A stretch of 44,162 bases of DNA from a virus (taxonomy: Duplodnaviria; Caudoviricetes), in IMG/VR virus record IMGVR_UViG_3300042350_000206, positions 1 through 44,162 of that record; one strand, given 5' to 3'. Numbering within the stretch: position 1 is the stretch's first letter; the number at the start of each line of letters is the position of its first letter. The notes under the pieces were generated by a model that was not told the DNA's origin, made no database searches, and saw only the letters and a list, made by a program, of their open reading frames with translations. The position numbers and the translations under genes are program-made. Below are positions 1 to 44,162 of this stretch, in pieces.

Positions 1-142
1 GCTGGAAGTTGGTGCTTGGGTCTACAAGTACTTCGATGAAGTCTCTGGTGTATCATTTTTGCCACACTCGGACCACACCTACCAACAGGCACCCTATCAG
101 GATTGCAGTGAACGTGAGTACCTTGACGCTCTTGCCCTGATG
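1..142. repeat. Terminal overlap, copy 1 (circular assembly redundancy)
   Basis: 1-142 matches 44021-44162 except at positions 2 and 16. Confidence 0.95.
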
Positions 143-256
143 CCCGAACGGATTGATTGGACGAAGCTGAGTGACTACGAAAAGGAAGACATGACCAAGA
201 GTTCCCAGACGTTTGCTTGTAGCTCTGGTGTCTGTGAGATTGTTGACCTAACTTAA
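1..256 (+). CDS. nrdJ: Class II (adenosylcobalamin-dependent) ribonucleotide reductase, 3' part (continues from 42327 across the circular junction)
   Basis: Frame from position 2 reads LEVGAWVYKYFDEVSGVSFLP...YQQAPYQ...FACSSGVCEIVDLT*; C-terminal cysteine pair typical of monomeric class II RNR; in frame with 42327-44162. Confidence 0.9.
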   Translation, partial: LEVGAWVYKYFDEVSGVSFLPHSDHTYQQAPYQDCSEREYLDALALMPERIDWTKLSDYEKEDMTKSSQTFACSSGVCEIVDLT

Positions 257-263
257 CGTTAAC

Positions 264-295
264 ACATCCTGAGCATGATGTTAAAAAACTGCTCA
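264..295 (+). other. Predicted H-type RNA pseudoknot downstream of the RNR stop
   Basis: ACATC(264-268)/GATGT(277-281) and TGAGCA(270-275)/TGCTCA(290-295) with A-rich linker TAAAAAAC. Confidence 0.5.
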
Positions 296-341
296 TTTGT
301 TAACACGAGCGTTCACTACGCTGCACTAAAGGAACGACACA

Positions 342-425
342 ATGCCTGCACTCTATCCTTTTCTAGACTTCCTCATGCTAGGTATCCTAGTCTTTGTCGC
401 CTATAAAATCATCAAGTTGGATTAA
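342..425 (+). CDS. Small membrane protein (27 aa, MPALYPFLDFLMLGILVFVAYKIIKLD)
   Basis: AAAGGA SD, ATG 342, one hydrophobic segment; not in ORF track. Confidence 0.55.
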   Translation: MPALYPFLDFLMLGILVFVAYKIIKLD

Positions 426-429
426 GTAA

Positions 430-1131
430 ATGTTAGAGAAGCCACGGGGTAAGCGGACGACAAAGTACAAGGGAGCACCTGAGGAGGCTACGTCTCGTAC
501 GGTAAGCCTAGTTCCCATGAACGACAATCAGAAGCTTTACATTGATGCCCTCAATAGCCACCAACAGATCATCGTCTTAGGTCCGTCTGGTACAGGTAAG
601 ACTTACATTGCAGCATCGTACGCAGCGAATCTGTACATTCTCCGTAAGATCGACAAGATCATTATCACCCGCCCTGCAGTATCTGTCGGCAAGTCCTTGG
701 GTGCTCTACCGGGTGACATTGGGGAGAAGTTTAGTCCTTGGCTGTCACCAGTGTTGTCGGTCCTTGAGGAGCAATTGGGTAAGGGTGTCGTCGAAACTGG
801 GATCAAGAACGGTAACATTCAGATGGCCCCGTTGGAGTACATGCGAGGATCATCCTTCAAGGATGCGTTCGTACTAGCCGACGAGTGTCAGAACCTAGAT
901 GTGGCTCAGTTCAAGATGCTGGTTACCCGTATTGGCGACAACTGCAGATTGGTGATGAACGGTGATATTCGTCAGTCTGACATCAAGGAACAGTCAGGTC
1001 TGTCTAAGGCGATACACTTGGCTAAGAAGTACAGTATAGATGCCTGTGTCGTTGAGTTTGGTATTGACGACGTGGTACGTTCTGATATATGCCGACAGTG
1101 GTTGGAAGCTTTCTACAAGGAGAATCTCTAA
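430..1131 (+). CDS. phoH: PhoH-family ATPase
   Basis: GPSGTGKT Walker A, TRPAV, GALPGD, MRG, DECQN, GDIRQSD motifs. Confidence 0.93.
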   Translation: MLEKPRGKRTTKYKGAPEEATSRTVSLVPMNDNQKLYIDALNSHQQIIVLGPSGTGKTYIAASYAANLYILRKIDKIIITRPAVSVGKSLGALPGDIGEKFSPWLSPVLSVLEEQLGKGVVETGIKNGNIQMAPLEYMRGSSFKDAFVLADECQNLDVAQFKMLVTRIGDNCRLVMNGDIRQSDIKEQSGLSKAIHLAKKYSIDACVVEFGIDDVVRSDICRQWLEAFYKENL

Positions 1132-1132
1132 G

Positions 1133-1510
1133 ATGGCTAAATGGACTATTGAAGAATGTTATGACCGTATGGCTATGGCTATAGCAGCAGAGTCGGAGTC
1201 AAAGGCAGGGTACGACCTTAGTGAGCACATGGAAGAGGAGATTTCCGCGAGGGGTTCCTACACATTCATACCCGAAGGTAAACCAGTAGACAACGTAAAC
1301 AACCCTGACCACTACAACACAGGGTCCATTGAGTGCATTGAATACCTTCAGGACAACATGTCTTGGGAAGGCTTTACGGGATACCTAGAGGGTAACTGCA
1401 AGAAGTACATGCACCGTTGGCGCTACAAGACGAAGCCTCTGGAAGACCTCAAGAAGGCACGTTGGTACCTTGATCGTCTGATCGAAGAGCTTGAGGGTCC
1501 AGATGAGTGA
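1133..1510 (+). CDS. DUF3310-family protein (T7 gp1.7-like putative nucleotide kinase domain)
   Basis: DNVNNPDHY..IECIEY..GNCKKYMHRWRYK..EDLKKARWYL; ATG 1133 after AAGGAG preferred to track start 1040. Confidence 0.8.
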   Translation: MAKWTIEECYDRMAMAIAAESESKAGYDLSEHMEEEISARGSYTFIPEGKPVDNVNNPDHYNTGSIECIEYLQDNMSWEGFTGYLEGNCKKYMHRWRYKTKPLEDLKKARWYLDRLIEELEGPDE

Positions 1511-1586
1511 CGTAATCATGTATGGCTCTATCTTCTTCGTAGCCTTCGTTGTCGTCTTGCTCTGGGTTCTTAGCGAAGGGGACTAA
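1503..1586 (+). CDS. Small membrane protein (27 aa, MSDVIMYGSIFFVAFVVVLLWVLSEGD)
   Basis: GAGG SD, overlaps upstream stop, single hydrophobic helix. Confidence 0.5.
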   Translation: MSDVIMYGSIFFVAFVVVLLWVLSEGD

Positions 1587-1589
1587 CGT

Positions 1590-1620
1590 AAAACAAAAGG
1601 GGAGCTTAACGGCTCCCCTT
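1590..1620 (-). terminator. Intrinsic terminator at the convergence of the two arms (probably bidirectional)
   Basis: AAGGGGAGC(1597-1605)/GCTCCCCTT(1612-1620) stem; minus strand followed by TTTTGTTTT. Confidence 0.85.
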
Positions 1621-1645
1621 AAGTCATTCTAGAGTGTAACGTAGG

Positions 1646-1765
1646 TTACTTGCCCTTAGCCATAGGCTTCTTAGCGGCAGGTTTAACCTTCACAGTAGCC
1701 GAAGCCTTAGCACCTGCACCAGCTTTGCCTTTAGCAGCGCCTTTAGCTTTCATACCCATCATCAT
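1646..1765 (-). CDS. Small Lys/Ala/Gly-rich basic protein (39 aa)
   Basis: AAGGAG SD; MMMGMKAKGAAKGKAGAGAKASATVKVKPAAKKPMAKGK*; not in ORF track. Confidence 0.65.
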   Translation of the reverse strand: MMMGMKAKGAAKGKAGAGAKASATVKVKPAAKKPMAKGK

Positions 1766-1776
1766 TGTAGTTCTCC

Positions 1777-2007
1777 TTACTTCTTTTTCTTAGCGACACC
1801 AGCCTCACTGAGGGCAATGGCGATAGCTTGTTTACGGGATTTAACGACAGGAGCTTTCTTCGGACCCTTAGGGTTCACGCCACCGTGGAGAGTGCCTGCC
1901 TTATACTCCCCAAGTACCTTAGCAACCTTGGCCGATTGCTTCTTAGTCTCTTTAGCCATGACCTTCTTCCTCGTCAGTTGGTTAGTATTCTGTGTCGTCA
2001 GAGCCAT
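1777..2007 (-). CDS. Small basic protein, DUF6496-like
   Basis: KVLGEYKAGTLH...SRKQAIAIALSEAG motif; ATG 2007 overlaps upstream TGA (alternative start 1959). Confidence 0.7.
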   Translation of the reverse strand: MALTTQNTNQLTRKKVMAKETKKQSAKVAKVLGEYKAGTLHGGVNPKGPKKAPVVKSRKQAIAIALSEAGVAKKKK

Positions 2008-2252
2008 CACTTACGCCCTGCGCTAGAGTTACGCTTGAAGGAACGGTTCTTCGAAGGAGCCTCAGCCTTAAGGTTACCCATACGGTTGTCACCTGTACGG
2101 TTGTTCTTGTGGGCTACGTCCTTACCGTCACCCTTCGACACCTTACCAGCCTTCTCCATCTTGCGTCGTGCAGCATTGTTCTCCGCACGTTTCTTCTTAG
2201 CTCTGTCGGAGGAGTGGTAGTTCTCGTACTCAGACTTATAATCTCTAGCCAT
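2007..2252 (-). CDS. Small basic HNH-like protein
   Basis: RDYKSEY..GDGKDVAHKNN..N..NL....SKNRS, a degenerate HNH pattern; TGATG coupling at both ends. Confidence 0.65.
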   Translation of the reverse strand: MARDYKSEYENYHSSDRAKKKRAENNAARRKMEKAGKVSKGDGKDVAHKNNRTGDNRMGNLKAEAPSKNRSFKRNSSAGRK

Positions 2253-2512
2253 CACCACTTCACCTTATCTGCCCAGTACGCTGCACTCATCTTACCCTTA
2301 GCGATGTTCTTAGCGTGACGTGCCTTAAAGGACTTCTGACGTGCCGTAGGTTCTTTATCTCCCGACACACCCTGTTGACCAAAGCGGATAGTCTTCACTG
2401 TGTCGCCCTCTTTAGCAACGACAACATGGGACTTGGTAGGGTGGCTAGGGGTCTTCTTAGGCTTGTTGAAACCTGAGACACCAGCACGTTCAAGGCGAGG
2501 GTCTTTAGCCAT
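2252..2512 (-). CDS. Conserved small basic phage protein (RFGQQG...SFKARH...AAYWADKVKW family)
   Basis: Motif family common in aquatic phages; ATG 2512 just after the upstream stop. Confidence 0.7.
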   Translation of the reverse strand: MAKDPRLERAGVSGFNKPKKTPSHPTKSHVVVAKEGDTVKTIRFGQQGVSGDKEPTARQKSFKARHAKNIAKGKMSAAYWADKVKW

Positions 2513-2513
2513 C

Positions 2514-2879
2514 TTACTTCTTCCTCGTGAGTATGTTAGTAAACCAACGACCAATCTCGTTAGGGCTAGGGAGGAGCCATCCTAAGATCAGGAGTAAGAT
2601 GACCCACGGCTGTACTTCATTCACTGTTACTTCGTCGACACTCTCTGCAGACACTTTAGCTTCTACGGACTTAATGTCACCACTCTCGGTTCTCTGTTCG
2701 ACATTCTTTGTCGTCCCGATAGTCTGGCTATTTGTCTTCCCCGCCTGAATGTTGGCTGCTACGTTTGGTCCACCTCCCTTCATAAGAGATAGAGGACTCA
2801 TACCACAGCCCGTTAGCAGGCTTGCCGACAAAACAATAGCAGTCAGGTTAGCTTTAAGGTTACTGACCCAAGCCACCAC
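2514..2879 (-). CDS. Putative unimolecular spanin
   Basis: N-terminal signal with lipobox LLTG-C, beta-rich middle PNVAANIQAGKTNSQ, C-terminal TM helix and basic tail; architecture of T1 gp11. Confidence 0.65.
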   Translation of the reverse strand: MVAWVSNLKANLTAIVLSASLLTGCGMSPLSLMKGGGPNVAANIQAGKTNSQTIGTTKNVEQRTESGDIKSVEAKVSAESVDEVTVNEVQPWVILLLILGWLLPSPNEIGRWFTNILTRKK

Positions 2880-3054
2880 CGACCACCCATGCTACTATTG
2901 ACGCGATGAAGCCACCACCAATGATCCAAAGAATCTTCGACAAGCTGTTGTTTATGCTACAGACGTTTCTGTCGATCTGGTCTACCTTCTGCTCAAGGAG
3001 AGCCAAACGTTTATCCATCTCAGCAATTTCCTTTTGAATGGCTTCTGCGTCCAT
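2860..3054 (-). CDS. Coiled-coil plus C-terminal TM protein (XhlA/holin-like)
   Basis: Heptad N-terminus then ILWIIGGGFIASIVAWVV; next to the spanin. Confidence 0.55.
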   Translation of the reverse strand: MDAEAIQKEIAEMDKRLALLEQKVDQIDRNVCSINNSLSKILWIIGGGFIASIVAWVVGGGLGQ

Positions 3055-3070
3055 TTCATCCCCCTAGCGA

Positions 3071-5779
3071 TTAAGAATTAACGGTACCGAGCTTACGGAC
3101 TGAACCATTCTTACGGACTACGTAAACCTCTCCGTTAACGACAACAGTGTCCCCAGCCTCAAGTTCACCACGTTCTTGTGCCGCAATGAACTCAGCCTCA
3201 GAAGCGTAAGACTTATCAGGGTCACCAGCGATCTCCTGAATGAATGCCTGTACGTCTTGGTCGACAGCGATAGCAGGGCTAAGCTCACTTGCTCCTTGGG
3301 TTCCCGTAGGGGTTTCAGCCGGGATAGCCTCGGGAAGAGTAGCGTCAGCAACAACAACTTCACCCGTCGTCACAGGGGCTGCAGGAGCGCCACCAGAGGA
3401 CAGGTTAACGTCTACGCTAACTGGACCTGCCGAAGGATTGACTGCACGTTGTACGGCTTCTCCTGCGCGGCTAGCGACAGCATTAGCATTAGCCGGAGTG
3501 CCAGCGGTAGGAGCAATAGTCTTGGCGTTATTGAACCTGTCCAACCAAAGGCTAGCGAACTCACCTGCAGTCATGTTGACGTTGCCTTTGTTAAGGCGTA
3601 CAGCCCTTGCAGCCCGTTCACGATCACCCTTGTAGAGAGGAGCGAGAGCATCGACTACGTTAGCACTGGTGTTGGAGAGAAGTGCTCTAGCACCACCACC
3701 GCCTTGCTGATGCGCGAGGTACAGTTCAGCACCAGTAGGTTCACGACCCAAGGCTGCAGTCAGGGTACGCATGTTATCGACAGCAACATCTACTGCACCA
3801 TCGGTAGCCTGAACGGGGTCGAACCTGTCCTTAACGCCGTAGTCTTTAGCTGTATCGTCGATGAACTGGAAAAGACCACCAGCGGACGACTCAGGGTTCT
3901 GAGCGAGAGGGTCACCACCTGACTCAAGGAACGCAGTACGCTCAAGGTAGCCCTGAGGCAAACCGTTCTCAGCCTCAAGGGTGGTGAAGTCCAGACCCAA
4001 GGCATCGCCAATGTTAGTAGGAGTAGAGGACGACCCACTACCCGCACCACCTGCCCTGTTTGTCGTCTCTGCCGTAGGAACCTCAAGAGCCTTCATCGCA
4101 CGGTCAATCGTAACGATAGCTGCACGACGATCCATAGCCTGCTTAATGACACCACTGAACTCTTGAAGAGGGTCCATAGGCAGAGGAGCCATACCAGCGA
4201 TAGTCGGCATAGGGGCAAAACCACGACGACCCGGAGAAGTAACCGCACCAGCGATATCTTGAGCATCAGGGGACAGAACGTAAGCACTGCCATCCCAGAC
4301 GATACCCTTGTCCGAAAGGAAAGCCTCAATGGAGCCGAAGTTAGTGACCTGACGACCACGTTCAACATCCAAGCCAGAGCGGACGTACTGACGGGCTACC
4401 GCAGCACCCTCAGGGTCAATAACGTCCAGAGCGATAATGTTACGGATGAACCCCGGATTAGCGATAAGCTGCTTGAGAGAAGTATCCGACAAGAAGGACT
4501 CAGAGGGGTTGTTCATAAGCACAGCACCGATAGTGGCTGCGTTAGTAACAAACTGTTCCCTAGCGTCAGGGCGGATAAGATCAGCAGGCTTTACGAGGCC
4601 CGCAAGTTTACCAGAGGCATTCAACCCATTGAAGATTTGCTCAGCGGTCTTACCGTCGATACGAGTCTTAATGTCTGAGGGGATTGTCGTCAAAAAGGCG
4701 TTAGGGTCTTCGACACCTGTAAGGGAGCCTTGGTCCTCAAAGATGTGATTAAGAAGATTAGGCTGTGTTACGTCAAGACGAAGGTCACCCTTACCGATCT
4801 CCATCATAAGTTTTTCAATTTCCCCTGTTTGACCAAGGTAAGTCAGGAGAGTGGTAGGGTCTTTTAGAGCAGCCATAGCTGCACCGTAAGCCGCAGCAGA
4901 GTCACCGCCTTCTTTAAGAACTGCGTTAGCGAAGCCAGTGGAGATTTCTTCAAGTAGAAGCTCAGAAGAGGTCAATTTCTCAAAGGTCGTAAAAAGGCTG
5001 TCGATGTTGGAGAGCTTGTCCTGCGTGGATTTCCATTGGTCGTCGGAAATATTTGGAGGCCGTGACAAGGAGACCTTAAGCTGATCCCACTGAGCCTTCA
5101 AGTTTTGAACGTCCGTAGGGCTGACACGACCACCTTGTTGAGAGTTTACCGACAAAGCGCCAAGGCTGGTATTCAAGAAGGTGTCGATACGTGTACCGTA
5201 TGCAGCTTCAGTATTTACAGACCAAGTATACCCAGCCTGTGCCTTAGACTTAGCGATCTCATCATTAGCGGCTTCAACGGTAGCCTTCTGGCCGATAGCA
5301 TACTCAATACGCTGCTCTTCGCTCCAATCCTTATTGACAGCAAACGACGCAATGTAAGAAGACTGAACAGCAGGGTCTTCAAGGGTTTTCTGGAGGATCA
5401 TACCTTCTTGGCCCAGACCGTACCCTGCCCACTGACGACCAGTAGTTTTAGTGTAAACGTCTTCGTAGCTTGCATCAAAGTTAATACCAGCCATAGCGAA
5501 GTTAGACGCAAGTTGACGTTCAGCGACAAGGGCTGCAGCTTCCCCACGTTCCTGACGGATGGCCTCAACCTTCTCAAGACCCAAAGTAAAAGAAGCAAGA
5601 TTCTTATCTACCGCAGGAGCAGCTTTAGCTTCTGCTTGTCTGCTTTTACCGAAACTCTCAGCAAAGAAACCACCAAGCTCGACTAGAGCACCAAACGCAG
5701 AGGGGCTTGGGGGAGCCTGTTCGATAGGCTGGTTAAAGCGGACTTCGCTGCCGAGTTGTGGGGCGAAAGTGTCAGCCAT
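3071..5779 (-). CDS. Internal virion (ejection) protein with lytic transglycosylase domain
   Basis: 902 aa; SLT motifs LESGGDP..A.N..SSAGGLFQF..T and YLAHQQG. Confidence 0.85.
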   Translation of the reverse strand: MADTFAPQLGSEVRFNQPIEQAPPSPSAFGALVELGGFFAESFGKSRQAEAKAAPAVDKNLASFTLGLEKVEAIRQERGEAAALVAERQLASNFAMAGINFDASYEDVYTKTTGRQWAGYGLGQEGMILQKTLEDPAVQSSYIASFAVNKDWSEEQRIEYAIGQKATVEAANDEIAKSKAQAGYTWSVNTEAAYGTRIDTFLNTSLGALSVNSQQGGRVSPTDVQNLKAQWDQLKVSLSRPPNISDDQWKSTQDKLSNIDSLFTTFEKLTSSELLLEEISTGFANAVLKEGGDSAAAYGAAMAALKDPTTLLTYLGQTGEIEKLMMEIGKGDLRLDVTQPNLLNHIFEDQGSLTGVEDPNAFLTTIPSDIKTRIDGKTAEQIFNGLNASGKLAGLVKPADLIRPDAREQFVTNAATIGAVLMNNPSESFLSDTSLKQLIANPGFIRNIIALDVIDPEGAAVARQYVRSGLDVERGRQVTNFGSIEAFLSDKGIVWDGSAYVLSPDAQDIAGAVTSPGRRGFAPMPTIAGMAPLPMDPLQEFSGVIKQAMDRRAAIVTIDRAMKALEVPTAETTNRAGGAGSGSSSTPTNIGDALGLDFTTLEAENGLPQGYLERTAFLESGGDPLAQNPESSAGGLFQFIDDTAKDYGVKDRFDPVQATDGAVDVAVDNMRTLTAALGREPTGAELYLAHQQGGGGARALLSNTSANVVDALAPLYKGDRERAARAVRLNKGNVNMTAGEFASLWLDRFNNAKTIAPTAGTPANANAVASRAGEAVQRAVNPSAGPVSVDVNLSSGGAPAAPVTTGEVVVADATLPEAIPAETPTGTQGASELSPAIAVDQDVQAFIQEIAGDPDKSYASEAEFIAAQERGELEAGDTVVVNGEVYVVRKNGSVRKLGTVNS

Positions 5780-8700
5780 TATTCATTACTCCCATTGAAG
5801 ATAGATTGCATCGCTTGGAGGCCATACATGTTGTCTTGTCTGATAAGGTGATCTTGCAGTTTAAGCCACTCCGACTCAAGTTTAGACGTAGCCGACTTAC
5901 GAAGAGAAAGCTGGTCCGTCAGAGAGAAACCAGAGAAGGTGATACGGACGTTAAGCTCCTCAAACAGACGGATAGCTTGGTCGATATCGTTAGAGTCACC
6001 TTCAAGAAGCTGGAAGATACGTTCTGCATCCCGATTGACTTCCTTACGGAAAGTACCAAACTTCTTTGTGTCGGCAAACATATCGCTCTTACGGTTGTAG
6101 AACTCAGTCACCCTTTGAGGGGCAAACCCGAGTAGAGCCGTAACACCCTCAGATACCGTCATTTCAAAGGGGAGGGCGACACCAGTTTTAGAGCGGTAGA
6201 TACCATTGTTGAAGATGCCGATAGCCTTAGCCACGTTGTCGACACCAGATGGGGTACGCAGGATTTGGATCACGTCTTCCGTAAGAGAGGCCGTCTGTCC
6301 TGTTTTAAGAGACGACAAAGCACTCATAGTAGCTTCGTAAAGACCTTGGCCAATCTGTCCCGAAGGACCACCAACGACTTCAAGGAACTTACCTTCGGTT
6401 AGGTTCTTATATACATCGAAGAAAGCGCCAGCAGGGGCCAAACGTTGGCCAACGCTGAGGTCGGTACCCAAGGCTGCAAACAAACCGTCTAGAACACCAT
6501 TCTTGAGGCCCATATAGAGTGCACCACCGGGTTCAATACCAAGTTTGTCGGCCACGTAATCTGCGGAACTTGCAAGGCCAAACCCAGCCAAGCCGTAGAA
6601 GGGCATAAGGATCGCAGTCAGACGAGCGCGTTCTGCAGGGGTAAAGTTACGACCGACAAAAACAGCTTCTGATGCACGGAAACTGTACGACAACCACTGA
6701 GTAGGAACCTTCATAAACCCAGACTGCACTCTAGCACGAGCAGAAGAGTTCATGTTGAACGTAAGGTCTTGCTCACGACGAGTAATAACCGAACGGGCTT
6801 GGTCGCTAAACAAAGATACACCGGGGTACTTAGCCTTGAACTCAAGGATAGCCGTGTTCATTGCAGTCAGTCGGGTCAGACGTTCACCAAACTGGAAGGG
6901 CATAACGCCTGCATCAAGAGCTTTACCGACGTACTTAGAAGACAGGTTCTTAGCTGCAGCGGCCTTGCCGTACTCTAGGTTCTCACCTTTCCAGCCAGAG
7001 ATACCCCAGCCGATAGCCGTACCGTCTTCGATAGCATCACCTTCGACAACAGCACGACCAGAAGTACGGATGTACTCAAACCACTCTTCAGCTTCTTTCT
7101 CACTGATCTCAGCAGCTTTAGCGAAGCGTTTGATAGCTTCTTGTCCAGCACCCTTCTCGTAGGCATTGATAGCACCACGCATGGCAGGAACCAGAGCGGC
7201 ACCCTTGAACCCGTGGATAGGGGAGATTGCCATGATTGTCGTAGCGTGGAAACTCTGTAGGAAAATCTGTGCTGCGTTGAAGAAACCAAATGCAGATTGG
7301 AAACCGATCTTTAGGAAGATGTTCGAGGGGTCACCCGCTAGGTCGAGTTTAATGCCGCCCTTAAGAAACGGTACACCGCGCTTACCGAGATCAGAGGTCT
7401 TGTCGAAGATGAACTCTGCAGCGACCTGACCGTAACCTTCCATCGTAAGGGCAAAGTCGTCCTTCATGTTGAGCTTACGTTCAGTAATCTCTTTAAGCTC
7501 TTTCATCCTACGCGAGAACTCGTCGGTACCCGTAACTTCAGCCTTACGGAAGAGTTCTTCATAGTTGTTAGGAGACACGTTAGCAGGTAGCCAACCACGA
7601 CCAGACTGTTGAACTCTCTTGACCCAACCAACCATAGCATTACGCGAGTACGCACGGTTAGAGTAGGTAAAAGCTGACTGACCGAACTGAGACAGAACGG
7701 AGTTCACCGGGTCTTCATTATACGCTCTTCCGCCACCAAAGTCAAGTAGCACCTTGTCGTTACGACGGAGATCGTTCTGGATGTAATCGTCTGCCCGCAG
7801 ACCGACAAAGACACCTTCACCATCTACCTCAACATCAATGATATCGTCGTTACGGCCCTTGACGTTAATGTCACCTTTGGTAAAGTCCCAGCCTTCGTCG
7901 TCCATAAACTTACGGAGTTCGTCAGCAGTTTGGATGCCGGGGTTCCAATCGTTGTTAGCACGGACAATGGCGTCGTCGATAGAGCCAGTTTCGATAGCCT
8001 TCTTAAGATTCGTAAGCTGTTCCTTAGCCAGACGGGCTTGCTTCTCGGAGAAGGCACCCATGAGAGACTTAAGGCGCTTACCACCGAGGACGACAAAATA
8101 GTTAAGGAGAGGGTTGACACGGGAGCCACCGGGGTTGTACCCCATGACATCCGTAGGGTCAATCATTCTGACCTTCTTCGGGGTGATTACGTACTCCTGA
8201 CCGCTATCCGTAGGCTTATCAATCTTCCAGATCGGGAGGTCTTCATCCCCAAGTTCGTCCAGACGCAGAGACACACCAGACGCACCGTCGATGATACGAG
8301 CGTCAGCAGGGATATCCGACCGAGCCACAGTCTTAGCCGGAGCGAAGTAGTCGTCGAATACCTGAATGGTGTTGTTGAAGCCCTTTTCGATATAGCGTTG
8401 GAGCATATTCGTCGATTTAATCAGGTAGTCGGCCTCTTCAACAGTAGCTACCGCTTGGAAGGCTTCAAACGCTTTAGGGCTAGGTTCAGCATTGCTAGGG
8501 TGAAGCTGAATGTATTTCGTACGGAACTCAGACTCGTCATAACGGGTACGACGGGCAGCATCAGAACCATCCCGAAGTTCACCGTAGACACGCTGGATCG
8601 TGTAGGTTTCTTTGGGCGACAAAGACTCCATAGCACGGAGGTATGGGTTCAGAACGTACTGCTTCACAGCGGCACGAGCGGATTCACCCATGTTGTTCAA

Positions 8701-10164
8701 GGTCTCAAGACGCTGAACGTCACGCAGAGCGGTCGACCCCATAAGAGGGTTGTTCATCACACGACCAACGGTGTTACGTACCCAACCTGCCGACAACCCC
8801 TGTACTTCGTCGATAGCCTCTTGCAGGCCGGAAGTATTGATACGCTCTTTAACTTCTACAACGTAACCCTGACGCAGATCATCGGGGTTCACAGGGACAA
8901 TCTCAGCCTCAGGAGCACGAGTCTTGATGTCCTCAAGATGGCGCTTAAGGCTCTCAGGTGCCTCTCCATTAGCCAGAGGTTTGAACGGAGCACCGTCCAT
9001 TGCACGACCAAAGCGGACAGCAGTGACGTAGTTACCCAAGCCTTCGTCGAAGTACTTGAAGTCAAAAACAGGGTTAGCTACGTTAGTCTTCCTACGCTCT
9101 ACAATCTTCAAGGCGGCGTCGTTAATAGACTTTTTAGTAGCCACACGACCAAAAGCACCCTTCTGGAACATGTCGTTCATATCACGAGTGATTTTGTTGG
9201 CGACCATCTGCTCAGTGAACGCAGCCTGAGGTACACGTACGGGCTGGGGTGCGACATCCAAGACAGACGGAGCTACGTTATTCAAAGCAACAGGATCAGG
9301 AGCGCGTTCAAGGATTTTAGTTGCAGCCTCAGAACCAGCCTCAGGGCCTTTAATGGCTGTGACACGACCAACTGCGGTGGAGGACTTCAGTGAGGGTTTG
9401 ACAAGGTTCTTTACGCCCTTAACGGCGACACCAAGAGTGAAACTTGTAGCTACGTCGACAGCAGCGAAGAGTTGATTAGAACCCTTCATAGGGTCAAAGC
9501 CTGCACCAGCGATCTCGCCAGACAGTTCCTCAAAGGCACTCAGGGTGTTCTCGCGGAAGATACCTTCTTTACCTACTTCGTCGGCGTAACCTTCAAACCA
9601 GACCTTAAACTCAGCCGGGGAAAGCTTAGCTGCGTTGTCTAGGATAATACGGCTATTGCTTTCGGTATCTGCCGTGATGTCTTCGAAAACACCAATAGGC
9701 GATACAGCCCTTAGAAATCTGTCGGCAACATCAAGGCCACGACCAAACATGGACTTCTCTTCACCGATAGCCTGCATACGGTTCTGAGTGATCTCTTGAG
9801 CGACCTGCATGTTGGCTGCAATACGGGACTCGGTAGCAGAGTATTCGTAGTCGTCAAGCGTAAGACCCTGCTCAGCGACAAACTCTTTATTGCTAAGGAT
9901 GTCGTCGCGCTTAATGCCGTTAGAGGCCACTTCTTGAGCGAGTTGGTCAGCACTCTTACCCGTTTGGTAACCACGGAGGAATACTTCGTAGAGAGAATTG
10001 TTAGAGGTTTCCAGAACGCGGTTCTTAGCTTCCTCTGTCGTCATATCCTCTAAAGTAGTTACAAGGATATCATCTGGACGTTCCTGAGGAGGCTCAGCCG
10101 CAACACCGAATTGTTCATCAAGAGTTTGAATGTTGAGGTCGAAGCCAAGAGGAAACTTTGCCAT
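5779..10164 (-). CDS. Large internal virion (ejection) protein
   Basis: 1461 aa, helical/Ala-rich, positioned after nozzle and gp14-like genes. Confidence 0.7.
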   Translation of the reverse strand: MAKFPLGFDLNIQTLDEQFGVAAEPPQERPDDILVTTLEDMTTEEAKNRVLETSNNSLYEVFLRGYQTGKSADQLAQEVASNGIKRDDILSNKEFVAEQGLTLDDYEYSATESRIAANMQVAQEITQNRMQAIGEEKSMFGRGLDVADRFLRAVSPIGVFEDITADTESNSRIILDNAAKLSPAEFKVWFEGYADEVGKEGIFRENTLSAFEELSGEIAGAGFDPMKGSNQLFAAVDVATSFTLGVAVKGVKNLVKPSLKSSTAVGRVTAIKGPEAGSEAATKILERAPDPVALNNVAPSVLDVAPQPVRVPQAAFTEQMVANKITRDMNDMFQKGAFGRVATKKSINDAALKIVERRKTNVANPVFDFKYFDEGLGNYVTAVRFGRAMDGAPFKPLANGEAPESLKRHLEDIKTRAPEAEIVPVNPDDLRQGYVVEVKERINTSGLQEAIDEVQGLSAGWVRNTVGRVMNNPLMGSTALRDVQRLETLNNMGESARAAVKQYVLNPYLRAMESLSPKETYTIQRVYGELRDGSDAARRTRYDESEFRTKYIQLHPSNAEPSPKAFEAFQAVATVEEADYLIKSTNMLQRYIEKGFNNTIQVFDDYFAPAKTVARSDIPADARIIDGASGVSLRLDELGDEDLPIWKIDKPTDSGQEYVITPKKVRMIDPTDVMGYNPGGSRVNPLLNYFVVLGGKRLKSLMGAFSEKQARLAKEQLTNLKKAIETGSIDDAIVRANNDWNPGIQTADELRKFMDDEGWDFTKGDINVKGRNDDIIDVEVDGEGVFVGLRADDYIQNDLRRNDKVLLDFGGGRAYNEDPVNSVLSQFGQSAFTYSNRAYSRNAMVGWVKRVQQSGRGWLPANVSPNNYEELFRKAEVTGTDEFSRRMKELKEITERKLNMKDDFALTMEGYGQVAAEFIFDKTSDLGKRGVPFLKGGIKLDLAGDPSNIFLKIGFQSAFGFFNAAQIFLQSFHATTIMAISPIHGFKGAALVPAMRGAINAYEKGAGQEAIKRFAKAAEISEKEAEEWFEYIRTSGRAVVEGDAIEDGTAIGWGISGWKGENLEYGKAAAAKNLSSKYVGKALDAGVMPFQFGERLTRLTAMNTAILEFKAKYPGVSLFSDQARSVITRREQDLTFNMNSSARARVQSGFMKVPTQWLSYSFRASEAVFVGRNFTPAERARLTAILMPFYGLAGFGLASSADYVADKLGIEPGGALYMGLKNGVLDGLFAALGTDLSVGQRLAPAGAFFDVYKNLTEGKFLEVVGGPSGQIGQGLYEATMSALSSLKTGQTASLTEDVIQILRTPSGVDNVAKAIGIFNNGIYRSKTGVALPFEMTVSEGVTALLGFAPQRVTEFYNRKSDMFADTKKFGTFRKEVNRDAERIFQLLEGDSNDIDQAIRLFEELNVRITFSGFSLTDQLSLRKSATSKLESEWLKLQDHLIRQDNMYGLQAMQSIFNGSNE

Positions 10165-10658
10165 TACTGAATACCCGCCGTAAGGTCAGGTTTGGTCGAA
10201 CTACCAAAAGCATCAAAACCTCCAGCCATCTGGAAAACGCTCATTCCCAGACCTGCTAGAGCACTGGCGTTATTTGCCCTCGCTTGAGACATGCCAATCT
10301 GTTTCGACAAACCTGATAGTTCAGTAGAAATGCCGCCCATCTGAGAGGAAAACCCTAGGGCACCGCCAAGCTGACTACCGACAGAAGCCATACCACCAGA
10401 GGCGGCAGAAGAACCTACGACACCCATACCCTGCGCCGCTGCCCTAACCTGAGCACGACGAATCTGAGCCTCACGGATAGCCTGACGCTGGGACGTACGG
10501 GTAGCAAGCTCTTGTTGCTTCTGCTGCTGCTCCACTTGTTTCTCTTGGAGAGCTACAGTCTGCTTTTGAGCTTTAGCTGCGTTCCTAGTTCCGACGATAG
10601 CTGCACCCGCACCTGCCACTGAAGCAACTGCGCCGATAACTGCTGCGACTGGACCCAT
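10164..10658 (-). CDS. Internal virion protein, T7 gp14-like
   Basis: Hydrophobic Gly/Ala N-terminus, Gln-rich coiled coil, syntenic position. Confidence 0.65.
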   Translation of the reverse strand: MGPVAAVIGAVASVAGAGAAIVGTRNAAKAQKQTVALQEKQVEQQQKQQELATRTSQRQAIREAQIRRAQVRAAAQGMGVVGSSAASGGMASVGSQLGGALGFSSQMGGISTELSGLSKQIGMSQARANNASALAGLGMSVFQMAGGFDAFGSSTKPDLTAGIQ

Positions 10659-10659
10659 C

Positions 10660-10965
10660 TTACACCTCGTATTTGTAGACCGTAAGGTCGTCTTTGTGAC
10701 TTACGAATTGAAATTTTAACCCACCAAGAAGCCTTTTGATCTTGATGTTGTCCTTAGGAACCGCAGCCCATAGTTGAGTGTGTCCCATAGCCCTCAGGAA
10801 ATCCGACCAATCCTCAAGTTGGATCAGCATGTCTTGGAAGATTTCCTTAGTAAATTTGTCGATCTCTCTCAGGTGGACTATAACGTATTCTTCATTATAC
10901 TCTAAACGGATTACGTAACCATCTCTCTGGATAAGAAGGTCTTTAGAACCTAGTGTTTCGTCCAC
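10660..10965 (-). CDS. GNAT-fold protein, T7 gp13-like position
   Basis: WAAVPKDN.KIKRLL..LKFQF resembles a GNAT C-terminal motif; lies between nozzle and core genes. Confidence 0.5.
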   Translation of the reverse strand: MDETLGSKDLLIQRDGYVIRLEYNEEYVIVHLREIDKFTKEIFQDMLIQLEDWSDFLRAMGHTQLWAAVPKDNIKIKRLLGGLKFQFVSHKDDLTVYKYEV

Positions 10966-13099
10966 CTAGAACCCCATAGCCAAGAAGAACGAAATCTTTG
11001 CCTTGCTCACTCTCGAAGCGCATACGCATGGAACGACCACTACCACGGACCTTAAGGCGAGTAGTAATCACAGTGTCAGGGTAGCCAAAATCATTAAGGT
11101 CTGCAGGGTTTACAATTGGTGTCGTCTTGTAACGATAAGCTTGTTGGGCTGCACTAGAGGGGGTCGTAGAGAAATCCCAGTATGCCGACACAAAGATAGA
11201 GGAAGGATGAATAGGTTCGTAACCTGACCCTGTGTTGGTCCAACCCTCTTCGGTAACCCGACTGTATACGATGATATAAGGTGCAGTTTTCTCTAGGAGG
11301 AGGTCACCAAGGAAGTCGTAACCAGCTTCAGCAAACGATGAGTAGTTTGCGGTAGTCCAATCAAGGTACGACCCACCAGAGAATGCACCCATTGTGAGCT
11401 TACCTGTAGAACCCTCACGGATCAAAAGAACAATAGACGGGTCACCCGTAGCGAAGTCTGAAAGCTGGGTCGACACAATATCGTCTGAACCTTGAACCAC
11501 GTCGTCCCCTGTAGGAAGAACAACGTCAAGAACAAGCTCGTCAGAACCGTAGCCTGAGTACACCGCAAGGCCCATGATATAATCCGTCGAGGATGCCTCG
11601 TCAGAAACCTTCCAAGGATAGAACGCACCCAAGGGGATATCAAGGATCAGGAAGTTGTTCAGCTTGTTTGCGTTAGTCTCTGTGGCGTTAGGGTAAGCCC
11701 AGTAGATTTTCTTATTCAGTCGGTCGTACGTAGCCTGAACGAGAGAACGAGAGTTAGAACCAATGTCGTCCCAGAAGGTCTGGATCGTAGGCAGGCTGAT
11801 GTTCTGCTCCGTAGGGTTACCGCTTACTTCGTCGAACTGAAGCGTATGGATGCCCGTCTTGGACCACCAGAACGGAACACCTTCTGCCTCAGCAAACGAC
11901 TCAGCCGACAACATACCAGTGTACGACACACGACGCAGGGAGTATTCAGTAGCACGGAAGACGTTATCGACACCATTAATCGACCACACACCATTATCCG
12001 CGAAGATAAATAAGGTAGCCCCGAAGGCGTAGAGGTACTTGATGTTAACTGCGTCAGGAATACGGACGACGCCGCCATCTGTGGGCAGGAGATCACTGAT
12101 ATCTTCTGAGGTGGGGTCGTTAACTTGGAAACATTCACCAAGCTCACTCAAGGACTCAATCTGACGCGAGAACAGAATGACACCAGAGTTCTTAGCAGAC
12201 TCAAGGCCAGCGTAGAAGATACGACCAGCAAAGGATTCGACGGACTTGAAGCGAGAGTTCTCTATATCTGTCGTAATACCTGAGATACCTGAGGCTGCAC
12301 TACGGTCCTTGTTGAAGAAGTCAAGGATGTACGTTCCGTTACCGATAAGGCTGGTGCCAGAGAAGATGTTCTGCCACTCGGTCTTCGAGAAAACACCCGA
12401 GGAATCCTTACCTGCGTACCACGGGAGGGTCAGGGGAGGGTAGGCACCATAGGCAGAGAGGGCTGCAGTACCTTTAGTACCCGACCAACCAGCGTTAGCG
12501 GTATCATACTTACGGGCAGTAGACGCAGCAGCCGTAGAGACCTCAGTGGTGTAAGTGCTTTTGTCACCCAACCACTCAAAGTCACGAATACGGAATTTAA
12601 TCTGGGTTGTCGTCAGAGTACCAGTGGTATTGTCACGCTGAATATAGATCGAGTTGATAGCCGGGGAGGAGACGACAAGAGCACCATTGATGGATGCAAA
12701 CTGACAGTTAGCGTTAGCAGCGCCGACACCACCTGCGACTTCGTAGGACGACAAATTGACAGTCTGAGCAATCTCGTGAGACGAGTAAGGAAGGTTAGCC
12801 TTGTTATAAAAGCGTAGCGTAGAGCCAACCTGCAGGACAAGAAATTCAAGACCTGACTGGCCCCCTACGTTCTCCCAGCTACCCGTATGAAACCGAGTAG
12901 AGGTGCTTACGGTAAACGACGAAAGAGTATTACTGTCTTCGATCTTAGCGGCAAGCCTACGACGACGTGAGCCATCCCGACGCAGGTCACAGTTAAGTTC
13001 ATCGACAGAAGCATCAGCAGGAAACGTAAGTTCGCCAGCCTCAGTAATAAGGCCCTTTACGAAAGTGTTAACTACCTTCTGAGTTAGACTTTGGGGCAT
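10943..13099 (-). CDS. Tail tubular protein B (nozzle)
   Basis: 718 aa beta-rich; NTFVKGLITE N-terminus, FAGRIFYAG, KVRGSGRSMRMRFES C-terminus. Confidence 0.8.
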   Translation of the reverse strand: MPQSLTQKVVNTFVKGLITEAGELTFPADASVDELNCDLRRDGSRRRRLAAKIEDSNTLSSFTVSTSTRFHTGSWENVGGQSGLEFLVLQVGSTLRFYNKANLPYSSHEIAQTVNLSSYEVAGGVGAANANCQFASINGALVVSSPAINSIYIQRDNTTGTLTTTQIKFRIRDFEWLGDKSTYTTEVSTAAASTARKYDTANAGWSGTKGTAALSAYGAYPPLTLPWYAGKDSSGVFSKTEWQNIFSGTSLIGNGTYILDFFNKDRSAASGISGITTDIENSRFKSVESFAGRIFYAGLESAKNSGVILFSRQIESLSELGECFQVNDPTSEDISDLLPTDGGVVRIPDAVNIKYLYAFGATLFIFADNGVWSINGVDNVFRATEYSLRRVSYTGMLSAESFAEAEGVPFWWSKTGIHTLQFDEVSGNPTEQNISLPTIQTFWDDIGSNSRSLVQATYDRLNKKIYWAYPNATETNANKLNNFLILDIPLGAFYPWKVSDEASSTDYIMGLAVYSGYGSDELVLDVVLPTGDDVVQGSDDIVSTQLSDFATGDPSIVLLIREGSTGKLTMGAFSGGSYLDWTTANYSSFAEAGYDFLGDLLLEKTAPYIIVYSRVTEEGWTNTGSGYEPIHPSSIFVSAYWDFSTTPSSAAQQAYRYKTTPIVNPADLNDFGYPDTVITTRLKVRGSGRSMRMRFESEQGKDFVLLGYGVLGGRNTRF

Positions 13100-13379
13100 C
13101 TTTTAACGCTTTCCGTTCTTCTCGTTCTTTGGCGAAGTTCTCACGACGCGCACCGATAGTCTCTTTCTTATTCCGAACGTAGTGCTCGACAGCTTCCTTA
13201 GCCTTGGGGATAGAAGAGTAGCTCCCCTTTAGCTCCATGGGCATTACCCCTTTGTCGGTCACAATCTCGAAGAAGATAAATCCGCTACGGTCTTTCTGGA
13301 TCGTCAGGGTCGTAAGCATCTTTTCAGGGCAACGACAAATACAGATTTGCTTCTCAGGGTATTCTTCAAACTCTACCAA
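13068..13379 (-). CDS. Hypothetical protein
   Basis: Probable TTG start 13379 directly after the adaptor stop; PMELKGSYSS motif. Confidence 0.6.
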   Translation of the reverse strand: MVEFEEYPEKQICICRCPEKMLTTLTIQKDRSGFIFFEIVTDKGVMPMELKGSYSSIPKAKEAVEHYVRNKKETIGARRENFAKEREERKALKDAPKSNSEGS

Positions 13380-13380
13380 T

Positions 13381-14118
13381 TCAATTCCTGCCGTAGTGGT
13401 TGCGTACGTTAGGGCGTTTAGTCCGATACATGTCATTCTGAACGAAAGACTTCAAACGACGAGCAGCCTGTTCCACCTTAGGGTCCGACCCAGACTTGAA
13501 GAGGGAGAAGCAAGTGGACTTAGCCTCAGCCAGAAGGTAGGGCAGCATGGTGTCGTCAAGATCAGGGGTGAAGCTGTCAGCAATGGTAAACGTAGGGTAA
13601 ACCGTACCGTAGGCCCGAGTCTTAGAAGCCTGCAGGATGGTCTCTACGGTAGCATCGTAAGCATTCATCACGATGTGTAGATCGTCAAACGAGGTGTAAT
13701 ACGTAGGCATCCTGTCTTTGAAGATAACCAACGAAGTGGACGCTGTAGCATCTGGGACGACAAGAGTGCTGTCGGGGTTATTGTACGGCATACGCTTGAG
13801 GAAGTCCAGAGGCTCAACGAAGTGAATCTCTTGGTAGTTAACGCCACCCTCTGTGTCGATGTTGTACGACAAGTCCACGATGTCACGGGTGTTCGTAGGG
13901 TACTGGAAATGGGTGGGACGTACGGATGACGACAAAGAGGTAAGTTTGAGAAGCTGCTGGTGCTCAGGGATGTTACGTGCAGCAATGATATTGTAATACA
14001 CGTCCTCAATGACTGAGGCAATCTGCTGAGCTTCTACTGTGTCGCTGATGGAGTTTACAGCTTCAGAGTCCATATCCGAAAGGATCGAACTCACCATCTC
14101 CAAGAGTGTCTTCTTCAT
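13381..14118 (-). CDS. Tail tubular protein A (adaptor)
   Basis: KKTLLEMVSSILSDMDSEAVNSISDTVEA N-terminus; syntenic. Confidence 0.8.
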   Translation of the reverse strand: MKKTLLEMVSSILSDMDSEAVNSISDTVEAQQIASVIEDVYYNIIAARNIPEHQQLLKLTSLSSSVRPTHFQYPTNTRDIVDLSYNIDTEGGVNYQEIHFVEPLDFLKRMPYNNPDSTLVVPDATASTSLVIFKDRMPTYYTSFDDLHIVMNAYDATVETILQASKTRAYGTVYPTFTIADSFTPDLDDTMLPYLLAEAKSTCFSLFKSGSDPKVEQAARRLKSFVQNDMYRTKRPNVRNHYGRN

Positions 14119-14681
14119 TACGCTGCAATCCCTGTGATACGCAAGAGACCAGATGCAAAGTTAACCGTAACTGATGCGCTAGCTTTAACGAAGACTTCGA
14201 GGTAGTCGTCAGTACTCATTGAAATAGTGGTCGACAAAGAATGAATGTGCCAATCGCCCGTAGACGTGCTAGCGATCATACGAGAACCAGCGACTTCTGT
14301 GCCATTCTTAAAGAAGACCAGTTGGATATCTTTAGAAGTGCCAGAAGCCTGTGACACAGAGAAACGAGCATCAAGGACTGCGTTAATTGTTTCAGCACCA
14401 TCGTAACGTACACGAGCGTTAGGGGACGACAACCCTGTAAAGCCGTTATTAACCCCTACGGTAAAGGTTGGGTTAAGGACCGTGTCTGACGTAGTAGCGG
14501 AGTGTGCGTAAGGGCTACCAGTAGAGAACGTAAGGTAGCCATTGAAAGCTCTGCTATTCTCCACCCAGACGCCACTACCAGCACCGTCAGCTACGTAGAT
14601 TTGACCTGCCAGAGCAGTAGAGACACCCTTAGGTTCATGAAGGTAAGGGTCAGTCAGAGTGTTATGATTAACGTTTGCCAT
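14118..14681 (-). CDS. Virion structural protein (short fibre-like)
   Basis: LHEPKG..YVADGAGSGVW N-terminus and beta-sandwich-like C-terminus. Confidence 0.6.
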   Translation of the reverse strand: MANVNHNTLTDPYLHEPKGVSTALAGQIYVADGAGSGVWVENSRAFNGYLTFSTGSPYAHSATTSDTVLNPTFTVGVNNGFTGLSSPNARVRYDGAETINAVLDARFSVSQASGTSKDIQLVFFKNGTEVAGSRMIASTSTGDWHIHSLSTTISMSTDDYLEVFVKASASVTVNFASGLLRITGIAA

Positions 14682-14781
14682 ACGGAGAGTCCTTAAGCTG
14701 TATCATCTTACAGACGAATCAGTCTGACGTTAGAAGCTATAGAGATATACAGTATATGTCCATTGGGAAGCACTTAAGCTT

Positions 14782-14809
14782 ATTATACACTGTTTTGAGA
14801 ATCTGTCAA
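14782..14809 (-). promoter_or_regulatory. Sigma70-type promoter for the tail/core operon
   Basis: TTGACA(14809-14804)-16 bp-TATAAT(14787-14782). Confidence 0.8.
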
Positions 14810-14840
14810 GTACAATCGTAACAGACCATCAAAGTAGTGT

Positions 14841-14866
14841 GGGGTGTCACACTTAAGCAACACCCC
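14841..14866 (-). terminator. Hairpin after capsid/decoration genes (weak terminator or processing site)
   Basis: GGGGTGTT/GACACCCC stem; U-tract is poor. Confidence 0.5.
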
Positions 14867-14875
14867 TAGAGCCGA

Positions 14876-15361
14876 TTACTCGACCTTGATGTACTCGACG
14901 ATCAGGGTAGCCGAGCCAGCGGTGAACGCAGCCGTACCGTACAGAGCGCCAATGTAGACCGGGGCCGAACCCACGGTAACGACACCAGAAACCTGAGCAC
15001 CGTCACACTGCACCACGTCACCGTCTGCGTCGATAGCAGTCAGAGCGATAGCAGCATCAATACCGTCAGCATCCACAGCGGTACCAGCAGCGTTGTAAGT
15101 ACCAATGGTCAACGTAGCCGAGCCACCCGAGGTAGCAGCGTCAGTGATAACCAAATCGGCATTCACGATGATAGCACCAGCCGGGATCATAGCTTCCAGC
15201 GGGTCGATGTTCGAGGAACCAAACGACGAACCAAGAGCAGCCAGCGACAGCTTCTTGGTGATGACCTGACGAGCACCACGAGCGGTGACGCCTTCGTCGT
15301 TAACAGCACCCTGAGCACCATCGGTCAGGACAAAGAGACCGTCAGCGTTAGTGTAAGACAT
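14876..15361 (-). CDS. Capsid decoration/cement-like protein
   Basis: 161 aa Ala/Gly/Thr-rich, IPAGAIIV motif, directly after the major capsid gene, AGGAGG SD. Confidence 0.6.
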   Translation of the reverse strand: MSYTNADGLFVLTDGAQGAVNDEGVTARGARQVITKKLSLAALGSSFGSSNIDPLEAMIPAGAIIVNADLVITDAATSGGSATLTIGTYNAAGTAVDADGIDAAIALTAIDADGDVVQCDGAQVSGVVTVGSAPVYIGALYGTAAFTAGSATLIVEYIKVE

Positions 15362-15377
15362 GTTATATCCCTCCTAA

Positions 15378-16346
15378 TTACACGTTGGTTTTCGTGATAA
15401 CACGAACCATGTTCTCGGGACGGTACAGCTTAACACCGTAGCGAGCAGTCGTAACATACTCGTGACGCTGGAAGTCTTTGTTGTACTCGTAGTCCACTTC
15501 CGGCATCTGACGCCATGCACCGACAAAAGCCTGAGCAGCGGGAGCAGCCGAGAAGAACAGGTTAACCTTACCGTTGTTGGTACCGAAGTCAACGTTACCG
15601 GGCGAAGCAGCTTTGTTGGTCAGAGCCGAATCGGTTGCGGTAGCAAGGTAGTTCGAGGTATACACGTCGAAGCCGTACACGTTCTTCACGAAGCGCATAC
15701 CAGTAGCGATGCCATCAGCGACAACGCCTTCCCAACGCGGGTTATCCGAGACCGACACAAGGTTGGTCAGGGTGTTGATCGTGTATTCAACCGAAGGGTC
15801 AACGACAGCGATCAGGTTGGTGTCGGGAACGTTAGCCTTCTTGAGAGCGTAACGAGCACGAGCAAAGTCAGCAACTGCGATCACAGCGCCAGTACCCGAA
15901 CCAGCCCAACGGTGGCCAACGCCATCAATTGCAGCTTCCGAGTTAGCCGACACACCAGCTTCAGGTGCAGCGAACGTGGTGGCTTCGAAGTGAGCCATGA
16001 TGGCCCGCTCTTGTTCCGGCACGAAACGCGACATCAGTTCAGCCGAGTAGAACGAATCTTGCTCTGCTTTCTTGGTGATGTAGGTAGCCGACGACAGGTA
16101 CTTGTCAACGGTGAAGGTGAACTCACCAGTGTCCATCGGACGGTAAACAACGGCAGTATCTTCTGCGTAGTTGTCGACCTGAGCTTGGCCAATCGACGGG
16201 ATCGTGAACTGGTCACCGTCAGGGAAACCTTCAAGCATACGCACGTAGCGTTGTGCCATCATTTCGTCGCGCAGAATTTCCTTAAGCTCCGAAGACCATA
16301 CTTCCGAGCGAGTAAGGAGACTCATGTTGGCAGTAGTCATAGCCAT
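15378..16346 (-). CDS. Major capsid protein
   Basis: 322 aa, RSEVWSSEL, GDQFTIPSIG, TARYGVKLYRPE; follows scaffold. Confidence 0.85.
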   Translation of the reverse strand: MAMTTANMSLLTRSEVWSSELKEILRDEMMAQRYVRMLEGFPDGDQFTIPSIGQAQVDNYAEDTAVVYRPMDTGEFTFTVDKYLSSATYITKKAEQDSFYSAELMSRFVPEQERAIMAHFEATTFAAPEAGVSANSEAAIDGVGHRWAGSGTGAVIAVADFARARYALKKANVPDTNLIAVVDPSVEYTINTLTNLVSVSDNPRWEGVVADGIATGMRFVKNVYGFDVYTSNYLATATDSALTNKAASPGNVDFGTNNGKVNLFFSAAPAAQAFVGAWRQMPEVDYEYNKDFQRHEYVTTARYGVKLYRPENMVRVITKTNV

Positions 16347-16363
16347 TTTAGTCTTCTCCTAGT

Positions 16364-17146
16364 TTATGGTTTCCACTTATTCCCAAGACGAGCAGCATCA
16401 TCCATCATCTGTCGTTGAATCTTGGGAGTATAGTAGAGGGATTTACTTTCCCGACGGAGTTTTTGGTAGTAATCGAAATTACGCTCCGCCGAAGCTTGCA
16501 TGTTGACCCCTTCCGTGCGAACCGTCCCCGACACAATAGGTTGGAAGGATTTCTTCGGTTCACCAATCAGGTTAAAGAAGGCGTTAGGGGACTCAGACGC
16601 TAGTTCCTGTAGACGCTGCACAGTCAAGCCAAGTTCTTGGGCTTTCTTCTGGACAACGGCAGGGGCCTCAGTGCCGTAGGTCTTCTCAAGTTCCTGATCG
16701 ACAAGAGCGAGGTTCTGCTTTACAGTATTATCTCGGTCTCGTGCAGTCAGAGTTTTCTCAACAAGGCTCTTTAGGATATCCTCACTCACTTGCGGCGGGG
16801 TATTGCCATCAGTATTAGTGCCACCGTTATTATTGTTGTTAGCCGCTGCAGGTTTCACGTTGGTGGGCGACGTGGCCTTGGTCTGCAGTTCTTCGAGTAG
16901 AGTCTTGGCGTAGTCCTGTTTCTGGAGGTCTTCACGCATCTGCGTAAGTTGATCCTCTAGATTTTTAATGTAGCCATCAGCTTCGAGTTTGCCTTTGGCT
17001 AGCACTTCAGGGTCTTTCCAGTTCTCTCCCTTAGTGGCGACGAGCTTTGCCAGATATGACTCCTGTTGTTCAGTTGTCGTCTGTGGTGCTTGGCTCTCTT
17101 GACTCTGCCCAGTTGGTTGCTGAGCTTGGTCGAACACGTTTGTCAA
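16364..17146 (-). CDS. Capsid scaffolding protein
   Basis: Gln/Glu-rich, low-complexity, coiled coil; between portal region and capsid gene. Confidence 0.7.
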   Translation of the reverse strand: MTNVFDQAQQPTGQSQESQAPQTTTEQQESYLAKLVATKGENWKDPEVLAKGKLEADGYIKNLEDQLTQMREDLQKQDYAKTLLEELQTKATSPTNVKPAAANNNNNGGTNTDGNTPPQVSEDILKSLVEKTLTARDRDNTVKQNLALVDQELEKTYGTEAPAVVQKKAQELGLTVQRLQELASESPNAFFNLIGEPKKSFQPIVSGTVRTEGVNMQASAERNFDYYQKLRRESKSLYYTPKIQRQMMDDAARLGNKWKP

Positions 17147-17150
17147 ATTG

Positions 17151-17390
17151 TTAGTCCTTGTGGTTAAGGTCGATTAAGTTGAGTAGATCGTCGAGAACAG
17201 CGTTATATTCATTCACGGCGATCTGTTTGTATTCCCAACCGGGGGAATAATCCCGAACAGCTTCCTTACGGACATAGTGCTGTTCTAGAATTTCACGTAG
17301 GTCGTCGAAGGCATTACGGTACGACAACACTTCTTGTTTGCGTTGGTTCCGATCAGAGTCCTTGACGCCTCTAAGCCATACAGCTTGCAT
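17151..17390 (-). CDS. Hypothetical protein
   Basis: 79 aa coupled to the portal stop; DYSPGWEYKQ motif. Confidence 0.7.
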   Translation of the reverse strand: MQAVWLRGVKDSDRNQRKQEVLSYRNAFDDLREILEQHYVRKEAVRDYSPGWEYKQIAVNEYNAVLDDLLNLIDLNHKD

Positions 17391-19135
17391 TAAACACCCA
17401 TCTGCTGAGCAGCCATCAGTTGTTCTTGGTTAACCATCTCGGCTTCCTGAACGGTCTGTTGGGTCTCAAGTTGTTCGATAACGCTGATGTTCTCACCGTA
17501 CAGACGAGGCTCACCAAGCTCTTCAGCCATGATCTTAGCCATCTCCTTACCCGACAAGTGAGGGGCAATGGTGGGGTCGGCAAGCTTAAGCTGGTAAAGC
17601 TGCGTAAGGTTCTGTACCCGACGAGCACGTTCAGCAAAGTGACGAGCACCGACAGGAACAATCTTACCCTTGGCTGTGATGTCGTCTTTGGTAATGCTAC
17701 GGAACAAGATAGCCCCAGTGGCGTCGTCAAGAACCCGGATAGTGTCCGACATGTTCATGTTACGACGAGCAACTTCCAGCATAGCGTTCATAATAGGCTC
17801 AAGGAACGTACGCTCAAAGTGGGCAGTCTTGTGCTCAAAGATACGCGAGGCTGAGTTCTGCAGGCTCTGGACCTCAAAGGCAGTCTTCTCACCGGGCGTA
17901 CGGATACCCATAGCCTGACGAGGAGCACCAGCCATTTCCTCCATCTTGTTCTCAAGGAGTTGAATCTGGAGGTCAGCTTGAAGGGCAGTGCCATCAGGCT
18001 GCAGGTAGCCTACGTCGCCTTCTTCACCAAGGTAAATACGAGCACCCGGCTGGAAGTCAAAGTCCTCTACGTCCCCACGAATCTTCATCACAGGGTAGGC
18101 AATCTGGTCGAATACGTCTGCCTTAAGGTTCTCAAGGTGATCGATACGATACTGCATACCGACGAGGTTATCCAACGGACCCATAGCGTACAGGTTATCA
18201 GGGCGAGGACGCCAACCCGACATGAAGATAGGCGCATGACCCAACCACGAGGGGTTCTCCTCATTGTCCAGAACGTAAGCACGGTCGACAACAGTGATGA
18301 TACGATCCGAGTGGAGCTTGTTCTCGTTGTAGTCGAAGATGTCCCCGTAGAACGAGAGAACCTCAACGTAGTCCGACTCGTAGTACTGTTGGATCGACGT
18401 AAAGCCATCAGCGATGAAACCGTCAGCTTTGTTATACGCAGAGTCAGCCGAACGGATAGAGGCCCGAGCGTACATCATCTTGTCGATAATGGATTGCCAA
18501 TGGGCCTTAGACGGGTCTTTGTCGATCATCCGTTTGATCTCACCGAGGGTAAGAATGCTCTTGATGATCTTAGGTGTCTTGTAGAAGTCAGAGGCCGTAG
18601 GGTTAAATACGATGTCGTAAGGAGAAATACGGACCAGACGAGGCCCAATGTAATTCGTCGTTACTTCGCCAGATTCCTTGACGTTGTAGTCTTGGTTCCA
18701 CTCGACAGTAGCAAAGCAGTTACCGTACTGAATCCAATCGTACAGAAGGCTAGAAGCGGTGTTCACAAAGTCAGACTGACGGACCTTATTGTCCATGTAC
18801 GCTTGAATGACATCACGCTTAGCTTTAGTGCCATCTGCAGCCGAGGTGCCTTCCCAACGCATCCACTTCTGCTGAGGGAACAGAGTAGCAAAATAGTTCG
18901 CATGGAGGTTGTCCATGATCTGCGTCAGCTTAGGGGTCGTCGTAGAGTTCGACCACGGAAGGGCAGCATTCTTCGTCGTACGGGTGTCCGTAGCGTAGAG
19001 GTAGTTACGGAGTTCTTTCTTTTCGACAAGCCACTTGTCACGCAGAGAGTTCCACTCGACCCAACGATTAGCAATCTCGACAGCGAGAGTATCGGGGTTA
19101 AGCAGGTGCTCAAGTTCGATGGTAGTTCCGGCCAT
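17390..19135 (-). CDS. Portal protein
   Basis: 581 aa after TerL; GPRLVRISPYDIVFNP, MGPLDNLVGMQYRIDHLEN, GIRTPGEKTAFEV. Confidence 0.85.
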   Translation of the reverse strand: MAGTTIELEHLLNPDTLAVEIANRWVEWNSLRDKWLVEKKELRNYLYATDTRTTKNAALPWSNSTTTPKLTQIMDNLHANYFATLFPQQKWMRWEGTSAADGTKAKRDVIQAYMDNKVRQSDFVNTASSLLYDWIQYGNCFATVEWNQDYNVKESGEVTTNYIGPRLVRISPYDIVFNPTASDFYKTPKIIKSILTLGEIKRMIDKDPSKAHWQSIIDKMMYARASIRSADSAYNKADGFIADGFTSIQQYYESDYVEVLSFYGDIFDYNENKLHSDRIITVVDRAYVLDNEENPSWLGHAPIFMSGWRPRPDNLYAMGPLDNLVGMQYRIDHLENLKADVFDQIAYPVMKIRGDVEDFDFQPGARIYLGEEGDVGYLQPDGTALQADLQIQLLENKMEEMAGAPRQAMGIRTPGEKTAFEVQSLQNSASRIFEHKTAHFERTFLEPIMNAMLEVARRNMNMSDTIRVLDDATGAILFRSITKDDITAKGKIVPVGARHFAERARRVQNLTQLYQLKLADPTIAPHLSGKEMAKIMAEELGEPRLYGENISVIEQLETQQTVQEAEMVNQEQLMAAQQMGV

Positions 19136-20673
19136 TATGCACTGCCTCTAAATCGTGAGTTAGCCCAGACGATATTGCTACTCTTGCTGCGCTGAACGTT
19201 CTTCATAGGTTTCACAGCCATGTCGACAGCAGAAGCTAGGGCGTCCTTAACGTCGTCGTGGGCTGGGTTACGGCTAGACAGTTCTTCCTCAAGGATTTGA
19301 GTGTTACCGCCTCTGTAGTGCCAGATCGAAAGGTTGTCGTAACGAGGCTCAAGGACGGCTGCGATACGCTCTTCCTTACTGCCTTTATTCGGTCGGTACT
19401 CTTCGATGGAGATCGACAAACCATGTTGCTTGATGAGTTCTTTAAGCTGCTTCACAATAGCTACCTGAGCCACCGTGACTTCTGCCCTCATCTTCCTGAA
19501 CGACCACTTATTGCTAAGCTGTAGAATATGGTCGAAGTAGTCACTGATGCGATCCGTACGGAAACGATCAATCTCTAAGACGTAGACGTTATTCTCACCA
19601 TCGACACCGACGACAACCATAGCAGTGTAGTCAGCTTTCTTGCTAAGGCTAAACGCGAAGTCCACTGCACAGTAAACGTTCAGACGGTGCGTCTTGTAGA
19701 ACCAGTAACCATTATCAAGGTGGAGATGCTTACGGTCGTAGTACTGAAACTTATCTGAACCTACGGGTACGTTATCTGGGTCCGTAGGATCGTTGTAGTA
19801 CTGCGCCCTGAACTGTCCTTTGTCGAGGTACTGACCACGCTTCTTAGCTAGAATCTGTTGGTCGAAACCAAACCACTTACCGTCTTTACGTTGTTGACGA
19901 GGCCACAGGAACTCACCCGTACCGTCGCCCCTATCTTCTACTGCACGTTCAAAGATTTCGTAGATGTTCTCTTCGCCAACCTTACCACCATCTTTGTCGT
20001 ACTGATCCTCAATCATCTGCATCAAGTCGTTATACAGATCAATCGGATGGTAGCGAGTGCCTACGACCCACTCACGAGCCTCAGCACCTTCGATGGACGA
20101 CAACAAAGAATACTGGCTTCTTACTTTGTCACGGCCTTCGTTAGTGTACGCATTCTCATAGACAACCACGTCATCAAGTACTGCAATGTCGCAGTGCATA
20201 CCAGTAAGGGAAGTAGTGAGGCCACCAGTGAAGATGCTAGGGTCACGTACGTTTTCTTTCTTACGCTGAGGATGGTCTAACGCAATCTCCGAGGTGGTCC
20301 AACGAGTACGCTTACCTTCTTCAGGATGGACGTGCTCAGGCCAGTAACGACGATATACCTCAGAGGTAAAGATACCTTTCATAAAGCCTAGCTGCTTCTC
20401 CGCAAGGTTAGCCGTAGCAGAGATGTAGAGCACACGCAGCGTAGGATTCTTCGTAAGTTCCCACACAACCCGGTAAGCTACCATACGAGACTTCTGATGG
20501 TCACGAGGGAACAGAACGAGTTGGTGAGTCTTGCTGTCTTGACGTGTCCACCAGCCGAGCAACTCAGAGTGACATTGACCAAGGACTTGCTCAGGAGCGA
20601 CAAGCTTGATAAAGGTCTCTAAGTCAGCCTCGGCAGCTAGACGGATTGTGTCGTTGACTGATAAAGAACTCAT
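19135..20673 (-). CDS. terL: Terminase large subunit
   Basis: PRDHQKS Walker A variant, LDDVV Walker B, VGTRY, AVDFA and HDDVKDALA nuclease motifs. Confidence 0.9.
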   Translation of the reverse strand: MSSLSVNDTIRLAAEADLETFIKLVAPEQVLGQCHSELLGWWTRQDSKTHQLVLFPRDHQKSRMVAYRVVWELTKNPTLRVLYISATANLAEKQLGFMKGIFTSEVYRRYWPEHVHPEEGKRTRWTTSEIALDHPQRKKENVRDPSIFTGGLTTSLTGMHCDIAVLDDVVVYENAYTNEGRDKVRSQYSLLSSIEGAEAREWVVGTRYHPIDLYNDLMQMIEDQYDKDGGKVGEENIYEIFERAVEDRGDGTGEFLWPRQQRKDGKWFGFDQQILAKKRGQYLDKGQFRAQYYNDPTDPDNVPVGSDKFQYYDRKHLHLDNGYWFYKTHRLNVYCAVDFAFSLSKKADYTAMVVVGVDGENNVYVLEIDRFRTDRISDYFDHILQLSNKWSFRKMRAEVTVAQVAIVKQLKELIKQHGLSISIEEYRPNKGSKEERIAAVLEPRYDNLSIWHYRGGNTQILEEELSSRNPAHDDVKDALASAVDMAVKPMKNVQRSKSSNIVWANSRFRGSA

Positions 20674-20679
20674 GTGACA

Positions 20680-20708
20680 ATAATACCACAGTTGATTTGG
20701 TTTGTCAA
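20680..20708 (-). promoter_or_regulatory. Sigma70-type promoter giving a probably leaderless terL mRNA
   Basis: TTGACA(20708-20703)-17 bp-TATTAT(20685-20680) with TG extension; ATG 6 nt downstream, no SD. Confidence 0.75.
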
Positions 20709-20732
20709 GGGGTACGTTTTGCCCTTACAGCA

Positions 20733-21347
20733 CTACGCTTTTAGCCAACCGTAAATCTTCTCGGTTTCTTTCTTTCGGTGGTCCAAGCCAATGTACCCAC
20801 CATTCACTCGCTTCGTGATTTGCTTGATGATGTCGTCACTTACGCCCTTATCTGCGATAGCAAACAAACCATTTTTCTCGAAGAACCACATGGCAGTTTC
20901 CATCGCATAGTCAGTTTCGACCAGCGAAGGGTTCTCCATAACTTCAGGCAAACGCATATCAGAGGCAAAGGATCGGTAGTTGTCCTTGCCTGTCAACTGC
21001 AAGAAACCACGGCCAATCCAGATGTGCCCCTCGCCTTCTCCGTTGCCCATGCGACCAGAGTAAACCTTGTCAGCCAGAGCCTTGGGGTTACGGGCGTAGG
21101 GTGCAGCCTCAGCCACACTCTTGAACCGAGAGGGCCAGACCTTACACATGGTCTCAGCGGAATAATTGAGATTTTCACGGGTGATTTTTAGGCCCCCGCT
21201 CTCGTGGCTGGCTTGCCCGAGCAGGTGAGCACCACGTTCAGCAGAGAGCTTAAAGTGCTTAGCGATAGCTCGTGCCGTGTTAGGCCCAAAGGAGCCATCA
21301 GCGACGACACCACACTTCTCTTGAAGCTTCTTCATAGCGTCAGACAT
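20733..21347 (-). CDS. Endolysin, GH19 family with N-terminal peptidoglycan-binding segment
   Basis: ADGSFGPNT; HESGGL..ENLNYS; GRGFLQLTGKDNY; ITKRVNGGYIGL.HR; start 21347 approximate. Confidence 0.85.
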   Translation of the reverse strand: MSDAMKKLQEKCGVVADGSFGPNTARAIAKHFKLSAERGAHLLGQASHESGGLKITRENLNYSAETMCKVWPSRFKSVAEAAPYARNPKALADKVYSGRMGNGEGEGHIWIGRGFLQLTGKDNYRSFASDMRLPEVMENPSLVETDYAMETAMWFFEKNGLFAIADKGVSDDIIKQITKRVNGGYIGLDHRKKETEKIYGWLKA

Positions 21348-21363
21348 TACGTTTACAGGCTCT

Positions 21364-21648
21364 CTATTTGTCGTTACATTCTTGTGCAGGCGGCTCATCG
21401 TCTCCACCCTTGTTGCGATTGTTCCCAGCGGCTAGAACGCCACCCAGCGCACCCACTAGGAACGACGTAATAGGGGTCAGAATTGAGAACAGTGCTCTGT
21501 CGTTTTCACTCGACTCTCCCAAAGGCTGGGTTACGAATACCAAAGAGTAGAGGATGATAAAGATACTGATGCCAAGGATTAGGGTCAGGGACACCCCTAC
21601 GAAGTAACGTAGCTTGGCCTCTAGGTATTCAGGGTCAGTCTTTTTCAT
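21364..21648 (-). CDS. Two-TM membrane protein, holin candidate
   Basis: Two hydrophobic helices, immediately upstream of the endolysin. Confidence 0.55.
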   Translation of the reverse strand: MKKTDPEYLEAKLRYFVGVSLTLILGISIFIILYSLVFVTQPLGESSENDRALFSILTPITSFLVGALGGVLAAGNNRNKGGDDEPPAQECNDK

Positions 21649-21833
21649 TCTGATGTTCCCGTTAGGTCAGTGGCGCACATTCGAGTACGTAAGCAAATAG
21701 GAGGTTGGCATTCAGGGGAGTCGAAATGGGAGGGCGACTGACATTCATAACGATAAAAGCCATCACCACTGAAGTAGAAAAGTACACCAATGGCAATGAC
21801 AGACACAGGCCATATCCAATGTTCTAGTACCAT
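21645..21833 (-). CDS. Small Cys-rich membrane-anchored protein
   Basis: N-terminal TM then YRYECQ..ECQPPIC....C. Confidence 0.6.
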   Translation of the reverse strand: MVLEHWIWPVSVIAIGVLFYFSGDGFYRYECQSPSHFDSPECQPPICLRTRMCATDLTGTSE

Positions 21834-21834
21834 C

Positions 21835-22326
21835 TTACCACCTCTCCAGATAACGACCCCAGAAGTACAGACCAAAGCCAGCGATAACGCTTGTTGCTAA
21901 GATAACACCTGTCCAGAGTGCAGCCTCTAGGATACCTTCGATTAACTCTTTGCGACGATAGACCTGTTCGCGCTGTTGCTCTCTTACCCTACGCTCAATA
22001 GCTTGGAACTCTAACCATGCGTCGTTACCATAACTGTAGCTGATAAGCTGACGCAATTCCTTACGCTGTTGTTCGCACTGCTTCTGGGCTGCAAAGATGT
22101 CAATGGCGCTCTGCTGGGTGTCCTTACCGAACAACGTCTTGAAGACACCCGGTGGTTCATTTGCTTTGTCGGCAGCGTAAGCAATGTCAGAGACAGCTTT
22201 ACCCCACTCCGAGAGTTGAGATGCCATGTCTTGTATCTCACGGCCAGCCGCAATGCCCTGCTTAAGCATTGAGAAAGCTTTGCTCCCAACGCTGATTGCC
22301 ATGCCAATGCTAACTGGGTCGAACAT
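21835..22326 (-). CDS. Conserved phage protein with C-terminal TM helix
   Basis: MFDPVSIG..GREIQDMASQLSEW, coiled coil, C-terminal hydrophobic helix. Confidence 0.7.
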   Translation of the reverse strand: MFDPVSIGMAISVGSKAFSMLKQGIAAGREIQDMASQLSEWGKAVSDIAYAADKANEPPGVFKTLFGKDTQQSAIDIFAAQKQCEQQRKELRQLISYSYGNDAWLEFQAIERRVREQQREQVYRRKELIEGILEAALWTGVILATSVIAGFGLYFWGRYLERW

Positions 22327-22356
22327 TTACAAGCTCCAGAGCATCTCGGGTGTCAT
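22327..22356 (-). pseudogene. Nine-codon relic MTPEMLWSL*
   Basis: ATG coupled to upstream TGA and stop abutting the next ATG; looks like a truncated gene start at a module boundary. Confidence 0.35.
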
Positions 22357-22877
22357 GCGTCTGCCTCTTGGATCACCAGATCGCCAGCGTCCACCTGACG
22401 CATGATCTCTCCCGCCTTTCTCGCTGCCACAGCGTCTTTGAAGTCGGTAAAGTAACCTAGGTGATGACGCAGGCCATGAACGCGCATGTAAGCAACCCAT
22501 TTCTGTTTGCTGCGGCTAAAGTGAACGCCGACTTCGCCGCTCTTGTTGGTTTTCGGGACGCCGCAATTCCAAGCGTTTTCAGCAAAGCTGGAGGCCCGCA
22601 GATTCTCTATGCGGTTATTTTGCGGGTTTCTGTCAATGTGGTCAACGTGGCTCGGCTCTTGCCCGGTGCACATCTTGAAGATGATCCGATGCTCAAGGTA
22701 AAGAACTCCATCAACTCGAACTGTTCGGTAACCGTTTTTACCGAGGCTCCCAGCCAAAGCGCCAGCGCCCATGTTCTTGCACGGTTTAACCTTCCAAAAA
22801 AGAGAGCCGTCACGATAGTCCAACTTTTCGCGAAGCTCTTCTGAGGAGAGGTGTATGGGTTTGGCGAAGGTTGTCAC
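22353..22877 (-). CDS. HNH homing endonuclease with AP2-like domain, fused to the displaced 3' end of its target gene
   Basis: HRII..VDHIDRNPQNNRIENLR...N; SGEVGV..KWVAY..LGYF; GTG 22877 overlaps upstream TAG. Confidence 0.9.
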   Translation of the reverse strand: MTTFAKPIHLSSEELREKLDYRDGSLFWKVKPCKNMGAGALAGSLGKNGYRTVRVDGVLYLEHRIIFKMCTGQEPSHVDHIDRNPQNNRIENLRASSFAENAWNCGVPKTNKSGEVGVHFSRSKQKWVAYMRVHGLRHHLGYFTDFKDAVAARKAGEIMRQVDAGDLVIQEADA

Positions 22878-23062
22878 TAGACGTCCGCCTCTTGGATTAC
22901 GAGCGTCCCGGCCTCTACGGCAGCCATAAGGGCCTCGTAGTGACGGTTGCCGGGAGTCAAAGGCACGGACCACTCTTGCCCGTCGATGGTGGCCTTGATG
23001 CTGGACGCTTGGCCGCTCAGATTGTCGTTACAGTATTGGGCTGATGTGATGTTCATGATCAT
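22877..23062 (-). CDS. Small tail-fibre-associated protein
   Basis: MNITSAQY..IKATIDGQEWSVPL.PGNRHY..LVIQEAD; ATGA-coupled to the fibre gene. Confidence 0.7.
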   Translation of the reverse strand: MIMNITSAQYCNDNLSGQASSIKATIDGQEWSVPLTPGNRHYEALMAAVEAGTLVIQEADV

Positions 23063-24135
23063 AGTTCCGCATCTCCCGCAATAAATCCGCTGCCGCCTGC
23101 TGTATAAACATACCCTCCGCTTTTTGCGGTAAACGAAGCCGATGACGCAACCCAACCAATCTGGGCGCTGTTTGTGCCAGCCGCAGTCAAGGCTGTTGAA
23201 GACACCGAAATTCCGGTAACTCCATCTGCCACATTCAAACTAGAGAATGAAAATGACGGAGCCGCCCGCATGGTTACAGGAAATGTTTGCATGGTGTAGA
23301 GAGTAGTTGTCGAGGCAAAAGCGCCGCTTGAAAAGCCTACGTTGCTGACGCCTCCACCAGCAAGTTTGAAGTAATACCGCTGGCACCGCGCCAACTCAGG
23401 CCCCAATTCGGGCTGCTTGTACAGGTCTACCGCCGCCGTGGTGTGAGTGCCAACCTTGATGTGGACGCCCCACAGGTCAACCCCGATGGTCTGGAGGCCG
23501 AGGGAGTTGGTGTTGGCATTGAAGTCAGAACCAGCAGAAGTCCAGAACCTAAGCTGGAGATAGTCGTTGCCGTTGGTCCCCAAGGTTTTTCCGCTGATCG
23601 ACGGCACGGCAAACGTCAGCGCAAACGCAGCCCAAGACCCCGTGAGAGTAACGGTTTGCGGCGAGACAAAAACCCGAGAGGACGGAGAACCGCCAGTGCC
23701 AAAGTCCTGAATGCACTGCACAGCCACGTTGCCCGAGCCAGACGAGCGGCGCATCCAGCCAAGGACCGTAATGGTCTGCCCAGCGTAGTTGCGGACGCCT
23801 TCAATGCTTTGCACTGTGATGGCATACTGTGCAGCAGTCGATTGCCCGCTTACCGATTGGCGAAGAAAGAACGATGGGTTGTTGTTGCCAAACGTGTCGC
23901 CAAGGGTGAACGCCTGACGGGACTGCGAGAAGCTGCCACCAGAAAATTCACTATACCAACGGTCAGGTAGATACCCCGACGCCGTGCTACTCGTCCCCCG
24001 CTGCCAGAAGTCGAAGGCCCCGTTGATGATGCGGTTCTCAGGGTCAAGAACACCGGGGCGCAGAGGCACAGTGTTGATCGTAGCCGTGTTGCCACCAGAG
24101 GCGTCGAGGATCGCGTTTGTGCGGAGCGTGGACAT
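23059..24135 (-). CDS. Tail fibre / receptor-binding protein
   Basis: NRIINGAFDFWQRG and ELARCQRYY..FPVTMRAAPS motifs of phage fibres. Confidence 0.8.
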   Translation of the reverse strand: MSTLRTNAILDASGGNTATINTVPLRPGVLDPENRIINGAFDFWQRGTSSTASGYLPDRWYSEFSGGSFSQSRQAFTLGDTFGNNNPSFFLRQSVSGQSTAAQYAITVQSIEGVRNYAGQTITVLGWMRRSSGSGNVAVQCIQDFGTGGSPSSRVFVSPQTVTLTGSWAAFALTFAVPSISGKTLGTNGNDYLQLRFWTSAGSDFNANTNSLGLQTIGVDLWGVHIKVGTHTTAAVDLYKQPELGPELARCQRYYFKLAGGGVSNVGFSSGAFASTTTLYTMQTFPVTMRAAPSFSFSSLNVADGVTGISVSSTALTAAGTNSAQIGWVASSASFTAKSGGYVYTAGGSGFIAGDAEL

Positions 24136-24335
24136 TAGTTGGCCTCCTCGGTCGGGTAGGGATAACGTGCCTCAATTTCTGCGACCTTATCAAGCCATGC
24201 TTGCTGCGCAACTTTGCCACGCTGAGCTTGGAAGAATAAGGCATCAGCTTCTTCCCTGTAGGCCAATGCGCGGTTAATCTTCTGCTGCTCAAGCGACGGG
24301 ATAGGATTTGCGGGGCTGGTCGAAGCTTCTGACAT
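24135..24335 (-). CDS. Tail fibre assembly-like protein
   Basis: RALAYREEAD.LFF...WLDKVAEIEARYPYP. Confidence 0.65.
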   Translation of the reverse strand: MSEASTSPANPIPSLEQQKINRALAYREEADALFFQAQRGKVAQQAWLDKVAEIEARYPYPTEEAN

Positions 24336-24374
24336 TATTTGACCTCCAATGCGGTAATGCGGTGAGTCATCCTG

Positions 24375-24869
24375 TTACACCGAACTATAGTGCAGAGAGA
24401 CAATGATGCGGGTTTGGTTGGCGTTTTGCGACGAGTTTGGCCCAACATAAAACTTTGTCCCTGCTGTGACAGAAAGAGAAACGGTCTTTGTCTGGGAGCG
24501 TGTGCCAGCAGCAGTTCCTGTGTATGTGTCAAGAGCGACAAAAGACCCACCACCAATCACATAACCAAACTGCTCAACAACGTTATCCTGAGCGCCTTGG
24601 AGGTATTGGTAAATAATGGAGGTGATGGTCACGTCATAGGGAAACGTCACAAACGTCATGAACGTTCCGCCGTTCTTGAAATCGTTGCCGTCACCCGGCC
24701 CAATAGCAACAACCGACTTAGTGCCGATGATTTTACCATTAGCGTCAGCATAGACCACAGTCCCCGTCGCATCCGGCAGCGTCAGCGTCCGATCCGTGTT
24801 GCTATTGGGCGAGGCGAGGGTGAAGTTCCCCGTGCCAGAGGCGTTGCCCGAAAGTGTGATGCGGCTCAT
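24375..24869 (-). CDS. Short tail fibre-like protein
   Basis: SGNASGTGNFTLASPNSNTDRTLTLPDATGT fibre N-terminus. Confidence 0.7.
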   Translation of the reverse strand: MSRITLSGNASGTGNFTLASPNSNTDRTLTLPDATGTVVYADANGKIIGTKSVVAIGPGDGNDFKNGGTFMTFVTFPYDVTITSIIYQYLQGAQDNVVEQFGYVIGGGSFVALDTYTGTAAGTRSQTKTVSLSVTAGTKFYVGPNSSQNANQTRIIVSLHYSSV

Positions 24870-25864
24870 TGTGCGGCCTCCTTGAGTGCAGCAACTTCAA
24901 CTTCGAGGGCTTCAATGCGGGTCATGGCCTCTTGCAGAGCCTTCAAGGTGGCGTAGTGCAGATCAGCCTCATAGATCGACTTGAGCGGTACGCCATCATC
25001 AGGCATGTCTCCAAAGCCGTCTGAGTTGACAAACTCAGGTGCCACGCTCTCGACTTGTTGGGCGATGACGCCGATGTTGTCGTCTTCGTGCGACTGATCC
25101 CGATACTTGTAGGTGACTACCTCAAGCGCCTTGATCTTGTCCCAGTATGAGCCGAGAGGGGCAATGTCGATCTTTACCCGCTCGTCAGACAGGTTGGTGT
25201 TGTTGGCGCTGTAGTTCCTGATGCCACCATTGTCTGCAACATAGAAGCGATACCCATTATTGACCGCATTCTGGTTATAAAGGTGGTAAGTGTTTTTTGC
25301 GCTAGCCGTGTTGAACGTGGCGTAGACTTCACCATCCGGCGAGATTGAAGCCCCAGTTCCCGGCGAAGCTGGAGTTCCTCTTGTGGTCTGTCCGACAAGG
25401 AGCGTCCCGGAGCTGTCGATGCGGGCGCGTTCTGACGGATTTACGTTGTTCGTTGTCGTCGTGCTGAAGGTAATTGTTGAGCCGCCAGCCTCAGAACTCA
25501 GATTTATATACGCTGCGGCCTTACCTGTGTCTGCAAATATCCCGTCGTGAGGGCGGCGATTAACTGAAATTTGCCCAACACTGCCGGATGTGCCGACAAA
25601 CGTAGGGGTGAGAGACCCATCAATTTCAAAAGACTGATCGGAGGAGCCGCCCAAATGCAGCTTAACCGCAGGGCTTGTCGTCCCAATCCCCAGCCGCCCA
25701 TTTGCATCAAACCGAGCAACTTCAGCCCCGCCTTCCGCGAAGGCAATCGTATCAGCCGCAGGGAAGAACACCCCGGTGTTGGTGTCCTCGCCCTGAACCG
25801 CAGGGGTGCCAGCACTGCCGTTGGTGCCAGAAATTCCGGTAGTACCATTGATAAGGACGGTCAT
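24866..25864 (-). CDS. Tail fibre with C-terminal intramolecular chaperone (peptidase S74)
   Basis: GRLGIGTTSP, ERARIDSSG repeats; SDERVKIDI..IGVIAQQVE..coiled coil; ATG 25864. Confidence 0.85.
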   Translation of the reverse strand: MTVLINGTTGISGTNGSAGTPAVQGEDTNTGVFFPAADTIAFAEGGAEVARFDANGRLGIGTTSPAVKLHLGGSSDQSFEIDGSLTPTFVGTSGSVGQISVNRRPHDGIFADTGKAAAYINLSSEAGGSTITFSTTTTNNVNPSERARIDSSGTLLVGQTTRGTPASPGTGASISPDGEVYATFNTASAKNTYHLYNQNAVNNGYRFYVADNGGIRNYSANNTNLSDERVKIDIAPLGSYWDKIKALEVVTYKYRDQSHEDDNIGVIAQQVESVAPEFVNSDGFGDMPDDGVPLKSIYEADLHYATLKALQEAMTRIEALEVEVAALKEAAQ

Positions 25865-26316
25865 AGGATCACCCAATTAGAGCCAGTAGGGATGGTGACG
25901 GTTACACTAGAGTTAACAGTGATAGGGCCTGCGCTAAGGGCGTTCTTATTGGCCGAAATGGTGTAGTTACTGGTTACAGTCTGACCGTTCTCAATAAAGA
26001 CTTCATCCGTACCGCCACCAGTTGCACCACCACCGACAGAACCCCAAGAGGTACCGTTGTACCCTTCAAACTTAGCGACATCAGAGTTAAAGCGGAAGAA
26101 ACCTGCAGACGGAGAGCCATCACGTTGTGCCTCAGCACCAACAGGAATCTTAGCCGACCCAGTGTCAGAAGTCTTTTCTACCCGATCCGCGTTAACGAAC
26201 GTTTTGATCTGAGTGCCTGTGACCTTCTTAGAGGTAAGGCTATCATTGACCTCGAACTCCTGCGTACCAGAAGCAGAAGCGGCGGCTGGTAGTTGGCTGA
26301 TCTTTACGTTAGCCAT
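25861..26316 (-). CDS. Tail fibre-related protein
   Basis: KISQLPAA N-terminus, FRFNSD..KFEGYNGTSWG, ENGQTV..AGPIT. Confidence 0.75.
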   Translation of the reverse strand: MANVKISQLPAAASASGTQEFEVNDSLTSKKVTGTQIKTFVNADRVEKTSDTGSAKIPVGAEAQRDGSPSAGFFRFNSDVAKFEGYNGTSWGSVGGGATGGGTDEVFIENGQTVTSNYTISANKNALSAGPITVNSSVTVTIPTGSNWVIL

Positions 26317-26319
26317 GAG

Positions 26320-27048
26320 TTAGTAAATCCTTTTCCATCTTCCAGTGAGATACTTGTAAGCCTTCTCAGGAACGACCCAATCATTCTCGTATTTGACGTA
26401 CGGTACAGCACGGAGCCAAGAGGACTGATACTTAGCGTACGGTTCACTGACGAAGAGAACGACAGAAGGTTGAGAGATTATGGACCCGTACGCCGTGTTA
26501 GGTTGGAACCCAGAGACGATACGAGTATCACCTTCCTCAGTAATCCTTACGTCACCATTCTCAAGCAGTCTGATTACGTTTTCATCTTCTTGGTCGAATA
26601 GTCCGTACGCTACCAGCTTAGGTGTCGCAGAGAAGATACCCTCAGCTTGGATATCCGACGCACCTGCAAACTTGAACCCTGCGACAGAAGCGATAGAAGA
26701 CGCACCAGAGAGGCTAGTCGCACCGGGCTGAATCCTTACTCCTGAAGAGGAGAGTGTGCCTGTAGCGATCCCTACGTGCGCTCCTGAGGCTACTAGGTCA
26801 CCATCTACACTAGTAGTACCTTGGCCGTTAAGAGCACTACGACCAAAGAGAATAGCTTCGCCTACAAGGAGGGTGCTACCCGTTGACGACAAACTGACTG
26901 AAGCTAGTATCGTAGCGTTACTGACAGCAGACAGTGAGCCTTGAGCCGTTAGGTCTGCAAAGCCATCATAGAACTTCTCGGTGACCCTAGAATCCCCATC
27001 TTCAAGGATACGAAGGTCACCACCCTCTGTTACACGATAGCCTTCCAT
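26320..27048 (-). CDS. Virion structural protein
   Basis: Repeated R.(T/L)E.GD motifs, Ser/Gly/Ala-rich. Confidence 0.6.
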   Translation of the reverse strand: MEGYRVTEGGDLRILEDGDSRVTEKFYDGFADLTAQGSLSAVSNATILASVSLSSTGSTLLVGEAILFGRSALNGQGTTSVDGDLVASGAHVGIATGTLSSSGVRIQPGATSLSGASSIASVAGFKFAGASDIQAEGIFSATPKLVAYGLFDQEDENVIRLLENGDVRITEEGDTRIVSGFQPNTAYGSIISQPSVVLFVSEPYAKYQSSWLRAVPYVKYENDWVVPEKAYKYLTGRWKRIY

Positions 27049-27064
27049 CCTAACCTCCTATGGA

Positions 27065-27457
27065 TTAGGCGATGGTAAGGTCGATATTACCTGTAGCAAA
27101 TTCCAGAGTATCACCGTCAGCAATAGTCTTCGAAGCCGTCATAGCACCGTGCCACAGCAGGTTACCAGAAGTGGAGGCGTCGTGGATACCGATGTGAGTA
27201 ATCGTACCCCAGCTACCGCCAGCAGCCGTAAAGGTCACAGCACCTGAGTTAGAGGTTGTACCACCGGGGGTCGATGCCGCATCAAACGCTACAGTCTGAC
27301 GCGAATAGCCATTACCCGACACCTCAGTGCCACCACCCGAGTCAGAAGGGGCAGCGGTGTACAGGGCGACGTACCAAGCAGTAGGACGAGTAGCACTACC
27401 AGTGGTCATTAACCAATCCAGTAGGAGCTTCTCCGAGTAGTCAGATAGAGCAGCCAT
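27065..27457 (-). CDS. Tail-associated protein
   Basis: YVALYTAAPSDSGGGTEVSG.GY.RQ..WGTITH.GI.DA...GNLL family. Confidence 0.75.
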   Translation of the reverse strand: MAALSDYSEKLLLDWLMTTGSATRPTAWYVALYTAAPSDSGGGTEVSGNGYSRQTVAFDAASTPGGTTSNSGAVTFTAAGGSWGTITHIGIHDASTSGNLLWHGAMTASKTIADGDTLEFATGNIDLTIA

Positions 27458-27468
27458 ATGATCCAGCC

Positions 27469-27765
27469 TTATGCAGTTGTGACTTTGAACCAGATATCCC
27501 CGTCAACACCACCCGAGGGAGGAAGAGGACTGATTGTCGTTTTATTAACCAACGTGAATACGTCGACACCACCAATAGTCAGGCCACCAGCATTCAGGAT
27601 GTCGTAGCCGTTCATGTCGAAGTCAGCGTTCATAGCGTTAGGCAGGCTACCGTCCAACGACACAGTATTGTCAAAGGCATCACGCAGAGCTTGGAAGTTC
27701 TGGTTGATCTCCGTCGTGGAGTTAAAGCCTGACGTAACGTTGTTGATGGATGGTTTCTTAGCCAT
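27469..27765 (-). CDS. Virion structural protein (fibre anchor-like)
   Basis: INQNF..FDNTVSLDGS.PNAM.AD.DMNG..ILN; PPSGGVDGDIWF. Confidence 0.65.
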   Translation of the reverse strand: MAKKPSINNVTSGFNSTTEINQNFQALRDAFDNTVSLDGSLPNAMNADFDMNGYDILNAGGLTIGGVDVFTLVNKTTISPLPPSGGVDGDIWFKVTTA

Positions 27766-27769
27766 GACG

Positions 27770-28297
27770 TTATTGAACCTTGATCCCTAGACGCTCCGCA
27801 TCCTCAGAGAGTAGCGACAGAGCCTGCTGATTCATCTCTTCTTCTTCCTTGGCCTTCAGTTTCTCTTTAGCCTTGGAAGCACTCTTGTCGTCAAGCCACC
27901 CACGCTCCAAAAGAAGCTTAGCAGCACCAAACGAAGAACGACCACCCGTACGCATCTCATCTGCGATAGAACGAATAGCCTCAGACTTAATCTTAACCTC
28001 GACTTCCTTACGCCACGCCTCTACGTCTTTCTTAATGTAGTTGCTATTGGACAGTTGAAGCCAAGTCTCCCACGAACCGAAGACCGCCCAAGCGAAGGTG
28101 TACTCCGTAGGGTCTGTGACACAGAACGACAAATACAGCTTACGCAAGGAGGTGTACGTCTTACCCTCACGCACAATGTCAGCTTCCTTGAGGGTGAAGA
28201 TAACGTGCTCAGGTTCAAAGTACGAAAGCTCCCAGAAGAGAGACTTGGTGCGTAGCTTGCCTTGTGACGTACGTAGCTGAGTCTCTGTGAAGAGCAC
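27770..28297 (-). CDS. Probable terminase small subunit
   Basis: DPTEYTFA...FGSWETW..L..WRKEVE.KIKSEA motif; first gene of the late arm; promoter shared with terL. Confidence 0.55.
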   Translation of the reverse strand: MLFTETQLRTSQGKLRTKSLFWELSYFEPEHVIFTLKEADIVREGKTYTSLRKLYLSFCVTDPTEYTFAWAVFGSWETWLQLSNSNYIKKDVEAWRKEVEVKIKSEAIRSIADEMRTGGRSSFGAAKLLLERGWLDDKSASKAKEKLKAKEEEEMNQQALSLLSEDAERLGIKVQ

Positions 28298-28337
28298 GGT
28301 TTCTCTACCTTATGAGATGAACGAATCACTTGTGGCA

Positions 28338-28367
28338 ATTATACCACAGTAGAAATACGTTTGTCAA
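28338..28367 (-). promoter_or_regulatory. Sigma70-type promoter of the late arm
   Basis: TTGACA(28367-28362)-18 bp-TATAAT(28343-28338), TG extension. Confidence 0.75.
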
Positions 28368-28427
28368 CCCCCTATCCTCCATGCTCTGATTACGACACAG
28401 ATGATCTGTATACGACAAAGATAGGGC

Positions 28428-28456
28428 TTGACAGAAGTGAAAAACCAGTGTATAAT
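28428..28456 (+). promoter_or_regulatory. Consensus sigma70 promoter firing into non-coding DNA
   Basis: TTGACA(28428-28433)-17 bp-TATAAT(28451-28456). Confidence 0.85.
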
Positions 28457-28462
28457 AAAACT

Positions 28463-28705
28463 GTCCTTTGGCGGACCCTAGTATATACTCTATAGTATTC
28501 TTCTCCTTAAGGTTCACTCCTACGTAATACTTAAGGAGAAGCTACAGATTCTGCCATAGGTTGGCCTTAGGTCAGACTGATGCGGATTACTCGAAGAGTA
28601 ACTGTAAGATTCCATCGTAGTACGTAAGTACAGCGTCTGTAAGATATCCAATACCTAAGCACTACTCATGCACCCCTATGGTTCACTCCGTAGGGGTTTC
28701 TTTAT
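28463..28705 (+). ncRNA. Candidate ~240-nt structured small RNA
   Basis: Bounded by a consensus promoter and an intrinsic terminator; several nested stems; no convincing ORF. Confidence 0.6.
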
Positions 28706-28707
28706 TT
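28672..28707 (+). terminator. Intrinsic terminator
   Basis: ACCCCTATGG-TTCACT-CCGTAGGGGT then TTCTTTATTT. Confidence 0.8.
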
Positions 28708-28870
28708 GTCGTCTCCACTGAAGCATAGCGTAGGGGTACCCTGTGGGTCTAGGAATTTTTATGAGAAAATCTTTAGGTGCAATGTACGTACAGAGGCTAC
28801 CCGCGCGACCCCCCGCCTCCGGGTCCACCAACGTGATCACAAATGCACCCCCACCCCTAGTTTTGTTATC

Positions 28871-29060
28871 ACATTCGTGTATTCGCATGTGTGCATGTGT
28901 GCATTGTGGTATCAGGTTACCCCATGTTACATTATAACATTGTTGAGGCAAAACACCTCACACACATTCAACTTCCCGCATGTATCTGATTACATTCAAA
29001 GATTCATATGTGTGCACCTACGCACAGACCTGAACGATACACATTCACATATCCGCATGT
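28871..29060 (+). repeat. Four dispersed 20-bp dyads ACATTC-N10-ATGT
   Basis: 28871-28890, 28964-28983, 28992-29011, 29041-29060. Confidence 0.8.
28925..28939. promoter_or_regulatory. Zur-box-like palindrome
   Basis: Minus strand TGTTATAATGTAACA versus Zur core TGTTATAnTATAACA (one mismatch). Confidence 0.45.
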
Positions 29061-29244
29061 TTGCACATGTGTTCGATCAAGCTTGCCAAGGTATCATATG
29101 CAAGAATCTGCATCTGTTGTCGTCTCTACCCGTGAACAAAACGTGAAAACGTCGGGAAGGCCCCAAATAGCCCCGTACAGCGCAATCTACCTTTCCGGCC
29201 ACCCTGATACCTAAAAACTAATGTTCGACATTCACCCCCTGTTT

Positions 29245-29300
29245 GTTCTCGTTCTGTTCTCGTTCCGTTGTCATGTTCCGCTTACGTTCCCCTTACGTTC
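29245..29300 (+). promoter_or_regulatory. Cluster of four alphaproteobacterial-type LexA boxes (GTTC-N7-GTTC)
   Basis: GTTC pairs at 29245/29256, 29251/29262, 29275/29286, 29286/29297. Confidence 0.65.
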
Positions 29301-29308
29301 TCATCCCT

Positions 29309-29391
29309 CGCGTGTGCGTGTGCGCTGGTGCGCCTAGGTGTGCGCGTGTGTGCCTGTGTGCGCGTGATGCGTGCATGATGCGTGCGCGTGT
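29309..29391. repeat. Alternating purine-pyrimidine (GT/GC) tract
   Basis: cgcgtgtgcgtgtgcgc...gtgtgcgcgtgtgtgc...gcgtgcgcgtgt. Confidence 0.8.
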
Positions 29392-29526
29392 TCCTTCCCC
29401 CAACAGAAGGGAGCTATGCAGCCAGTGCATATCCGGTATGCAAAATTAGCTGTAGTATCTTCTGAAAGTATGTCGTTCTCTGTGTCCAAGGAAGACGAAA
29501 CACAGACAGACAGAAGGAAGACAGAG

Positions 29527-29745
29527 ATGAAAGCTTGGGTATCGGTTCAGAAGTTTGGCGACTACGAAACATGTGTCGAATTGTGCGAGTATATCAACAG
29601 CACCACCCTTTATCATGCCATCCTTGGCAGCAACGGGAACCCTGTCATTCAGTGCAGACAGTATGAGCTTGGGCAATTGCTGGCAATCTTGGCAGCCGAC
29701 GAAAAGACAAACTGGATCGAATACACAGTGCAATTCGAATGCTGA
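29527..29745 (+). CDS. Early hypothetical protein
   Basis: AAGGAAG SD, ATG 29527 (MKAWVSVQKFG...). Confidence 0.65.
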   Translation: MKAWVSVQKFGDYETCVELCEYINSTTLYHAILGSNGNPVIQCRQYELGQLLAILAADEKTNWIEYTVQFEC

Positions 29746-29783
29746 CCTTTGGTGACTAGCCTTGCGGGGCTAGCATCCTAAGG
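29746..29783 (+). other. Long irregular intergenic hairpin, RNase III site-like
   Basis: CCTTTGGTGACTAGCC-TTGCG-GGGCTAGCATCCTAAGG between the first two early genes, no U-tract. Confidence 0.45.
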
Positions 29784-29813
29784 ACAACACAACGCAACAT
29801 AAGGAGCGACAAG

Positions 29814-30020
29814 ATGAACCAGCCGACGACAGACAAGGCCAAGCGCCTAGCAAGTGAAGCAACATTGATTGGTGTCGTTTGTGGTGTTCCCTTCTACGAA
29901 AGCCCGACACATGGCGACGAAAGCCCCTTGATCTACATCAACAAGGAAGGGAAGGCTAAGCTATCCGACCATTGGGAATTGCCTAGCTATGACGAGTTGC
30001 CAACAGACGCAATCTATTGA
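29814..30020 (+). CDS. Early hypothetical protein
   Basis: AAGGAG SD; FYESPTHGDESPL motif. Confidence 0.75.
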   Translation: MNQPTTDKAKRLASEATLIGVVCGVPFYESPTHGDESPLIYINKEGKAKLSDHWELPSYDELPTDAIY

Positions 30021-30029
30021 GGACAGGCA

Positions 30030-30098
30030 ATGTTCACCTCAATACTACTAGTCGCAATCATGGCGGGCTTTGTTGGCCTTGTCGTAACACAGGAATAA
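30030..30098 (+). CDS. Small hydrophobic early peptide (22 aa)
   Basis: GAGGA SD; MFTSILLVAIMAGFVGLVVTQE*. Confidence 0.45.
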   Translation: MFTSILLVAIMAGFVGLVVTQE

Positions 30099-30109
30099 GG
30101 GGAAACACT

Positions 30110-30355
30110 ATGCAATACAATGGCTGGACTAACAAAGAGACGTGGCTTGTCAACCTATGGATCGGGGACAACCTAGCTGAGATGCAAGGGGAAGGCACAG
30201 AGATATCGGGACATACCGTCAAGGCCCTAGTGGTTAAGTGGCTGGACTATGCCCAAGGGAATGACGTTGAGTCGGGCTTGCTTGTCGACCTGCTAAACTG
30301 TGCCTTGGCATCCATCAATTGGGAAGAAGTGGCAAGCCATTATAAGAATGATTGA
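30110..30355 (+). CDS. Early protein, YNGWTN.ETW family
   Basis: AAGGGG SD, ATG 30110; MQYNGWTNKETWLVNLW..INWEEVA. Confidence 0.75.
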   Translation: MQYNGWTNKETWLVNLWIGDNLAEMQGEGTEISGHTVKALVVKWLDYAQGNDVESGLLVDLLNCALASINWEEVASHYKND

Positions 30356-30424
30356 CAGAGTTTTGCCCATGTGCTGAGGTGTATGGGCAATGCTAAGGCA
30401 ATCTTAAACACAAGGGGACATGCT

Positions 30425-31135
30425 ATGTCTTGGAAGGGCAATCTGTTGCGGTCCGGTGGCGACGCAAAGACAGTCAAGGGCAATGGTTCAGAGTATCTGA
30501 CGGCTATCATGTATCTGACGCCTTGGAAGTCTGCAGGCATTAACGTCTGCCCTATGGCGGAACAGGCACAGTGCATTGAGGGTTGCCTTAACAGCGCGGG
30601 ACGTGGGCAAATGTCTAGCGTCCAGCTAGGGCGGGCAAGGAAAACGCAATGGTTTGCTAGTGACCGTCAAGGGTTCATGGCGCAGCTAGTCTCTGACCTA
30701 GAATCCTTTGTGTCGTATTGCGCTAAGCGCGGCATCCACCCTTGCGTTAGGCTGAACGGGACTAGTGACATTCGATGGGAATTGATCGGGGTCAATGGCT
30801 TTCGCAATGTCATGGAAGCTTTCCCGATGGTGACCTTTTATGACTATACTAAGATTGCTAATCGTAGGGGCTTGCCTGCGAATTACCATCTAACGTGGTC
30901 GTATAGTGAGGCGTCAAAGGCCTATGCTATTCAGTCTGCGATTGCCGTAGCTAACGGGCTTAACATTGCGGTGGTCTTTAGACGCAAGGGTGACATCCCT
31001 ACGGAATTTCTAGGGTTGCCCACGATTGATGGTGACCGTGACGATATGCGCTTCCTTGACCCTAAGGGTGTCGTGGTGGCACTGTATGCCAAGGGCAAGG
31101 CTAAGCAAGATCAATCCGGCTTTGTTGTCGGCTAA
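30425..31135 (+). CDS. Gp88-family protein (Cys triad, putative Fe-S enzyme)
   Basis: CPMAEQAQCIEGCL, RLNGTSDI, FYDYTK, NYHLTWS, DGDRDDMRFLD; ATG 30425 after AAGGGG. Confidence 0.8.
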   Translation: MSWKGNLLRSGGDAKTVKGNGSEYLTAIMYLTPWKSAGINVCPMAEQAQCIEGCLNSAGRGQMSSVQLGRARKTQWFASDRQGFMAQLVSDLESFVSYCAKRGIHPCVRLNGTSDIRWELIGVNGFRNVMEAFPMVTFYDYTKIANRRGLPANYHLTWSYSEASKAYAIQSAIAVANGLNIAVVFRRKGDIPTEFLGLPTIDGDRDDMRFLDPKGVVVALYAKGKAKQDQSGFVVG

Positions 31136-31155
31136 CATAAGGGAAGGGAAAGATC

Positions 31156-31500
31156 ATGGACCATATTGCAATCATGTATGAGGCTAAGTTTGAGGCCCGT
31201 AAGGTAGGGCAAGCTTTCCTAGACGAATACTATGGCGGGCAAGATGCAGGCATGTGTGGCTTTGCATGGGTGAACGTCAGACCTATGAATAAAGGCAACA
31301 CTAAGGCGGGCAAGGAAGAACGCAAGGTGCTTAGGGCCATGGGCTTTGAGCTAGATTGGACGGGCAAAGAGTTTCAGTTGTGGAACCCTTCGGGCTTGGG
31401 TTGCCAGAACGTTGATGCTAAGTATGCCGGGGCAAAGGCTGCAGCTAGTATCCTAAGGGAACATGGGTTCAATGCTTCGGCTGGTTTGCGGTTGGATTAA
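31156..31500 (+). CDS. Early conserved phage protein (CGFAWV family)
   Basis: GMCGFAWV..QNVDAKYAGA.A...L...G.....RLD. Confidence 0.75.
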   Translation: MDHIAIMYEAKFEARKVGQAFLDEYYGGQDAGMCGFAWVNVRPMNKGNTKAGKEERKVLRAMGFELDWTGKEFQLWNPSGLGCQNVDAKYAGAKAAASILREHGFNASAGLRLD

Positions 31501-31545
31501 TCGCAGCGCAGCGAGAACACTTATCAGATAGGGAAGGGAAAGAGA

Positions 31546-31776
31546 ATGGACAAGGATAGACTGTTGTCGTTTCTTGATGATCTAGCGTATGACCTCAAGG
31601 TGGTGCAGGCTAATGCGTCACAGGCTAAGCAGGATGCGTTCAGGTCTTACGATGTGGCGGATGCTGTCGACGGATTGGATGGCGTGATGGATAGCGTCAA
31701 GGCTATTAGGGATAGCATCCTGAACGTCAAGGAAGACTTGGAATATCGGGCTGTAATGGAGAGGGTCAGGAAATGA
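31546..31776 (+). CDS. Early hypothetical coiled-coil protein
   Basis: Same AGGGAAGGGAAAGA leader as the preceding gene. Confidence 0.7.
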   Translation: MDKDRLLSFLDDLAYDLKVVQANASQAKQDAFRSYDVADAVDGLDGVMDSVKAIRDSILNVKEDLEYRAVMERVRK

Positions 31777-31931
31777 AAAGGGAAATTGACTACTTCGACA
31801 CAGAGGTGGAGGCTGTTGCTGAGGGTGAACGCTGCAAGGCTTTACTCTATGGCTATGGGTATCGGTATCAGGTATACCATACGGATGATGGGTGGGTCTT
31901 GGATTCCACCAGATACACAACCTGCGATTGA
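31773..31931 (+). CDS. Early hypothetical protein (52 aa)
   Basis: ATGA overlap; MKREIDYFDTEVEAVAEG...; not in ORF track. Confidence 0.6.
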   Translation: MKREIDYFDTEVEAVAEGERCKALLYGYGYRYQVYHTDDGWVLDSTRYTTCD

Positions 31932-31948
31932 ACATAAGGAGACGACAA

Positions 31949-32116
31949 ATGCTACCTGAAATGACACTGGCTAACGTGCGGGACTTCATGATTATCATGT
32001 GGGTTGCGCTACAGGGATTCGGATGGTTCCACCCTACTTCCTATGGTATCTTCCAAGCACAAGTAGAGGAAGCTTACCTTGAACATGCAGAACGTCTTGG
32101 ATACTGGGAGGAATGA
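31949..32116 (+). CDS. Early hypothetical protein
   Basis: AAGGAG SD, ATG 31949. Confidence 0.65.
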   Translation: MLPEMTLANVRDFMIIMWVALQGFGWFHPTSYGIFQAQVEEAYLEHAERLGYWEE

Positions 32117-32337
32117 ACGTGGTGCATGTCAAGTATCTCAAAGAGCCTAAGCAGGCTAGGTTTCCCTCAGGTGATCCTAACCTTACGTGCCTCACTAAGA
32201 AGCGTGGTGACCTACGCAAGGCTGTAGAGGATGCAGAGTGGCTAGGGGAGGCTGAACGTCTCTCCAGCATGGAAGAAGAACTGTTCTGGGTAGAGGATCA
32301 GATCGCCAAGGGTTACCTCTATGAACCAAACTTCTGA
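32113..32337 (+). CDS. Hypothetical protein
   Basis: GGAGG SD, ATGA overlap; DAEWLGE..G.LYEPNF. Confidence 0.7.
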   Translation: MNVVHVKYLKEPKQARFPSGDPNLTCLTKKRGDLRKAVEDAEWLGEAERLSSMEEELFWVEDQIAKGYLYEPNF

Positions 32338-32419
32338 TGTCGTCATGATCCTAGTGACTGTTGCAGTAATGTCACGCATTGATCTCGTCGTCTACTTTCT
32401 TTATCGGGTCTTCAGATAG
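32321..32419 (+). CDS. Small hydrophobic protein (32 aa)
   Basis: MNQTSDVVMILVTVAVMSRIDLVVYFLYRVFR*; fills the gap before the promoter. Confidence 0.35.
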   Translation: MNQTSDVVMILVTVAVMSRIDLVVYFLYRVFR

Positions 32420-32422
32420 CTG

Positions 32423-32450
32423 TTGACGGATCAGAAAAAGTTGCTACCCT
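32423..32450 (+). promoter_or_regulatory. Putative promoter of the replication operon
   Basis: TTGACG-16 bp-(GC)TACCCT, an alphaproteobacterial-style -10. Confidence 0.55.
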
Positions 32451-32536
32451 AGGGCTTGTCCCTGACAAGGGTTCTATATGTCTATTCCCTATAGGTCAGG
32501 CCATAGCAGATGGCACTAACGTAAGGACTAACGTAA

Positions 32537-33079
32537 ATGACTAACACTAAATCTCTACCTTCTGTCGATTACCTACGTAAGCGCCTACGTTATGAGCCTG
32601 AGACAGGTAAGCTCTTCTGGCTGGACTACGAAGGTATGCCTAACAATTGGAGGGCTAGGTTCGTGGGTAAGGAAGCCTTAACTTCTTACTCTAACGGCTA
32701 TCTGTTAGGTGGTATCGGTGGTGTGTTGTTCCTAGCGCATCGTGTTGCTTACGCAATCCACCACGGGAAATGGCCAGACGATCAGATCGACCACATCAAC
32801 GGTGTAAGGGACGACAACCGTATCAACAATCTTCGCGTCGTAAACCAGCAAGAGAATCTTCGTAACTCAAACATGAAGAGGAATAACACGAGCGGAATTA
32901 CAGGGGTGGTTTTTTCTAAACCTAGGGGTAAGTGGCTTGCTCGGATAGGTGTCGGTTACCGCAGAATACACATTGGATACTTCGACACCCTTGAGGAAGC
33001 GGCAGCGGCCCGTAAGGAAGCAGCAGCCAAGTATGGGTTCACTGAACGTCATGGCACTAAGGCGGAGGAAGTAGAATGA
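32537..33079 (+). CDS. HNH homing endonuclease with AP2-like domain
   Basis: AHRVAY..IDHINGVRDDNRINNLR..N; SGITGV..KWLARI..IGYFDTLEEAAAAR. Confidence 0.92.
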   Translation: MTNTKSLPSVDYLRKRLRYEPETGKLFWLDYEGMPNNWRARFVGKEALTSYSNGYLLGGIGGVLFLAHRVAYAIHHGKWPDDQIDHINGVRDDNRINNLRVVNQQENLRNSNMKRNNTSGITGVVFSKPRGKWLARIGVGYRRIHIGYFDTLEEAAAARKEAAAKYGFTERHGTKAEEVE

Positions 33080-34674
33080 CTAATCTAACACATAAGCCTT
33101 GCCCCTATGTTGACTGTGGCAGCACTGATGCTTTCTCATGGGACGACGACAAGGGTTGTGGTAAGTGCCACTCCTGTGGTAAAGGTTATCCTAGTCGTAA
33201 GTGGCCTAGGTTTGATTGGGCCTCAGAAGAATACCCTACGCACCACATCACAAGAGAGGATGCAGCCAACATGAATACCCCTACGCTATCTGTCGTTCAG
33301 GAAGAGTTCCTTACGCCCGTCTATCGGTCGATGCGTTCGATCTCCGAAGACACCATGCGCTTCTATGACGTTAAGACTATGGTGAATGCTGACGGAGAGA
33401 GCGTCAAGCAGGCTTATGTCTACCCGTCTGGTGGTCGTAAGGTAAGAACCCTGCCTAAGTCTTTCCGTGCTGAGGCTGGCCTTAAGGGTGACGAGTTGTT
33501 CGGCATGGACAAGTTTAATGCTGGCAGTGCTAAGGCTGTCGTCATTACCGAGGGTGAGCTTGACGCTATGTCGGCCTTCCAGATGCTTGGGGGCAAGACG
33601 CCTTGCGTAAGTATCCCGTCAGCGACCCCTAGCCAGAAGCTCTTTGAGAAGTGTAAGGAGTGGCTTGACAGCTTCGACAAGATTTATGTGTCGTTTGACA
33701 GTGACAACAAGGCTGAGGGTGTGGCTGAGAAGCTTGCTAACCTCTTCCCTAACCGGGTGTACGCTATCCCTCACGACAAGTACAAGGATGCCAATGAGTT
33801 CCTTGAGGCGGGTGCGCGTGAGAGCTATCGCAATGCGTTCAGCCATGCGAAGAAGTTTATCCCTGAGAACATCTTCAACACCCCCGACCAATTCTTGTCG
33901 ATCCTCCATGACGATGATGATAGTAGTTATGTGTCGACAGGTATCCAATCGCTTGACGACGTGATCCTTGGTCTCATGCGTGGTCACTTCACAGTGTTTC
34001 AAGCACCCGAAGGTATCGGCAAGACGGAGTTTATGCGCTATCTGGAATACTCCCTGCTGACCCAGAACGACGACATCAAGATCGCTATCTGCCACATGGA
34101 AGAGGTGAAGAAGCGCAGCCTGTTGGGTCTGGTGTCGTATGAGCTTAAGAAGAACGTGACCCGTAAGGACTTGATCCATAACCAGACCGAAGTGGATCAG
34201 GCTATTATGAAGCTGTCGGGTGATGAACGCCTGTACCAGTTTACCTTGGGTGTCGACGAAGACCCTCTGGAGATTCTGGAGCGTATTCGTTTCCTGACTG
34301 AGGCGTGTGGCGTAAGCTACATCTTCTTCGAACCCATCCAAGACCTTGCGTATTCGCGTCAGGGTGACGAGAGTGTAGAACAGTTCCTCTCCCAGTTGTC
34401 GACCAAGCTTGCTCGTATCTCCGCTGAGCTTAACGTAGGGATCGTGACCATTGCACATGAGAATGATGATGGGGCTATCCGTGACTGCCGCATGATTGGT
34501 AAACGTGCATCTGTCGTCATTAAGCTTGAGCGTGACAAGATGGCCAAGGATGATGAAAGCCGTAACACTACCAAGCTTCTTGTCGTCAAGAATAGACCGA
34601 CAGGTTCCACAGGCTACGCAGGGCAATTGTTCTTCGATAGCGAGACGTTCACCCTCTCAGAGAAGTTTATGTAA
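33076..34674 (+). CDS. Primase-helicase (T7 gp4-like)
   Basis: Zn finger CPYVDC/CHSC, TOPRIM ITEGELDAMS and FDSD, Walker A APEGIGKT, KNRPTG. Confidence 0.92.
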   Translation: MTNLTHKPCPYVDCGSTDAFSWDDDKGCGKCHSCGKGYPSRKWPRFDWASEEYPTHHITREDAANMNTPTLSVVQEEFLTPVYRSMRSISEDTMRFYDVKTMVNADGESVKQAYVYPSGGRKVRTLPKSFRAEAGLKGDELFGMDKFNAGSAKAVVITEGELDAMSAFQMLGGKTPCVSIPSATPSQKLFEKCKEWLDSFDKIYVSFDSDNKAEGVAEKLANLFPNRVYAIPHDKYKDANEFLEAGARESYRNAFSHAKKFIPENIFNTPDQFLSILHDDDDSSYVSTGIQSLDDVILGLMRGHFTVFQAPEGIGKTEFMRYLEYSLLTQNDDIKIAICHMEEVKKRSLLGLVSYELKKNVTRKDLIHNQTEVDQAIMKLSGDERLYQFTLGVDEDPLEILERIRFLTEACGVSYIFFEPIQDLAYSRQGDESVEQFLSQLSTKLARISAELNVGIVTIAHENDDGAIRDCRMIGKRASVVIKLERDKMAKDDESRNTTKLLVVKNRPTGSTGYAGQLFFDSETFTLSEKFM

Positions 34675-34675
34675 C

Positions 34676-34888
34676 ATGCAGCTTTTACCTACGATCTGCG
34701 CTATCCTCTACACCCTCGGTGCCTTCCTCTACTACCTGCACCAGATAACCATTCTCTACTTCAAGGAGGTCGACGACTACAGTGAGGCTAAGGTTCTGAC
34801 TAACGCAGTGATCTGGCCTTGGCGTACACTAGAGATCGTGGTAGATTACGTCATTACGATGAACAGAAGGGATGAAGACGATGAGTGA
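34676..34888 (+). CDS. Membrane protein
   Basis: ATG 34676 after the helicase stop; hydrophobic N-terminus, IWPW motif. Confidence 0.6.
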   Translation: MQLLPTICAILYTLGAFLYYLHQITILYFKEVDDYSEAKVLTNAVIWPWRTLEIVVDYVITMNRRDEDDE

Positions 34889-35255
34889 CGCAGAACTGAT
34901 CGCACGGCTGCTGGACTGGGAGGAGTACGACGAAGGCAAGATCAACGATGCCCGCGAAGCCGCCGCCGACCGCATCGAAGACCTGACTGCCGAGAACGCA
35001 AAGCTGCACGACCACATTGAAGGTGTAGCTAAGAACACCCACAAGATCATGGTAGGGTATGAAGCCAAGCTGGCGAAGGTGGAAGCTGGGCTGCGCGACA
35101 TTGCTAAGCGCGATGAGCAAATGATCTGGGGCGAAGACTATGAGGTGGAAGAAGCATTCAAAGATATGCGCGACATCGCCTACGCCACCCTCGCAGAGAT
35201 CAAGAGTGGCGTAGCCACGACGCCCTACGGGCTAGAAGGAGAGAGCCATGAGTGA
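34872..35255 (+). CDS. Hypothetical coiled-coil protein
   Basis: EAAADRIEDLTAENAKL motif; GC-richer codons than neighbours; alternative start 34881. Confidence 0.7.
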   Translation: MKTMSDAELIARLLDWEEYDEGKINDAREAAADRIEDLTAENAKLHDHIEGVAKNTHKIMVGYEAKLAKVEAGLRDIAKRDEQMIWGEDYEVEEAFKDMRDIAYATLAEIKSGVATTPYGLEGESHE

Positions 35256-35481
35256 GAACGAACCCTTCCAAGTTGTCGTCACTAACGTCGAGGAGCATGA
35301 GGATGGTGCAGCTACCTACTCATTCGCTATGGACGACAAAGCTCAGGTAGAGATAGCGAATATCGGCCTAGAGTTTATGCTCTACTGTGCCTCTTACGGA
35401 CTAGACCTGCAGTATGTGCTAGAGAACCTTAAGCTCATTGCAGACCACCAAAATAACGTAGGCACAGATAGTGGGGAGTGA
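35248..35481 (+). CDS. Hypothetical protein
   Basis: GGAG SD; VEEHEDGAATY motif. Confidence 0.7.
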   Translation: MSENEPFQVVVTNVEEHEDGAATYSFAMDDKAQVEIANIGLEFMLYCASYGLDLQYVLENLKLIADHQNNVGTDSGE

Positions 35482-35596
35482 AGACAAGAGGACAGTATTG
35501 ACACACCATGCCGTACCGTGGTCTACATGTAAGCCTGTGGTCGTCAAGGTGACGTTACCTAGAGAGCCGTGGTCTAAGGAGAAGGACGATGAATAA
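35471..35596 (+). CDS. Small hypothetical protein (41 aa)
   Basis: GTG start; ..VKVTLPREPW..; fills the gap. Confidence 0.4.
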   Translation: MGSEDKRTVLTHHAVPWSTCKPVVVKVTLPREPWSKEKDDE

Positions 35597-35711
35597 CTTC
35601 GGGACTTGGTGGGAGCGAAGGGGTTGGTGGTTCGCACGTAAGCACAACCTAAGTGAAGAAGTCGTAAAGGAGATATGGGATGAAGTGTGTCGCTATGGAT
35701 ATCGAGACTGA
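35589..35711 (+). CDS. Small Trp-rich hypothetical protein (40 aa)
   Basis: AAGGAGAAGGA SD; MNNFGTWWERRGWWFARKHNLSEEVVKEIW... Confidence 0.5.
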   Translation: MNNFGTWWERRGWWFARKHNLSEEVVKEIWDEVCRYGYRD

Positions 35712-36585
35712 CGGGCTGGACCCTACGCGCATCTGGGTGATCTGCTCGAAGGACTTGGACACAGGGGAAGTCATGCAGTTCCTCAACCCATCCCATGTCG
35801 TCGAAGAGAAGGAACGCTTCATTGCTTATTGCAACACTGTTGACAAGTTTGTCTTCCACAATGGCTTGGGTTTTGACGTACCTGTTCTTCATCGTCTTAT
35901 TGGCAGTGCTTGTGTTCCTCTTGCTAGCGTCATTGATACTCTTATTGTATCTCGAATGATCGACTACGACATCAAGGAAGGACACAGCTTGAAGGCATGG
36001 GGTATCCGCCTCGGTCTCCACAAGGGTGAACACAAGGATTGGTCTAAGCTCTCGCAGGAGATGATCGACTACTGCCACCAAGACGTTCTGGTTACCTGTG
36101 CTCTATTCGAACGCTTCCGTAAGTTTATCTTCGACAAAGAGATGGCGATGGGCTTACGTTGTGAACACGATATCCAAATCCTCTGCGAAGAAATGACGAC
36201 CAATGGGTTCAAGTTTGACAAGGAGAAGGCTGAGGAGTATCTGGCTGAGGTCACTGAACGTATGAACGAACTTGAGGCTGGCTTCCAAAGGGACTTCCCT
36301 GCTAAGCTTCAAGAGGTACACAGGGTCAAGTTCAGGGTAAAGCAGGACGGGTCACTGTACTCCACTGTTGTCGATGCTAAGAAGAAATACCCTGTCACTC
36401 ACGTCGATGGAGAAAACTTGATCTGCAAGGATTGGGTACCCTTCGACCCTGCATCACCCCGTCAGCGTATCGACAGATTGTGGGAAGCAGGATGGACACC
36501 CGTAGACAAGACAAAAGGACACATAGAGTATGAGCGTGAGCAACGGATCAAAAACAAGTCCAAGTGGCAAGGACGAGGAAGATGA
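35680..36585 (+). CDS. DNA polymerase A, N-terminal part (3'-5' exonuclease and part of thumb)
   Basis: DIETD ExoI, HNGLGFD ExoII, YCHQD ExoIII; FDPASPRQ..LWEAGWTP. Confidence 0.9.
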   Translation: MKCVAMDIETDGLDPTRIWVICSKDLDTGEVMQFLNPSHVVEEKERFIAYCNTVDKFVFHNGLGFDVPVLHRLIGSACVPLASVIDTLIVSRMIDYDIKEGHSLKAWGIRLGLHKGEHKDWSKLSQEMIDYCHQDVLVTCALFERFRKFIFDKEMAMGLRCEHDIQILCEEMTTNGFKFDKEKAEEYLAEVTERMNELEAGFQRDFPAKLQEVHRVKFRVKQDGSLYSTVVDAKKKYPVTHVDGENLICKDWVPFDPASPRQRIDRLWEAGWTPVDKTKGHIEYEREQRIKNKSKWQGRGR

Positions 36586-37594
36586 TCGTGGAGCTAAGTT
36601 TGCCCGTTACGGGTGGATGTGCAATGAGATGAATCTGTCGACCCTCCCAGAGGATGCACCTGATGGCGCTAGGAACCTATCGGAGTGGCTCACCCTTGAG
36701 GGTCGTAGATCAAGTCTTGTCGAATGGCTGGGCCACGTTAAGGAAGACGGACGCATCCACGGTAGGTTCACCCACATTGGGGCATGGACGGGTCGTATGG
36801 CTCACTCAGCACCTAACCAAGCGAACATCCCTGCAGCCTTCCACGGCACCGCTAAGAGCATGGTCGACAAGGTGAAGGAGAAGTACGACGGGAAGATGCG
36901 TGGGCTGTGGGGTGTTGAGGCTGGTAACTGGCTCGTAGGCACTGACGCTGAGGGTATCCAGCTACGCATCCTTGCCCACCTGATGAAGTCTGAGGAGTAC
37001 ATTCACGCTATCGTCAGTGGACGTAAGGAAGATGAGACAGATATCCATAACCTGAACAAACGGGCTTTGGGTATGTCGCATGTGACTAGGGATATGGCCA
37101 AGACCTTTATCTACGCCTTCCTCCTCGGGGCAGGTAACGACAAGGTGGGGCAGATTCTCAAGGTCAGTGCTAAGGAAGCGGGTCAGGCTGTCGAAAACTT
37201 CATGGAGAGTATCAACGGTCTGAGTCGTCTAAAGAAGCAAGTGATCCCTCACATCGCAGAGATGGGTTGGTTCAAGGGCTTGGACGGACGCAAGGTCAAG
37301 GTTCCTAACGAACACAAGACACTTGCAGGGTTGCTACAGAATGGTGAGGCTGTCGTCATGAAACATGCGGCGCTTAGCTGGACAAACTCCGCAAGAGAAG
37401 CAGGGATTAAGTTCAAGCTAGTCACGTGGCCGCACGATGAATGGCAGACGGAAGTGTACGGAGACAAGGAGCAGGCAGAGTTACTGGGTTCCATCCAACG
37501 TCAGTCCATTGTTGACACCGGGGTAAAACTCAGTATACTGTGTCCTCTCGCAGGATCGACTGATATCGGTCGCAATTGGTTTGACACCCACTAA
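36530..37594 (+). CDS. DNA polymerase A, C-terminal polymerase part
   Basis: TGRMAH..PN, DAEGIQLR motif A, AKTFIYAFLLG motif B, HDE motif C; +1 frame relative to the N-terminal part. Confidence 0.9.
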   Translation: MSVSNGSKTSPSGKDEEDDRGAKFARYGWMCNEMNLSTLPEDAPDGARNLSEWLTLEGRRSSLVEWLGHVKEDGRIHGRFTHIGAWTGRMAHSAPNQANIPAAFHGTAKSMVDKVKEKYDGKMRGLWGVEAGNWLVGTDAEGIQLRILAHLMKSEEYIHAIVSGRKEDETDIHNLNKRALGMSHVTRDMAKTFIYAFLLGAGNDKVGQILKVSAKEAGQAVENFMESINGLSRLKKQVIPHIAEMGWFKGLDGRKVKVPNEHKTLAGLLQNGEAVVMKHAALSWTNSAREAGIKFKLVTWPHDEWQTEVYGDKEQAELLGSIQRQSIVDTGVKLSILCPLAGSTDIGRNWFDTH

Positions 37595-37606
37595 AGGAGA
37601 CGACAA

Positions 37607-38080
37607 ATGGGTAAGACGAAAATTGGTGTGTTCGAAGGTGAAATCTACTGGGCGCGTGTGTTCCCCGGTAACATGGACGACAGTGAATACCACAAGGCCA
37701 CGGAAGGCCAGTACAACTGCATGTTCGTTCCGAAGGACGAAGAAGAATTGCAGAAGATGCTCAAGCTTGGTTTCCCTCAGAAGTCTATGGGTAACCCTAT
37801 GGTCCGTGAGATCGAAGCTGCAGGTGGTCGTAAGGGCATGAAGCTCAAGCGCCCTAACGTTCACGCTAAGATCGAAGACTTCGGCGGTGCTCCTGTGGTT
37901 ACCCACGGCAAGACCGACAAGGCTTGGGACATGGACATTGACGGTGAGCTTGGGAATGGCACTAAGGTTGCCGTTCAGATCAGCATCTACGGAGAAGGTT
38001 CCACTGCCTCTGTGCGCCTTGAGAAGGTAGGCGTCCTTGAGTTGGTGCAGTTCGAAGCCTCTGGCGCTATCGGCTGGTAA
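37607..38080 (+). CDS. Single-stranded DNA-binding protein (T7 gp2.5-like)
   Basis: GEIYWARVF, ELGNGTKVAV, RLEKVGVLELV; aromatic C-terminus; strong SD. Confidence 0.65.
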   Translation: MGKTKIGVFEGEIYWARVFPGNMDDSEYHKATEGQYNCMFVPKDEEELQKMLKLGFPQKSMGNPMVREIEAAGGRKGMKLKRPNVHAKIEDFGGAPVVTHGKTDKAWDMDIDGELGNGTKVAVQISIYGEGSTASVRLEKVGVLELVQFEASGAIGW

Positions 38081-38088
38081 TCAAACTA

Positions 38089-38110
38089 AGGGGGAGCGAA
38101 AGTTCCCCCT
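38089..38110 (+). terminator. GC-rich hairpin after SSB
   Basis: AGGGGGAGC-GAAA-GTTCCCCCT; no long U-tract. Confidence 0.5.
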
Positions 38111-38129
38111 AACCCTCAAGGAGAACGTA

Positions 38130-38300
38130 ATGGGCGCAGAAACTACAATCTGGGTAGAGGTGGAAATACCCGTTAAGTTCTGGAGAGAGTCTTATGGTGC
38201 TACTGGGGCTGATGCCTTGGATAATGCTGAGATTAGTAAGGGAGAGAGACTGACTGGTCGATACACCTACAACCTAGAGGATACAGAGGAGACCACCTAA
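38130..38300 (+). CDS. Hypothetical protein
   Basis: AAGGAG SD, ATG 38130, TAATG-coupled to thyX. Confidence 0.65.
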   Translation: MGAETTIWVEVEIPVKFWRESYGATGADALDNAEISKGERLTGRYTYNLEDTEETT

Positions 38301-38974
38301 TGATTACTGCTACGTATATCGACCACATGGGAAGTGATCTGTCTGTCGTCAACGCAGCACGGGTCAGCTTCGGTAAGAAGAGTGAGGGTGTACTTTCTTG
38401 GGTTGCTTATGGTGACAAGCTGGCAAAGCCTGTTTTCGTCCCTAATGAAGCGGACACCAAGCTGATCCACTACCTCGCTAACCACGGACACTACTCACCC
38501 TTCGGCCACTGCTTCGCATCCTTCCACATCAAGGCACCTATCTTCGTAGCCCGACAACTGGTCAAGCATGAGTACCTGCGTATGAACGAGATCAGTCGTC
38601 GTTATGTCGATAGTGAACCTGAGTTCTATTTACCTGACGTGTGGCGTGGTAGGGCTAAGGACAAGAAGCAAGGCTCTGCGGGTGAAGTTAAGTTACCTTA
38701 CCTTGTACCGCACGAGTTCTATAAGTCAGCCCTATACGAGTATGAAACACTCCTTGAAGCTGGTGTCGCCCCTGAAATGGCTCGTATGGTTCTGCCTCAG
38801 TCGATGTACACCGAATGGTACTGGTCAGGTTCGATGGATGCCTTCGCTAACATGTGCAACCTACGTCTCAAGGAAGACACTCAGTACGAGACACGGTTGG
38901 TAGCACAACAGATCGACAAAGTAATGGGTGAGTTGTACCCTGTTTCATGGAAGGCTCTGGTTCATCATGGCTGA
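38300..38974 (+). CDS. thyX: Flavin-dependent thymidylate synthase
   Basis: VNAARVSF, HYSPF, PIFVARQLVKH, NEISRRY, EMARMVLPQ, LRL...TQYE. Confidence 0.92.
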   Translation: MITATYIDHMGSDLSVVNAARVSFGKKSEGVLSWVAYGDKLAKPVFVPNEADTKLIHYLANHGHYSPFGHCFASFHIKAPIFVARQLVKHEYLRMNEISRRYVDSEPEFYLPDVWRGRAKDKKQGSAGEVKLPYLVPHEFYKSALYEYETLLEAGVAPEMARMVLPQSMYTEWYWSGSMDAFANMCNLRLKEDTQYETRLVAQQIDKVMGELYPVSWKALVHHG

Positions 38975-39200
38975 TCTGCTTACACGACTTAAGGATTGGG
39001 AGAAAATCTACCCTGAGGATGAGTACAAGCCAGAGGGACACTTGTTCGAAGAATCTTATGACGCACTCACCAAAGCAATCACTAAGCTAGAGGCCATCAA
39101 GGTTTGGGTAGAACATTTGGGTTGTTACACGGACCCTGAGCACATTCCAGTACCTGTCTTCCGTGACCTACCTGAACTTATCAAGGAGCTAAAAGCATGA
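38967..39200 (+). CDS. Hypothetical protein
   Basis: ATG 38967 overlapping the thyX end. Confidence 0.6.
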   Translation: MADLLTRLKDWEKIYPEDEYKPEGHLFEESYDALTKAITKLEAIKVWVEHLGCYTDPEHIPVPVFRDLPELIKELKA

Positions 39201-39523
39201 ACCAAGATGTCTACGACCTGTTCGACGAATTTCTCCTGAGTGATTTTGTCGACAACCTAGTCACCTACCGTATCCGTGAGACTATCCTTGGGCTTCGCCT
39301 CTCTATCGACGCCCTTGAGTTTCGTAACCGTACGCAAGGTGGATTGCCTAAGGCTCTACGGGAAGACCTTGATGAGCACTGGGAAGACCTAGACAGTATG
39401 GTCCGTGCTTACATCTACTTCTCAGGGGACTACCAGATGGAGCATATCCCCGAGTGGACCCACAAGGATGTGCCTCAGGATACACCGGGGTGGGACTACT
39501 GGAACCAAGGTGATATCAAGTGA
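39197..39523 (+). CDS. Hypothetical protein
   Basis: AAGGAG SD, ATGA overlap. Confidence 0.7.
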   Translation: MNQDVYDLFDEFLLSDFVDNLVTYRIRETILGLRLSIDALEFRNRTQGGLPKALREDLDEHWEDLDSMVRAYIYFSGDYQMEHIPEWTHKDVPQDTPGWDYWNQGDIK

Positions 39524-40200
39524 GGGTTCTGGTAGATGGGGATATCGTAGCGTACAGGGCAGCTTACTCTACCGAAGGTGAGACAGCAGAGACAGCTAAA
39601 GAGAAAGCTGACGAACTGATGGACAACATTGCCTTCGACACAACGAAAAGAGGGGAAGAGTTGGAGGTGTTCCTCACGGGTAAGGGAAACTTCCGCTACG
39701 ATCTATCCCCTACGTACAAGGCTAACCGTAAGGATACACCACGTCCTGAACACCTAGGTCTCGTACGTGAACATCTTGTTGAGGCGTGGGATGCTGTCGT
39801 CAGTAAGGGCCAAGAGGCTGATGATCTGATTGCTATTCGAGCCACAGAGCTTGCCTACGACTGCACCATTGTGTCGACAGATAAGGACTTCAAACAAATC
39901 CCCTGTCGTCACTACAACCCGAACAAAGGTGAGTGGACATCCGTAGGTGAGTTCGAGGGTACCATGTTCTTCTACTCCCAGATCGTTATGGGTGACAGAG
40001 CGGACAACATCGAAGGCATCCACGGTATCGGACCTGTGAAGGCTAAACGTCTCTTGTCGGAATGCACTACGGAGCAAGAGTTGTACGACAAGGTTCTAGG
40101 TGCTTACGACAACGACGAGGAACGTGTACTCACTAACGCCCGTCTCCTGTGGCTACGACGCAAAGAGGAAGACGTATGGTACCCGCCAAATCAAAGATAA
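39520..40200 (+). CDS. 5'-3' exonuclease (T7 gp6-like)
   Basis: LVDGD, YKANR, EADD, DKD, GDRADNIEGI.GIGPVKA. Confidence 0.9.
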   Translation: MRVLVDGDIVAYRAAYSTEGETAETAKEKADELMDNIAFDTTKRGEELEVFLTGKGNFRYDLSPTYKANRKDTPRPEHLGLVREHLVEAWDAVVSKGQEADDLIAIRATELAYDCTIVSTDKDFKQIPCRHYNPNKGEWTSVGEFEGTMFFYSQIVMGDRADNIEGIHGIGPVKAKRLLSECTTEQELYDKVLGAYDNDEERVLTNARLLWLRRKEEDVWYPPNQR

Positions 40201-40577
40201 GGCAGAAAGCACTCAAGGCTGGCTATCGTTCTGGCCTTGAGGAAACCGTAGCGGATCAGCTTAAGAAGCTAGGCGTAAGGGCTGAGTACGAGACGACAAA
40301 GATCAAGTACAGGGTAGAGGAGGACAGAACGTACACCCCAGACTTTATCTTACCGAATGGTGTCGTCATTGAAACCAAGGGTAGGTTCGTAGCTGCAGAC
40401 CGAAAGAAACATCTTCTGATCCGTAAGCAGTATCCAGAGCTTGACATTCGCTTTGTCTTCTCTAATAGTAAGGCTAAGCTAAGTAAAGCGTCTAAGACTA
40501 CTTACGCTGCATGGTGCATCAAACACGGCTTCCTCTACGCCGACAAGGAGATACCGTTAGAATGGCTAACGAAGTAA
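40176..40577 (+). CDS. Endonuclease I / Holliday junction resolvase (T7 gp3-like)
   Basis: YRSGLE, YTPDF, IETKGRF..DRKKH, DIRFVF. Confidence 0.92.
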   Translation: MVPAKSKIRQKALKAGYRSGLEETVADQLKKLGVRAEYETTKIKYRVEEDRTYTPDFILPNGVVIETKGRFVAADRKKHLLIRKQYPELDIRFVFSNSKAKLSKASKTTYAAWCIKHGFLYADKEIPLEWLTK

Positions 40578-40777
40578 AAGTCCACCGGATCATTGAGGGT
40601 CCGTTCGAGAGCGACGACGAGGATGAAGTCTGGATGCTTTGCCTTGCGGAAGAAGATGGAGAGCTTACGGAGATTGAAGTCTACTTCGACACCTTCGACG
40701 AAGCTTACGCTTTCAAGCACCACTTCACTAAGAGTATCGAACCCATCATCCTAGCTAACGACACAGGGGATCACTAA
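40562..40777 (+). CDS. Acidic hypothetical protein
   Basis: AAGGAG SD, ATG 40562. Confidence 0.65.
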   Translation: MANEVKVHRIIEGPFESDDEDEVWMLCLAEEDGELTEIEVYFDTFDEAYAFKHHFTKSIEPIILANDTGDH

Positions 40778-40782
40778 CCACC

Positions 40783-41550
40783 ATGAAAACTCACCTCGTC
40801 ATTGGCGACCCCCACGCCCACCCTGACTACTCTAACGCACGGGCTGATTGGTTGGGTAAGCTGATCTTGGACCTCAAGCCAGAGGTTGTCATCAACATGG
40901 GAGACACTGCGGACCTAGCGTCCATGTCCTCATTCGACAAAGGAAAGGCATCCTTCCACGGGCGTAATTACCAGAAGGACATTGAGGCCCACCTAGACTT
41001 CCAAGATCGTATGTGGCACCCCATCAAGAAGGCGAAGCGTAAGCTACCCCATCGTGTCGTCCTTGAGGGTAACCACGAGAACCGCATCAAGAAGGCTATC
41101 CAGTATTCCCCTGAGCTTGAGGGTGATCGCTTCGGGGTCTCGTTCAAGAACCTAGCCTTCGATGACTACTACGATTCTGTTGTCGAATACGATGCGTCTA
41201 CCCCCGGTGTGATTAACCTAGACGGGATCGACTACTGCCACTACGCTGTCTCAGGTGTATCTGGAAGGGCTTTGTCGTCAATTCACCACGGGTATGACCT
41301 TACGGTTAAACGTCACACTTCGACTACCGTAGGCCACAGCCATCTGTTCGACTACCATGTGAACCGTGATAGTAGTGGACGTGTTAGGATGGGTCTTGTG
41401 GCTGGTGTTTACCAAGACTATCGTAGCCCTTGGGCAGGAGACATCAACTCGTTCTGGACCGCTGGTGTTGCTATCTGTCGTAACGTAGAGAACGGTGTGT
41501 ACGACTTTCAATGGTTGAGTATCGACACAATGAAGAGAGAGTACTCGTAA
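40783..41550 (+). CDS. Calcineurin-like metallophosphoesterase
   Basis: GDPH, GD..D, GNHE, GHSH motifs. Confidence 0.88.
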   Translation: MKTHLVIGDPHAHPDYSNARADWLGKLILDLKPEVVINMGDTADLASMSSFDKGKASFHGRNYQKDIEAHLDFQDRMWHPIKKAKRKLPHRVVLEGNHENRIKKAIQYSPELEGDRFGVSFKNLAFDDYYDSVVEYDASTPGVINLDGIDYCHYAVSGVSGRALSSIHHGYDLTVKRHTSTTVGHSHLFDYHVNRDSSGRVRMGLVAGVYQDYRSPWAGDINSFWTAGVAICRNVENGVYDFQWLSIDTMKREYS

Positions 41551-41735
41551 TGTTTGGCTTGGAGAACAAACTAAATGCCCTAATCGAGAATTATGGGCTT
41601 GCTTTACTCCTTGAACAGAACGATGTATCTGACTACGTTGTCGTCTTGTTTCTTGTCGAAGAAGGTTACATTGACCTAGCCGACTACTTCAACCTTGATG
41701 CTGAACTGAAAGAATGGAAGAGGATCGAAGAATGA
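41550..41735 (+). CDS. Hypothetical protein
   Basis: TAATG-coupled, ATG 41550. Confidence 0.6.
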   Translation: MFGLENKLNALIENYGLALLLEQNDVSDYVVVLFLVEEGYIDLADYFNLDAELKEWKRIEE

Positions 41736-41968
41736 TGGACTTTGGAGACGCACTACGCGCCCTAAAGCAAGGCAAGCGCCTTTCGCGTAAGGGGTGGAAT
41801 GGCAAAGGCTTGTGGTTGGAATTGCAGGTTCCTGACGCGCACAGCAAGATGACTTTGCCTTACGTCTACCTAAACTACCCGAATGATTCCTTGCACACAC
41901 CGGGCGCTCGGGTTCCGTGGCTTGCCAGCCAGACCGATATGTTGGCCGAAGATTGGGGAGTTGTCTAA
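41732..41968 (+). CDS. DUF2829 / Tad2-like anti-defence sponge protein
   Basis: MDFGDAL.ALK.G..L.R.GWNGKG..PY..PWLASQTDMLAEDW. Confidence 0.85.
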   Translation: MMDFGDALRALKQGKRLSRKGWNGKGLWLELQVPDAHSKMTLPYVYLNYPNDSLHTPGARVPWLASQTDMLAEDWGVV

Positions 41969-42327
41969 TGATTAGTGGTGAGGATATCGAAGCGTTCTTG
42001 GACGAGAAGCGTAGGGCTGACCTTACGCTCAATGCCTACCAGAAAGCTGCACGACGTACGGCTATCTACAAGGACAAGATCATCTACCCAGCTTTGGGTC
42101 TGTGTGGTGAGTCTGGTGAGGTAGCTGAGAAGATCAAGAAGTTTCTCCGTGACGGAGTTATGAACGACAAAGAAGTGGCTAAGGAGCTTGGTGATGTGCT
42201 ATGGTACATTGCTAACCTAGCCGAAGACCTTGGGTACGACCTAGCTGAAATCGCGGATATGAACCTTGAGAAGCTAGCAGATCGTGCCAATCGAAACGTA
42301 ATCAAAGGAAGCGGAGACAACCGATAA
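41968..42327 (+). CDS. mazG: MazG-like nucleotide pyrophosphohydrolase
   Basis: YPALGLCGESGEVAEKIKK..KELGDVLWY..NLEKL..R..GSGDNR. Confidence 0.88.
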   Translation: MISGEDIEAFLDEKRRADLTLNAYQKAARRTAIYKDKIIYPALGLCGESGEVAEKIKKFLRDGVMNDKEVAKELGDVLWYIANLAEDLGYDLAEIADMNLEKLADRANRNVIKGSGDNR

Positions 42328-44162
42328 TGAGCAACTACTTGCCTACAGACTACCAAGCCTTCATCCATACTTCGAGGTATGCTCGTTGGCTTGAAGAAGA
42401 GAACCGCCGTGAGACTTGGGGTGAGACTGTCTCTCGTTACCTGACCAAGGTTGTCGTTCCGAAGACCCGTGACGAGATTGTTGTCGATGACATTGAAGAG
42501 GCTATCCTTGGCCTTGAGATCATGCCTTCGATGCGGGCGCTTATGACTGCTGGTCCTGCCTTGGATCGTGACAACACTGCTGGCTACAACTGCAGCTACC
42601 TCCCGGTGGACGACCCCAAGTCCTTCGACGAAGCTATGTTTATCCTGCTCTGTGGCACTGGCGTAGGCTTCTCCGTTGAGCGTCAATACGTCTCTAAGCT
42701 GCCTGAGGTTCCCGACCAACTCTTCGTCGCTGAGGATGTCATTGTAGTCCACGACAGCAAAGAGGGCTGGGCTAAGTCCTTCCGTAAGCTGGTGGCTATG
42801 CTCTACGCAGGGGAAATCCCTACGTGGGACACCTCGAAGGTCCGTAAGGCTGGCGCTAAACTCAAGACCTTTGGTGGTCGTGCCTCTGGTCCCGGTCCTC
42901 TGGAAGACCTCTTCCGCTTCACCGTGGCTATGTTCAAGGGTGCTCAGGGGCGTAAGCTCTCGTCCATTGAATGCCACGACCTGATGTGTAAGATTGGTGA
43001 AGTTGTCGTTGTGGGTGGTGTACGCCGCTCTGCCATGATCTCTTTGTCGAACCTGTCGGACGACCGTATGCGTCATGCTAAGTCTGGCAACTGGTGGGAG
43101 AACCAAGGTCAACGTGCTCTGGCTAACAATTCGGTAGCCTACACTGAGAAGCCCGACATGGAAACCTTCATGCGTGAGTGGCTCTCTCTTGTCGAATCCA
43201 AGTCTGGTGAACGTGGTATCTTCTCTCGTCCAGCCAGCAAGAAGCAAGCTAACAAGAGTGGACGACGCAATGCAGACTATGACTTTGGTACTAACCCATG
43301 CAGTGAAATCATTCTTCGCCCGTATCAGTTCTGTAATCTCACGGAAGTCGTGGTCAGAGCTACGGATACACTTGAGGACTTGGAGCGGAAAGTAACTCTG
43401 GCTACGATCCTTGGTACCATCCAGAGCACCTACACGCACTTCCCCTACCTGCGTAAGATTTGGCAGAAGAACACAGAGGAAGAGCGTCTCTTGGGTGTGT
43501 CGTTAACTGGCATCATGGATAACCTCGCTCTGTCTGGTGCCATTGACAAAGATGCTGGCATTGCTTGGGGTTTCTGTGGCGACGAAAACTGGGGACTAAC
43601 ACAAACCTTGGAGCATCTCAAGAATGTCGCTGTCGCTACTAACGCTGAGTGGGCTGAACGTCTTGGCATCCCTGCTTCTGCTGCTATTACTTGCGTTAAA
43701 CCGTCTGGAACGGTATCTCAACTGGTCGACTCCGCTTCTGGTATTCATGCTCGTCACTCAGCCTATTATATTCGGACTGTTCGTGGCGACAACAAAGACC
43801 CCCTGACGCAGTTCATGAAGGATCAGGGTATCCCTAACGAACCTTGCGTTATGAAGCCTGAGACGACAACGGTGTTTAGCTTCCCGCAGAAGTCCCCTCA
43901 GGGTGCCATCACTCGTAACGACATGACCGCTATTGAACAGTTGTCGTTGTGGCTTACGTATCAGCGTAATTGGTGCGAACATAAACCATCTGTGACTGTT
44001 ACCGTACGGGATCACGAATGGTTGGAAGTTGGTGCGTGGGTCTACAAGTACTTCGATGAAGTCTCTGGTGTATCATTTTTGCCACACTCGGACCACACCT
44101 ACCAACAGGCACCCTATCAGGATTGCAGTGAACGTGAGTACCTTGACGCTCTTGCCCTGATG
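42327..44162 (+). CDS. nrdJ: Class II ribonucleotide reductase, 5' part (649 aa after joining to 1-256)
   Basis: ATG 42327 (MSNYLPTDYQAFIHTSRYARW), MPSMR, YNC, GTGVGFS, VGGVRRSA, TNPCSEI..CNL, VKPSGT; missed by the ORF track because it runs off the end. Confidence 0.92.
   Translation, partial: MSNYLPTDYQAFIHTSRYARWLEEENRRETWGETVSRYLTKVVVPKTRDEIVVDDIEEAILGLEIMPSMRALMTAGPALDRDNTAGYNCSYLPVDDPKSFDEAMFILLCGTGVGFSVERQYVSKLPEVPDQLFVAEDVIVVHDSKEGWAKSFRKLVAMLYAGEIPTWDTSKVRKAGAKLKTFGGRASGPGPLEDLFRFTVAMFKGAQGRKLSSIECHDLMCKIGEVVVVGGVRRSAMISLSNLSDDRMRHAKSGNWWENQGQRALANNSVAYTEKPDMETFMREWLSLVESKSGERGIFSRPASKKQANKSGRRNADYDFGTNPCSEIILRPYQFCNLTEVVVRATDTLEDLERKVTLATILGTIQSTYTHFPYLRKIWQKNTEEERLLGVSLTGIMDNLALSGAIDKDAGIAWGFCGDENWGLTQTLEHLKNVAVATNAEWAERLGIPASAAITCVKPSGTVSQLVDSASGIHARHSAYYIRTVRGDNKDPLTQFMKDQGIPNEPCVMKPETTTVFSFPQKSPQGAITRNDMTAIEQLSLWLTYQRNWCEHKPSVTVTVRDHEWLEVGAWVYKYFDEVSGVSFLPHSDHTYQQAPYQDCSEREYLDALALM
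44021..44162. repeat. Terminal overlap, copy 2
   Basis: Matches 1-142 with two synonymous differences. Confidence 0.95.

Follow-up and report, generated by a model that had tools for sequence, protein, structure and literature searches.

Why does a T7-like phage genome carry, close to its right end, a promoter and a terminator that enclose no gene? The window, by which we mean the whole 44,162-nt stretch of DNA that was analysed, comes from a marine/freshwater-type T7-like phage and is a complete, circularly permuted podophage genome of a cobavirus (Zobellviridae), with an end overlap of 140 nt. A sequence-only reading of positions 28428 to 28707 had proposed a phage sRNA with a repeated, bulged CUG-UAAGAU motif and a nested fold, acting as a protein sponge paired with a cis operator or as a packaging-associated RNA. 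The ORFs of the window form two opposed arms and include T7-like primase/helicase, DNA polymerase, terminase (among them a large terminase), portal and capsid genes. No RNA polymerase family matched any of the 60 window ORFs scanned, and no RNA polymerase is annotated in ICBM2, CRP-5, ICBM1 or CRP-4.

Several other features of the genome were recorded along the way. Two overlapping ORFs encode the DNA polymerase (35680-37594, plus strand) in the window, as they do in ICBM2 and CRP-5, whereas ICBM1 and CRP-4 have it as a single ORF. A Tad2-like domain (Thoeris anti-defence; PF11195, E 1e-23) is encoded at 41714-41968 (plus), and three ORFs of 451, 74 and 85 aa at 42084-44015 (minus), none with a family match, are oriented opposite to the replication arm. 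After the major capsid gene, a 161-aa ORF (14876-15361, minus) also has no family match, and in some relatives another gene ends at this place. GANTC occurs 82 times in the whole window, against about 172 expected at equal base use.

The unit, directed outward, has the putative terS gene on one side and the right terminal repeat on the other (Table 1). Its promoter and the terS promoter stand back to back, 60 bp apart, and 83 nt separate the terminator from the inferred repeat start. Lying beyond terS and before the inferred repeat, it is therefore the last transcription unit at the right end, and the link to the genome end that had been suggested is plausible. The name of the putative terS gene comes solely from gene order: its product shares 61% identity with proteins of Lentibacter phage ICBM2 and Roseobacter phage CRP-5 (both Zobellviridae, Cobavirinae, Veravirus), and homologues directly precede terL in K4, CVT22 and Klyazma. 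Fold and profile searches with the protein gave no named match; its AlphaFold model (pLDDT 75) had no match in the PDB, and the viral matches were all unnamed. The terS (28367-28330, minus) and terL (20708-20670, minus) promoters have a context of their own, CTGTGG-TAT(A/T)AT-TG(C/T)CACA, in which an inverted repeat flanks the -10 and may serve as an operator. TGATTCG, a GcrA-type motif, occurs in two leaders, that of terS (28328) and that of the tail operon (14721).

Table 1. Positions of the terminal unit, its parts, its neighbours and related cassettes in the window.
Feature	Position	Strand	Remark
Putative terS gene	27770-28297	minus	divergent from unit; named from gene order in relatives
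terS promoter	28367-28338	minus	divergent from unit
Sigma70-type promoter TTGACA-17-TATAAT	28428-28456	+	12/12 consensus; faces right terminal repeat
Small 5' hairpin/palindrome	28463..28476	+	different stem at same place in most lineages
TA-rich palindromic tract	28479..28497	+	loose pattern matches 31/31 lineages
12-bp stem	28500-28511/28530-28541	+	perfect in window only; 9-11/12 pairs in 11 relatives
Motif TAAGGA(C/G)A...AGATTC	28532..28552	+	deeper conservation; function not found
Nested domain of the sequence-only reading	28566..28659	+	clade-specific patchwork
Optional 23-nt hairpin insert (within nested domain)	28584-28606	+	in 6/12 close variants
Intrinsic-terminator-like hairpin and T tract	28672..28704	+	hairpin itself 28672-28697
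Direct terminal repeat, inferred start	28781..28790	+	likeness to first bases of ICBM2 repeat
Paralogous promoter cassette and 100-nt tail-operon leader	14682..14809	minus	hairpin and TAAGAT at 14705-14726
Third cassette: TACCCT -10 promoter, 20-bp palindrome (32452-32471), CTATAG tract	32423..32500	+	before HNH and primase/helicase genes

The sigma70 promoter and the terminator enclosing about 240 nt were found as had been described, with the +1 inferred near 28463. To place them among relatives, we joined the window to the best 80 of 287 terS loci. An outward promoter and a terminator, again without a gene between them, were kept in 75 of these 81 sequences, and of the six misses, five were truncated loci and the sixth had Ns in its promoter. 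The 75 loci reduce to 58 distinct units in 31 lineage clusters. Among the 58, the promoter matched the consensus at 12/12 positions in 51, at 11/12 in six and at 10/12 in one, and the promoter-to-terminator length ranged from 110 to 298 nt with a very variable enclosed sequence. The terminators comprised 26 distinct hairpin sequences in the 31 lineages, at -13.9 to -23.3 kcal/mol. Searches with the terS protein and the terminator yielded a second set, of close relatives: counting the window's own unit, it has 23 distinct members, in clade A (12, resembling the window) and clade B (10 aligned). A locus retrieved by its terminator pattern is no evidence of terminator conservation, but the loci retrieved through terS have the terminator too. 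The unit is a real, genus-level, gene-less transcription unit that we did not find described in the literature searched; the supplements of PMC6775973 list predicted terminators and may include its hairpin.

Its spacing was less regular. From terminator to repeat, the distance was 41-127 nt in 52 other units, and at three loci endonuclease genes (phrog_3322, 200-230 codons) facing the unit lie between the terminator and the genome end (L056:415-1074, L064:398-1006, L090:582-1280); the geometry is therefore loose. At L101-L103, a small gene between terS and the divergent promoter pair places the unit about 350 bp from terS. A palindromic element of about 30 bp beginning GCCC(G/T)TAGGGCG, which resembles a tiny mobile insert, occupies varying non-coding places in L034, L132, L044, L017, L074 and L080.

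The 12-bp stem and every helix that had been listed are in the sequence as described, and we measured them against 2000 dinucleotide shuffles of the 242-nt unit. A perfect 12-bp stem was unusual (0.15% of shuffles), some repeated 10-mer was borderline (3%) and some repeated 9-mer was not unusual (11%). The unit folded with a z of -3.8 with the terminator and -2.95 without it, and the reverse strand folded comparably (z -3.6). Across the 31 lineages, the median interior z was -1.5 for the sense strand vs -1.0 for the antisense strand, indicating that folding is not strand-specific; it was +1.4 to -1.7 in the seven closest relatives and -1.4 to -3.4 in clade B, where the reverse strand behaved alike. 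Helix TGATG/CATCG had a pairing probability of 0.04-0.13 even in the window. The nested helices P1-P3 had mean pairing probabilities of 0.89, 0.89 and 0.11 in the window and of at most 0.24 in 11 close relatives, meaning that the fold is predicted for the window variant only. No pair of the nested helices had changed on both sides in clade A, a set of close sequences with low power, and RNAalifold gave covariation terms of about zero in clades A and B, with a double change in 1/50 and 3/66 pairs. The nested fold was thus not borne out as a functional core. In the 12-bp stem, the 3' arm was invariant among relatives and one position was mismatched in all 11. The 5' hairpin had a mean of -6.4 vs -2.8 kcal/mol in shuffled sequence across the 31 lineages; the window's own was weak (p 0.18) and did not pair in the full fold (probability 0). 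Palindromic DNA repeats that pair on either strand appear to account for much of the apparent fold. As had been expected of a new RNA, Rfam 15 returned no match at the gathering threshold for the window and 10 related loci (best E 2.6).

The short motifs fared similarly. CTGTAAGAT, proposed as the repeated functional core, is exact at 28602 and 28637 and, in the tail-operon leader, at 14705-14713 on the minus strand, as had been claimed. It occurred in 2/31 lineages and 8/58 units, with two copies in 4/58, which does not fit a core role. Its first copy comes with the optional TTACTC hairpin of clade A, and clade B lacks CTGTAAGAT and keeps AGACTGA(T)GCAGATTCC without its pairing partner. The two loop copies of GGTTCACTCC are likewise exact (28511 and 28680), but this 'anti-SD' loop was present in 4/31 lineages only. 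A peptide is not what is conserved, in agreement with the sequence-only reading: the 15-codon ORF MRITRRVTVRFHRST, starting at 28580, is intact in 3/12 close variants and otherwise frameshifted or 4-35 codons long, and the longest complete sense ORF has a median of 18 aa over the 58 units, with none conserved. The interior of close relatives changes by whole-module indels. A wider search with the module CAGAC..GTCTGTAAGA gave 19 matches, in seven terminal units, four tail leaders and eight unrelated sequences, the last of which we take as probable chance matches. More deeply conserved were TAAGGA[CG]A-type motifs (15/31 lineages) and [CA]AGATTC (14/31), with TAAGGA(C/G)A...AGATTC mostly 13-37 nt before the terminator in distant lineages. 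Two candidate explanations were discarded: a hammerhead-like CUGAUG is not followed by GAAA in the sequence, and conservation of a GANTC/GcrA methylation site does not fit the variation of AGATTC to AGATGC, AGATCA and AGATGG. The longest perfect complement to the unit in the phage outside the locus, as a possible antisense target, was 13 nt.

The RNA data were assembled contigs from libraries X2, X7, X8, X9 and X11 (of 13 runs listed), which cannot give transcript ends, strand or level. Short contigs from three studies overlap the unit (X7, 28476-28668; X11, 28438-28659; X9, 28560-28665, in a record that continues upstream into other sequence). Their right ends cluster at 28659-28668, just before the terminator, which is a weak hint of a discrete RNA. 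The X11 contig starts inside the promoter, 25 nt upstream of the inferred +1, and in X2 the gap between the two promoters is covered as well; DNA or read-through is therefore possible. Uncovered stretches flanking the unit and low depth were kept out of the evidence. X9 records 16 and 17 contain a CAGACTGATG...GTCTGTAAGAT module with flanks that are absent from the window, and this module may occur at further places in related phages.

Palindromic 6-mers reached 33.8/kb in the interior vs 8.1/kb in flanking coding DNA, and the TA odds were 1.6 vs 0.96, with 1.39 in the non-coding DNA of the T7 right end. CCTWRRG-type repeats, a degenerate pattern picked after the sequences were seen, reached 15.9/kb in the interior vs 2.6/kb in coding DNA and 25.5/kb in the T7 stretch from phiOR to the repeat. 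By a nearest-neighbour scan, the least stable 60-bp duplex of the window is 28478-28538, which begins with the TA-rich tract; the stretch after +1 likewise ranks first in ICBM2 and CRP-4 (three of five genomes). Second in the window is the tail leader, and in ICBM1 the terS promoter comes first. In the CRP-4 clade, the position of the unit is occupied by a TTGAC..TACCCT promoter followed by an 88-173-bp tract of 19-28% GC that carries 2-6 CTT(W)AAG repeats (18 distinct versions from 23 loci, of which three were duplicates and two were without the promoter pattern). Even the weakest of the 58 terminators was stronger than any hairpin in these 18 versions, and 14/18 had none better than -9 kcal/mol. 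From position, orientation and repeat type, we infer that this tract is homologous to the unit. The outward promoter was absent at this place in ICBM1, which belongs to the same subfamily, and in Klyazma, CVT22 and MEP401, and the unit is therefore not a family-wide requirement.

Cassettes like this one have been duplicated, inverted and homogenised in these genomes. The third one, on the primase side, was found in 60 viral contigs (L231-L290), and tblastn placed primase or neighbouring early genes beside all 60; these loci were found by the palindrome, whose invariance among them is by selection. The cassette faces away from the primase in 52/60 and towards it, as in the window, in 8/60. Its -10 varies between TATAAT and TACCCT, which links the CRP-4-type promoter to the same class. 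This cassette is a candidate for the primary origin and arguably a stronger lead than the terminal unit, and it could also be an antisense promoter that shuts off early genes.

The tail-operon promoter (14809, minus) opens like the unit, with a hairpin and then a TA tract, and the motif common to the two, from which the idea of a sponge had come, is real and tracks clades. Leader and unit aligned with scores of 24-31 within clade A and 24-30 for B units with three B leaders, but 12-18 across clades, and in three tested pairs the score was reached by at most 1/500 shuffles. The leader hairpins have different stems in clades A and B, with AGAT after both. These observations are what one might expect of a trans-acting decoy RNA that titrates a phage protein also binding the clade-specific tail-leader hairpin; such an RNA would be protected at one end by its 5' hairpin and at the other by the terminator, and the clustered contig ends hint weakly in the same direction. 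Even so, we consider a decoy unlikely. ICBM2 and CRP-5 both have the unit, although their tail leaders are about 50 nt long and without the hairpin; no such hairpin is predicted for B leaders L168 and L183, whose alignment with B units is poorer (scores 15-25); most units hold a single copy of the motif; and a folded RNA is an unlikely reading of the CRP-4-clade version. In ICBM1, the leaders from the terS and post-capsid promoters are identical over roughly their first 22 nt, and unit L056 has a 5' end similar to the tail leader. Together with the short leaders, these cases mean that exchange between paralogous cassettes explains the pattern equally well, without a sponge. We find it quite improbable that a decoy evolved in step with the leader operator hairpin, titrating a phage repressor and timing tail-gene expression, a version in which the terminal RNA is proposed to have gained the matching hairpin when the leader hairpin was replaced between clades. 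CsrB and RsmZ are protein sponges, free-standing promoter-terminator sRNAs with repeated short motifs. The unit shares that arrangement but has only three GGA, no conserved repeated loop motif and no Rfam match; CTGTAAGAT is too sparsely distributed to be a repeated motif in a conserved structural setting, and its occurrence in the would-be target leader is clade-matched and absent in ICBM2 and CRP-5. Candidate ncRNAs from ONT-cappable-seq of Pseudomonas phages are outlined in bioRxiv 10.1101/2023.10.13.562163 as mostly derived from 5'UTRs or 3'UTRs or antisense; the likeness there lies in short non-coding phage transcripts conserved within a genus, but the unit is free-standing at the genome end and its sequence is not conserved across the genus.

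The unit might instead have arisen as a duplicate, placed back to back, of a late-type promoter cassette and serve to tune the divergent terS promoter through polymerase competition or supercoiling, with the terminator as insulation and an RNA that has no function. The short distance between the two promoters, the record of duplication, inversion and homogenisation, the whole-module indels of the interior and an ICBM1 cassette of this class that drives terS directly all agree with this. We nevertheless regard it as somewhat unlikely, as it leaves the TAAGGA..AGATTC motif, the TA tract and the repeat arrays of the CRP-4 clade unexplained. That motif could also be read as a minigene, in which a TAAGGA ribosome site and an ATN codon would yield a 3-codon product or couple the terminator to ribosomes that control it: in the window and many lineages, ATT, ATC or ATG comes 9-10 nt after TAAGGA, and ILP or ILL before a stop is seen repeatedly. 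In most cases, however, the codon is ATT, and L092, L104, L108 and L117 have the TAAGGA motif without an ATN; frame lengths run from two to more than 30 codons, the window's clade has the site 108-140 nt from the terminator, and the motif is missing in about half of the lineages, all of which makes a minigene very improbable. A phi29-type packaging RNA, as a structural part of the motor, would suit a unit with its own promoter next to the genome end, but the lack of an Rfam match and of a conserved fold, the large terminase and direct repeats of this phage and the absence of the unit in ICBM1 render it scarcely credible.

The reading that we tentatively prefer, and to which we would give somewhat less than an even chance, is that the unit may be, by analogy, what phiOR is in T7 but read by host polymerase, and may act in cis in replication or in the processing of concatemers. 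The conserved signals, the free interior, the DNA-like repeats, the low duplex stability and the primase-side sister cassette point to such a cis role. Host RNA polymerase would open TA-rich, palindrome-rich DNA beside the genome end, and the unit would be transcribed as a discrete RNA. This RNA or the open complex would prime DNA synthesis or recruit packaging proteins, and the terminator would keep transcription from entering the terminal repeat. The internal fold of the RNA would then be incidental, a by-product of short self-complementary DNA repeats. Several observations weigh against the phiOR-like reading: ICBM1 and other genera lack the unit, spacing is loose, ordinary promoters too have duplexes of low stability, RNA that ends at a strong terminator would be set free instead of staying as a primer, and the sister cassette could be an antisense promoter silencing early genes. 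T7-type primase sites were also not enriched (16 observed vs 13.7 expected).

The T7 right end consists of the phiOR promoter, gene 19.5, the M hairpin, short repeats and the terminal repeat, and transcription from phiOR also aids T7 packaging. In both phages, a promoter lies a few hundred bp before the right terminal repeat, faces it (here, 324 nt separate the -10 from the inferred repeat start, vs 549 bp in T7) and is followed by TA-rich DNA after +1 with many CCTWRRG-type repeats, and both have a T7-type primase/helicase and direct repeats. The differences are that phiOR is served by a phage single-subunit polymerase whereas the promoter here is of host sigma70 type, that there is no protein gene like 19.5 and the transcript would end in an intrinsic terminator, and that the cobavirus-type unit is absent from several family members. 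By a strict test, the unit is not a phiOR member because of its host-type promoter and lack of a gene. A strong hairpin whose place might correspond to that of the M hairpin lies shortly before the repeat in the 52 units, but it reads as a terminator and is weak or missing in the CRP-4 clade. T4 origins combine a middle promoter with a DNA-unwinding element and are primed by an R-loop; they share with the unit a promoter for host polymerase followed by easily melted DNA, but we identified no MotA/AsiA system here, and the unit is terminal and has a terminator. In the T7 literature, text in PMC8373140 describes phiOR as a secondary origin and states that every T7 origin needs a promoter, and PMC2680503 reports that deletion of 19.5 together with the M hairpin delays lysis, tying the hairpin to concatemer processing through a paper cited therein that describes concatemer-processing defects. 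Cobaviruses are proposed in PMC6775973 to replicate and package in a T7-like manner, via concatemers; neither 'promoter' nor 'non-coding' occurs in its main text.

Zobellviridae resemble T7 in their genes for replication and packaging but have no phage RNA polymerase, and T7 origins depend on the promoters of that polymerase, which therefore raises the question of how Zobellviridae begin replication; in the literature searched, we found no paper on replication start in these phages. The locus is a caution that palindrome-rich terminal DNA can mimic a structured sRNA when a single sequence is folded. It also allows two gene-less sigma70 cassettes to be named as origin candidates, the one at the right end and the highly conserved one on the primase side.

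Follow-up and report, generated by a model that had tools for sequence, protein, structure and literature searches.

How a linear genome survives and starts transcription before any protein of its own is present is open for many phages without a terminal protein, and one non-coding locus gives this question a specific form: why should it carry sites that resemble those of several unrelated host regulators? The locus lies in a 44,162-base stretch of viral DNA (the window, G000), in which a first-pass annotation had described about 600 bp of packed, transcription-factor-like dyads and proposed either a decoy that titrates host regulators or a panel that senses host state. Because its TerL is 80.4% identical to that of Roseobacter phage CRP-5 and 77.5% identical to that of Lentibacter phage ICBM2, the window is classified, from its sequence, as a cobavirus-like podophage of the Zobellviridae; its capsid protein is 71.5% identical to that of ICBM2, and the record is circularly permuted. 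The genome plan consists of two opposed gene arms, and PHROGs matches among 50 ORFs include terminase, portal, capsid, primase/helicase, DNA polymerase, thymidylate synthase and PhoH, with no RNA polymerase, integrase or repressor. The earlier statement that the phage encodes no repressor agrees with the lack of any repressor or HTH family in these 50 ORFs and in 20 mostly small ORFs compared with Pfam, but such an absence is unproven, because many small ORFs match no family. Judging from the cultured relatives, the host is probably an alphaproteobacterium of the Rhodobacteraceae. The runs richest in the window sequence are lake-water metagenomes. One contig in run X1, possibly the source of the record, spans the stretch under study, indicating that it is real DNA, and contigs of run X10 cover it in overlapping pieces. 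About 0.1 of the window's words were present in six RNA runs.

The features of the region are collected in Table 1. A blastn search of positions 28250-29800 against 50,697 phage records gave a single match, 28760-28802, which aligns at 86% across the beginning of the terminal repeat of ICBM2. The direct terminal repeats (DTRs) of cobaviruses measure 159 to 173 bp, with a conserved and G+C-rich 5' part (PMC6775973), and the G+C-rich 5' end of a short repeat of this type appears to be present in the window. Set against the ends annotated for ICBM1 and ICBM2, the window would have its left genome end at about 28782, and because the end is placed there, the array region is likely to be the terminal repeat plus a gene-free leader that precedes the first early ORF (29527). 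Summed contig depth in run X11 was highest at 28761-28964, a weak, contig-based hint of a terminal repeat. In T7, the end with the early genes is the first to enter the cell, and by analogy the leader end would enter first here. The proposed first early promoter had no match in a sigma-70 consensus scan. Relatives also have alternating purine-pyrimidine tracts like that of the window, as does Vibrio phage 1.208.B (41 nt). We rejected a structured-RNA family for the region (best Rfam match osmY, E 0.56, below threshold) as well as a coding role, as the ORFs are weak and overlapping and relatives show indels and module swaps there. The promoter-terminator unit at 28428..28705 belongs to the right-end side and lies outside the array. 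The terminal-repeat and leader location of the array had escaped the first-pass annotation.

Table 1. Features at and around the probable left genome end of the window (positions of the 44,162-base stretch).
Feature	Position	Strand	Details
Last late (structural) arm gene, phrog_8035	27770..28297	-	PHROGs; anchor for fetching 22 relatives
Sigma-70 promoter, consensus 12/12	28338..28367	-	Late arm, right-end side; consensus scan
Sigma-70 consensus promoter and intrinsic terminator	28428..28705	+	Promoter 28428-28456; ~240 nt without ORF; terminator 28672-28697
Genome-end signature	28760..28822	+	Conserved pre-end motif, inferred left end ~28782, C-rich tract
Probable direct terminal repeat	28782..28950		Right boundary estimated by reference to related DTRs of 159-173 bp
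Two AAYGTGATMACAAAW / TGTGATCACA-type boxes	28830..28875	+ and -	AAYGTGATMACAAAW at 28830 (+) and 28861-28875 (-)
Four ACATTC-N8-(G/A)(C/T)ATGT boxes	28871..29060	+	28871, 28964, 28992, 29041
Two GTATCWGRTTAC boxes	28909..28993	+	28909, 28982
Zur box	28924..28940		Core TGTTACATTATAACA 28925-28939
Three single-copy dyads	28944..29113		TGAGG-N7-CCTCA 28944; TGTGC-N6-GCACA 29011; ATGCA-N6-TGCAT 29098
Additional LexA-like box, GAAC-N7-GAAA	29134..29148	+	One change
Cluster of four alphaproteobacterial LexA boxes, GTTC-N7-GTTC	29245..29300	+	29245, 29251, 29275, 29286
Alternating purine-pyrimidine (GT/GC) tract	29309..29391
LsrB/VtlR-type LysR site, ATGC-N7-GCAT-N7-ATGC	29415..29442	+	TATGCA-N5-TGCATA at 29415; third half-site ends 29441
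Weak first early promoter, inferred	29450..29486	+	Leader comparison; TTG-type -35 of relatives at same position
First early ORF, 72 aa	29527..29745	+	No family

Every motif on the first-pass list was found at its given place. The multi-copy motifs have no further copies in the window, with the exception of GTTC-N7-GTTC (three in the other 43.5 kb), and their counts were reached in none of 1000 dinucleotide shuffles, for patterns that had been defined post hoc. The description of the region as densely packed with dyads did not hold up: perfect 5-bp dyads numbered 15, where shuffles averaged 9.7 (P ~0.10), and higher counts (16, 16 and 17) were seen in three further 616-bp bins of the window. 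Since dyad density is not above that of shuffles, the three dyads that occur once (28944, 29011 and 29098) are not evidence on their own. By eye, no CtrA-type TTAA-N7-TTAA was noted in the window leader. As for the assignment of the sites to host regulators, it appears sound for LexA (SOS), Zur (zinc) and the LysR-type site, whereas for the ArsR-like repeats it is only plausible. Judging from the motifs, host proteins very probably bind at least the LexA and Zur boxes.

GTTC-N7-GTTC is the LexA consensus of Caulobacter (PMC12700426), and the same box lies near the lexA genes of G001 and G002. The additional LexA-like box at 29134..29148 keeps its first half-site in the alignment with two relatives, L008 and L022. 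An exact LexA 18-mer of the relatives gave 20 matches in bacterial genomes against 17 by chance, so close to chance that no host can be read from it, and it matched 59 viral contigs in 11 sequence clusters. The Zur 15-mer of the window also occurs between znuA and zur/znuC in L253. Allowing up to one mismatch, the Zur pattern TGTTATANTATAACA was matched in 28 of 61 alphaproteobacterial genomes; the raw count was below that of a reversed control (39 versus 64), and among the host loci of this pattern, the only ones annotated, 10 of 25 adjoin znuA (6), cobW (3) or DUF1007 (1), which we take to be Zur regulon genes. In phiEco32, there was a single weak Zur-like match.

The remaining boxes are less readily assigned. 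Those of the ACATTC type differ at one or two positions from ATTC-N8-GAAT, the SqrR consensus within the ArsR family (PMC9774250), of which exact copies were found in four relatives and in CRP-2 and CRP-9. Boxes of the AAYGTGATMACAAAW / TGTGATCACA type are present in five IMG/VR relatives, with two in roseophage CRP-2, and the dyad form of GTATCWGRTTAC in four relatives. Class-wide searches of host genomes with the ArsR-like and TGTGATCACA boxes gave no coherent regulon; the family search around G044 comprised four genomes only, and several host-genome motif tallies count G034, a genome flagged as unpublished from which no locus was used. Another box of the relatives, of the TGT-N12-ACA type, reads GCA-N4-TGC and is absent from the window. 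In host genomes, it adjoins envelope genes (mlaA three times, ompA twice, and a porin, an OMP and ntrY, among 32 of 45 ORFs scanned), and its strict pattern was found in 3 of 121 genomes. The site of PpsR is TGT-N12-ACA, and this regulator was set aside for the box because the neighbors are not photosynthesis genes. NtrX was rejected because its published motif is GCA-N9-TGC (PMC7240162) and not GCA-N4-TGC.

Close to the inferred transcription start, the triple LysR-type element extends from about 70 to 45 bp upstream and includes TGCA-N6-GCAT at 29417-29430. At the Sinorhizobium meliloti promoter PnfeR1, an LsrB site of the form TGCA-N6-GCAT lies at about -72 to -60, as determined by EMSA (PMC10746234). 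The VtlR form proposed for Brucella and Agrobacterium, GCAT-N3-TG-N3-T (PMC7486931), is unmatched in the window, which has GCAT-N3-CG-N3-T. The triple motif is kept with an altered spacer in L008 and L022, and the triple form was also seen in L022/L023, the ICBM2 DTR and 13 more distant viral loci. It had 10 matches in 9 of 61 host genomes (none in the control), 7 of them inside long ORFs, and class-wide samples gave no coherent host regulon for it.

To follow these boxes across related phages, a search with the last late gene recovered 22 IMG/VR loci and a search with TerL kept 80 of 149. Of these 102 loci, 26 had a left end recognizable by the end pattern (17 distinct loci among them), and 10 were used in the motif tests, which omit L008, L009, L012, L015, L086, L091 and L112 as short, near-duplicate or divergent. 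The leaders of these relatives are mosaics of short modules in a broadly retained order: end motif, TGTGATCACA or TGT-N12-ACA-type boxes, ACATTC and Zur boxes, purine-pyrimidine tract, LexA box and promoter. The first-pass annotation had suggested comparing related phages for motifs retained despite sequence turnover, and this is the pattern that the leaders show, with half-sites outlasting spacers. Compared with L022, the window is identical at 88 of 97 half-site positions, 40 of 75 spacer positions and 373 of 545 positions in the rest of the leader (Fisher P of 4e-8 for half-sites versus spacers and 2e-6 versus the rest); L008, a closer relative, gives 95/97, 69/75 and 481/545, respectively.

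By position, the boxes form two tiers, with Zur tied to the end and the last LexA box tied to the start mark, a conserved word rather than a mapped start of transcription. The first Zur box lies at a median of 155 bp from the end (SD 70) and 137 to 559 bp from the start mark (SD 128) in 11 leaders, a count that leaves out L019 (without start mark). In ICBM1, it falls within the 172-bp repeat and is therefore found at both ends. A Zur box typically lies at the promoter of a zinc-homeostasis gene; that of the window is separated from the first promoter by about 560 bp, and no zinc gene follows. The last LexA box precedes the start mark by 116 to 145 bp in eight relatives (SD 10) and by 199 bp in the window. 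An IHF-like site stands 78 bp before the start mark in six relatives; the window has none.

These distances bear on the sensing role that had been proposed. As a pure sensing panel, all sites would influence the first early promoter, by DNA bending or loop formation, and would set the pace of infection by the DNA damage, zinc, sulfur and carbon state of the host, as in the CtrA-based deferment of lysis. The fixed spacing between LexA box and promoter and the constant place of the IHF-like site are what such a panel would predict, as are the LsrB-type site at the PnfeR1 position, the CRP boxes just 5' of the promoter in 1.208.B and ICP2, and the precedents of CtrA, Spo0A and LexA (PMC9437464). 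The Zur and ArsR-like boxes, however, are about 140 to 650 bp from the promoter at variable spacing, boxes for unrelated signals swap among close relatives, none of the boxes overlaps the -35/-10 region, and the sigma-54 arrays described below point both ways with no gene nearby. A LexA operator overlaps or abuts the promoter that it represses; those of the window overlap no promoter and lie about 185 to 240 bp upstream of the inferred start. Most of the distal sites are 200 to 650 bp from the promoter, which is too far for ordinary repression. Sensing is thus retained for the promoter-proximal sites, and as an account of the whole strip we consider it rather unlikely.

The other end of the genome bears on the decoy. 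Across 16 right-end non-coding segments (220 to 400 bp), there were no LexA, Zur or ArsR-like boxes, the exceptions to an empty right end being a TGT-N12-ACA-type box in 3 of the 16 and a Zur-like box in MEP401. Titration of host regulators at entry or after replication, with derepression of SOS, zinc-uptake and other regulons, would be favored by near-consensus sites that come several per regulator, by the LexA arrays of at least five boxes in some viral loci, and by replication, which would multiply the sites. Yet a decoy needs no fixed place, and here the sites keep to one end and their spacing to the end or the promoter is constrained. One incoming genome brings one to five sites per regulator, and regulators such as LexA number hundreds of molecules per cell. 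Titrating activators (CRP, sigma-54) would also have an effect opposite to that of titrating repressors. Finally, positions 1-925 of T7 (NC_001604) gave no match to the ten-motif panel, and because T7 has none, a podophage can do without such boxes. We therefore find the decoy reading very unlikely.

We then compared leaders of 700 bp from the window and five named cobaviruses, 10 IMG/VR relatives, and 11 gamma-host and one beta-host Zobellviridae with 200 shuffles, using the familiar consensus strings for CRP, FNR, sigma-54, IHF and gamma-type LexA. In the window and the cobaviruses, five Zur boxes occurred in five of six leaders (shuffle mean 0.04), together with four alphaproteobacterial LexA boxes (0.13) and three ArsR-like boxes (0.00), all of the latter two kinds within the window. 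The IMG/VR relatives had eight LexA boxes in seven leaders (0.15), nine Zur boxes in seven (0.07) and 17 ArsR-like boxes in seven (0.01), and two of them had a one-mismatch CRP-like match (2 versus 0.46). The gamma-host leaders, some of whose records may lack the true end, contained seven CRP boxes in four leaders (0.39) and eight sigma-54 sites in five (0.10), with no alphaproteobacterial LexA box, one Zur box and no enrichment of gamma-type LexA boxes (2 versus 0.51). Alpha-type boxes were found in six of eight alpha-host leaders (CRP-2 and CRP-9 included, and the window counted as alpha by inference) versus none of 11 gamma-host leaders, and CRP or sigma-54 boxes in none of eight versus seven of 11. 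The P values given here overstate independence, because the motifs of the panel were picked once the leaders had been seen and the phages compared are relatives of one another. No motif of the panel was found in CRP-5, Pecta, CVT22 or RIO-1, and 1.015.O had only a LysR-type match. The stretch of VPMCC5 contained no leader and was dropped. The leader of MEP401 (beta host) has an FNR-type box. In 1.208.B and ICP2, the CRP boxes are immediately upstream of the promoter, and VpV262 has four strict sigma-54 sites, which face both ways, and lacks any ORF before 1034. The arrangement of these VpV262 sites fits occupancy better than transcription.

Similar leaders were found beyond these phages. Of eight viral loci with the LexA 18-mer that were examined, at least five (L144, L158, L159, L196 and L202) share the layout of end, leader and promoter. 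A blastn search with one lineage, L146, gave no named relative. L144 led to the end leaders of CRP-9 and CRP-2, each of which has an IHF-like site and ArsR-like boxes (a single one in CRP-9); to these CRP-9 adds two LexA boxes and CRP-2 two TGTGATCACA boxes. Both phages fall outside the Zobellviridae. LUZ24 has one gamma-type LexA box before a promoter-like sequence. CRP-9 combines packaging genes of the HMO-2011 type with a cobavirus-like replication module (PMC8528129, the main text of which contains neither LexA, SOS nor "binding site"), and because its packaging genes are of that type, a shared host is a simpler common cause of the boxes than a shared terminase. The early regions of CRP-9 and the cobaviruses may also have common ancestry; a shared terminase is unlikely. 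This recurrence with unrelated packaging genes, the exactness of the LexA and Zur matches and the division of motifs between host classes all speak against sites for phage proteins or DNA structure (terminase, duplication of the terminal repeat or initiation of replication, on the model of the short end repeats of T7), for which the likeness to host operators would be partial or due to chance. In favor of such sites, the region is the packaging junction; several motifs have no assigned regulator, the purine-pyrimidine tract looks structural, and L106 and L112 carry CCTTGG-type repeats in place of the boxes. This explanation may account for single modules, and for the strip as a whole we find it very unlikely.

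The reading that we prefer, to which we give an even chance on the basis of these sequence comparisons, is a two-tier docking strip, in which the distal sites would coat the first-entering end and the proximal sites would tune the first early promoter. No phage protein would be present until that promoter fires, as there is no RNA polymerase among the scanned ORFs. LexA, zinc-loaded Zur and ArsR-type repressors would be DNA bound in an unstressed cell and could occupy the first few hundred bases on entry in any state of the host, a role that CRP and the sigma-54 holoenzyme would take in the gamma-host relatives. Loaded with host proteins, the end-proximal sites would leave the naked end coated and shielded, and those near the promoter would tune the first promoter used by host polymerase, with the LsrB-type site placed at an activator position and, among the relatives, LexA and IHF-like sites at fixed promoter distances. 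The boxes would be exchangeable because occupancy would matter more than identity. RecBCD and AddAB displace bound proteins, which counts against shielding. Also counting against the docking strip are the leaders without panel motifs (CRP-5, four of the 11 gamma-host leaders if the LysR-type match of 1.015.O is set aside, and T7) and the lack of an IHF-like site in the window. Exchangeable, position-tolerant sites on the early side only are also what would be expected if the host proteins blocked the spread of a silencer to the early promoter, or prevented backsliding until RNA polymerase pulls the genome in, and the leaders have 40 to 52% G+C, in line with silencing; such counter-silencing or ratcheting has the same anatomy as end shielding, from which it is indistinguishable here, and is in effect a variant of the occupancy model that we consider extremely unlikely. 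Going one step beyond the docking strip, small lytic podophages of several families might have converged on a protein-free protection of their ends, in which high-affinity sites would recruit the regulators that a given host class has on its DNA, so that host repressors and sigma-54 polymerase would serve as a borrowed cap against end-attacking nucleases or sensors in the first minutes, while phage proteins are still absent; this is a tentative idea and a doubtful one. If end protection is the true role, the word list of the strip would predict the host class of uncultured phages, and the strip may help in predicting the hosts of abundant aquatic phages. It also offers named candidates (LexA, Zur, an LsrB-type LysR protein, CRP and sigma-54) and cultured, non-pathogenic systems (ICBM1, ICBM2 and CRP-9).

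Sites for host regulators in phage terminal regions are already known for CtrA, Spo0A and LexA, and DnaA has been proposed in T5. Our searches of the open-access literature (subscription journals lay outside their scope) turned up nothing that describes podophage ends with a strip for several regulators, or a strip whose make-up varies between host classes. The cobavirus DTRs (PMC6775973) match the window in location and in their conserved G+C-rich 5' end; that paper treats the G+C-rich motif as a possible enzyme site, and its main text does not use the word "promoter" and, in the passages on the repeats, describes no host-regulator boxes. The left end of T7 is likewise a non-coding leader before the early genes with host promoters, but T7 has short repeats, the promoters A1-A3 and, over the 925 bases compared, no panel motif. 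T5 also has repeat-rich non-coding DNA near its first-injected end, where its injection-stop region carries DnaA boxes; a host protein has been proposed to bind there during entry, the entering end needing protection before any phage protein is made (bioRxiv 10.1101/866236). T5, a siphophage, has a long terminal repeat and injects its DNA in two steps, whereas the probable repeat of the window is about 160 to 170 bp, its strip begins less than 50 bp from the end and no array of DnaA boxes was noted. The LexA switches of GIL01 and the Spo0A sites of phi29 resemble the window in placing a host regulator at early promoters (PMC9437464). Boxes of the GIL01 type control lytic or antirepressor promoters, mostly in temperate phages, whereas no integrase or repressor was found in the window, and the LexA boxes of the window and its relatives are 116 to 240 bp upstream and do not overlap the promoter. 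A close parallel is that of the pilitropic and flagellotropic phages of Alphaproteobacteria, in which clusters of CtrA sites lie in terminal repeats or gaps and have been interpreted as "lytic deferment" (PMC9437464). As in the window, these are host-regulator sites in the non-coding terminal region of lytic alphaproteobacterial phages; they evolved in several lineages and involve one regulator, for which binding and promoter control have been shown. The window differs in having predicted sites for several unrelated regulators, mostly far from the promoter, in a set that varies with host class, and it would thus extend the single-regulator cases of CtrA, Spo0A and DnaA to a multi-regulator design that changes with the class of the host.

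Directed at the right genome end is a unit consisting of a perfect sigma-70 promoter, a stretch lacking ORFs and an invariant terminator hairpin, which was conserved across 16 distinct sequences with lengths of 213 to 305 nt. Its folding gave a z of -4.0, and the fold common to the 16 versions comprised the terminator and a 5' hairpin, beyond which no strong shared fold was found among them. A search of Rfam returned no match for the unit. We consider it a candidate small RNA. The right-end promoter of T7 has a role in packaging, and a candidate alternative is that the unit might be an analogue of that promoter served by the host polymerase. On the right-end side of the junction, two IMG/VR relatives (L016 and L024) carry an additional gene, HNH-like as judged by eye, which has its own promoter. 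It is apparently an insertion that separates the terminator from the genome end and shifts the latter ca. 700 bp from the last late gene.

Features of the window outside the regulator boxes
Feature	Position	Strand	Remarks
Sigma-70 promoter, ORF-free ~240 nt, terminator hairpin	28428-28705	+	Directed at right genome end
Alternating purine-pyrimidine tract	29309-29391		Densest in the window
DNA polymerase, two overlapping ORFs	35680-37594		301 + 354 aa
Tad2-like domain (Thoeris anti-defence), PF11195	41714-41968	+	E 1e-23

Most close relatives have alternating purine-pyrimidine tracts too, as do Klyazma and Vibrio phage 1.208.B, whose tract is 41 nt long; that of the window may be Z-DNA-prone.

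Site arrays were also seen in other phages. VpV262 has sigma-54 -24/-12 sites in both orientations just inside its left end (ca. 170 to 345), of which four are strict and about two are looser; its first ORF starts only at 1034. A separate phage lineage (L146, L161, L173 and related loci, together with L181) has phased arrays of LexA-like boxes (3 to >5 per array), followed by repeated CCCCAGTGGAAA-type words upstream of the first genes; blastn found no named relatives of the L146 lineage. In another viral locus, L202, numerous ATGACAT/ATGTCA repeats (ca. 1200 to 1410), which we take to resemble PhoB-type direct repeats, precede a LexA box. In a host genome (G073, locus L208), a TGT-N12-ACA-type box sits between rpsT and dnaA.

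The split DNA polymerase of the window is arranged as in phage CRP-5, with two overlapping ORFs in each.
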